A stretch of 32,000 nucleotides of DNA, taken from Methanopyrus kandleri AV19 (GTDB lineage: Archaea > JAADCQ01 > Methanopyri > Methanopyrales > Methanopyraceae). Under the pieces are notes generated by a model. The model saw nothing but the letters and a program-made list of their open reading frames with translations. It had not been told where the DNA came from and searched no databases. The stretch is from the NCBI RefSeq assembly GCF_000007185.1, contig NC_003551.1, positions 330,001 through 362,000 of the forward strand, read 5' to 3'. Below, one piece after another: positions 1 through 32,000 of the stretch; positions within the stretch are counted from its first letter, which is position 1; each line of letters opens with the position of its first letter. Both the position numbers and the translations under genes were made by a program.

Positions 1-837
1 CTCGGCATCCGGGTCGTAGAACAGGTTCTCCTTACCTTCGGGATCCCACAGCGACTGGTGCACGTGCATTCCGTTGCCGTTCTCGCCGTAGATCGGCTTC
101 GGCATGAACGTCGCGATCAGACCGTGCTTCCTGGCGATGGCCTTCACGATCTGCTTGAACGAGATGACGTTGTCGGCCGTGGTCACGGCGTCCGCGAACT
201 TGAAGTCGATCTCGTGCTGACCCGGACCGACCTCGTGATGGCTCATCTCGACCTCGAGACCGAATTCCTCCATCGCGAAGATGATCTCACGCCGGATGTC
301 CTCGGCGCGGTCCAGCGGGTAGAAGTCAAAGTAGCCACCCTCGTCGTGGGCCTCCACTTCACCCGTCTCCGGGTCCTGCTTGAGCAGGTAGAACTCACAC
401 TCGGGACCGCAGTACATCATGTAGCCCTTCTCGGCGAGCTCGTTCATCACGCGCTTCAGGTTGAGTCTCGGGCAGCCCTCGAACGGCTTGCCCTCCGGCC
501 AGTAAACGTCGCAAATTATCCTCGCGACCTTACCCTCCCTCGGCCTCCACGGCAGCACGGCGAAGGTGTCCGGGTCGGGCATCGCGATCATGTCCGACTC
601 CTCGATGTCGACGAAGCCATCGATGGACGAACCGTCGAAGAGGACACCCTCGACCAGCGCGTCCTCGAGGCGCTCCGCGGGGATCGCGAAGTTCTTAACG
701 AACCCGTGGATGTCGACGAACTGAAGCCTGACGAACTTGACGTCCTTACTCTCAACCTGTTCCATCACTTTCTCGACCTTCTCCTCGTTCTCCTTCTGAC
801 GCTTCTTGAAATCGACCGTGTATACCTCGTCGGCCAA
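1..837 (-). CDS. glnA: Glutamine synthetase type I (N-terminal portion; C-terminus lies beyond the window start)
   Basis: The reverse-strand translation reads ...DVKFVRLQFVDIHG...MYCGPECEFYLL...SHHEVGPGQHEIDF...FMPKPIYGENGNGMHVHQSLWDPEGKENLFYD. These are GS-I signatures. The gene is absent from the ORF track because it runs off the window. The start is ambiguous: TTG 837 (GGGGGTG lies 5 nt upstream), GTG 846 and ATG 765 are all in frame. Confidence 0.95.
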   Translation of the reverse strand, partial: MADEVYTVDFKKRQKENEEKVEKVMEQVESKDVKFVRLQFVDIHGFVKNFAIPAERLEDALVEGVLFDGSSIDGFVDIEESDMIAMPDPDTFAVLPWRPREGKVARIICDVYWPEGKPFEGCPRLNLKRVMNELAEKGYMMYCGPECEFYLLKQDPETGEVEAHDEGGYFDFYPLDRAEDIRREIIFAMEEFGLEVEMSHHEVGPGQHEIDFKFADAVTTADNVISFKQIVKAIARKHGLIATFMPKPIYGENGNGMHVHQSLWDPEGKENLFYDPDAE

Positions 838-848
838 AGGCGACACCC

Positions 849-866
849 CCGGAATGGATTTTCCGG
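849..866. promoter_or_regulatory. Perfect palindrome CCGGAA-TGGATT-TTCCGG (GGAA-N6-TTCC, NrpR-operator type) just upstream of glnA
   Basis: The sequence ccggaatggattttccgg was read directly at 849-866. Its position between a TATA-like element (901-908) and the glnA start matches the nitrogen operators described for Methanococcus glnA and nif. Confidence 0.5.
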
Positions 867-900
867 CAATCCTGAGCTGGTGGCGGCCCCGCCCAGGGAC

Positions 901-908
901 TTTATAGA
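901..908. promoter_or_regulatory. TATA-box-like element TTTATAGA (TCTATAAA on the other strand), possibly bidirectional
   Basis: This is the only AT-rich hexamer in the 109-bp (TTG 837) to 180-bp (ATG 765) divergent gap. It lies about 40 nt upstream of ATG 946, which is preceded by GGGGGGTGA. It also lies about 35-45 nt upstream of the GGAA-N6-TTCC palindrome on the glnA side. Confidence 0.45.
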
Positions 909-945
909 CGTTTTGCAACCTCCGAGGCATTCGAGGGGGGTGAAC

Positions 946-2115
946 ATGTTCCCTAGAACCCTGATACCCTTAATCTCCGCCATTCTACTCGCTACGCCCG
1001 CCTGTGCTACCGATGTCGGGGTATTCGCGTGGGGAAGCACGATAAGGTCCGAAGGCGTCCAAAAGTTCACGGACGATATCCTCAGCACGGGCTACACCGA
1101 GGTGGCCGTATTAATCCGGGGGGTCAGCACCCCGACGCGCGTCGACACGCTCTCGGCAGTGTACTCCCAGATCAAAGCGAGGAACCCGAACGTCAAGGTA
1201 TACGCCTGGATCGTGGGGTTCGAACGTAAGGACGGCTGGGACAAGCCATGGGATCCGGAGGTACGTAGGGAAATCCTTGACGCCGTGCGGTCGGCGTTAC
1301 CGTACTGCGACGGGATAATACTGGACGATTCCTTCCGGTACCCGACGAGCAACCCCGTCAAGCGCGAGAAAGCCATGCAGGCCATCACCGACCTCGTACG
1401 TGAGATCTCAGAACTCGCGCACTCCCACGGTAAGGCGGTGTACTTCTGCCTACTACCGGAGAAGCCGGAGCCGTACTCCATCGACCGAGACGCGATCGCG
1501 ACCTACGTGGACAAGTTCATCGTCGAGGCTTACACCGAGGAGTACGGAAGGGACGACGAGTGGCCCGTCAGGGTGTACAACCTGTACGAACGGCTCTATC
1601 CGGGTAAGGTGGCGATAGCGCTCCACGAGCTGAACGAGAGTCGTCTGGCGCATCAGCTAACGCTGCTGAAGGAGGCCGGCTGTCCGGACATATGGCTCTT
1701 CAGGTACGGAGAGGTCAAGAAGATGGGGCTCGTACGTGACGTCATAAGGTCCATCACGGGGTCCGCGAGCGGTACGTCCTTACAGTGGAGTCCGGTGGAA
1801 GGCGGACAGTTCGACCTAGCGGGCCTGCTGCTGACTGGACTGGTGCTCGGGACGTTCGGAGGACTAGTACTGGCCATCGTCAATCCGGAGCTGTTGAACT
1901 CGCTGGGACAAGCGGCGATCGGAATCGCAGAGACCGCCCAAGAATTGCTCCAGGGGGCGTTCGAAGCCGTCTCGGGAGCACTTTCGGGGATACAGGAAAA
2001 AGTATTAGGAGCGTCGGCGGAGGGGGACCTGGGTCCCATCATCGGAATACTCGCGCGAGTGGCGCTGGTGTTCGTATGGGGATGGTTACTGGCGACACTG
2101 CTCAGCATCATCTGA
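946..2115 (+). CDS. Hypothetical secreted, membrane-anchored protein (possible TIM-barrel glycosidase-like fold)
   Basis: This is the in-frame ATG 946 inside track ORF 58..2115; the upstream part of that ORF is antisense to glnA. The N-terminus MFPRTLIPLISAILLATPACA looks like a signal peptide. The C-terminus has hydrophobic, Gly-rich segments (LLLTGLVLGTFGGLVLAIV, ARVALVFVWGWLLATLLSII). A Shine-Dalgarno-like GGGGGGTGA lies upstream. Confidence 0.75.
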   Translation: MFPRTLIPLISAILLATPACATDVGVFAWGSTIRSEGVQKFTDDILSTGYTEVAVLIRGVSTPTRVDTLSAVYSQIKARNPNVKVYAWIVGFERKDGWDKPWDPEVRREILDAVRSALPYCDGIILDDSFRYPTSNPVKREKAMQAITDLVREISELAHSHGKAVYFCLLPEKPEPYSIDRDAIATYVDKFIVEAYTEEYGRDDEWPVRVYNLYERLYPGKVAIALHELNESRLAHQLTLLKEAGCPDIWLFRYGEVKKMGLVRDVIRSITGSASGTSLQWSPVEGGQFDLAGLLLTGLVLGTFGGLVLAIVNPELLNSLGQAAIGIAETAQELLQGAFEAVSGALSGIQEKVLGASAEGDLGPIIGILARVALVFVWGWLLATLLSII

Positions 2116-2122
2116 AACGTGC

Positions 2123-3190
2123 TTAACAGACGATATGCGTGCGCCAAACCGCGAGACATGAGCACTTGAGACCCTCAAGCCTGCCGATATCCTGCGTACG
2201 AGTGAACTCCCGGAGGGCCCGGGCGACACGCCGGGAACATCTCGGACAGTTGGACGGACCTCGAGGAGTTCCGGCCCCGCTCGTATCCACCAGCAGATCG
2301 ACCCTATCACCTAAGGTCCCTTTCACCTTCCTAGCGACCTCCACGCAGGTCCACAACCAGGGCGGTCTGTAAAGCCCGACACGCCAAGCTTTCTCCAGCA
2401 CGGTCTCCCTATGGACCGTGGTGGGGCATATCGAAATCCTAGTGCAGCCGGCTAGGTGGGCATCGACGCAGGACATATACGCGTCCCTGATGGCCTCCGC
2501 CTCGGAGAGGAAGGGGAGCTTCAGCATCACGTACGCCTTGGGGATCCCTCCGTACTCCCTTACCTTCTTCACGGCCTTGGCGAATTCACGGAAGGAAAAG
2601 CCCTTGTTCATGGACGCGCGCAGCTCGTCGTCACTGGTTTCCAACCCGATTCCCACCTCGAAGGACTTCCCGTCCAAGACCTCCGTGATCAACTCCAACC
2701 GCTCGTCCGTGATGAACTCGGGGCGAGATTCGAAAGATACCTCCGTCACCAGCTCGTTCTCGGCGAGCCGACCTAGTATCTCCCGAACGGCTTCGTCGGG
2801 CACTTCCTCAGGGTCTAAGAAGCTACCCGACGTGAACAGTTTGACTCCATGCGGTGAGTCCGGCCGGTGTCGGGAATAAGCTCGCTCGAACTGGCGTATC
2901 AGGAGCTCCGGCGGCACCCTCGTACCCGCGCCCTCGAGCGGGTAGGAGCAGAACACGCATCCTCCGGTCTCGTGGAACCATCGGCAGCCCCGAGTGGACA
3001 GCACGATCACTACACTACGATCCGCTCCCGTGACTCGGTCGGGTTGCTTCCACGCCGCCACGTACCGGTCGGGCCGTCCTCGGAACCGCACGGTAAACAC
3101 CCGGACCGAGTCAGTGCCGGGCTCAATCTTCATCCACAGGATCCGCGACGCAGGCCTTTCATCACGCCCCCGGTAGCCCGAACGATCCAT
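2123..3190 (-). CDS. Radical SAM protein, TIGR01210/RaSEA-like (archaeosine-pathway type)
   Basis: The Cys cluster GCRWFHETGGCVFCSY is followed by the TSGSFLDPEEVP and GLETSDDELR motifs typical of Elp3/RaSEA-like radical SAM enzymes. The start could instead be the internal MKIEPG at 3133. Confidence 0.8.
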   Translation of the reverse strand: MDRSGYRGRDERPASRILWMKIEPGTDSVRVFTVRFRGRPDRYVAAWKQPDRVTGADRSVVIVLSTRGCRWFHETGGCVFCSYPLEGAGTRVPPELLIRQFERAYSRHRPDSPHGVKLFTSGSFLDPEEVPDEAVREILGRLAENELVTEVSFESRPEFITDERLELITEVLDGKSFEVGIGLETSDDELRASMNKGFSFREFAKAVKKVREYGGIPKAYVMLKLPFLSEAEAIRDAYMSCVDAHLAGCTRISICPTTVHRETVLEKAWRVGLYRPPWLWTCVEVARKVKGTLGDRVDLLVDTSGAGTPRGPSNCPRCSRRVARALREFTRTQDIGRLEGLKCSCLAVWRTHIVC

Positions 3191-3199
3191 CCTAGTTGA

Positions 3200-3739
3200 A
3201 TGTTGTGCGCCGGGAACGGGGGTAAGGAATTGCCACGTGCTAAGGTCTTCGAAGGAGGTAGCTTAGTCTCCAAGGATTACGAGGACCTGAAGCGTCGGTA
3301 CTTCGGAACGGAGCACGGTAACGTGCTTTTCCTGGATCCTTTCGAAACTGTGTACCTGACGGAGAAGGGTGAGATCGACCCGGAGACGCCGGAAGGCGAA
3401 CCCATGAGTGTGGAAGAACTGCTTTCTTTCTTCGAGCGAAGAAGGCCGGGGTTTCGGGCAGGATACGTCGTTTATCGGGATCTCACCGAGCGGGGATACG
3501 TGGTGAAGTCCGGGTTTAAGTACGGAGGTAGGTTCCGGGTGTACGAGGAGGACCCGGACCGGGAACACTCTAAATACGTGGTGAGAGTGGTCGAGCCGGA
3601 CACGGAACTGTCTACCCGTGACGTACTGCGGGCCACACGTTTGGCACATTCCGTCCGGAAAGACTTCGTCCTAGCCGTCGTTGAGGACGTCGAAGAACCA
3701 CGCATCGAGTACGTGATGTGGCGGTGGAAGAGGCTGTAA
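3200..3739 (+). CDS. endA: tRNA-splicing endonuclease (179 aa, homotetramer-type size)
   Basis: YVVYRDLTERGYVVKSGFKYGGRFRVYEEDP...HSKYVVRVV...RLAHSVRKDFVLAVV matches the EndA catalytic core (Y..H..K). Confidence 0.9.
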   Translation: MLCAGNGGKELPRAKVFEGGSLVSKDYEDLKRRYFGTEHGNVLFLDPFETVYLTEKGEIDPETPEGEPMSVEELLSFFERRRPGFRAGYVVYRDLTERGYVVKSGFKYGGRFRVYEEDPDREHSKYVVRVVEPDTELSTRDVLRATRLAHSVRKDFVLAVVEDVEEPRIEYVMWRWKRL

Positions 3740-3752
3740 GGGGGACACTCCC

Positions 3753-3998
3753 ATGGCCGAGCAGAAGCCGTACTACGGAGCCTGGCCGTGTCACCCACGA
3801 GATCTAGTCGAGGAGGGAGTGACCACCAGCGCCCGGCGGGCGAGAATAGTCCTCAGGAAGTACGTCCTGGGACAGAGTGAGGAGGAAATAGCCGAGGAAG
3901 AGGACATCTCACTGAAGTCCGTGAAGTACCACCTAGAGAAGGCCGAGGAGGAAGGCCTCATCGATTACGTGAAGGAGAAGTTCGTGGAGAGCGAGTGA
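3753..3998 (+). CDS. Small HTH protein (sigma-70 region 4 / LuxR / Tfx-like helix-turn-helix)
   Basis: The 81-aa protein contains RARIVLRKYVLGQSEEEIAEEEDISLKSVKYHLEKA, which resembles a LuxR/Tfx N-terminal HTH. It starts 14 nt after the endA stop. Confidence 0.6.
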   Translation: MAEQKPYYGAWPCHPRDLVEEGVTTSARRARIVLRKYVLGQSEEEIAEEEDISLKSVKYHLEKAEEEGLIDYVKEKFVESE

Positions 3999-4014
3999 GC
4001 GGGTGTGAACTCCT

Positions 4015-5151
4015 ATACCCGAAACCCTGATCGATCCCTGGGACGTAGAAGAAGTCGATTACGAACGCCTTACCGAGGAGTTCGGCATTCGACCGATCGA
4101 CGAGAAAGTCCGAGAGTTACTACCACGGCGTTTCCCACTGCTAGACCGTGGCATAGTCTTCGGGCACCGCGATTACGACTCCTTCCTCAAAGATTACAAC
4201 GACGGCAAACTCGTCAGCGTCCTCAGCGGAATGATGCCCAGCGGCCGAATGCACCTCGGCCACAAGACGGTCGTCGATCAACTAGTGTTTTACCAGCAGG
4301 AGATGGACGTCAAGGTGTACGTTCCCATCGCCGACCTGGAGGCACACCATGCCCGGAACATGGACCTAGATCGGGCACACAGGATCGCCGTCGAAGAGTA
4401 CGTCCTCAACTACGCCGCGTTGGGTCTCGACCTGGACCCGGATCGATGTGAGATCTACCTCCAATCCGAGAGGAAGACGGTCCAGCGGATGGCACTGTTG
4501 CTAGCGGGCCGACTCACGTGGAACACCGTGAAAAACACGTACGGGTTCACCGGCGAGACCAACATGGGCCACGCTTTCGCGCCGATCGTCCAAGCCGCCG
4601 ATATACTACACCCACAGGAGATCGAGGGACCACACCGGGTTCTCGTACCCGTAGGCGTCGATCAGGACCCTCACCTCCGGTTGACTCGGGATATAGCGGA
4701 AAAGGAGGATCTGATCAAGCCGGCCAGCACGTACCACAGGTTCATGACCGGACTGACGGGAGGCAAAATGTCCAGTAGTAAACCCAACACCGCGATATTC
4801 CTCACCGACGATCCCGAGACGGCGAAAGAAAAGGTGTGGAACGCGAAGACCGGTGGAGGAGCGACGCTCGAGGAACATCGCGAGCACGGTGGCAACCCCG
4901 ACGAGTGCGTGGTGTACGAACTCATGGTGTACCATCTGGCCGACCGTATCGGAGGGGACGAAAAGCTACGGGAGATCCGGAAGAAGTGTCGGGAAGGGGA
5001 CATCATCTGCGGTGAGTGCAAACGGATGGTAGGAGAGGCGCTAGCGGAGATACTGGAAGAACTGGAGCGTCGCCGTGAAGACGTTCGAGACGAGCTCCCG
5101 GACCTACTATCACAGCACCCGGACGCGCCCGAAGTACCGGAGGACTGGTAG
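4015..5151 (+). CDS. trpS: Tryptophanyl-tRNA synthetase (archaeal/eukaryal type); start codon unresolved
   Basis: The HIGH motif (PSGRMHLGH) and KMSKS motif (GKMSSSKP) are present. The upstream in-frame stretch IDPWDVEEVDYERLTEEFGIRPI...FGHRDYDSFL is typical of archaeal TrpRS. The frame is open from 4009, after TGA 4006-4008, but the first ATG/GTG/TTG is at 4231. ATA 4015 is used here only as a placeholder. Confidence 0.9.
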   Translation: MPETLIDPWDVEEVDYERLTEEFGIRPIDEKVRELLPRRFPLLDRGIVFGHRDYDSFLKDYNDGKLVSVLSGMMPSGRMHLGHKTVVDQLVFYQQEMDVKVYVPIADLEAHHARNMDLDRAHRIAVEEYVLNYAALGLDLDPDRCEIYLQSERKTVQRMALLLAGRLTWNTVKNTYGFTGETNMGHAFAPIVQAADILHPQEIEGPHRVLVPVGVDQDPHLRLTRDIAEKEDLIKPASTYHRFMTGLTGGKMSSSKPNTAIFLTDDPETAKEKVWNAKTGGGATLEEHREHGGNPDECVVYELMVYHLADRIGGDEKLREIRKKCREGDIICGECKRMVGEALAEILEELERRREDVRDELPDLLSQHPDAPEVPEDW

Positions 5152-5152
5152 G

Positions 5153-6226
5153 ATGATTCCACCGTTCCAAGCTTTAGTAACGTGTCCCGCCGGGTTCGAA
5201 TTCCGTTGTGTCGAAGAGCTCGAGGATATACTCAAAGAGCAGGACCCGTACGCGGAGGCGGAACCTACGTACTTCAAAGGCGTCGTAGTGGTGCGATCGG
5301 ATCTAGAACCGGAAGAGATCGTCGAAATGATGAAAGATGCGGACACGGATTGGGTAGCTAAGATCGTCCCCATCCACCGAACCGTACGCGCCGACCTGGA
5401 CGTGATGAAACGCACGGCCACGATCCTAGCGCGACGGAAGCTGGACGAAAACACGTCGTTCGCAGTACGATGCCGAAAGCGGGGCCAACCACCGTTCGGA
5501 CAGCGAGAGGTCGAGGTGGAGGTAGGTGCGGCGGTACAGGAGGCGACCGGCGCCCCCGTGGACTTGGAGAATCCCGACTACTACGTCTGGATCGAGGTAC
5601 TACAGGATACCGCCGGGATCTCAGTGGTCCCTCCGGATCTCATCGTCAGCAAAGAAGTCAAGCGAGTACGCAAATGGAGTCCCGGGATGAGACCTATCTC
5701 CAGAGCTCAGCTCAAACTCAGGGAGCTACTGAAGCGCCATCCGTACATCGTACGGGAAGGTTCCGACGTGATCGACCTCGGGGCCGCACCGGGTGGTTGG
5801 AGCTACGAACTGGCGAGAAGAGTAGAGCCAGGGACAGTATACGCCGTAGATCCGGGGGACTTACACCCGAAGGTTCTCAAGCTCGACAACGTCGTACACC
5901 TCAAGAAAAGGGCCGAAGAGCTAACCGAGGACGACATCGAGGGTCGTATCAGGTTGGTCACGAGCGATCTCAACAGGATCCACACCGAAGCCACGGAGGT
6001 CACTCTCAGCGTCGCGGACGAATTCCTCGAGCCTGGGGGATTCATAGTACAGACGGTGAAGCTGGCCGTTGACCCGTCTACCGGGGAATACGCCGCGCCG
6101 GACGTGGAGACGGCGGTCTCAGAAGTCGAACTCGAATATGAGCGCCGCGGGTACGAGATACTGGCTATCGAGCGCTTGAAACGGAATACACCCAACGAGC
6201 GGACTCTAGTAGCTCGGAAGGTGTGA
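5153..6226 (+). CDS. THUMP domain fused to an FtsJ/RrmJ-type RNA 2'-O-ribose methyltransferase (RlmM-like architecture)
   Basis: The start is ATG 5153, 1 nt after the trpS stop; the track ORF start at 5075 overlaps trpS. The N-terminal half has a THUMP-like pattern (FAVRCRKRG...VDLENPDYYVWIEV). The C-terminal half has SRAQLKLREL, DLGAAPGGWSY, TSDLN and VKL (FtsJ motif I and K-D-K-E elements). Confidence 0.85.
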   Translation: MIPPFQALVTCPAGFEFRCVEELEDILKEQDPYAEAEPTYFKGVVVVRSDLEPEEIVEMMKDADTDWVAKIVPIHRTVRADLDVMKRTATILARRKLDENTSFAVRCRKRGQPPFGQREVEVEVGAAVQEATGAPVDLENPDYYVWIEVLQDTAGISVVPPDLIVSKEVKRVRKWSPGMRPISRAQLKLRELLKRHPYIVREGSDVIDLGAAPGGWSYELARRVEPGTVYAVDPGDLHPKVLKLDNVVHLKKRAEELTEDDIEGRIRLVTSDLNRIHTEATEVTLSVADEFLEPGGFIVQTVKLAVDPSTGEYAAPDVETAVSEVELEYERRGYEILAIERLKRNTPNERTLVARKV

Positions 6227-6445
6227 TCAGCGTTCCGGCCGCTGTTTCGAAGGATCTCACGGCGTGACAGCTCCGTAGCGACAGCCTCGAGAAGTTGGGC
6301 CCGCGAGGCCTGACTCCCGCTCGACCCGAGCGTCATCGTCCTGTACTCTCCTATCTGCCCTTAATTCCTAGTTATCCGGTCGGCGTCGTGAGTCGGGGAC
6401 TGATCGGATTCGACTCCGCTTGAAGTCGCCGGTGACACGGGGGTC

Positions 6446-6976
6446 ATGCGCCTGCTGAAAGCCGGTGACAGGATCCAAGGGCCTGGATGGGAGGGAAAGG
6501 TCACGGCAGTGTTGGACGTGGACGGATGTCGGGTAGTGATCACGAGCTCGAACCCCGAGAACGTGCCGAAGCGCGTCCGAGGTGGCGGAACCGTCTGTGA
6601 GCTCGCGTTCCATGACCCCGTCGGTGGGTTCGCGGCATACTGGGTGGAACCGGATCACTCGGAGGCAACCGATGTAGGATCACCGGAAGAGGGAACGTGT
6701 GCCGTTCATATCGGGAACAGGTGGATACTAGCCGAGGTGTTGGAGGTAGGTCGACGAGAATTGAGCATCAGAATCCCGAACGTGGCGATCCCCGGACCTG
6801 GCGACGCAGGCGCCCCGGTAGCGCAAAACGAGCGGGTAGTGGGCATGCTCTACATGTACTTCCTGGAGGACGATTGCGTGGGTCGCGCTGTCCGGATGGA
6901 CGTGATCGAAGAGCGAACCGAGCGAGCTCTGAAGCGCCTGAGGGGGCGTCAACGTGCCCGTAGTATTCGACCTTGA
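6446..6976 (+). CDS. Hypothetical protein
   Basis: This 176-aa ORF has GGTGA 9 nt upstream of its ATG, and its end overlaps the next gene. I recognise no family, and the composition is only moderately protein-like. Confidence 0.45.
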   Translation: MRLLKAGDRIQGPGWEGKVTAVLDVDGCRVVITSSNPENVPKRVRGGGTVCELAFHDPVGGFAAYWVEPDHSEATDVGSPEEGTCAVHIGNRWILAEVLEVGRRELSIRIPNVAIPGPGDAGAPVAQNERVVGMLYMYFLEDDCVGRAVRMDVIEERTERALKRLRGRQRARSIRP

Positions 6977-7934
6977 AGGCCCGCTGTCCCCGATGGACCA
7001 CGCTTACGAGGTCATGGCGCGCTGCGTTCCCAACGGTCGGGAGATCTTCGAGGTCATCAGTTTCTACGACGATGTGGTGTACTTCGAGGAGCAGCGGGAG
7101 GGATACGAGCCGGGGACCACGTTGGCACTCATCGTCCCGTTCCTAGTGGTTCACGGCGTCACTGAAGACGACCTTCGAAGGGTTTCGGAAGATGCTACAC
7201 TCACCCCCGGTGCTCGGGAGACGATGAGGGAACTCGATGCGACCCCGTTCGTAGCTTCCACGAGTTACGAGCAGCATGCCATGCGTATCGCCGGCCTCGT
7301 CGGCATCCCACGCGGACACGTGTACTGCACGGAGATGCCGCTAGATGACGCTCCGGAACCCTCAGAAGAGGAGCGGCGGCTCGTGCTCGAAATGGAGCGG
7401 GAAATACTGAGGAAGTTCTACCCGCCGAGCGATGCCGACAAAGAGGAGCTCGTCGAGAGTGTCGACGACTTCTTCGGGAGGCTCTCCGAGACCGAGCTCG
7501 GGGAGTTCTGCTCTAAAATAGAGGTAGTAGGCGGATCTCGGAAGGCGAGGGTCGTAGAAGAGGTCGTGGACTTAGAGGATGCCGATGTTTCCGAGATCGC
7601 GTGCGTGGGTGACAGCATAACGGACGTGGACATGTTGAAGTTCGTGAGGAAACGGGGCGGACTGGCGGTAGCTTTCAACGGGAACGAGTACTGCATACCC
7701 GAAGCGGACGTTGCCGTCGCGGCACCGTCGCTGTCCGCCGTATTGCCCATCCTCGAGACGTTCTTCGAGGAAGGGAAGGACGAAGCCATGGAACTTGCGG
7801 AGGAGTTCGAACCGGAAGGGGAAGCGCGAGTACTGAACGTGAACCGGGCACGACAGCGCGAGCTTGAAGAGTTCATTAGGTACTCCGAGGCGATGAGAGA
7901 ACGCGTACGCGGCGAAGCCGGCAAGCTCGGGTGA
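6954..7934 (+). CDS. HAD-superfamily-like protein resembling proteins annotated EhaR
   Basis: The N-terminus VFDLEGPLSPMDHAYEVMARCVPNGREIFEVISFYDDV is a HAD motif I variant (DxE). The late motif VGDSITDVDML is HAD motif IV-like. The start is GTG. Confidence 0.7.
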   Translation: MPVVFDLEGPLSPMDHAYEVMARCVPNGREIFEVISFYDDVVYFEEQREGYEPGTTLALIVPFLVVHGVTEDDLRRVSEDATLTPGARETMRELDATPFVASTSYEQHAMRIAGLVGIPRGHVYCTEMPLDDAPEPSEEERRLVLEMEREILRKFYPPSDADKEELVESVDDFFGRLSETELGEFCSKIEVVGGSRKARVVEEVVDLEDADVSEIACVGDSITDVDMLKFVRKRGGLAVAFNGNEYCIPEADVAVAAPSLSAVLPILETFFEEGKDEAMELAEEFEPEGEARVLNVNRARQRELEEFIRYSEAMRERVRGEAGKLG

Positions 7935-7940
7935 TTCCTT

Positions 7941-9344
7941 TCAGCCACCCTCGGGACCTTCGGCGTCCGAGCGGTACCTTCGGGCCCGCTCCAAGTAATA
8001 CCGGGCCAATCGTGCGCGGAACTCCCTCAAGTTCAACGGCTTAGGCCGATGATCTTCCATTACGATCGCCCTGTCGGCAGCGGCGGTGAAGTCGTCGAGA
8101 ACGCCTGTAGCCGCGACTATCGTGACGCCCCGGGATGTGATCTCGTCACGCACCTCCACGAGAGTGCGGATACCTTCGAGTTCTTTGGTAAGTACTCCCG
8201 GCACCAGTAGGTTCACGGCGGCCTTGTCCTCGTCGATGAAGAGTATCTTGGCTCCTTCCTCCAGGGCCCGCTGGATCTCCGCGGCCATCTTCATCGAACC
8301 GCTGGCGAGGCCACGGACGTTTTCAGGTGTCCCCTCGTATCCGGGCGGTAATTCCCGGAAAAACAGACTCACGTCCTCACCGTTCATCCTCTTGATGCCC
8401 GCCTCAGCCTTGGCGGTGCGCCGAACCGTGATCACGTACTCACGACCGTCTCCTGGTGCATGATCGTCTTGACCCGCCTCCACGGCGTTGACCAGGGTAG
8501 TCTTGCCCTGTGCGTTGGCTCCGGCGATGGCGAACAGTTCTCCCTCGTAAATCGGTAGGAAGCGCTTTCGCTCACCGGTTCGGGGGAGCTCGATTTCCAG
8601 CGGGACTAGGTCCGCATCGGGGTCCTCAGGAACCTCGAACGGGATGTGAGGTTCGGGCTTGGGACCGGCTATGCGGTGATGTCGACGGACGTCCGTCAAC
8701 CTGCGAGCGGGTCGCGCCCCGTCTCCTATCAAGGCCACTACTCGCTTCCCTCGATGTTCGATCTCACCTCTCTCCAGCCGCTCCCGAAGCTCTCGCTGAT
8801 CGAGAACCACGTCACACGTTCGGAGGATTTCCTTCCGGGGAATCTCCCGTACGACTTCTCGAAGCGCGTCCAGTGCTGCGTACACACCGTCCAGAACACG
8901 TTCCTCCGACCAATCGGGCGGGAACAACATCCGCACCGTTAACAGGACTTCCCGTGACCGGCGCAGAACACGGTTAGACTTCCCCGGCATCCAAAGGGGA
9001 GGAGTGCGAAAGCCGTGGAGTCGGACGACCGTGCAGGGCTCGGTGAGTTTCCGGACCTTTTTATGATCCAGGAGCTTCCCGGACAACGGGTAGAGGTCCG
9101 GTTCCTCGCGCGACCGTCGTTTGATCTCCTCGATGATGGGGTGAGCCGCCGCGTCTCCGGCACCTTTCGGCACTTTCTTGAAATCACGTCGAGACACCCT
9201 AACGGGCAGTACTACGCGCACGGCGTCCGATCCGCGGACCGCATACCACCGGCGTCCCCTGGACCTGTCGGTCATCCGCTTAGGACACCATCGCACATCC
9301 GTCGGCAACTGCAACGTCCGGATTTTCTCCTCGAGTCCCCTCAT
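7941..9344 (-). CDS. ABC-class ATPase of unknown function (COG3044 / PF09818-like)
   Basis: Walker A-like AGANAQGKTTL is followed by HAPGDGREYVIT, ASGSMKMAAEIQRALEEGAKILFIDEDKAAVNLL (signature and Walker B-like) and VAATGVLDDFTAAADRAIVM. This order is typical of COG3044. Confidence 0.85.
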   Translation of the reverse strand: MRGLEEKIRTLQLPTDVRWCPKRMTDRSRGRRWYAVRGSDAVRVVLPVRVSRRDFKKVPKGAGDAAAHPIIEEIKRRSREEPDLYPLSGKLLDHKKVRKLTEPCTVVRLHGFRTPPLWMPGKSNRVLRRSREVLLTVRMLFPPDWSEERVLDGVYAALDALREVVREIPRKEILRTCDVVLDQRELRERLERGEIEHRGKRVVALIGDGARPARRLTDVRRHHRIAGPKPEPHIPFEVPEDPDADLVPLEIELPRTGERKRFLPIYEGELFAIAGANAQGKTTLVNAVEAGQDDHAPGDGREYVITVRRTAKAEAGIKRMNGEDVSLFFRELPPGYEGTPENVRGLASGSMKMAAEIQRALEEGAKILFIDEDKAAVNLLVPGVLTKELEGIRTLVEVRDEITSRGVTIVAATGVLDDFTAAADRAIVMEDHRPKPLNLREFRARLARYYLERARRYRSDAEGPEGG

Positions 9345-9351
9345 AAACGGG

Positions 9352-9930
9352 TCATCCCATGAACAACAGCGTCTTACTCTCCAGCTCCGCTTTCCCTCGG
9401 CTGAACAGCTTCATACCCTCGCGCATCATGCGATAGGCCGCATTAACGTGGCGGAACGCCTCTCCGACATCCCCTTCGTCGGCCGCCTGGACACCCAGCT
9501 TGAACTCCTTTAGAGCCATCCTGTAGTGACTAACGCCCTCGTGCATCAGCTTCAGTGACTCTTTTATCTCGGGATCGGCCGTCGCTCCGATCATGTCAAG
9601 GGTCCTATCGAGGTGATCGACGGCTGCGTCTATCGCATCGACGGCCCTGGCGTAATGGACGTACGCTCCGTGAAGGTCTTCCAGTATTCTGGGGGCGTTA
9701 ACGGAGAGGGCTAAGGGTCCGGCACTCCTAGCCGCGTTGACGGTGGCAGATACCTCCTCCATTAGCTCGTCACCTTTCTTCTTCTCCTCTAAGGCCTTGT
9801 GTGCTAGCTCCGTAGCTGCGTTCAGCTCCCTCCATGCTTCCGGTAAGTCCGCAAGCACGTCCCACTGGACCGAAGCCGCGAGCAACGCCAGGCATAAGAC
9901 GGACGCCGCCGCGTAGATCCTCGCGTTCAC
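9352..9930 (-). CDS. Hypothetical secreted all-helical protein
   Basis: The N-terminal hydrophobic segment AAASVLCLALLAASV looks like a signal peptide. The rest is helix-forming and rich in Ala and Glu. The gene ends 7 nt before the ATPase gene. Confidence 0.65.
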   Translation of the reverse strand: MNARIYAAASVLCLALLAASVQWDVLADLPEAWRELNAATELAHKALEEKKKGDELMEEVSATVNAARSAGPLALSVNAPRILEDLHGAYVHYARAVDAIDAAVDHLDRTLDMIGATADPEIKESLKLMHEGVSHYRMALKEFKLGVQAADEGDVGEAFRHVNAAYRMMREGMKLFSRGKAELESKTLLFMG

Positions 9931-9943
9931 GTCGGATCCCCCT

Positions 9944-10672
9944 CTAAATCGAGACCAGGAGGGCTCCGACCAATCCTCCTATCACAGTCGCCCACAGCGC
10001 CGCCGGTCCGGAATGAATCCACCCGCACACGATCTCCGCGACGAGAGCGCTCAAAGATCCCAAAATGAACCCTGCCACGGGCACCGATACATCACCGAGT
10101 GCTGAGCGCGTAACCTTCAGGAGCGTCGGTTCGGGAGTACTTTCCCCACCGCGCGGCTCCCTGAACCTCAGCTTGAAAACCACGTAGTCGAGGACGTCGG
10201 ACTCCTTGGTCGGATCCCGAAGCACGGCCACGAGGTAGTACTCATCACCTATGCTCAGCGGGTTAGGTCCTTCTCCGACCTTGACCTCGAGATCGGCGCG
10301 GAGGATGCTGTTAGGCTCGGGATGATCGATCTCGACCCCTTTCTCAGGGAGCTTCAGGTCGTACTTGGGCGGCACCATCAACCACGACGGGAAATAGAGC
10401 TCCACAGCGAGCCGCTCCGGGGGATGCGGACCGGTATTGAACTCCACCGTCACGGTGAACTCACCTTTCGTCGGGACCTCGGGGACGTGCTTCAGACCCA
10501 GGGTCTCGAGCCGTTTCGTGTCGATACCTTGACCGAAGCAGGTGGCCTCGTGCCCCTCGATGTAAACGTTGAGAATGTGCGGCCGGTCCTCGTCGACGGG
10601 GTCTAAGCGTTCGGCGGCTGCGACGGCCATCAGGGTCGTGGAAAGTACGAGCAACGTTAACGTCCGATACAT
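9944..10672 (-). CDS. Hypothetical exported protein with a C-terminal membrane anchor
   Basis: A signal-like N-terminus (MYRTLTLLVLSTTLMAVAAA) is followed by a beta-rich middle. Two C-terminal hydrophobic segments are present (VAGFILGSLSALVAEIV, LWATVIGGLVGALLVSI). The gene lies 13 nt upstream of the next gene. Confidence 0.7.
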   Translation of the reverse strand: MYRTLTLLVLSTTLMAVAAAERLDPVDEDRPHILNVYIEGHEATCFGQGIDTKRLETLGLKHVPEVPTKGEFTVTVEFNTGPHPPERLAVELYFPSWLMVPPKYDLKLPEKGVEIDHPEPNSILRADLEVKVGEGPNPLSIGDEYYLVAVLRDPTKESDVLDYVVFKLRFREPRGGESTPEPTLLKVTRSALGDVSVPVAGFILGSLSALVAEIVCGWIHSGPAALWATVIGGLVGALLVSI

Positions 10673-10689
10673 GATGGCTCCCCCGGGGA

Positions 10690-10962
10690 GTGGGTAACGT
10701 GTCGCGCAAAACGGAACTTGAAGAAATTTTTAGCCGCATGTTGCATGATCCGAACGACGACCCCTCGGAGTACGTGATCTACGTCATCGATCGTGGATCC
10801 TCGAGTGGGCTCCGTCGGATCTGGGGGGACGAGATCCAGGACGTTAAAAGGGGTTTCTTAGTACTGTGGAACGCGGAGATTCCAGTACATCGGGTAATCC
10901 GGGTAGAGCGCGGTGGTAGGGTCATCTGGGAACGCGGGCGGCGAGCCCGTGGTCGTCGATAA
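10690..10962 (+). CDS. UPF0248/DUF504-like small protein
   Basis: YVIYVIDRGSSSGLRRIWGDEI...GFLVLWNAEIPVHRVIRVERGGRVIWER matches the DUF504 pattern (...IPxHRI...W.R). The start is GTG. Its 3' end overlaps the convergent gene by 41 nt. Confidence 0.65.
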   Translation: MGNVSRKTELEEIFSRMLHDPNDDPSEYVIYVIDRGSSSGLRRIWGDEIQDVKRGFLVLWNAEIPVHRVIRVERGGRVIWERGRRARGRR

Positions 10963-11809
10963 AGGGCAGAGCCGCCACGGCCCCTATCCGCCCGCGCTCT
11001 CCGTCCCCGATCGAGACGACCTCGATCTCGCATATCTCCACCACTTCATCGACCTCCTCCCGGCTAACGATCCGACGTTTGGCGGCGTTCCCGAGGTCTC
11101 TCAGTTCCCTCGGAAACTCTAGCCTGTCCCAGAACGCCGCACAGGTGTGATCGGAAAAGGACACTTCCTTCAGCATCCTCAGGAACTCCCTCTTGACCCT
11201 CTCTACGCGCTTCGTCGGCACTCCGAGCTCCACGACCACCGCCGCACAGTTTCGAGTTCGGTGGGGTGTCTTAGGGTACAACTGCACTGTGACGTGTCGG
11301 GAATAGAAGACCCCCGCTTCGTCCTCCAAGCGGCGGCAGATCACGTCAACTGCCGACCAAGTGGCGCCTTCCTCCTCGGTATCCGTGTCATCGACTCCGA
11401 TCACCAGACGTCGTAGCTCCGGCGTTACCACCGTCGCCCGACCTAGGCGGGATCCTCCTCCCTCCTCGTGAATCTCGACCCGGGAAACACCCTCGGCGCA
11501 TCCCCGAGATAGAGCGGCGCCGACACCAGCTCCGGCGAGCCCCGCGTGAGTCACCCGGACCTCGCCGTCTCGTACCTCTACACTCTCCACACCCGCGGCC
11601 CGTACACTCGGTTCCAAGTCCAGCGAGGCTTCCCCGACCCTCAACAAGAAAAAGTGGCGTTTGCCCTCCCTCCAGGCCTTCTCTACGAGTGGGCTGGTAG
11701 CTTCGTAGTTCCTGACAACCCACTCGGCGCCGACGGGTGTTGGATGGTCCTCGATCAAGAGCACGCGTTCCCTGTCCTCGTCGGTGAGCGTGGCGATCCT
11801 CTCGTACAT
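10922..11809 (-). CDS. Protein with a TiaS N-terminal (DUF1743)-like domain; possibly the methanogenesis marker 11 family
   Basis: The motif LVIGVDDTDTEEEGATWSAV resembles the TiaS GxDDTDS...CTT nucleotide-binding start. I chose ATG 11809 (MYERIATL...) because the longer track ORF (to 12049) overlaps the divergent gene and its extension is low complexity. Confidence 0.65.
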   Translation of the reverse strand: MYERIATLTDEDRERVLLIEDHPTPVGAEWVVRNYEATSPLVEKAWREGKRHFFLLRVGEASLDLEPSVRAAGVESVEVRDGEVRVTHAGLAGAGVGAALSRGCAEGVSRVEIHEEGGGSRLGRATVVTPELRRLVIGVDDTDTEEEGATWSAVDVICRRLEDEAGVFYSRHVTVQLYPKTPHRTRNCAAVVVELGVPTKRVERVKREFLRMLKEVSFSDHTCAAFWDRLEFPRELRDLGNAAKRRIVSREEVDEVVEICEIEVVSIGDGERGRIGAVAALPFIDDHGLAARVPR

Positions 11810-11870
11810 GGTCACCCAACCTTTCTCCGAACACTTACGACGGACCTCCTCTGGACTTAGCGACACCAAC

Positions 11871-12389
11871 GTGATCACCCACCGAGGGGATCGTGAGTTG
11901 GCCGAGACCATCGTGCGGAAGTTCGACCCGAACAAGTGGGTGTTAGTGCCCACCAGACACGCCTTAGAACGGCTCAGGAAGAGGGAACTGTCGCCGTCAG
12001 CCGACGTCCCCGAAGCCGTCCACGCACTCAGGAGGTTAGCCTCGACCACTAAGGTACTGATAAAAAACGATGTATGGGTAGCGGTGGGGACCGAAAGGAC
12101 ACTAGTACTTTCCGAAATGAGAACTATGTCGCTAGAGAAGTACCAGGACGAGCTGAAGCGTCATCTGAGCAGATTACACCCCACCTACACCGTATACGTG
12201 ATCACGGCGGAAGGATGTCGCCCGACCTCGGCAGGCCAGCTGGATGTCGACGATCTGGCGACCGAGTTCGAGTACGCCCGATTCTCGGGAGAAGCGCGTA
12301 CGTTGGTGCTCGCCCGAGAGGGCGAGAAGGCGTTAGCAGTCGTTACGGTGCGTCCACCGCGAAAGAAGGAGAGAAAGCTCATCGAATGA
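11871..12389 (+). CDS. Hypothetical protein (N-terminal HAxxR motif, weakly DUF4258-like)
   Basis: The ORF contains WVLVPTRHALERLRKRELS. The start is uncertain: GTG 11871, ATG 11808 or GTG 11784. Confidence 0.5.
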   Translation: MITHRGDRELAETIVRKFDPNKWVLVPTRHALERLRKRELSPSADVPEAVHALRRLASTTKVLIKNDVWVAVGTERTLVLSEMRTMSLEKYQDELKRHLSRLHPTYTVYVITAEGCRPTSAGQLDVDDLATEFEYARFSGEARTLVLAREGEKALAVVTVRPPRKKERKLIE

Positions 12390-13095
12390 CCCGCTCGAGC
12401 AGCTCGGCCACGAGCTTACCTTCTCGCTCGTCCCGGGCGGTGGTCACCACGAAAATCTCCTGGGTAGCCGCCCCTTCGGAGAGGAGCAGCTTCACGTTAC
12501 CACTGTCATCGACCCGCGACACCTTCAGTCGAACTCCTCCACCTCCCCGCGATCCCTTGGCCCCTATACGACCCGGGATCACCCTCTTGACGTAGGGCAC
12601 GGAAGCCACCTTGAGTACGAGTTCCCTCCCCCGCCGACCACCGATGATCGTCGAGTGACTACCGCCTAACTTACGCTCCGGGGGTTCTTCGACGCGGTCC
12701 AGCCGCCGGTCGGCCCGAAGCTCGGCCTGCAGGGACCTTACGACGTCGTCGAAATCGTCCCTCACCGTGCGGACAGTCACTCCGGATATTCGCTCTACGA
12801 CGTCAACTATCCACGGTGGGGTGCGGACAGCCGTCGCGGCGCGTGGTGCGGCTGAGTGGAGAAGCTCCCCTAGCCTCTCCACAAGGTTGCGAAGCATGAT
12901 CCCGTCCGGATCTCCTTGAAACGACTGGTGGATTGTGTGAACGTCGCTCTCGTTGACGAACGCTACGACGTACCTGACATCCTCCGGGTAGACTTGAAAT
13001 GCGGCGACTTCGAAGGACGGCTCCCCGCAACGGGGACATTTAAGAGGTAATTCGACGGAATATCCACAACGCCGACACCTCGGCACGTTACCCAC
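12379..13095 (-). CDS. Hypothetical protein with an N-terminal zinc ribbon
   Basis: CRRCGYSVELPLKCPRCG (CxxC-N10-CxxC) lies at the N-terminus. The C-terminal part is Gly/Arg-rich and beta-like. The start is GTG. Confidence 0.7.
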   Translation of the reverse strand: MGNVPRCRRCGYSVELPLKCPRCGEPSFEVAAFQVYPEDVRYVVAFVNESDVHTIHQSFQGDPDGIMLRNLVERLGELLHSAAPRAATAVRTPPWIVDVVERISGVTVRTVRDDFDDVVRSLQAELRADRRLDRVEEPPERKLGGSHSTIIGGRRGRELVLKVASVPYVKRVIPGRIGAKGSRGGGGVRLKVSRVDDSGNVKLLLSEGAATQEIFVVTTARDEREGKLVAELLERVIR

Positions 13096-13121
13096 CCTCG
13101 CACTGGGGGATGTTCTGAGCT

Positions 13122-13445
13122 ATGATCATGGAGATACTTAATAGGCACAAGGAGAAGTTGGTGAAACTTAGGGTGCTCAGCTACGGCGACCGTATGATAC
13201 TCTCAGCTCAGTTCTCGGCGAACGATTTCGACGAGGCGTACGAGATGTTGCAGGAGATCATGGAAGAAGAGCCTGAGGTCGTTTCCCTGGACTCGGACAG
13301 GAAGCAGGGCTACGCGGTGACGTTGATGGAGGACGTTACCGAAGAGTACCAAGAGATCCGGGAGCGCGTCCACGAACTCATGCGTGAGCTCGTAGAGGGA
13401 GGGGAAGGGAAGGAGGAGTTCCCACTCCCGATTTTCGAAGCTTAG
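13122..13445 (+). CDS. Hypothetical small acidic protein
   Basis: This 107-aa Glu-rich ORF diverges from the zinc-ribbon gene. Its stop overlaps the end of the convergent hmgA gene by 4 nt. Confidence 0.6.
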   Translation: MIMEILNRHKEKLVKLRVLSYGDRMILSAQFSANDFDEAYEMLQEIMEEEPEVVSLDSDRKQGYAVTLMEDVTEEYQEIRERVHELMRELVEGGEGKEEFPLPIFEA

Positions 13446-14674
13446 CGACCTAAGAGCCTGTGCGCTTTACCCAAATGTCCCGCCGCCAGTGCAGCTACGA
13501 GTGACAGCTCACCTGCCAAGACCGCGGCGGCGACCACTTCGGCGAACTCTTTAGCGTTGACACCGGGTGGGTTCCCTCCACCAGCCACGCCGAGGATTTC
13601 CAGACACTCGCGCTGTGTCTCCACCCCGGTACCCCCTCCAACCGTCCCTACGTTCAAGCTGGGAATCGTCACACTAGCGTACAGGTCGCCGTCCTCCGTA
13701 ACCTCCATCGTGGTGTACCCAGTGGATCCATCGACAGCATGCGCCTCGTCCTGGCCTGTAGCGATGAAAATAGCGGCCACAATGTTCGCGTGATGCGCGT
13801 TGAACCCGATGTTACCGGCGGCCGCGGAGCCTACCAGGTTCTTCCTGTAATTGACCTCGGCCATGGCTTCCGGGGTAGTCTTCAGCTTCTCCTCGACTAT
13901 ATCGCGCGGGACTTCGACCTCGGCCACCACCGTCCGACCTCGACCCAGCACGTTGTTGAGCCACGAGGGTTTCTTGTCCACACAAACGTTCCCGCTCGCC
14001 GAAACGCACTTCGCGTCCGGATACTTCTCCTCGATCCAGTTCACGGCTTCCTCAGTGGCGATAGTGACCATGTTCATACCCATTGCGTCCTTCGTGTCGA
14101 ACTCGAACCGGAGGAACACGTGCCTACCGACCACGAACTCCTGAATATCGAGTAGCTCACCGTGACGTGTGGTACTCTCGGCCACCTCTTTGATATCGTC
14201 GAAGTGCTTACGTACCCACTCACAGAACTCCAACGCTTTACGAGCGGACGGCAGTTTGAACACAGGAGCACGCGTCATTCCGTCTCTCACGATCCTCACG
14301 TGGGCACCGCCTGAATCGGTAATAGTCGAACAGCCACGGTTGACGGAGGCCACCAACGCTCCCTCCGTCGTCGCGAGCGGTACGTAGTATTCCCCCTCGG
14401 CGTACTCCCCGTGCACTAACAGCGGGCCGGCGATACCGACCGGCACCTGGACGGCTCCGATCATGTTCTCGATGTTCTTGTCCATCGCACGGTTCGCGTC
14501 GATGGTGTACTTGCCGAGATGCTCGAGCTTCGCACCGGTCAACCGCTCCAGCGCACGACGTCGAACTTCCGTGGCCACCTCACTGTCACCGTCGGTGTAC
14601 TTCTCCACCTCGTGGAACTTGATCTCGCCTTTTACTACCTTGCTCACGAGCTCCTCAATCTTCTTCTCGTCCAC
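13442..14674 (-). CDS. hmgA: 3-hydroxy-3-methylglutaryl-CoA reductase (class I, archaeal)
   Basis: EGALVASVNRGC, DAMGMNMV, GNVCVDKKPS and the C-terminal GHLGKAH are the class I HMGR signatures. Confidence 0.95.
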   Translation of the reverse strand: MDEKKIEELVSKVVKGEIKFHEVEKYTDGDSEVATEVRRRALERLTGAKLEHLGKYTIDANRAMDKNIENMIGAVQVPVGIAGPLLVHGEYAEGEYYVPLATTEGALVASVNRGCSTITDSGGAHVRIVRDGMTRAPVFKLPSARKALEFCEWVRKHFDDIKEVAESTTRHGELLDIQEFVVGRHVFLRFEFDTKDAMGMNMVTIATEEAVNWIEEKYPDAKCVSASGNVCVDKKPSWLNNVLGRGRTVVAEVEVPRDIVEEKLKTTPEAMAEVNYRKNLVGSAAAGNIGFNAHHANIVAAIFIATGQDEAHAVDGSTGYTTMEVTEDGDLYASVTIPSLNVGTVGGGTGVETQRECLEILGVAGGGNPPGVNAKEFAEVVAAAVLAGELSLVAALAAGHLGKAHRLLGR

Positions 14675-14710
14675 GAAGGACAGCCCCCGACGGACACTCG
14701 AAGAGGGAAC

Positions 14711-15073
14711 CTAAAAGCAGCTCGAAGCGTACTTAGGTTCGACACCGGTTCTCGCGAGCTCCGCTACGATAGTCTTAGCGATCTCCACGAGCTCATCGCG
14801 TAACACCAGAAGCCGATCACCGTCGGGATAATCCAGTACGTACACTCGACGGGAATCCAACGGAAACTCTAGCGCCAGGGCGAAGGGTTCGCGGCCGTGC
14901 CTCAGGAGCGAGACTATGATGGCGTCCTCACGCAGCTCGACCTTCGCCAGCAGCCGACCTGAGCCCGCCGTGTGTCCCTGAGCTCGCGCCCCGCGGAGCA
15001 AAGCCATGGCGTCCGCCAAGTGACGGGAAACTAAACGCCGATACAACCGCAGAGGTCCCGTCCGCCGGACCAC
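14711..15073 (-). CDS. Hypothetical protein (start may be ATG 15007)
   Basis: The C-terminal two thirds are protein-like (AIIVSLLRHGREPFALALEFPLDSRRVYVLDYPDGDRLLVLRDELVEIAKTIVAEL). The frame opens immediately after a TAG at 15077-15079. Confidence 0.5.
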   Translation of the reverse strand: MVRRTGPLRLYRRLVSRHLADAMALLRGARAQGHTAGSGRLLAKVELREDAIIVSLLRHGREPFALALEFPLDSRRVYVLDYPDGDRLLVLRDELVEIAKTIVAELARTGVEPKYASSCF

Positions 15074-15272
15074 TCTCTACCTCACACCTGAGCTCACGAC
15101 GGAGACCCGGACCGAATCTGTTGGGCACTACGACCGCGGCCCTGTCATCCCGTGTTACGTGAACGTACGCGAGCACTCGACCACGAATTACGCGGATAGT
15201 CCCGTGGAAAGTCGCCCAGTGAGCGTTACGGACGAGATTTTGGGCCATACGCCGATAATACCACAAGCCCAT
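14928..15272 (-). CDS. Questionable ORF; its first ~66 codons may be the 5' part of the downstream ORF in another frame
   Basis: The first 66 codons look protein-like (MAQNLVRNAHWATFHGTIRVIRGRVLAYVHVTRDD...). The last ~49 codons are Gly/Ser/Ala junk that overlaps ORF 14711..15073 out of frame. ATATTAAGGAG lies directly upstream of ATG 15272. Confidence 0.25.
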   Translation of the reverse strand: MGLWYYRRMAQNLVRNAHWATFHGTIRVIRGRVLAYVHVTRDDRAAVVVPNRFGPGLRRELRCEVESGPADGTSAVVSAFSFPSLGGRHGFAPRGASSGTHGGLRSAAGEGRAA

Positions 15273-15315
15273 CTCCTTAATATCACGAGTCCCGGCCGAC
15301 GAAAAAGACTGCGGG

Positions 15316-15639
15316 TTAGAGGAGGGCGTAAATCCCTAGGGAAATCAACAGCATGTACGACGCCGCACCGCGAACGGAGAACCCTGCAGCGCCGAAGTGG
15401 CCCGACTTAAGCTCTTCCGCACGGACTGCGAGGGCTAGGATCCCGGTCAGCAGACCAGAGACTGCTCCAACGGGACGGAGTATCGGCCATAGGATGGAGA
15501 GAGAGCATGAGGCGGCCGCTATGACGCCGAGGATGACAGCCAGTCTGAGCGGGAGAGATCGACGGATCATAGCGGGCATAGCGAATTCAATTGCAACGCC
15601 GGCGGAGAGTCCCGCGAGAATTATCTCGCTTATAGCCAA
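15316..15639 (-). CDS. Small integral membrane protein (3-4 predicted TM helices)
   Basis: The 107-aa protein is almost entirely hydrophobic segments. Its start overlaps the end of the TusA-DsrE gene by 10 nt. Confidence 0.6.
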   Translation of the reverse strand: MAISEIILAGLSAGVAIEFAMPAMIRRSLPLRLAVILGVIAAASCSLSILWPILRPVGAVSGLLTGILALAVRAEELKSGHFGAAGFSVRGAASYMLLISLGIYALL

Positions 15640-16286
15640 ACCACATCCACACCCGGATCCGTGATTAGCTTGAGAAACTTTGAAGCTCCGACGACTTTGA
15701 CACCATCCAGGAGATCGTCGGAAGTGATACCCCTGGCTTGAATGCTTAATTCACAAGCGCATGCCTCGACGTTTCTCAGGACTTCCCGGGCCTTATCTAT
15801 CAGCGGAGGAAATTCTGGATGTCGGATTCTTTCAACTTCTCGCTCAACGAGCACGGTGACACCGTCCATGAAGCCGAAGATTACGACGTCCAAATCCATC
15901 GCCAACGCTGCCTCCGACATTAGGAACGTCGCGTACGCACGCTCCGGATTAGCGACGCCGGTACTTTGTGCTATCATAACCGAATCCGTGTCGGTCGACG
16001 GTAATGATCCGGCACACGTCCTAACGGTACCGTCGGTCGCGGTACTATCGGTCTCGACGCCACCGACGCGGATCAGCATGCGTATGTCTCCATCCGTTTC
16101 TTCAACCTTCAACACCTCATGTCCTCCATCCTGAACTAGTTCCCTTATGTCGTTGGCAATACCCTCCGAGTCGACGATAACTTCCAGCACCTGTCCGGGC
16201 TCCATTTCCTTGAGTTCTTCCGCCACCATTACGGACGGCCCAGGACAGGCCGCACCACGCACGTCAAGCCGCCGATCGGGCTTCAT
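15630..16286 (-). CDS. TusA/SirA-like domain fused to a DsrE/DsrF-like domain (sulfur-carrier fusion)
   Basis: The N-terminal LDVRGAACPGP is the TusA Cys-Pro motif. After a Thr/Asp-rich linker comes a DsrE-like domain (VMIAQSTG...DLDVVIFGFMDGV...ACACELS). Confidence 0.85.
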   Translation of the reverse strand: MKPDRRLDVRGAACPGPSVMVAEELKEMEPGQVLEVIVDSEGIANDIRELVQDGGHEVLKVEETDGDIRMLIRVGGVETDSTATDGTVRTCAGSLPSTDTDSVMIAQSTGVANPERAYATFLMSEAALAMDLDVVIFGFMDGVTVLVEREVERIRHPEFPPLIDKAREVLRNVEACACELSIQARGITSDDLLDGVKVVGASKFLKLITDPGVDVVWL

Positions 16287-16302
16287 GATTGTGTCCCCTG
16301 TG

Positions 16303-16339
16303 CGATTGTTCGCGATTGTCGATCAAACGAGAACAATCG
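16303..16339. promoter_or_regulatory. Three copies of CGATTGT(T)C: an inverted pair plus an internal direct copy; candidate operator
   Basis: CGATTGTTC at 16303-16311, CGATTGTC at 16313-16320 and GAACAATCG at 16331-16339 (the exact reverse complement of copy 1) all lie between a TATA-like element and ATG 16286. Confidence 0.4.
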
Positions 16340-16346
16340 TTGGAGG

Positions 16347-16358
16347 CAATTTAAGTTT
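16347..16358 (-). promoter_or_regulatory. BRE/TATA-like element (minus strand GGAAAA-CTTAAATTG) for the TusA-DsrE gene
   Basis: This AT-rich block lies about 65 nt upstream of ATG 16286 and is preceded on the minus strand by a purine-rich GGAAAA. Confidence 0.35.
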
Positions 16359-16398
16359 TCCGATCCCCTGGTCCGACGACATAACAGTGTGAAAAAGT

Positions 16399-16696
16399 GT
16401 CCCTGGACCGTGGGACCCCCTCTCATCCCGGCGCCTCGCGGCGTCGAGGGGGCCCCGCCGGCTCTGTACCGGGGGTCCGTAACGGACGCTCATCGGGTCG
16501 GCTTCGGCCGCCTGACGTCCGTCCCTGGAAGGAATGAGCGTGAAGAGCCTCCGTCGGCGCCGCAATCATCACGTGTCAGGCTCGGGCAAGAGTCTTCATC
16601 GGCTGAACCGTCGACGATGGCGTCGGATTTGAAGATCTCGCTCGAGCGTCACGACGGATCGACCGTGGAAAGGGGCCCTCCGACCTCAGGGACGGA
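16399..16696. ncRNA. Candidate structured non-coding RNA or structured 3' UTR; class and strand unknown
   Basis: This roughly 300-nt gap has no credible ORF in six frames. Many GC helices are visible: 16399-16405/16687-16693; 16416-16422/16446-16452 enclosing 16432-16443; 16475-16487 (GUCCG-UAA-CGGAC); 16486-16493/16534-16541; C(UUCG)G hairpin 16499-16510; 16612-16625; palindrome 16639-16648. A minus-strand T5 tract at 16396-16392 could act as a terminator. Confidence 0.35.
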
Positions 16697-17828
16697 GGAT
16701 GTCGATCTTCCCCTCTTCAACGGCCTCGATCGCTCTCTCCATCAGTTTCTTCGCGAGGTACGCCGAAGACTCACGGGCGACGATCGGGAGCTTCCGTCCT
16801 TCGACTTCGAGCTCCCCTAGGTCGACCTCGACCGCCGGACAGAACTCGTGACAATAACCGCAGTGGAAACAGTCGCCGGTCCGGAGGTCACCGTACGGAT
16901 ACGGGCATTTCTCCTCGAGTCGGCACGGGTCGCAGTTCTCGCAGCGGTCGGGGTTCCAGCGAACCGTCTCCTGTACCCACACGTCGGCGTACGTGGTCTC
17001 CGCGATGGGCGTCCTGTCGGAGAGCTTAACGACCGGCAGGACGGCGTCGGAGTGATCGCGCTCCAGGAACGGGAGCGTCTCCTCGGTGACCGCGATCACC
17101 GAAGCTACGCCGGCTATGTTCTCCGGTCCCGCGGACGTCCGGTACTCACCCATGAAGGTGGGATCACACTCGGTGAGGTTCGCGTGGAGTGTTAAGTTCG
17201 GGCGTTCTCGGGTGCTCCGAGTGCCCTTCCCCGTGATCACCCCGGGAGCCCCGCAAAACAGCACACGTCGGCCGGGTCGATGGAGCCGGAGTTTCGGATC
17301 GTGCTCCAGGGGGTTGTACCCACCGCATCCGCTGAAGGAGGCCTCCCCAGGTTCCAGAGGTCTCGGCGCGAAGATCGTCGACGCGGGTCGTTCGCCATCG
17401 TTGAATATCGCGGAGTAGTTGCGGAAACACGCACGGGTGGACGCGATCATCGCCCGTTCCAGCTCTTCTGGGCCGATCGTCGCTTCGTACTCACGACCGT
17501 CGTCCGCTACGGCGATGACATCGAACTCGTTACCCTCCGCTACGGTACGGAGCAAATAGGCCCCGGAAACGTCCCCGTGAGCCGTGGCCGGGACCACACA
17601 TTCGACGAGTCCGAGGCGCTCGTTAGGGCACGGACCTACGGGCAATCTTATGCCTTCTAAGTACACCTCCTCGAACCGGCGCACTTCACCGGGCTCAGCC
17701 ACGTGGAAGGACAGGATCCCGTAGACACCACTCATCAACCCGACGGTGGCACAAGTGACGGCATCGACGGATCGACGCTCACCTTCGGTCATGTCCCAGA
17801 ACTCGTCGATACGGACGACGGTAGGCAC
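16686..17828 (-). CDS. DUF39/COG1900 (homocysteine-biosynthesis-type) domain fused to a 2x[4Fe-4S] ferredoxin domain; methanogenesis marker 16-like
   Basis: The long N-terminal domain contains VTCATVGLMSG and FCGAPGVITGKGTRS. The C-terminus has CENCDPCRLEEKCP and CFHCGYCHEFCP. The start is GTG. Confidence 0.8.
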   Translation of the reverse strand: MPTVVRIDEFWDMTEGERRSVDAVTCATVGLMSGVYGILSFHVAEPGEVRRFEEVYLEGIRLPVGPCPNERLGLVECVVPATAHGDVSGAYLLRTVAEGNEFDVIAVADDGREYEATIGPEELERAMIASTRACFRNYSAIFNDGERPASTIFAPRPLEPGEASFSGCGGYNPLEHDPKLRLHRPGRRVLFCGAPGVITGKGTRSTRERPNLTLHANLTECDPTFMGEYRTSAGPENIAGVASVIAVTEETLPFLERDHSDAVLPVVKLSDRTPIAETTYADVWVQETVRWNPDRCENCDPCRLEEKCPYPYGDLRTGDCFHCGYCHEFCPAVEVDLGELEVEGRKLPIVARESSAYLAKKLMERAIEAVEEGKIDILRP

Positions 17829-18125
17829 GCCCGATCCCCCCGAGTCTGCCGGACCGCCGTATCTCGGGCATGTACTAAGTTACCGGAACCCCGCTCCGGG
17901 CGAGTAGCGCTCTTCGATGGGATCCAGGCCGTGGTCGTTAGGCTCTCGCGGAAAGACCGTCGCGAAGGTATTCACACCGTCGGAACGGCGGACGGTGGGA
18001 AAGTGGCGGAATAAAGAGGAGGGGTTGTTACAGAAGGAAACGACGCCATGTCGACCGAACGGTACCGATACTGTCGTAACTCGTGAGAACGAAACGGTGT
18101 AGGTATCGCACCGACGATCGAAGGT

Positions 18126-18431
18126 CTAACGGAGCCAGTGGGCACGCTCCGCTATCACGTACCCATCGTCGGACCTGGGTGCGTTCTCGAGCATTTTCTT
18201 CTTGAACTCCCGATCACACCGCGGCTCGTCGTCTTCACGGAACTTGCGTGACCCCTCGGACGTCGTCCACGTCTCGTCCTCCGCGTCGACGTCTTCTAAC
18301 CGTTCCGCGAACTCTTCCAGCAACTCCATAGTTTCCCTTAGGATATCCAAGACATCGACATCGTCACGGTCGGAGGCCAGAGACAGGTACGTGTCGATCT
18401 CGAGGAGTTGCTCCAGCTCCCTTTCCTTCAT
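18126..18431 (-). CDS. Hypothetical small acidic protein
   Basis: This 101-aa Asp/Glu-rich ORF has a start that overlaps the upstream gene's stop by 4 nt. Confidence 0.6.
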   Translation of the reverse strand: MKERELEQLLEIDTYLSLASDRDDVDVLDILRETMELLEEFAERLEDVDAEDETWTTSEGSRKFREDDEPRCDREFKKKMLENAPRSDDGYVIAERAHWLR

Positions 18432-19369
18432 AACGAGACCCCCAGCAACTCTCCGGACCGCGCGACGAGTTCGTCGTCCAGGTAAAGCTCGAACTCCTTA
18501 ATAACCGCATCGAGATGCACCCGTGAGCTTACTCGCCCGCTAAACGTGCTGTTGTCCCCGAACCCCATGTGGACTGTCCCGTAGACCTTCTCGTCCTCCA
18601 GTACCACGCCGCACAGCTTCGCCCCGGGGTTGGTGCCCACTCCCAGCTCGCACAGCATTTCTCCGTTCTCGATCCGGCGGATCAGCCGGACGAACTCGAG
18701 ATCCTCCCGCGAGACTTCGACCACTCGACCCTCCGAGATCTCGAGCTCCAGAGGCTCATCAAGGATTCCATCCGGTGCCACGCTACCGTCGATACGGACG
18801 CACCCTTCCGCCGACCCTTCGATCGGTGCTACGAAAGCCTCTCCGGCCGGGAGGTTACCGAATTCCCCGGGATCCCGCAGGTTCCCGTCGTCCGCCAACG
18901 CCTCCCGTCCACCGATGTCCATCACGAGCTCGCCCGCCGGGGTCACCAGACGCACTTCAGAGGCCTCAGTGAGGAGTTCAGCGAGTTCTCGGGACAAACG
19001 CCTCAGCTCCTCGTAATCGACGTCGATAGCACGCTCCGCGATTTCACGTGTGAGTTCGGGCATCGATGCCACCCTAGCCCCAGCCTCGCAGGCCCGTCGC
19101 CGGGCCTCCGTGTGGGATATCGACCAAGAGGTGACGGCGGCGACGGCGTCGGAGCTCCTCATCATGGCCGCGACGTGATCCGGGGGCTCCTCGCCGTGGG
19201 TTTCCCTGGGATCGACGACGACTAGTGCTCGATCCGTCCCCTCGGCGGCCTCGAACAGCTCGCGGCCTAGTTCCTCCATCTCGGGATCGGTCAACACCAG
19301 GAAGCGCTCGCCTTCGGAGAGTCTCAGGCACTCTCGGACGACCCGTTCAGCCCAGCCCAAACCGACCAC
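18428..19369 (-). CDS. Aminopeptidase, M29 (AmpS/PepS, thermophilic metalloprotease) family
   Basis: GNLPAGEAFVAP, ELGVGTNP and VLEDEKVYGTVHMGFG...HLD match the COG2309/M29 metal-binding blocks. The start is GTG. Confidence 0.85.
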   Translation of the reverse strand: MVGLGWAERVVRECLRLSEGERFLVLTDPEMEELGRELFEAAEGTDRALVVVDPRETHGEEPPDHVAAMMRSSDAVAAVTSWSISHTEARRRACEAGARVASMPELTREIAERAIDVDYEELRRLSRELAELLTEASEVRLVTPAGELVMDIGGREALADDGNLRDPGEFGNLPAGEAFVAPIEGSAEGCVRIDGSVAPDGILDEPLELEISEGRVVEVSREDLEFVRLIRRIENGEMLCELGVGTNPGAKLCGVVLEDEKVYGTVHMGFGDNSTFSGRVSSRVHLDAVIKEFELYLDDELVARSGELLGVSL

Positions 19370-19584
19370 CCGCGTGACATCACACCTCTGAAAACTGAGC
19401 TACCGCATCTGCGCGGTCCCGGGCCGGTGAAGACGGACGACGTCACGATGTGCGGAGAAGGTGTTACAATGGCTTCATCTCATGAGCTAGAGGCGACATG
19501 GCATCTCCGATCGATAGACCGTGTCTTTCGTACACCGACCAACTGTTAGGCGTGAAAGGGAAGCCCGACGATCCTGGTATCACC

Positions 19585-21062
<1,478 letters not shown>

Positions 21063-21080
21063 CTCTTCGGGGGATGTACC

Positions 21081-22025
21081 ATGTTCGACCCGAAAAAGTT
21101 CGTCGAAGAGGCTATCGAGGAGTTACGCCGGGAGATAGGGGATAGGAAAGCCATCATCGCCGTATCCGGCGGCGTCGATAGCACCACCGCCGCCGTTTTA
21201 ACACATCGGGCCATCGGGAGCCACCTGGTGTGCGTGTTCGTCGATCACGGTTTCATGCGCAAGGGCGAGCCGGAGCGCATCCGCGAGCTACTGGAAGAAG
21301 AACTGGGTTTGAACCTCCGGTTCGTCGAAGCCGCCGAGGAGTTCTTCGAGGCACTCCGAGGGGTCACCGATCCCGAGGAGAAGAGGAAAATCATCGGAGA
21401 GAAGTTCATCGAAGTGTTCGAGCGGATAGCGGAGGAGGAAGAAGCTGAAGTGCTCGTTCAAGGTACGATCGCACCCGATATCATCGAGTCCGAGCGTGGA
21501 ATCAAGTCCCACCACAACGTCGGTGGACTGCCCGAAAAGCTGAACCTCGACGTCGTGGAACCACTTCGGGACCTATACAAGGATGAGGTGAGGGAAGTGG
21601 CTCGCTACCTAGGAATACCCGATGAAATCGTGGAGCGCATGCCGTTCCCCGGCCCCGGTCTCGCAGTTCGAGTGCTCGGGGAGGTAACGCCTGAGAAGGT
21701 CGAGATCGTGCGTGAGGCGAACGCTATCGTGGAAGAAGAGGTCGAGAAGGCCGTCGAAGAGGGGAAGATGTCGAAGCCGTGGCAGGCCTTCGCTGCACTC
21801 CTGGACTGCAAGGCCACCGGAGTGAAAGGTGACGAGCGGGACTACGGATGGGTCATCGCCGTTCGGATCGTCGAATCGATCGACGCGATGATAGCGGACG
21901 TACCCGAGGTTCCGTGGGAGGTCCTCCGCAACATTCAGGACCGGATCACCAGCGAGGTACCTGAGGTAACCAGAGTTTTGTTCGACATAACCCCTAAACC
22001 CCCTGCAACGATCGAGTTCGAGTGA
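21081..22025 (+). CDS. guaA: GMP synthase (glutamine-hydrolysing) subunit B, ATP pyrophosphatase domain
   Basis: The PP-loop is [21 protein letters not shown] and the C-terminal KPPATIEFE are also present. The start is ATG 21081, internal to track ORF 20982..22025. Confidence 0.95.
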
Positions 22026-22037
22026 GGGGGACGCGCG

Positions 22038-22766
22038 TTGGCTTTCGTCGTCATCCCCTCGGTCGATGTAGTCGAGGGGAAGTGTGTGCAGCTTGTCGAA
22101 GGAGATCCGGAACGGAGGACGTTCGAGTCCGATGACCCCGTGGAAACCGCGCACCAGTGGTCCGAGTTTTTCCCCTGGATTCACGTGGTGGACGTCGACG
22201 CGGCACGCGGTGAGGGGGATAACTCGGATATCATCGGACGGATCTGCGAGGAGGTCGACGCCAAGGTGCAGGTGGGTGGCGGGATCCGTTCCGCCGAACG
22301 CGCGGAAGAGCTCATCGAGCTGGGTGCCGATCGTCTGATAGTGGGAACCGTGGCGTTCACCGATAAGGATGATTTCTCGAAGATCGTCGACGTGTGTCAC
22401 GATCACGGTATCGAGGTATTCGTGGCACTGGACGTCAACGAGAACCATGAGGTGCTAGTCAGCGGGTGGAAGGAGGACGCGGGAGTCACCCTGGAAGACG
22501 CCATAGAGCGCTTCAACGAAGTTGCCGACGGGTATCTGACCACCGCGGTGCACGTCGAGGGTAAGGAAATGGGTATCGACGAAAAAGTCGTTGAGAAGTC
22601 GACCGGTGCCACGGATCTCCCCGTGTTGTACGCCGGTGGAATAGCTTCGATCAAGGACGTGAAGCGGGCCAAGGAGGCCGGAGCGTACGGGGTAGTGATC
22701 GGGACCGCCCTGTACCACGGGGACATCGATCCCGTGGCACTACTTGATCTCATGGAGGAGGATTAG
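22038..22766 (+). CDS. hisA: ProFAR isomerase (histidine biosynthesis HisA)
   Basis: IPSVDVVEGKCVQLVEG, VQVGGGIRS and YAGGIASIKDV are the HisA (beta-alpha)8 phosphate-binding motifs. The start is TTG. Confidence 0.95.
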   Translation: MAFVVIPSVDVVEGKCVQLVEGDPERRTFESDDPVETAHQWSEFFPWIHVVDVDAARGEGDNSDIIGRICEEVDAKVQVGGGIRSAERAEELIELGADRLIVGTVAFTDKDDFSKIVDVCHDHGIEVFVALDVNENHEVLVSGWKEDAGVTLEDAIERFNEVADGYLTTAVHVEGKEMGIDEKVVEKSTGATDLPVLYAGGIASIKDVKRAKEAGAYGVVIGTALYHGDIDPVALLDLMEED

Positions 22767-23614
22767 GGTATCATCCTCTCGATGGGGAGGACGATGATAC
22801 CTTCTGCACCCAACTCTTTGGCCCTGAGTACGACCTCCGACACGTCCTCCTCGTTCACTACCGCGTAGACCTCGACCATGTCCTCGTCCCCGTATATTTC
22901 CGACACCGTGGGACCTGTCACACCCGGCAACAGCTCGTGGAACTCCTCCAACCGCTCTCGAGGTACGTTCATCATGACGAGGCACTTTCCATCGGCGTTG
23001 AGAACACCCTTCAACGACAGGTAAACTCGCCGGATCACCTCACCGTCCGTCGCGTCGGGATTGGCGATCAACCGTGCGGAGGTCTCCAGCAGTTCGTCAA
23101 CAACACGAAGCCTGTTGACCTTGAGCGTAGTCCCCGTGCTGCACAGGTCCACGATCGCGTCCGCGACTCCTATCCTCGGCATGATCTCGGTGGCTCCTGA
23201 CACCTGGATGATCTCCACGTCCACACCGACGTCCTCGAAGTACTGCCGGGCGATGTTGGGGAACTCCGTGGCGACGGTACCACCGTCGAGGTCTTCCGGG
23301 GACTTCACATCCGACTCTTCGGGTACCGCGAGCACCAGCCGCGCCCGACCGAACCGTAGATCGAGTAGCTCCTTCACCTCCGCCCCGGCCTCCACGATAA
23401 GGTCGTATCCAGTGATCCCGAGTTGCGCCACTCCCTCTTCCACTAGCCGAGGGATATCCGCGGCCCTGACGAACATGACCTCGATATCGGGGTCCGTGGT
23501 TCTGGCCTTGAGACGGCGTCCCAGAGGCTCCTCTACGCCGATTCCCGCGCGCTCGAGGAGCTTGAGCGCCGGCTCGTGTAGGCGTCCTTTGTTGGGTACC
23601 GCTACGGTTATCAC
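22763..23614 (-). CDS. hisG: ATP phosphoribosyltransferase (long form with C-terminal regulatory domain)
   Basis: VAVPNKGRL, FVRAADIPRLV, DAIVDLCSTGTTLK and a C-terminal HisG_C-like region are present. I chose GTG 23614, which has GGAGGG 5 nt upstream. The Ser-rich 83-codon extension in the track ORF is not credible. Confidence 0.93.
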   Translation of the reverse strand: MITVAVPNKGRLHEPALKLLERAGIGVEEPLGRRLKARTTDPDIEVMFVRAADIPRLVEEGVAQLGITGYDLIVEAGAEVKELLDLRFGRARLVLAVPEESDVKSPEDLDGGTVATEFPNIARQYFEDVGVDVEIIQVSGATEIMPRIGVADAIVDLCSTGTTLKVNRLRVVDELLETSARLIANPDATDGEVIRRVYLSLKGVLNADGKCLVMMNVPRERLEEFHELLPGVTGPTVSEIYGDEDMVEVYAVVNEEDVSEVVLRAKELGAEGIIVLPIERMIP

Positions 23615-23644
23615 TTGCGCCCTCCGTCGACGTCCCAGCCGCAG

Positions 23645-23652
23645 GATATAAC
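23645..23652. promoter_or_regulatory. Palindromic TATA-like element GATATAAC in the 58-bp hisG/deaminase divergent gap
   Basis: This is the only AT-rich element in the gap. It lies 27 nt upstream of TTG 23673, which implies a leaderless or near-leaderless transcript. It lies about 30 nt upstream of the hisG start on the other strand. Confidence 0.4.
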
Positions 23653-23672
23653 GGTACCCGGGGACCTCGGAC

Positions 23673-24968
23673 TTGAGGCTCGCGATACTAGGAGGCATCG
23701 CGGTAACTCCGGAGCGCGTGATCGAAGACGCCGGAATTCTGATCGACGAAGACGGCCGGATCTCGTTCGTGGACACCCGAGAACAGCTCGAGGAGTGTGA
23801 AGACTGGGAGGACGAAATAGAGCTCGGAGAGAAGGACGTTATCATGCCGGGCTTGATCAACACTCACACACACGGTCCCATGACGCTGTTTCGAGGCGTC
23901 GCCGATGATATGCCACTGATGAAGTGGTTGAGGGAAGAGATATGGCCACTAGAGGAGCGCCTCGACGCCGAGAAGTGCCGATGGGGAGCGGCGCTCGCGG
24001 CTATGGAGGCCCTCAAGTCCGGCACTACCTGTCTCGCCGACATGTACTTCTTCATGGACGCCGTAGCCGAGGCCTACGCCGAAGTCGGCATCCGCGCGGT
24101 GATCTCCCACGGCATGATTGACCTCGGCGAGGAGGATAAGCGGGAGGAGGAGCTGAAAGAGTCGAAACGCGTGTACCGCAAGTGCCAAGGGATGGAAGGA
24201 CTCATCGAGTTCTCGCTAGGACCGCATGCCCCCTACACATGCTCGGAGGAGTTGCTCAAGGAGGTCCGGCGCTTAGCGGACGAGTGGGGCGTTAAAATTC
24301 AGATCCACGTGGCCGAAACTGAGGACGAGGTAAAAGAGGTGAAACGGAAGCACGGGAAGCGACCGGTAGAGTACCTGGACGAAATCGGACTGCTTGGTGA
24401 CGACGTTATAGCCGCCCACTGCGTGTGGCTCGATGATAAAGAAATTGAAATATTATCGAAGAGAGGAGTAATAGTCTCACACAATCCAATCAGTAACATG
24501 AAGTTGGCTTCAGGTATCAGCCCCGTACCTGAAATGCTCGAGAGAGGCGTCAACGTCACTATAGGTACAGACGGGTGTGCTAGCAACAACAACCTCGATA
24601 TGTTGGAGGAGATCAAAGTAGCAGCTCTGTTACATAAAGTGAATAAGATGGATCCGTCGGCCACGGAAATGTTGGAGATCCTGAGGATGGCGACGGTGAG
24701 GGCGGGTACGGTCTTCTCGAGCGAGAAGATAGGAGCCATCGAGGAAGGTTACGCGGCAGACCTAGTAGTTTTAGACGGTAGTTCTCCCAGACTGAATCCC
24801 AATCACAACCCGATCTCAAACATTGTATACTCAGCCTCAGGATCGGACGTGAAGCATGTGTTCGTGGCAGGAGAACTCGTAGTGAAGAACGGAAAACTCG
24901 TTAAAGCAGACGAGCAAGAAATACTGGAAAACTCCACCGAGTGCGCAGAACAACTCACCTCCTCATGA
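23673..24968 (+). CDS. mtaD: 5'-methylthioadenosine/S-adenosylhomocysteine (5'-deoxyadenosine) deaminase, amidohydrolase family
   Basis: PGLINTHTHGPMT (HxH metal site), HVAETEDE, HCVWL and TDGCASNN are the MtaD/DadD-type amidohydrolase motifs. The start is TTG. Confidence 0.9.
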   Translation: MRLAILGGIAVTPERVIEDAGILIDEDGRISFVDTREQLEECEDWEDEIELGEKDVIMPGLINTHTHGPMTLFRGVADDMPLMKWLREEIWPLEERLDAEKCRWGAALAAMEALKSGTTCLADMYFFMDAVAEAYAEVGIRAVISHGMIDLGEEDKREEELKESKRVYRKCQGMEGLIEFSLGPHAPYTCSEELLKEVRRLADEWGVKIQIHVAETEDEVKEVKRKHGKRPVEYLDEIGLLGDDVIAAHCVWLDDKEIEILSKRGVIVSHNPISNMKLASGISPVPEMLERGVNVTIGTDGCASNNNLDMLEEIKVAALLHKVNKMDPSATEMLEILRMATVRAGTVFSSEKIGAIEEGYAADLVVLDGSSPRLNPNHNPISNIVYSASGSDVKHVFVAGELVVKNGKLVKADEQEILENSTECAEQLTSS

Positions 24969-25488
24969 GTCTAACTCCCAGGTAAATCGCCGCTCCCGCT
25001 AGCACTACTACTAGAAGCGCCACTAACACCCACGCTGCGGACTTCGACGACAACCTCTTAAGTTTCTTCTTTAGTCCTTCATTTAGCTTTCTGATCTTCT
25101 TTTTTATCTCTTCAGTCACTGTTCCTTTGCCACCTCTCTTCTCCTCTTCACTCCCCTTGCTTACCTTCTTCCCTTCCTCGCTCCCGCCTCCACCGGCATG
25201 CCCACCGGCCGTACTCCCGTGCTCTTGTTCGCTATGTTTATGTTCGCTATGTTCTCCACCCTTAGTGCCCCCTCCGCCGTGTCCTCCCCCCACGCCGGCG
25301 GAGCCGGCCGGCGAGGGGTGTGAGGCGGGCGGAGGGGGCGCTTGGGTTTCCCCTCCGGAATGTGAAGATCCACCTCCGGTTCCTCCGCCGGAAGGGATGG
25401 ACGGCGGCGGTGGTGGCAGTGTCTGCGCCTGAGCCGCGCTTATCGCTATCAGGACCAGCGCCGCGAGAGCCACAGCAGCGCGCCGCAA
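24955..25488 (-). CDS. Secreted low-complexity Pro/Gly/His-rich protein with a Lys-rich helix and a C-terminal TM anchor
   Basis: A signal peptide (MRRAAVALAALVLIAISAAQA) is followed by PPPPPS, GGG runs and HSEHKHSEQEH, then a KKKIRKLNEGLKKKLKRL helix and the anchor AAWVLVALLVVVLAGAAIYLGV. The opposite-strand Pro-rich ORF was rejected. Confidence 0.65.
   Translation of the reverse strand: MRRAAVALAALVLIAISAAQAQTLPPPPPSIPSGGGTGGGSSHSGGETQAPPPPASHPSPAGSAGVGGGHGGGGTKGGEHSEHKHSEQEHGSTAGGHAGGGGSEEGKKVSKGSEEEKRGGKGTVTEEIKKKIRKLNEGLKKKLKRLSSKSAAWVLVALLVVVLAGAAIYLGVRLMRR
25226..25253. repeat. Direct repeat TGTTCGCTATGTT x2 with a 15-nt period, inside the His-rich coding segment
   Basis: The two copies were read directly at 25226-25238 and 25241-25253. 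On the minus strand they encode the repeated (K/E)HSE(H/Q) units. Confidence 0.8.
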
Positions 25489-26786
25489 GCTATCAACCCC
25501 ACCAGAGGATTCACCGAGACTTTGAACGTTATCACCGCGGCGAGTATACCCGCTCCGGCTATCGTCGCGGCGAGTGACACCGGAAGCTTAACACCGAAGA
25601 CCTCGATGTAATCTCCGGACTCATGCTCCTCCGACGCGAACACGTCAGATATCCTTACCGGAATCCGCTTCGTGCCGCTTATATACTCATCATAAAGGCG
25701 TGTCACTTCCTCGTACTCCGGTATCAGTTCCGAGTCCACCAACCGCGCCGCTTCATCCCGCTGACCCCGCTCCAGCAGCTCCGCGACGCGCTTGCACTCT
25801 TCGGACATCTCTACCAGGAGATCACGAATTTTAGCGGCGATCTCCGCGAGCCGCTGGAGCTCCGATCGGTACTCCGGATGGGTCTCGGCGGCTTTACTCA
25901 GGTACTCCACGGTACGACCCCAGGTCTCGGCGGCCATCGCGTACCATCGGGCCAACTTACGGTATCCCTCCGGAGTCGGCGGAACTCTACCTCCCTCGAG
26001 AGCGTAGAGGTACAGGGCCTCTAGGAAGGCTTTGTCCAGTTCGGTCCGATAGTTGTCGTAATTCGGAGGGAGCTCTTGTCCGATGTAGTAGTAACCGTTC
26101 TCGAAAGTGGCGGCCGGGATCCCGTGTTTGGCGACAGGGGCGGTGACCCACGGTGGAGACGTTCCAGTCTGTTGCGTGTCGACCCTCGCACCGATCACTC
26201 CGGCTAGTACCTCGCAGATCTGAAGCGCCCGTTGGAAGGACTCAGGGTTGTCGTTCCCGTGGATCGGGCCGGCCGGGATTAGGATGAACTCTGACACTCC
26301 CCAGCTCGGCCGGTGCGCGTGAACGTCTAGGAAGAGCTCGGGTTTCCTTGTGATAGGCACACCGACTTTGCTCCCCAGCTCCTTGGGATGTAGCACGTAA
26401 GGCAGCACGTGGTTGTAAAACGTAAGCTGTCCGAGATCACGTGATACTCGGTACTTCTCCTCTTCACTTCCGGATTGATAGTACTCCGCCGGAATCTTGA
26501 TCCACGAGACTACGAGGGTCCCCTCGAACTCGCCAGAGTTATACACGAACCACTTCACAGCCTCGAACATGCATTTGTGGGCTTGATATTCCAGTGGATG
26601 AACACCTAAGGACACCCACACAAAGTGGCCATTACCGTTCTTCCAAACATAATACTCAACCGGAACTTCATACGTTTTGTCGCCTAAGGTAACTCGATAT
26701 GTCTCCACTAGCTCACCATATTGCATCGAGTAGACTCCGGTAAGTGCCGTAAAAGTCATCGCGAGCGCCATCACCACACGACGCAC
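25449..26786 (-). CDS. Exported, membrane-anchored protein with an HxxE...H zinc-hydrolase-like (M14 / AstE-AspA-like) N-terminal domain and a helical C-terminal region
   Basis: I chose GTG 26786 (GGTGA upstream; n-region RRVV followed by the hydrophobic MALAMTFTALTGV). GVHPLEYQAH and LDVHAH are candidate metal ligands. The C-terminus has two hydrophobic segments. The track ORF's upstream 150 codons overlap ahcY and are junk. Confidence 0.7.
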   Translation of the reverse strand: MRRVVMALAMTFTALTGVYSMQYGELVETYRVTLGDKTYEVPVEYYVWKNGNGHFVWVSLGVHPLEYQAHKCMFEAVKWFVYNSGEFEGTLVVSWIKIPAEYYQSGSEEEKYRVSRDLGQLTFYNHVLPYVLHPKELGSKVGVPITRKPELFLDVHAHRPSWGVSEFILIPAGPIHGNDNPESFQRALQICEVLAGVIGARVDTQQTGTSPPWVTAPVAKHGIPAATFENGYYYIGQELPPNYDNYRTELDKAFLEALYLYALEGGRVPPTPEGYRKLARWYAMAAETWGRTVEYLSKAAETHPEYRSELQRLAEIAAKIRDLLVEMSEECKRVAELLERGQRDEAARLVDSELIPEYEEVTRLYDEYISGTKRIPVRISDVFASEEHESGDYIEVFGVKLPVSLAATIAGAGILAAVITFKVSVNPLVGLIACGALLWLSRRWS

Positions 26787-26997
26787 CCTCTCACCCCCCT
26801 GAGACGATAAAGGTGTACCCGGCGGCCAGGCCGCCCGATCATCGACGGCACTACGGCCACTCACGGGCGTGACGGGAACCGATGTGCCGGGAGCGTGACC
26901 GCGGGGATCACCGCCGGGAGACTCCCGTCTCCCCCCGTCGGGGGCCCGGCGTGGACACTCGATCACCCTCATTACCATTTTCGGGGGATGCTCGACG

Positions 26998-28272
26998 TTG
27001 GTCGTAGTTAAGGAGGGTGAGTACGCTATTCGGGACCCCTCCCTGGCTCCGAAAGGTCGAGACATGATTGAGTGGGCTCGGGACCACATGCCGGTATTAG
27101 GGGCCATCCGTGAGCGGTTCGAAGAAGAACGGCCGCTCGAAGGTATAACCGTGGGAATGACCCTGCATCTCGAGGCCAAGACGGCCGTTCTGGTCGAAAC
27201 GCTGATGGCCGGTGGCGCCGAGGTAGCCATCACCGGATGCAATCCACTTTCGACGAAAGATGAAGTTGCGGCGGCACTCGTGGAGGAAGGAGTGCACGTA
27301 TACGCCTGGCGCGGGGAGACGGAGGAAGAGTACTACCAGAACATCGACCGGGTGCTCTCCCACGAGCCCGACATCATAGTCGACGACGGTGCCGACTGTA
27401 TCGCGCGCGTGCACACCGAGTTCCCGGACCTAGCGGAGCGCGTGATCGGGGCCACCGAGGAGACCACGACGGGCGTTAACAGACTGCACGCGATGCACAG
27501 GGAGGGCGTCCTGAAGTTCCCGGTCATCGCCGTGAACGACGCTAAGACGAAATACCTCATGGACAACCGTTACGGGACCGGACAGAGCGCGCTGGACGGA
27601 TTGATGCGGGCCACCAACATCCTCCTAGCGGGCAAGACCGTAGTGGTAGTCGGGTACGGGTGGTGCGGTCGCGGCATTGCACGTCGAGCGCGGGGCTTGG
27701 GCGCCAACGTCATAGTAGTGGAGGTAGACCCGATCAAGGCCATGGAGGCTATCTTCGACGGATTCCGAGTGATGCCGATGGACCGCGCCGCCGAGGAAGG
27801 TGACATCTTCATCACCGCTACCGGGAATCGGGATGTGATCCGTGGCGAACACATCGAAAAGATGAAGGACGGCGTCATTTTAGCCAACGCGGGTCACTTC
27901 GACGTGGAGATCGACAAGGAGTATCTCGAGGAACATTGCGAGGAAAAGATCGACCGCAGGGGTGGCCTGGTCACCGAATACCGGATGCCAGACGGTAAGA
28001 GGGTCTACCTGATCGCAGAGGGGAGACTAGTGAACCTGGCGGCCGGCGAGGGACACCCTATTGAGATCATGGACATCAGCTTCGCACTCCAAGCGCTTTC
28101 CGTCGAGGTGTTGGCGAAAGAAGGGAAGGAGATGGAACCCGGAGTGTACAAGGTACCGAAAGACGTTGACAAGCGCGTCGCTGAACTGAAGCTAGAATCC
28201 ATGGGGATCGAGTTGGAGGAACTGACACCGGAACAGCGCGAGTACATGAAGAGCTGGGAAGAAGGTACATAG
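26998..28272 (+). CDS. ahcY: S-adenosyl-L-homocysteine hydrolase family (in methanogens possibly S-inosyl-L-homocysteine hydrolase)
   Basis: [32 protein letters not shown] and the NAD site [12 protein letters not shown] are all present. The start is TTG. Confidence 0.95.
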
Positions 28273-28362
28273 CGTCGAGGATCGGGCTCCGAAAAGTTAT
28301 TTTGCCAGCAATTAACAGGACCTCTCGGCGCGCGCCTTTTCAACCGAATAACGGGAGGGAAC

Positions 28363-28678
28363 GTGATGAAACTAGACGATGTCGTCAAGGAGCACGGCGT
28401 TCTCTGTGCGTTTGTTGCCACCGAGGATGGGTTCGTGGTCGACGCGGCATCCGACACCGACATAGATCCCGAGGAGAGTGCGGCTCTGGCGGCTGACCGC
28501 CGTTATGAGACTCCGAAACGTGATGAGCAGACTGGTTTTGGCGCTGAAAGAGGTCGAAGGTGGGATCATCGTCGGACTGTTGTACGATAGCAACTAGATC
28601 CCTACTGGAGCCGTCAAGTTAATTCTTCAGGAGCTTGAGGAGGAGTACAGGGGGAGAAGCGTCGAGGAGTTGCTTTGA
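28363..28678 (+). pseudogene. Roadblock/LC7 (MglB-like) domain gene interrupted by a +1 frame change and an in-frame TAG
   Basis: Frame 1 gives MMKLDDVVKEHGVLCAFVATEDGFVVDAASDTDIDPEESAALAA. The domain continues in the next frame from about 28493 (LTAVMRLRNVMSRLVLALKEVEGGIIVGLLYDSN). A TAG at 28595-28597 follows, and then 26 more sensible codons (IPTGAVKLILQELEEEYRGRSVEELL) run to TGA 28676-28678. Confidence 0.6.
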
Positions 28679-28699
28679 GGGCCACCACCGGGGGCGTAA

Positions 28700-29122
28700 G
28701 TGGTGGCTATCGAGATCGAAGACGTGAACGAGGTCCTACTAGCTGCATCGCTGTCAGCGCTTAAAGAGCTCGGTGAAACTCCTCATACGATCGCACTAGT
28801 CGTGAGGAGTCTGCTCGAAGACGGAGTGGAGGAGATCCCTAAGGGGTTCCTGGACGAGCTTAGGGAGGCATTGCACTCCCCTCCTGGATCCGTACAGTCG
28901 CGGAAAGGTACGAGGTACGAAATAGGTAATGAGGACGGGAATATCACCATTCGAATCGAAAGCTGTAGCTGGAAATCTATTTGTGAACTTCAGGAAGAAA
29001 TGGGACAAAAAATCTGTCCTGTAGCAATCATTATCGATGCTATATCTGAAACATTACCTATTTATATCGAATTTAACAGCAGTTCAGACTGCGTAGTTGA
29101 AGCTAAGAGGGTGAGGACATGA
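28700..29122 (+). CDS. V4R-like (COG1719-type) small Cys-motif protein
   Basis: The C-terminal half ITIRIESCSWKSICELQEEMGQKICPVAIIIDAISETLPIYIEFNSSSDCVV fits the V4R pattern (xEC...C...C...G...C). The start is GTG. GC content drops sharply in mid-gene, at about 28900. Confidence 0.65.
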   Translation: MVAIEIEDVNEVLLAASLSALKELGETPHTIALVVRSLLEDGVEEIPKGFLDELREALHSPPGSVQSRKGTRYEIGNEDGNITIRIESCSWKSICELQEEMGQKICPVAIIIDAISETLPIYIEFNSSSDCVVEAKRVRT

Positions 29123-29355
29123 GTATTGCCAGTATCGAGCATACAATCGCGATAATGTCTACTCTTAATAAAGTAATTAAAGAGAATGACGGTTCAGTAA
29201 CACATTTCCACCTAAGTATTGTTTCGAGTAAAATAATGGAAACACAAACGGCCAAAAGACGGGTGGAACAAGTACTCGAAAACTGCAAAAAGGTGTCGAC
29301 ACTGCTGTTAAAAATGGCGAATCAAAGGTCGATATTGATGGATACATGTCGATAG
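29119..29355 (+). CDS. Hypothetical small helical protein (AT-rich gene)
   Basis: The 78-aa ORF overlaps the upstream stop in ATGA. A strong GAGGGTGAGG lies 3 nt upstream of its ATG. I recognise no family. Confidence 0.5.
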   Translation: MSIASIEHTIAIMSTLNKVIKENDGSVTHFHLSIVSSKIMETQTAKRRVEQVLENCKKVSTLLLKMANQRSILMDTCR

Positions 29356-29579
29356 AATTTCGATTAGAATTCGATGATGTTATATTATGTACAATAAATG
29401 AGTGCCCTTATAGGAGATGGTGTACTAAAATATTATCGATGGTAATAGAGGGAGAGGAACTAATGGTACTGCCATGTACAATCCTCATGGAGTGCTGCCT
29501 CCAGGACTCTCATGGGGGAGTGCATAAGGTCGAACCAGATGAGAACTCCTGCGAAATCGAGATCGTGCTCAGACACTGA
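29346..29579 (+). CDS. V4R-like mini-protein (77 aa, 7 Cys)
   Basis: VILCTINECPYRRWC...LPCTILMECC...NSCEIEIVL repeats the V4R Cys spacing. It overlaps the previous ORF by 10 nt and ends 1 nt before the methyltransferase start. Confidence 0.55.
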   Translation: MSIEFRLEFDDVILCTINECPYRRWCTKILSMVIEGEELMVLPCTILMECCLQDSHGGVHKVEPDENSCEIEIVLRH

Positions 29580-29580
29580 G

Positions 29581-30552
29581 GTGTTCCTACCCGAGATCGA
29601 CGATCGATGTCACGAGCTGGCGGAGCGCTACGGCGTTCGGCCTTACATGGTGGCCCGATATCTGACCTTCTTAGGACGGTCCGAAACCGAGAGACTTCTG
29701 AAACATATGGAGGACATCCGTCCGGCCATTCGGACGAATACTATCTTGATAGATCCTGAAGAACTTCGACGTGTCTTGGAAGAGAAGCGAGGATTCGAGC
29801 TGAAGCGCTGCCCCGAGCCCGTGGATGTGGGGTTTTGGATCCTCAACGACCCGCCTATCTCCATCGGCGCCACCTTGGAGTACATGATGGGGTACTACGT
29901 GCCCCAGGACGCCGCTTCCATGTTACCTCCGGTCGTACTGGACCCGAAACCTGGAGATCGAGTGCTCGACGCGTGTGCGGCCCCGGGTGGGAAGACCACC
30001 CACCTGGCCCAACTCATGGACAACGAAGGCACGTTGATAGCCATCGACGTGGACCCGGACCGCATGCGGGCGTTGAAGAGCAACCTAGCCAGATGCGGTG
30101 TCGCCAACGCGGTGGCCCTCCGTATGAACGCCCTCGACTTGCCGAGCACCGACTGGGAGTTCGATCGAATCCTTCTCGACGCGCCGTGCACCGGGGAGGG
30201 AACTATCCACAAAGACCCTTCTAGGAAGACTAGCCGCGATCCGGAGGACATCGCCACGTGTGCCAGGTTACAGCGCCGCTTGATAGACGCGGTCGTAGAT
30301 GTGTTGAGACCAGGCGGTGTGCTGGTCTACTCCACCTGCACATTCTCGCCCGAAGAGAACGAGCTGATAGTGCAATACGCCGTAGATGAACACGGACTGG
30401 AGCCGGAGCCCGTGGACGTGGGGTGGGCGGACAGGGGACTACGCGTGCCGGGGGTCGAGCCGAAGGTGCGACGGACGTGCGCCCGGCTGTATCCCCACAG
30501 ACACGGTATGGGGATCTTTTTCGTCGCTAGATTACGGAAGCCCCTCAGCTAA
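29581..30552 (+). CDS. NOP2/Sun (RsmB/Trm4) family RNA cytosine-C5 methyltransferase
   Basis: The SAM motif is VLDACAAPGGKT. The catalytic motifs are DRILLDAPCTGEG (motif IV, PC) and VYSTCTFSPEENE (motif VI, TC). I chose GTG 29581 as the start; ATG 29539 is also possible. Confidence 0.9.
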   Translation: MFLPEIDDRCHELAERYGVRPYMVARYLTFLGRSETERLLKHMEDIRPAIRTNTILIDPEELRRVLEEKRGFELKRCPEPVDVGFWILNDPPISIGATLEYMMGYYVPQDAASMLPPVVLDPKPGDRVLDACAAPGGKTTHLAQLMDNEGTLIAIDVDPDRMRALKSNLARCGVANAVALRMNALDLPSTDWEFDRILLDAPCTGEGTIHKDPSRKTSRDPEDIATCARLQRRLIDAVVDVLRPGGVLVYSTCTFSPEENELIVQYAVDEHGLEPEPVDVGWADRGLRVPGVEPKVRRTCARLYPHRHGMGIFFVARLRKPLS

Positions 30553-30612
30553 GGCCCCATCGATCACCCATTAATAGCTCACCAAGGGATTCCTTCGTCA
30601 TCGGGGCGCGCA

Positions 30613-31065
30613 TTGGGAGCATTGGAGGAGTTCGAGTGGAAGCTCGCCGAACACGATGTTCCTATTCCCGTCCGTCAGGACGCTGTGGCGCTGTACCGTG
30701 TGTTACTGGAGACGGTTCGAATTTGGGGGATAGAGAGGGAGGAAGGCGTTCGGGAGAGTAGAAGCGAAGTCCGCGCACGGATCAGCTGTGAGGGACTCGA
30801 TTGCGCCGTCCTCACGAAGGTGGGTGAAGATCGGCCACAACTTCTCCTGAGAACTGTCTTGGGTCCGAGGTTGCTCGCGGAAGTGTTCGAGCGGGCACAC
30901 GAGAGCGGCGTCAGATCCTTCCACTTCGACCTTCAGGGGCGAGGATTGCGGGTAGAGGGCGAGTACGACGTGGGCATCGTTCAGATCAAGGTCGTCGGCG
31001 GGGGAGCGGGGTGGGAGCTGCTGGAGGATTTAGAGAAGAGGGGGTTCTCTGTAACTGGGTTATAG
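30613..31065 (+). CDS. Hypothetical protein
   Basis: This 150-aa ORF has a TTG start and a TATA-like CATTAATAGC about 40 nt upstream. I recognise no family. Confidence 0.55.
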   Translation: MGALEEFEWKLAEHDVPIPVRQDAVALYRVLLETVRIWGIEREEGVRESRSEVRARISCEGLDCAVLTKVGEDRPQLLLRTVLGPRLLAEVFERAHESGVRSFHFDLQGRGLRVEGEYDVGIVQIKVVGGGAGWELLEDLEKRGFSVTGL

Positions 31066-31115
31066 TCGGTCGGCAAAGGGAGAGTTCCTCACACGTTCGG
31101 ATAGCGGGGACCTCC

Positions 31116-32000
31116 TCATCCCGATGCGACGAGCTCCTCACAGAGGTCGATGAACCGTTCCCGAGCGTTGCCCCCGAAGAGTTCCTTACCTCTCTCCCCC
31201 ATACGCTTCAGGTCTTCGGGATCGATGCTCAGGGCTCGACTCACGGCTTTTACGACCTCTTCGGGGTTAGAAGCGTCTTCGGCTGCCACCGCAACACCGC
31301 GTTTCTCCAACTTCTTAGCGGTAACGTATTGATGGTCCCTGAGCACGTCCCTCCTGGGCAGAACCACCACCGGCTTCCCCAGCGCGGCGGCCTCCACGGG
31401 AGTGGCTCCCCCTAGGCACACGACGAGATCGGCTGCCTTCAACAGGGCCGGAAAATCGTGGAAGAAGCGCTTCACCACGATCCCAGAACACAGTCCATTC
31501 AGCGCTCGTTTCAAGCGCTTGGGATCCATGGCGTTCCCCGTGTTCACGACCACTTCCCAATCCCTAAGTAGCCCCTCTTCGGCGCACCTGACGAGCCCCT
31601 CCAGAGCGGGCTTGTAGCCGGCCGAGCCCGTAGTCCACACGAGTACTCGATCTCCCAGGTCGTACTTCTCCCGGGCCTCCTCCGGATCGGCCTCCTCGAA
31701 GCTCCGAGGCAACACGATACCGACGTTGATCACCCGATCGCCGTAGTACTCGGCCATATCCTCATCCCAGACTCCGATGATGTCTGCGCACAACTTCGCG
31801 ACCTTACCCGAGACGGAGACTACGTCGGTCGGCTCGTAATGTGCCACGGGTAATCGCTTGAACTTCCCGGCGATCATCGGCCCGATAGCCACACCGGCCC
31901 CCGTGGACAGGATTAGATCGGGCCGCACGTCACGGAGTACTTTGGAAGCCGCTAGGTAGTTCTTCAGCCCGCCCAGAGCGGCCTTCCAGGAGGTATCACC
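31116..32000 (-). CDS. MurG-like glycosyltransferase (GT28 family); N-terminus lies beyond the window end
   Basis: RPDLILSTGAGVAIGPMIAG, ADLVVCLGGATPVEAAALGKPVVVLP and a C-terminal helix are typical of MurG/Alg13-14-type enzymes. The reading frame stays open upstream of the track M (31928) to position 32000. Confidence 0.85.
   Translation of the reverse strand, partial: GDTSWKAALGGLKNYLAASKVLRDVRPDLILSTGAGVAIGPMIAGKFKRLPVAHYEPTDVVSVSGKVAKLCADIIGVWDEDMAEYYGDRVINVGIVLPRSFEEADPEEAREKYDLGDRVLVWTTGSAGYKPALEGLVRCAEEGLLRDWEVVVNTGNAMDPKRLKRALNGLCSGIVVKRFFHDFPALLKAADLVVCLGGATPVEAAALGKPVVVLPRRDVLRDHQYVTAKKLEKRGVAVAAEDASNPEEVVKAVSRALSIDPEDLKRMGERGKELFGGNARERFIDLCEELVASG

Follow-up and report, generated by a model that had tools for sequence, protein, structure and literature searches.

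The window analysed here, 32,000 nucleotides of the genome of Methanopyrus kandleri AV19, contains a gap between two sulfur genes, those for HcyBio and a TusA–DsrE protein, of which only one part is conserved throughout the genus. Genus-wide conservation is limited to window positions 16397–16603 on the minus strand, to which all features below belong unless stated otherwise. This block of 207 nucleotides is present in all six Methanopyrus genomes, with 73–87% identity in each of the other five, and the alignment between species contains indels of 1–2 nucleotides. Its edges coincide exactly with a C box at its start and an ACA at its end, and immediately 3′ of the ACA box lies a T5 tract (16392–16396), a likely archaeal transcription stop, which is retained in G001 and has pyrimidine-rich tails in its place in the remaining genomes. 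The sample comprises only six distinct block sequences, all from one genus; a pattern scan of metagenomes for further homologues yielded nothing beyond three chance matches and sequences identical to three types already known.

The block lies between both sulfur genes in four of the six genomes. The TGA that ends HcyBio falls inside the C box itself in G002, G003 and G005, and in G004 the stop codon inside the C box belongs instead to the NadC (QRPTase) gene. Only G000 and G001 have an 82-nucleotide spacer (16604–16685) from the HcyBio stop codon to the C box, and within it a weak A/T box, CUUCAAAU, stands some 27–34 nucleotides upstream of the C/D 5′ end.

On either strand the region folds better than shuffled controls (z = −3.3 for the minus and −3.1 for the plus strand), and the minus strand alone fits the G–U pairs and all of the box motifs. 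Seven base pairs show compensatory changes in the six-genome alignment, and 94% of the alignment cells are paired, against 34–56% after sliding of the partners. Infernal and covariation bear out an earlier, sequence-only reading in its central proposal of a stable, structured minus-strand RNA with K-turns and an ACA/T5 end, and the GCGA-capped hairpin at 16432–16443 (minus strand), the GAUGA-type motifs on the minus strand (four of them) and the ACA with T5 (16400–16392) that it listed are all present. The helices that it took to define the architecture also exist, 16518–16527 with 16687–16696 (10 nucleotides, perfect), 16486–16493 with 16534–16541 (8 nucleotides) and 16399–16405 with 16687–16693 (7 nucleotides), but they lie outside the conserved structure; those reaching to 16687–16696 occur in the AV19 lineage only, that of the G000/G001 insert, where they take in the final codons of the gene upstream. 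Further helices of the block join 16482–16488 to 16516–16522 and 16412–16422 to 16446–16456. A C(UUCG)G hairpin proposed for the plus strand is found there, but it mirrors a stem of the minus strand, its complement, and that stem is kept by covariation and not by sequence. The region was also described as GC-rich, yet its value of 0.61–0.62, compared with about 0.60 for the window, is no richer than that of the flanks. Finally, in place of the single RNA of about 300 nucleotides, or elaborate 3′ UTR, that had been envisaged, there are two guide units in tandem, and only 207 nucleotides are conserved.

The first unit is already known. The first 61 nucleotides of the block (16543–16603) are identical to the published C/D box sRNA 28 of M. 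kandleri (MKAsR28), for which 45,100 reads, circular reads among them, were recorded (Su et al. 2013, Table S1; PMC3695527). The boxes follow in the order of a box C/D RNA: the C box AUGAAGA (16599–16593), a D′ guide of 13 nucleotides (16592–16580; core CUCUUGCCCG), the D′ box CUGA (16579–16576), 3 nucleotides, the C′ box GUGAUGA (16572–16566), a D guide of 12 nucleotides, UUGCGGCGCCGA (16565–16554), and the D box CGGA (16553–16550). The K-turn is closed by a terminal stem, GCC/GGC (16603–16601 with 16549–16547), in which G004 has a compensatory change from G–C to A–U. Boxes and guides are invariant in the six genomes, variation being confined to the tolerated fifth position of the C box and second position of the D box. 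No Rfam model reached its gathering threshold in the window; sRNA 28 resembles the sR1 family at 36.8 bits (E = 1e-7), which is under the gathering score.

Both guides of sRNA 28 have a complementarity of at least 9 bp covering the N+5 position, the match to rRNA or tRNA sought for a C/D guide. The D guide pairs over 11 bp with 16S rRNA 509–519, and the N+5 rule points to C512 (E. coli 540, on the 3′ side of helix 18); the target is unchanged in the four available 16S sequences and the guide itself in all six genomes. The D′ guide pairs over 10 bp with 23S rRNA 2664–2673, pointing to G2665 (E. coli G2464, helix 89), with N+5 here one pair in from the end of the duplex; a second match of this guide, 9 of 10, lies at 16S 475–484. 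No target was found for sRNA 28 by Su et al. (PMC3695527), and Dennis et al. (2015; PMC4644070) gave 23S and 16S targets for the D′ guide of MKAsR28 and 16S G521 (G516 in the present numbering) as the target of the D guide. The latter assignment implies a D box 4 nucleotides upstream of the one used here. We place the D box at 16553–16550, and hence the target at C512, because of the covariation of the terminal stem, the 12-nucleotide spacer and the CGGA/CCGA/CUGA variation of the box. Together with L7Ae, Nop5 and fibrillarin, sRNA 28 would direct 2′-O-methylation of 16S C512 through its D guide and of 23S G2665 through its D′ guide.

Between the two guide units stands an invariant linker motif, UCACGCUCA (16535–16543), which is present in duplicate in G004 and for which searches of rRNA and of C/D guides gave no complement. 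The second unit, of about 145 nucleotides, comprises two hairpins, of which the downstream one, hairpin 2 (16398–16464), has the form of a canonical H/ACA guide. Its lower stem of 6 bp, CCCCGG/CC(A/G)GGG, joins a strand X2 (CCCCGG, 16474–16469, followed by U-ACA) to a strand X3 (CCAGGG, 16406–16401); 97% of the alignment cells are paired, and the stem is without covariation support because it is invariant. The pocket is formed by a 5′ guide strand, CGGCGGG (16460–16454), and a 3′ guide strand, CCCACGG (16414–16408). Above it come an upper stem, CCCCCUC/GAGGGGG (16452–16446 with 16422–16416), in which two pairs covary, a K-turn of the form GA...GAUGA and the apical hairpin with its GCGA cap (16443–16432). 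Published rules for H/ACA RNAs (PMC4652768) give a GA stem of about 10 layers and place the ANA box 14–16 nucleotides beyond the stem. In G000 the GA stem has 10 layers, eight pairs and two sheared G–A layers, with a basal layer that differs by genome (G–U, G–C, A/G, A/C or absent), and the ANA box (16400–16398) lies 14 nucleotides 3′ of the pocket-closing pair; five of the genomes have ACA here, and G001 has AUA. Hairpin 2 combines the lower stem, pocket and upper stem, the K-turn with GA stem, the ANA distance and, as described next, the bipartite complementarity by which such guides are recognized.

The pocket is complementary to 16S rRNA around U570 (E. coli U598, helix 21), with 7 + 7 Watson–Crick pairs to 5′-CCGUGGG-UC-CCCGCCG-3′. 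This is the sole hairpin 2 match scoring at least 8.5 in the rRNAs, 29 tRNAs, RNase P RNA and SRP RNA, and against shuffled or genomic guides it has a null P of about 0.001–0.003. It counts against the match that GC-rich guides score 10–12 by chance when the pocket boundaries are free and higher without any constraint. A wholly unconstrained pocket scan of the seven M. kandleri H/ACA RNAs was rejected for target calling because of its many chance matches, with scores of 13–20. The bases of hairpin 2 that pair with the target are invariant in the six genomes, whereas adjacent positions vary, and the target region is unchanged in four 16S sequences. Another RNA, Nr6, was considered as a second U570 guide, but its hairpin 2 offers only 4 + 6 pairs with G–U pairs among them, an ambiguous match. 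Genes for Cbf5 and Nop10 were found, and Gar1 is MK0859 (PMC3695527). Sequence, conservation, covariation and complementarity to the targets are direct observations, and the expression of sRNA 28 is known from the literature. We infer that the H/ACA part is expressed, that it is bound by proteins and that the modifications are made: L7Ae would bind the K-turn and Cbf5–Nop10–Gar1 the 6-bp lower stem and ACA box, and the pocket strands, holding 16S rRNA by 7 + 7 bp, would present U570 for isomerization.

The sequence-only reading could match the region to neither C/D nor H/ACA guide RNAs, but these are exactly what it contains. In the Rfam searches SRP, RNase P and riboswitch identities were all without a match. 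Taken as a whole, 16397–16603 is probably a conserved two-gene small-RNA cassette of Methanopyrus, a C/D guide followed by an H/ACA guide, and the H/ACA sRNA of about 145 nucleotides is absent from the published catalogue. Six H/ACA RNAs, with 3,000–35,300 reads, are tabulated by Su et al. (2013), and the lack of this one there suggests that in culture the H/ACA part may be rare or unstable, or may not be expressed. The H/ACA part fits no family in Rfam, the best H/ACA model being HgcG with 12.2 bits where 77 are required, and a search of the accessible literature found no pseudouridine map of M. kandleri rRNA. Paralogy with H/ACA Nr1–Nr6 was considered and set aside, the similarities being weak (z = 0.5–3.8).

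It is less clear what the upstream hairpin of this unit does. Hairpin 1 (16475–16528) consists of a 5′ flank, X1 (CCAGGG, 16528–16523), a stem ACGGACG/CGUCCGU (16522–16516 with 16488–16482) with a K-turn UCA...GAUGAG and an apical stem CGGC/GCCG, a 3′ single strand UACGGAC (16481–16475) and, 14 nucleotides downstream of the stem, the first ACA (16467–16465). Compensatory changes are seen at three pairs of the stem and at one apical pair, and both geometric rules hold, with a GA stem of 10 layers and the ACA at 14 nucleotides. A two-stranded pocket is nonetheless missing, as pairing of X1 with X2 leaves 0–1 nucleotides on the 5′ strand of the loop, and X2 is also needed for the lower stem of hairpin 2. 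The X1–X2 pairing is present in 83% of the alignment cells, against 97% for X2–X3, and energies in the six genomes either favour X2–X3 or put both pairings near level (within 0.6 kcal/mol). Because there is no 5′ pocket strand and X2 is shared, we do not class hairpin 1 as a canonical unit. Its best constrained target is 16S U1186, with 8 + 3 bp in G000, G001 and G004 and 5 + 4 bp in G002, G003 and G005 (P about 0.01), and on this complementarity we tentatively propose U1186 as its target. Known pseudouridine sites compared with U1186 were 16S-1167 of Archaeoglobus fulgidus and 16S-1162 of Sulfolobus islandicus; judged by the spacing in 13 archaeal 16S sequences, U1186 could be equivalent to the former, although not decisively so. 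One chance match of the unconstrained scan, over 12 nucleotides, joined the apical loop to 23S 2829–2840; it is not kept in the other genomes.

Two roles can be envisaged for hairpin 1, a second K-turn hairpin of the L7Ae type with the spacing of H/ACA RNAs. First, it may be an atypical guide that lacks a lower stem and acts mainly through its 3′ strand, with U1186 in helix 34 as candidate target. The likeness here is to the atypical H/ACA or H/ACA-like RNAs of Pyrobaculum and S. islandicus (sR148, sR563), K-turn hairpins whose lower stem is shortened or can be dispensed with: in sR148 a single 3′ guide suffices, with duplexes down to 6 bp, and in sR563 the lower stem must unwind for substrate to bind. 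Those RNAs are stand-alone, mostly without an ACA, and crenarchaeal, whereas hairpin 1, a putative guide, retains its ACA at 14 nucleotides and is fused to a canonical hairpin. Second, it may be an auxiliary hairpin like that of Pab19 (RF02794) and its M. kandleri counterpart H/ACA Nr5. There, as in the new RNA, the lower stem opens with its 5′ strand (CCCCCGG) immediately behind a 5′ hairpin, and UACA opens the 5′ pocket strand, the 3′ end being CCGGGGG-CACA. The guide sequences and target differ, however, a global alignment exceeds shuffled sequences by little (z = 2.5), and the Pab19 model has no match in the region.

An extension of the first role is that the cassette is an interlocked double H/ACA guide, for U1186 and U570, fused to a C/D guide. 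The ACA and 3′ flank of hairpin 1 would double as the lower-stem and 5′ pocket strands of hairpin 2; X2 could pair with X1 instead, and the two active folds, unable to form together, would have to alternate. We put this forward as a possibility of the lesser kind, one that could prove right.

The two units are most likely cotranscribed because an internal promoter would not fit into the cassette; they are separated by only about 20 nucleotides, without a promoter-like A/T box, and are linked in every genome. In four genomes the transcript would be the mRNA of the upstream gene, carrying the cassette at its 3′ end, and processing would afterwards part the two units. This same closeness and constant linkage could also mean that the mature product is one bifunctional C/D–H/ACA RNA of about 207 nucleotides, comparable with a scaRNA or with Pab21. 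Pab21/snoR9 of Pyrococcus (RF00065) does carry an H/ACA guide and a C/D motif on one transcript, and it occurs in vivo in P. abyssi in forms with and without the C/D motif. However, sRNA 28 is a discrete 61-nucleotide species with circularized reads, so at least a large fraction is excised, and we regard a single mature RNA as unlikely. Pab21 also differs from the cassette in order, its H/ACA part being 5′ where the C/D unit is 5′ here, and in having one H/ACA hairpin rather than two, and an Rfam comparison at E up to 10 found no sequence similarity between them. Eukaryotic composite scaRNAs such as U85 likewise hold both guide types in one transcription unit, but in these the C/D domain encloses the H/ACA domain and the mature RNA is uncut, whereas in the cassette the units are adjacent and sRNA 28 is released. 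Within M. kandleri, a search for other tandems found a C/D-like match within 250 nucleotides of none of the six published H/ACA RNAs.

If the two units are separate RNAs, it may still be asked whether the second has a function, or whether it is a decaying H/ACA gene or the structured 3′ trailer or terminator of the sRNA 28 precursor. In favour of this are the absence of the 145-nucleotide RNA from the list of abundant small RNAs in Su et al., the lack of a proper pocket in hairpin 1 and the missing Rfam match. Decay, however, would not hold the 7 + 7 pairing bases invariant beside varying neighbours, nor would it preserve compensatory changes in both upper stems and an ANA box at 14 nucleotides in six genomes that differ by 13–27%. 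The block boundary placed exactly at the ACA also counts against the idea. This explanation seems to us quite improbable, and a functional H/ACA guide the better one.

L7Ae binds K-turns and can regulate mRNAs, and a block set between both sulfur genes in most genomes might accordingly act in cis, as an L7Ae-binding leader or trailer of the TusA–DsrE or HcyBio gene. Yet the block stays intact with NadC upstream (G004) and with a non-TusA–DsrE gene downstream (G002), the T5 tract separates it from the TusA–DsrE gene, and regulation leaves the bipartite rRNA complementarity unaccounted for, making this very improbable indeed. That the gap codes for a small protein can be given almost no weight, and the earlier judgement that it holds no credible ORF stands: ORFs for 80 amino acids (16323–16565, minus strand) and 143 amino acids (16389–16820, plus strand) exist mechanically, but no gap ORF has a Pfam match, the 1–2-nucleotide indels within the conserved block count against coding, conservation tracks the RNA boxes and stems rather than codons, and the plus-strand ORF is antisense to the end of the HcyBio gene.

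In general, a two-unit guide cassette means that what appeared to be an orphan intergenic structure is an ordinary kind of gene, so that no new class of RNA is needed for the region. It would be the second archaeal case in which guides for methylation and pseudouridylation are physically linked. Should the interlocked arrangement be true, one precursor with sRNA 28 (C512 and G2665) would serve three or four rRNA modifications, and hairpin 1 would be an active guide free of a lower stem, a type so far shown in Crenarchaea only. The predicted pseudouridine at U570 is a specific and testable one, lying in 16S helix 21, the binding region of protein S8. For M. kandleri itself, the RNA is a seventh candidate H/ACA guide in an organism that grows at up to 122 °C, where rRNA modifications are studied as an adaptation to heat.

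A published C/D box guide RNA and an apparently unlisted H/ACA guide account for the structured gap (16287–16685) between the two minus-strand genes at this locus, and the two form a conserved tandem cassette. Upstream lies the homocysteine-biosynthesis (HcyBio/DUF39)–ferredoxin gene (16686–17828, minus strand) and downstream the TusA–DsrE gene (15630–16286, minus strand), for whose protein the sole relative found outside the AV19 genome is in a Methanopyri MAG. A sequence-only reading had described the gap as a GC-rich, ORF-free, structured region. The structure is borne out: all of the helices and motifs it named are found in the sequence, and the region folds ∼3 SD better than dinucleotide shuffles on both strands. 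Likewise, none of the ORFs in this stretch matches a known protein family. The G+C content of the region, however, is not above that of its surroundings, and the proposed pairings to 16687–16698, although present as helices, are built on lineage-specific sequence.

A BLAST search of 40 relatives with the minus strand as query found matches only in the five other Methanopyrus genomes, and in four of these the match is limited to query positions 98–304 (16397–16603). In the alignment, the C box of the C/D RNA falls exactly at the start of this block and an ACA exactly at its end. In AV19 and G001 alone, an 82-nt spacer separates the HcyBio stop codon from the C box. The C box GAUGA of G002, G003, and G005 contains the HcyBio stop TGA, and that of G004 contains the TGA of a different upstream gene, quinolinate phosphoribosyltransferase (NadC) (upstream-ORF stops in the extracted loci: L003 ∼1499–1508, L013 ∼5724–5730, and L014 5493–5499). 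Thus, in four genomes the C/D RNA and the 3′ end of a coding sequence overlap. Further, the gene downstream in G002 is not TusA–DsrE. Because upstream and downstream genes differ among genomes, the block moves as a single unit, independent of its neighbors; the sample for conservation and covariation is six sequences from one genus. Separate from this block, CGATTGT(T)C repeats and an A/T box 5′ of TusA–DsrE (16303–16358) are partly conserved in G003 and G004 (BLAST query segments 362–399 and 371–414).

The first unit is C/D box sRNA 28 (sR28, 16543–16603). A permissive Rfam search returned several archaeal C/D families at 16548–16603 on the minus strand, the best being sR1 (36.8 bits, E = 1e-7; under the gathering score), and sRNA 28 in Table S1 of Su, Tripp and Randau 2013 (PMC3695527) is exactly this sequence, with 45,100 reads, circularised reads included, and no predicted target. 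Its elements run GCC, AUGAAGA, 13 nt, CUGA, CAC, GUGAUGA, 12 nt, CGGA, GGC. Both guide cores are invariant across genomes; the variable box positions are the fifth of C/C′ and the second of D/D′, and the terminal stem exchanges G-C for A-U between genomes. The D guide forms 11 bp with 16S 509–519, which by the N+5 rule predicts methylation at C512 (E. coli 540), and the D′ guide core forms 10 bp with 23S 2664–2673, which predicts G2665 (E. coli G2464, helix 89). Targets in 16S and 23S were already given for this RNA by Dennis et al. 2015 (PMC4644070), but their D-guide site is G516 in the present numbering, which implies that a CCGA 4 nt upstream was used as the D box. We favor CGGA (16553–16550) as the D box because the terminal stem covaries and the resulting spacer is 12 nt long. 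In a separate observation on rRNA, an annotated 16S copy (L026 186–1727; NZ_CP062204.1, “E. coli C311”) reads GGTAATACGTAGGTGGCAAGCGTTATCCGG around the 530 loop, which appears unlike the usual E. coli 16S sequence. The adjoining 23S is ordinary in appearance, and the copy may be foreign or chimeric rRNA in that assembly.

The second unit, a stretch of ∼145 nt directly behind sR28, apparently contains a canonical H/ACA guide hairpin (hairpin 2, 16464–16398, minus strand) with a predicted target at 16S U570. The lower stem pairs CCCCGG (X2, 16474–16469) with CCAGGG (X3, 16406–16401) and does not vary among the six genomes. The 5′ pocket strand ends CGGCGGG, and the 3′ strand is CCCACGG(U). Above eight upper-stem pairs, the structure continues with tandem sheared G-A pairs (GA ... 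GAUGA) and, at its tip, a GCGA-capped hairpin; an ACA and then CUUUUU lie 3′ of the lower stem. The 10-layer GA stem and 14-nt stem-to-ACA distance agree with the published geometry of archaeal H/ACA motifs (PMC4652768). Chance matches are numerous for GC-rich pockets when their boundaries are not fixed; with boundaries fixed, the single match in 16S and 23S is 5′-CCGUGGG-UC-CCCGCCG-3′ at U570 (7+7 Watson–Crick pairs; runner-up score 9), and extending the scan to tRNAs, RNase P RNA, and SRP RNA gave no other. Its score is reached by 0.1–0.3% of shuffled or random genomic guides. Across the six genomes, the fourteen bases that pair with the target never change, while the layer that separates guide from stem does (G-U, G-C, A/G, A/C, or absent); the target region is identical in the four available Methanopyrus 16S genes. 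By alignment, U570 corresponds to E. coli U598 in helix 21. We found no pseudouridine map of M. kandleri rRNA in the literature.

The small-RNA survey of Su et al. 2013 found six H/ACA RNAs, at 356.8, 576.4, 720.5, 1419.1, 1500.9, and 1618.7 kb (PMC3695527), and none at 346.4 kb, the position of this unit; a literature search found no other listing for M. kandleri. The H/ACA unit thus appears not to have been listed before. The same survey places in this window the H/ACA RNA Nr1 (26812–26947, minus strand), C/D sRNAs 27 (∼3110–3169), 29 (30535–30606), and 30 (31062–31155), and an MK0356 3′ UTR RNA (∼15302), none of which reaches an Rfam gathering score. Among the published six, only Nr5 (genome 1500940–1501100; L024 301–408) does so, at 55.4 bits against a gathering score of 55 for Pab19 (RF02794), and so is orthologous to a Pyrococcus H/ACA family; none of the remaining five has a gathering-level match.

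Hairpin 1 (16528–16475, minus strand) departs from the canonical H/ACA form. It has a 7-bp stem (ACGGACG/CGUCCGU, three pairs covarying), a K-turn (UCA ... GAUGAG), a GA stem that likewise has 10 layers, and an apical stem maintained by covariation under a variable loop; a second, invariant ACA lies exactly 14 nt 3′ of the stem. It has no 5′ pocket strand. CCAGGG directly 5′ of the stem (X1, 16528–16523) can pair with X2, which hairpin 2 also needs as a lower-stem strand. In the six-genome alignment, 97% of cells are paired for X2–X3 versus 83% for X1–X2, and in all six genomes the energies either prefer X2–X3 or put X1–X2 within 0.6 kcal/mol. As a guide lacking a lower stem, hairpin 1 has one candidate target, 16S U1186 (E. 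coli U1205, helix 34; 8+3 bp in three genomes, 5+4 bp in the other three; P ∼0.01), which we regard as a lead from sequence rather than a finding. Precedents make both an atypical guide and a non-guide hairpin possible: in Sulfolobus islandicus, sR148 has a single 3′ guide for which a 6-bp duplex suffices, and the lower stem of sR563 has to unwind (PMC11077068), whereas in the Pab19 family a non-guide 5′ hairpin sits directly ahead of the lower stem and UACA starts the pocket strand.

Across the six-sequence alignment, 94% of cells are paired versus 34–56% with slid partners, and seven pairs show compensatory changes versus 2.3 ± 1.2 in shuffles. G-U pairs and all box motifs are consistent with the minus strand only. 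Between the two units lies an invariant motif, UCACGC(U)CA (16535–16543, minus strand; L014 5433–5447), duplicated in the G004 lineage, with no complement in rRNA or in the C/D guides. The proposed 8-bp helix of 16486–16493 with 16534–16541, which joins linker UCACGCUCA to the hairpin 1 K-turn strand, is present in AV19 but broken in G002 and G004.

The interval from sR28 to hairpin 1 is only ∼20 nt long and has no A/T box. Given this short linker and the overlap of C box and stop codon in four genomes, the cassette is probably co-transcribed with the upstream gene; it would be made as part of that transcript and then cut out by processing. The spacer in AV19 and G001 has a weak A/T box 27–34 nt upstream, and similar boxes occur at that position in four of the six other M. 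kandleri H/ACA genes (Nr1, Nr3, Nr4, and Nr5). None of those six RNAs has a C/D-like neighbor within 250 nt. In Pyrococcus Pab21/snoR9, H/ACA and C/D units are also linked, and two forms exist in vivo. The Cbf5 and Nop10 genes are present in the genome. Known biology suffices for the cassette, whose one structurally unusual feature is the strand common to both H/ACA hairpins.

Follow-up and report, generated by a model that had tools for sequence, protein, structure and literature searches.

An apparently decayed cassette of a Roadblock/LC7-like gene and two paralogous four-cysteine protein genes in Methanopyrus kandleri AV19

Results and Discussion

The window, a 32,000-nt stretch of Methanopyrus kandleri AV19 DNA, contains what appears to be the decayed form of a three-gene cassette, A-B-C. 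On balance we lean toward a reading in which the cassette specifies a Roadblock platform that, together with a metal-binding heterodimer of B and C, would control GTPases, and which is non-functional in AV19. The locus contains four small plus-strand ORFs, whose coordinates and spacing were all confirmed as the initial annotation had given them:

28363-28590, + strand: ORF 1 (ORF list)
28700-29122, + strand: ORF 2 (ORF list)
29119-29355, + strand: ORF 3 (ORF list)
29346-29579, + strand: ORF 4 (ORF list)

The four ORFs had been counted as four genes. The ORFs exist, but the actual genes are three, because a 1-nt deletion after 29282 (GAAAA-CTG) has divided one gene into the ORFs at 29119-29355 and 29346-29579. 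The genes and their downstream neighbor are as follows:

28366-28678, + strand: gene A, Roadblock/LC7-like pseudogene (DNA alignments with intact orthologues, frame-corrected translation)
28700-29122, + strand: gene B, intact, 140 aa, or 139 aa from the GTG at 28703 (orthologues, alignments)
29119-29579, + strand: gene C, paralogue of B, 153 aa when frame-corrected (alignments, corrected translation)
29581-30552, + strand: RsmB/F (NOL1/NOP2/Sun)-type RNA m5C methyltransferase, intact (PF01189, E 2.9e-59)

The description of the locus as an operon of small, co-directional and tightly coupled genes that ends with the m5C methyltransferase is supported. A gap of 21 nt separates the ancestral TGA stop of gene A (28676-28678) from the GTG of gene B at 28700, genes B and C share an ATGA overlap at 29119-29122, and the third and fourth ORFs overlap by 10 nt (29346-29355). 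Only 1 nt lies between the gene C stop and the methyltransferase GTG at 29581, a spacing also found in L008 and L015. The methyltransferase covers positions 2-199 of 199 of the PF01189 (Methyltr_RsmB-F) profile, with dN/dS of 0.04-0.08, and the Pfam scan places an AdoHcy hydrolase directly upstream of the cassette. Three further features accompany the genes:

28291-28316, + strand: candidate archaeal BRE/TATA promoter, AT-rich motif GAAAAGTTATTTTG...AATTAAC (sequence and conservation)
28353-28359, + strand: ribosome-binding site GGGAGGG (sequence)
28800-29450, no strand: AT-rich island, GC 0.35-0.42 (window mean 0.59, sd 0.04)

The motif GAAAAGTTATTTTG...AATTAAC sits 50-75 nt 5' of gene A. L010 and L013 have it almost without change and L008, L009 and L012 retain most of it, but in L015 it has diverged. 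Judged from its sequence, it is a candidate BRE/TATA promoter of the operon, and the cassette and the downstream methyltransferase are probably transcribed together from a promoter near 28300. A sigma-70/terminator scan gave only background-level signals, such models not being applicable to archaea, and an Rfam search of 28000-30000 matched no RNA family. The AT-rich island is the lowest-GC stretch of the window. It begins within gene B (about codon 70) and spans most of gene C, with a GC3 of 0.33-0.47 versus 0.73-0.74 in the flanking genes. The signal for coding is stronger than chance would give: a 115-codon stop-free run in a segment of 37-42% GC has p = 0.0075, and the 153 stop-free codons of frame-corrected gene C have p = 0.0005.

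An inverted repeat overlapping the GTG start of gene B had been suggested to sequester that start:

28681-28707, + strand: 8-bp inverted repeat, GCCACCAC (28681-28688) and GTGGTGGC (28700-28707), with an 11-nt loop (sequence)

The repeat is present, at 8 bp, but a start-sequestering hairpin is unsupported. Comparable inverted repeats occur at chance level in the window (7 observed, 9.8 expected), and the stability of the fold is not significantly above that of shuffles (z -1.7). At the gene B start of L008, L009 and L010, the fold is no better than shuffles and pairing is at most partial. The start-codon hairpin was rejected on its chance-level frequency and on these folds in the relatives.

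Gene A and the Reality of the Lesions

The ancestral start of gene A is the ATG at 28366, and the intact orthologues are 119 aa long with dN/dS of 0.03-0.08. Alignment with these orthologues bears out the earlier remark that the first gene is disrupted and identifies three lesions: an extra base at about 28494 causing a +1 frameshift, an in-frame 48-nt deletion between 28536 and 28537, and a GAG-to-TAG change at 28595-28597. Pyrrolysine read-through of this TAG was rejected, as all orthologues have GAG or GAA at this codon and two further lesions are present; Methanopyrus is not known to have a Pyl system.

The Roadblock/LC7 identity proposed for gene A stands in so far as PF03259 is the only or best family for intact A (E 4.9e-4 to 2.4e-3, four proteins). 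However, the scores of the intact orthologues, 18-20 bits, lie below the Pfam cut-off of 23 bits; the L017 protein reaches 19.4 bits, and the broken ORF of the window gives E 0.15. In a PDB search with a profile from alignment A5, five of the six matches were to MglB (6h5b_B, 6izw_B and 6hjm_A, query residues 6-109, E 0.16-0.26), Robl_LC7 (7f8f_A, E 0.56) and a LAMTOR2-like chain (9y6s, E 1.1), none individually significant; for MglB and Robl_LC7 the alignments span most of the domain. By these profile matches, gene A appears to be Roadblock/LC7-like, and by its alignments it is a pseudogene in AV19.

The lesions of genes A and C appear real, since the same broken products are found again in the protein collection on further contigs, among them Logan assemblies of sequencing runs. 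The truncated 74-aa A product (P0014) is on record from 4 contigs of NCBI and Logan origin, with HII70476.1 as a second accession at NCBI. On 11 Logan contigs the 78-aa frameshift product of gene C is found in exactly this form. The gene C lesion, a single base beside an A run, is a classic type of error, yet given these records and the three independent lesions of gene A, one of them a 48-nt deletion, it is very improbable that sequencing or assembly errors in the 2002 AV19 genome mask intact genes.

Genes B and C

Gene B is the only intact member of the cassette in the window. Across the Methanopyrus lineages it is 139-140 aa long, and its orthologues are 74-96% identical, with dN/dS of 0.10-0.16 and the conserved cysteines C89-X5-C95-X10-C106-X24-C131; its remote homologues are P0017 and P0018. 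Gene C is undivided, at 152-154 aa, in L008, L009, L010, L011, L012 and L015, and the frame-corrected translation from AV19 recovers the full-length protein, with the pattern C96-X5-C102-X17-C120-X24-C145. The dN/dS of its orthologues is 0.08-0.09. The separate 78-aa helical protein of the initial annotation is the N-terminal part of frameshifted gene C, and the V4R mini-protein that had been described as a gene of its own is the second half. Within gene C, a 168-nt patch is 80% identical to L010, whereas its flanks are 98% identical. Other knock-outs were also seen, with a TAA at codon 43 of gene C in L013/L014 and a TAG in gene B of L022.

Comparison of the B and C profiles by hhalign gave 92% probability and E 5.7e-7 over 115 columns, accompanied by HMM cross-hits. 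By this profile evidence, B and C are paralogues sharing CX5C...C...X24-C. The four cysteines, conserved in B and mostly in C, each sit at the end of a predicted element, namely strand 2, helix 4, helix 5 and strand 4. Gene C of L017/L018 has a serine at the third site, and in a B-C fusion of L020 one cysteine is missing from the first half and two from the second.

Neither B nor C matched any family in Pfam, NCBIfam, PADLOC or PHROGs, searched with all window ORFs and intact orthologues, or in the PDB. The sole PHROGs match was a weak HU-like one (phrog_379, E 0.0038, residues 44-82 of C), and PADLOC had no match for gene A, B or C. When the PDB was searched with profiles from five alignments of B, C or both (A2, A3, A6, A7 and A8), only noise came back, in the form of designed proteins and uL10. 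The AlphaFold2 model of B, with three helices, a beta hairpin, two helices and a second beta hairpin, has low confidence (pLDDT 44) and is unusable, and that of C is moderate (pLDDT 66, pTM 0.62) with a similar order of elements. A Foldseek search with both models found no significant match to any solved fold. The family is modeled as three N-terminal helices followed by a beta/alpha/beta half that would bear the cysteines.

Distribution and Synteny

Conservation of the small ORFs in related genomes, one of the checks named by the initial annotation, was found: intact orthologues exist, and purifying selection acts on all three genes (dN/dS 0.03-0.16). The intact genes A, B and C are flanked by the AdoHcyase and the RsmB/F-type methyltransferase in L008 (Methanopyrus sp. 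SNP6), L009, L010, L011, L012 and L015. An exhaustive search with the B profile over 1.84 billion proteins retrieved only Methanopyrus, P0017 and P0018, the last two each within an A-B-C triad on high-GC archaeal contigs (L016 and L017). More triads are found on L018, L022 and L024. The relatives of B and C are limited to Methanopyrus and a few uncultured high-GC archaea, always as an A-B-C triad, and the genes flanking the triad vary between lineages. In L017, for instance, it is preceded by a DUF531 gene with weak similarity to SPOUT RNA methylases (E 0.12). Our literature search found nothing specific on the cassette in Methanopyrus.

The earlier remark that no GTPase adjoins the cassette holds for the window, and none is adjacent elsewhere in Methanopyrus; a YchF-like GTPase lies about 2.5 kb downstream. 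Direct adjacency was seen on one contig only, L020, where gene A is followed by a 312-aa B-C fusion and, 45 nt further downstream, by a DRG-type GTPase.

Proposed Role of the Cassette

Most likely, the cassette encodes a small regulatory complex that is based on Roadblock and includes a B-C heterodimer able to bind metal. B and C would pair as a heterodimer, as suggested by their fusion into one 312-aa protein in one lineage. The four cysteines may hold a structural metal, most likely Zn, that would link the last two helices with the sheet. In concert with B-C, a Roadblock dimer of A would then form a small regulatory platform of the GTPase-controlling kind, for which the best candidate partner may be an Obg-like GTPase associated with the ribosome (DRG or YchF type). 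The cysteine ligands are not universal, given the substitutions in C of L017/L018 and in the L020 fusion, which speaks against the metal site.

The cassette resembles MglB-type Roadblock operons in the size of the A protein, its sub-threshold PF03259 score and its MglB/Robl_LC7 alignments, in the position of A at the head of a tightly coupled small-protein operon, and in the GTPase downstream in L020. Unlike those operons, the cassette has no adjacent Ras-like or MglA-type GTPase, the nearby ones being DRG, YchF and EngB, and the partners of A are two Cys-rich paralogues that match no described family. In addition, the A gene of the window, unlike MglB-type genes, is a pseudogene.

In AV19, the module would have lost its function and would thus be dispensable in culture. 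The cassette is not essential, as two of its three genes are dead in AV19 while the neighboring methyltransferase is intact.

The V4R/Bet3 Question

The initial annotation had assigned two of the products to the V4R fold on their cysteine spacing and proposed profile searches as a check. The spacing has no profile support, and the V4R assignment fails at the sequence-profile level. None of about 17 family members scanned matched PF02830 (V4R) or PF04051 (TRAPP_Bet3) at E<=10; the scan covered window B, the C halves, P0004, P0005, P0007, P0008, P0010, P0015, P0017, P0018 and C of L016/L017. The L020 fusion had no match to either at E<=0.01. V4R/TRAPP chains were absent from the PDB profile searches with A2, A3, A6, A7 and A8, and the B and C profiles gave no signal when aligned by hhalign with human TRAPPC3, whose sequence was confirmed against the PDB. 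A hunt for comparators with a V4R-like ExxC..G..C regular expression in 260 kb of archaeal DNA found none.

An alternative with a real but minor share of the probability is that B and C have an extremely divergent V4R/Bet3 (TRAPPC3) fold and that the cassette is a Roadblock plus V4R small-molecule-sensing module, an instance of the gene association already known from archaea. The V4R/Bet3 fold comprises five helices and a four-stranded antiparallel sheet, and is marked by GxxxG glycine pairs in helices 2 and 5 (PMC2253512). The five helices and four main strands predicted in the weak models, similar in B and C, fit this description. However, the B and C alignments A6, A7 and A8 have no conserved glycine pair (GxxxG) in the helices corresponding to 2 and 5; the last helix has the sequence CPVAIIIDA in B and PCTILMECC in C. 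In Bet3/V4R dimers, as known from Thor-TRAPPC3 and PoxR, a Cys4 Zn site anchors the sheet to a helix, and Roadblock dimers serve as GTPase platforms (PMC10933270). The four conserved cysteines of B and C, at strand or helix ends, are like such a site. The Bet3 family works as homo- or heterodimers, and B and C are paralogous and are fused in L020.

The structural models point both ways. With the B model, the 50 best Foldseek hits include the Bet3 chains 7e2c_G, 7e93_G and 2cfh_C, though at E 0.7-1.5, whereas the better model, that of C (pTM 0.62), had no Bet3/V4R chain among its top hits. Like the V4R/TRAPP Bet3 proteins (MJ1460, 2OSO; PoxR, 5FS0; Thor-TRAPPC3), B and C are about 140-150 aa long with a fitting predicted element order, and they share with them four cysteines that could hold Zn, paralogous pairs and association with Roadblock. 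They differ in having no profile or structural match, no GxxxG and another cysteine spacing. The PoxR site has the spacing C...ExxC-X7-C, unlike the CX5C...C-X24-C of B and C.

At the level of the fold, and only there, a V4R assignment keeps a minor share of the probability, because predicted element order, the four cysteines, paralogue pairing and the Roadblock neighbor resemble Bet3/V4R. We propose only tentatively, as a doubtful extension, that B and C form an undescribed, extremely divergent Bet3/V4R branch, a Zn-tethered heterodimer in an operon with a Roadblock protein.

Other Explanations

It is unlikely that B and C, alone or together with A, assist the adjacent NOL1/NOP2/Sun m5C methyltransferase as its accessory or chaperone subunits, in the manner of archease, a known accessory of archaeal Trm4. 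Gene C ends 1 nt before the methyltransferase start, or overlaps it, in all Methanopyrus lineages, and the upstream AdoHcy hydrolase and the DUF531 gene of L017 would fit such a role. As in the archease/Trm4 pair, small proteins are encoded directly before an RsmB/F-family methyltransferase gene, to which they are coupled in translation. Conversely, no archease domain (PF01951) was matched, and the linkage is confined to Methanopyrus, the triad not being beside an RsmB/F gene in L016, L017, L018, L020 or L022. The methyltransferase of AV19 also survives intact under strong purifying selection, whereas A and C are dead.

Even less probable is a fast-evolving island gained by horizontal transfer and lost again and again, with a conflict or accessory function such as defence or addiction, although the cassette includes the most AT-rich segment of the window, has a very narrow distribution and the divergent patch in gene C, and has been knocked out independently in AV19 (A and C), L013/L014 (C) and L022 (B). 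The cassette occupies a syntenic position in a housekeeping neighborhood in all Methanopyrus lineages, its dN/dS is low, and its homologues in other archaea show host-like GC. Apart from the one weak HU-like hit, there is no PADLOC or PHROGs match, and no integrase, repeats or tRNA (ORF list) and no RNA family (28000-30000) were found at its borders.

Conclusions

The annotation of AV19 can be corrected in two respects: one hypothetical ORF and one unannotated ORF together make up a single gene broken by a frameshift, and the supposed 'roadblock' protein of 74 aa is a piece of a pseudogene. The cultured type strain AV19 and the L013 lineage carry natural loss-of-function alleles, whereas Methanopyrus sp. 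SNP6 keeps the cassette intact. Roadblock and V4R/Bet3 proteins together with GTPases are the prokaryotic raw material for eukaryotic trafficking regulators. The cassette offers a compact three-protein case, in which the fusion points to a B-C heterodimer and one lineage links it to a DRG GTPase. If B and C are not Bet3-like, it would be merely a lineage-specific orphan cassette of modest interest. If the Bet3/V4R reading is true, it would be a minimal prokaryotic counterpart of the Roadblock plus Bet3 platforms that regulate GTPases, following the logic of TRAPP and Ragulator, and would place such a platform in Methanopyri-related methanogens, far outside the Asgard archaea.

Gene structure and decay

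The initial annotation placed four small genes directly before the m5C methyltransferase gene. The small ORFs do lie on the + strand where it located them, and its spacing is correct in the window sequence: a gap of 21 nt separates TGA 28676-28678 from GTG 28700, an ATGA overlap (29119-29122) and a 10-nt overlap (29346-29355) follow, and 1 nt lies between the last cassette stop and GTG 29581 of the methyltransferase. The number of genes is different. Base-by-base alignment with the fetched Methanopyrus loci gives three.

Upstream of the cassette: S-adenosylhomocysteine hydrolase gene (profile search)
28291-28316: conserved AT-rich promoter-like motif
28366-28678, + strand: gene A, Roadblock/LC7-like, broken
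28700-29122, + strand: gene B
29119-29579, + strand: gene C, split
From GTG 29581, + strand: RsmB/F (NOL1/NOP2/Sun) methyltransferase gene (PF01189, E 2.9e-59)

Eight loci were fetched: Methanopyrus sp. SNP6 (L008), MAG contigs L009, L012, L013 and L015, the Logan assembly contig L014, and metagenome contigs L010 and L011. Six of the eight have an intact hydrolase-methyltransferase interval made up of A (119-120 aa), B (139-140 aa) and C (152-154 aa); the 140-aa protein of the window has homologues in other Methanopyrus lineages. Gene A is indeed disrupted, as first noted, carrying one extra base near 28494, an in-frame 48-nt deletion between 28536 and 28537, and a GAG-to-TAG change at 28595-28597. 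Gene C lacks one base after 29282 (GAAAA-CTG), and putting it back yields a 153-aa protein with every family motif present. The supposed 78-aa helical protein is the N-terminus of C followed by 23 out-of-frame residues, and the supposed V4R-like mini-protein is the C-terminal half of C, restarting at an internal ATG.

A rival explanation, sequencing error, seems unlikely to account for these lesions, as the exact broken products recur: the 78-aa frameshifted C product is recorded on 11 contigs from Logan assemblies and the truncated A product on 4 contigs, from sources including NCBI and Logan. An identical 74-aa product of ORF 28363-28590 is recorded from the Methanopyrus kandleri chromosome. 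The AV19 copy is a half-dead cassette. Separate knock-outs are found elsewhere, namely CAA-to-TAA at C codon 43 in L013 (4014-4016) and L014 (same allele), and an in-frame TAG within gene B in L022 (4601-4603).

A 150-aa ORF (30613-31065) begins 60 nt downstream of the methyltransferase gene, with which it may share a transcript. Most of the Methanopyrus loci that were fetched, though not L008, retain it as a gene of 149-150 aa; it matched nothing in Pfam, NCBIfam, PADLOC or PHROGs.

Selection and composition

The cassette ORFs are real genes. Comparison of intact orthologues gives dN/dS values of 0.03-0.08 (A), 0.10-0.16 (B) and 0.08-0.09 (C), against 0.02-0.08 for the flanking housekeeping genes. 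In DNA this rich in AT, the runs free of stop codons have a chance probability of p=0.0075 without frame correction, or p=0.0005 for frame-corrected C. Between AV19 and L010, gene B (28703-29119) shows very few differences and a dN/dS of about 0.6 (dS 0.021, dN 0.013), which could reflect relaxed selection after the loss of A and C, the counts being too small to tell.

The strongest compositional anomaly in the 32-kb window is 28800-29450, where GC is 0.35-0.42 against 0.59 (sd 0.04) and GC3 is 0.33-0.47 against 0.73. The drop begins at about codon 70 of gene B and spans gene C. A rival explanation regards the cassette as an acquired conflict island. The low GC is common to all Methanopyrus lineages, to a varying degree, despite saturated synonymous divergence; it is not present in the homologous triads of L016 and L017 (GC 0.60-0.70), and no low-GC donor was found for this segment. 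Within C, a 168-nt patch (29283-29450) has 80% identity to the closest relative, L010, with both flanks at 98%. This patch begins exactly where AV19 C frameshifts and is the most variable segment of C in every pairwise comparison, suggesting either recombination between alleles or hypervariability of the segment.

An inverted repeat had been proposed to sequester the GTG start of gene B. The repeat is present, with 8 bp (28681-28688/28700-28707), but lends no support to a regulatory role, its frequency being at chance level. Such repeats number 7 in the window against 9.8 expected by chance, and the local fold (z -1.7; 14/200 shuffles equally good) is not significant. In L008, L009 and L010 the pairing survives partially and the fold of the region is no better than shuffles.

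Relationship of the proteins to known families

B and C are paralogues: hhalign of the two families, remote homologues included, gives 92% probability (E 5.7e-7, 115 columns). Both have a predicted order of three N-terminal helices, a beta hairpin, two helices and a final hairpin. The first hairpin terminates in E-x-C-P-[WY]-x3-C, the second of the two later helices begins with CP or PC, and the fourth Cys, 24 residues from the third, opens the second strand of the final hairpin. This placement of the four Cys at strand and helix ends suits a structural metal site. Some members lack part of the Cys set: Ser replaces the third in the C protein of L017/L018, and from a fused protein in L020 one Cys is missing in the first half and two are missing in the second.

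C residues about 41-85 (29239-29373, frame-corrected), covering the long third helix and first hairpin, gave repeated weak HU/IHF-like matches: Pfam Bac_DNA_binding on two C-family proteins, P0008 and P0010 (E 0.16-0.17), HU-CCDC81_bac_2 on L017 C (E 0.14) and phrog_379 'DNA binding protein' on gene C (E 0.0038). These probably represent local secondary-structure similarity.

Two products had been described as V4R-like. The profile search gave no V4R matches, so membership cannot be claimed. V4R/Bet3 proteins have five helices on a four-stranded antiparallel sheet and form homo- or heterodimers (Podar et al., PMC2253512); in Thor-TRAPPC3 and PoxR, a Cys4 Zn site with variable ligand positions ties the sheet to a helix (Tran et al., PMC10933270). 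B and C resemble them in predicted element order, four Cys, paralogue pairing and a Roadblock neighbour. The GxxxG pairs marking V4R/Bet3 helices 2 and 5 are not present in B or C. In Foldseek, three Bet3-family chains are among the weak matches of the B model (E 0.7-1.5), and the C model, the better one, matched no Bet3/V4R structure. On balance, a shared V4R/Bet3 fold is possible, if rather doubtful.

Pfam Robl_LC7 is the only or best family for intact A proteins (E 4.9e-4 to 2.4e-3), but at 18-20 bits they score under the curated 23. The A-family profile gave six PDB matches, including three MglB chains (query positions 6-109), a Robl_LC7 protein (6-84) and a LAMTOR2-like chain, at E 0.16-1.1, none significant singly. 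Gene A is a probable divergent Roadblock protein.

Distribution and proposed role

When 1.84 billion representative proteins were searched exhaustively with HMMER, the B profile matched four: one from Methanopyrus, one repetitive false positive and two 130-aa proteins (E 9e-6 and 2e-4), both flanked by A-like and C-like genes on archaeal contigs of 62-71% GC. An A-profile metagenome scan added triads in L018, L022 and L024, and also yielded the L019, L020 and L021 loci described below. This recurrence across lineages indicates that the triad is a self-contained unit. Its neighbours vary by lineage and are mostly information-processing genes (exosome Csl4, RpoL, Pcc1, L37ae, YchF). Linkage to the m5C methyltransferase is seen in Methanopyrus only; a rival explanation is that the cassette is an archease-like accessory of this enzyme, which is still strongly constrained beside the decayed cassette.

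L020 (3953-6503) has, after an A-like gene, a single 312-aa protein (4354-5292) with a B-like and a C-like half, Rosetta-stone evidence pointing to B and C working together. A DRG-type GTPase (MMR_HSR1 + MMR_HSR1_Xtn + TGS, 5337-6503) lies 45 nt downstream, the only direct GTPase linkage among the loci seen. In L019 and L021 (3962-4357), an A-like Roadblock paralogue stands alone, with neither B nor C beside it; an EngB-like GTPase lies 0.8 kb upstream of it and SepSecS immediately downstream; therefore, these uncultured high-GC archaea appear to use selenocysteine, like Methanopyrus.

We propose that A would form a Roadblock dimer and that B and C would form a metal-stabilised heterodimer, together making a small regulatory platform. 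The most plausible target would be an Obg-like GTPase associated with the ribosome, DRG or YchF. In Methanopyrus, the promoter-like motif would drive a transcript covering both the cassette and the RNA m5C methyltransferase gene.

The initial observation is confirmed in part and its interpretation supported in part, as a three-gene cassette in a half-dead copy. The cassette combines a Roadblock protein with two paralogues and is uncharacterised and narrowly distributed. Given the lesions in AV19, L013/L014 and L022, it has been lost repeatedly, and the cultured type strain can do without it.
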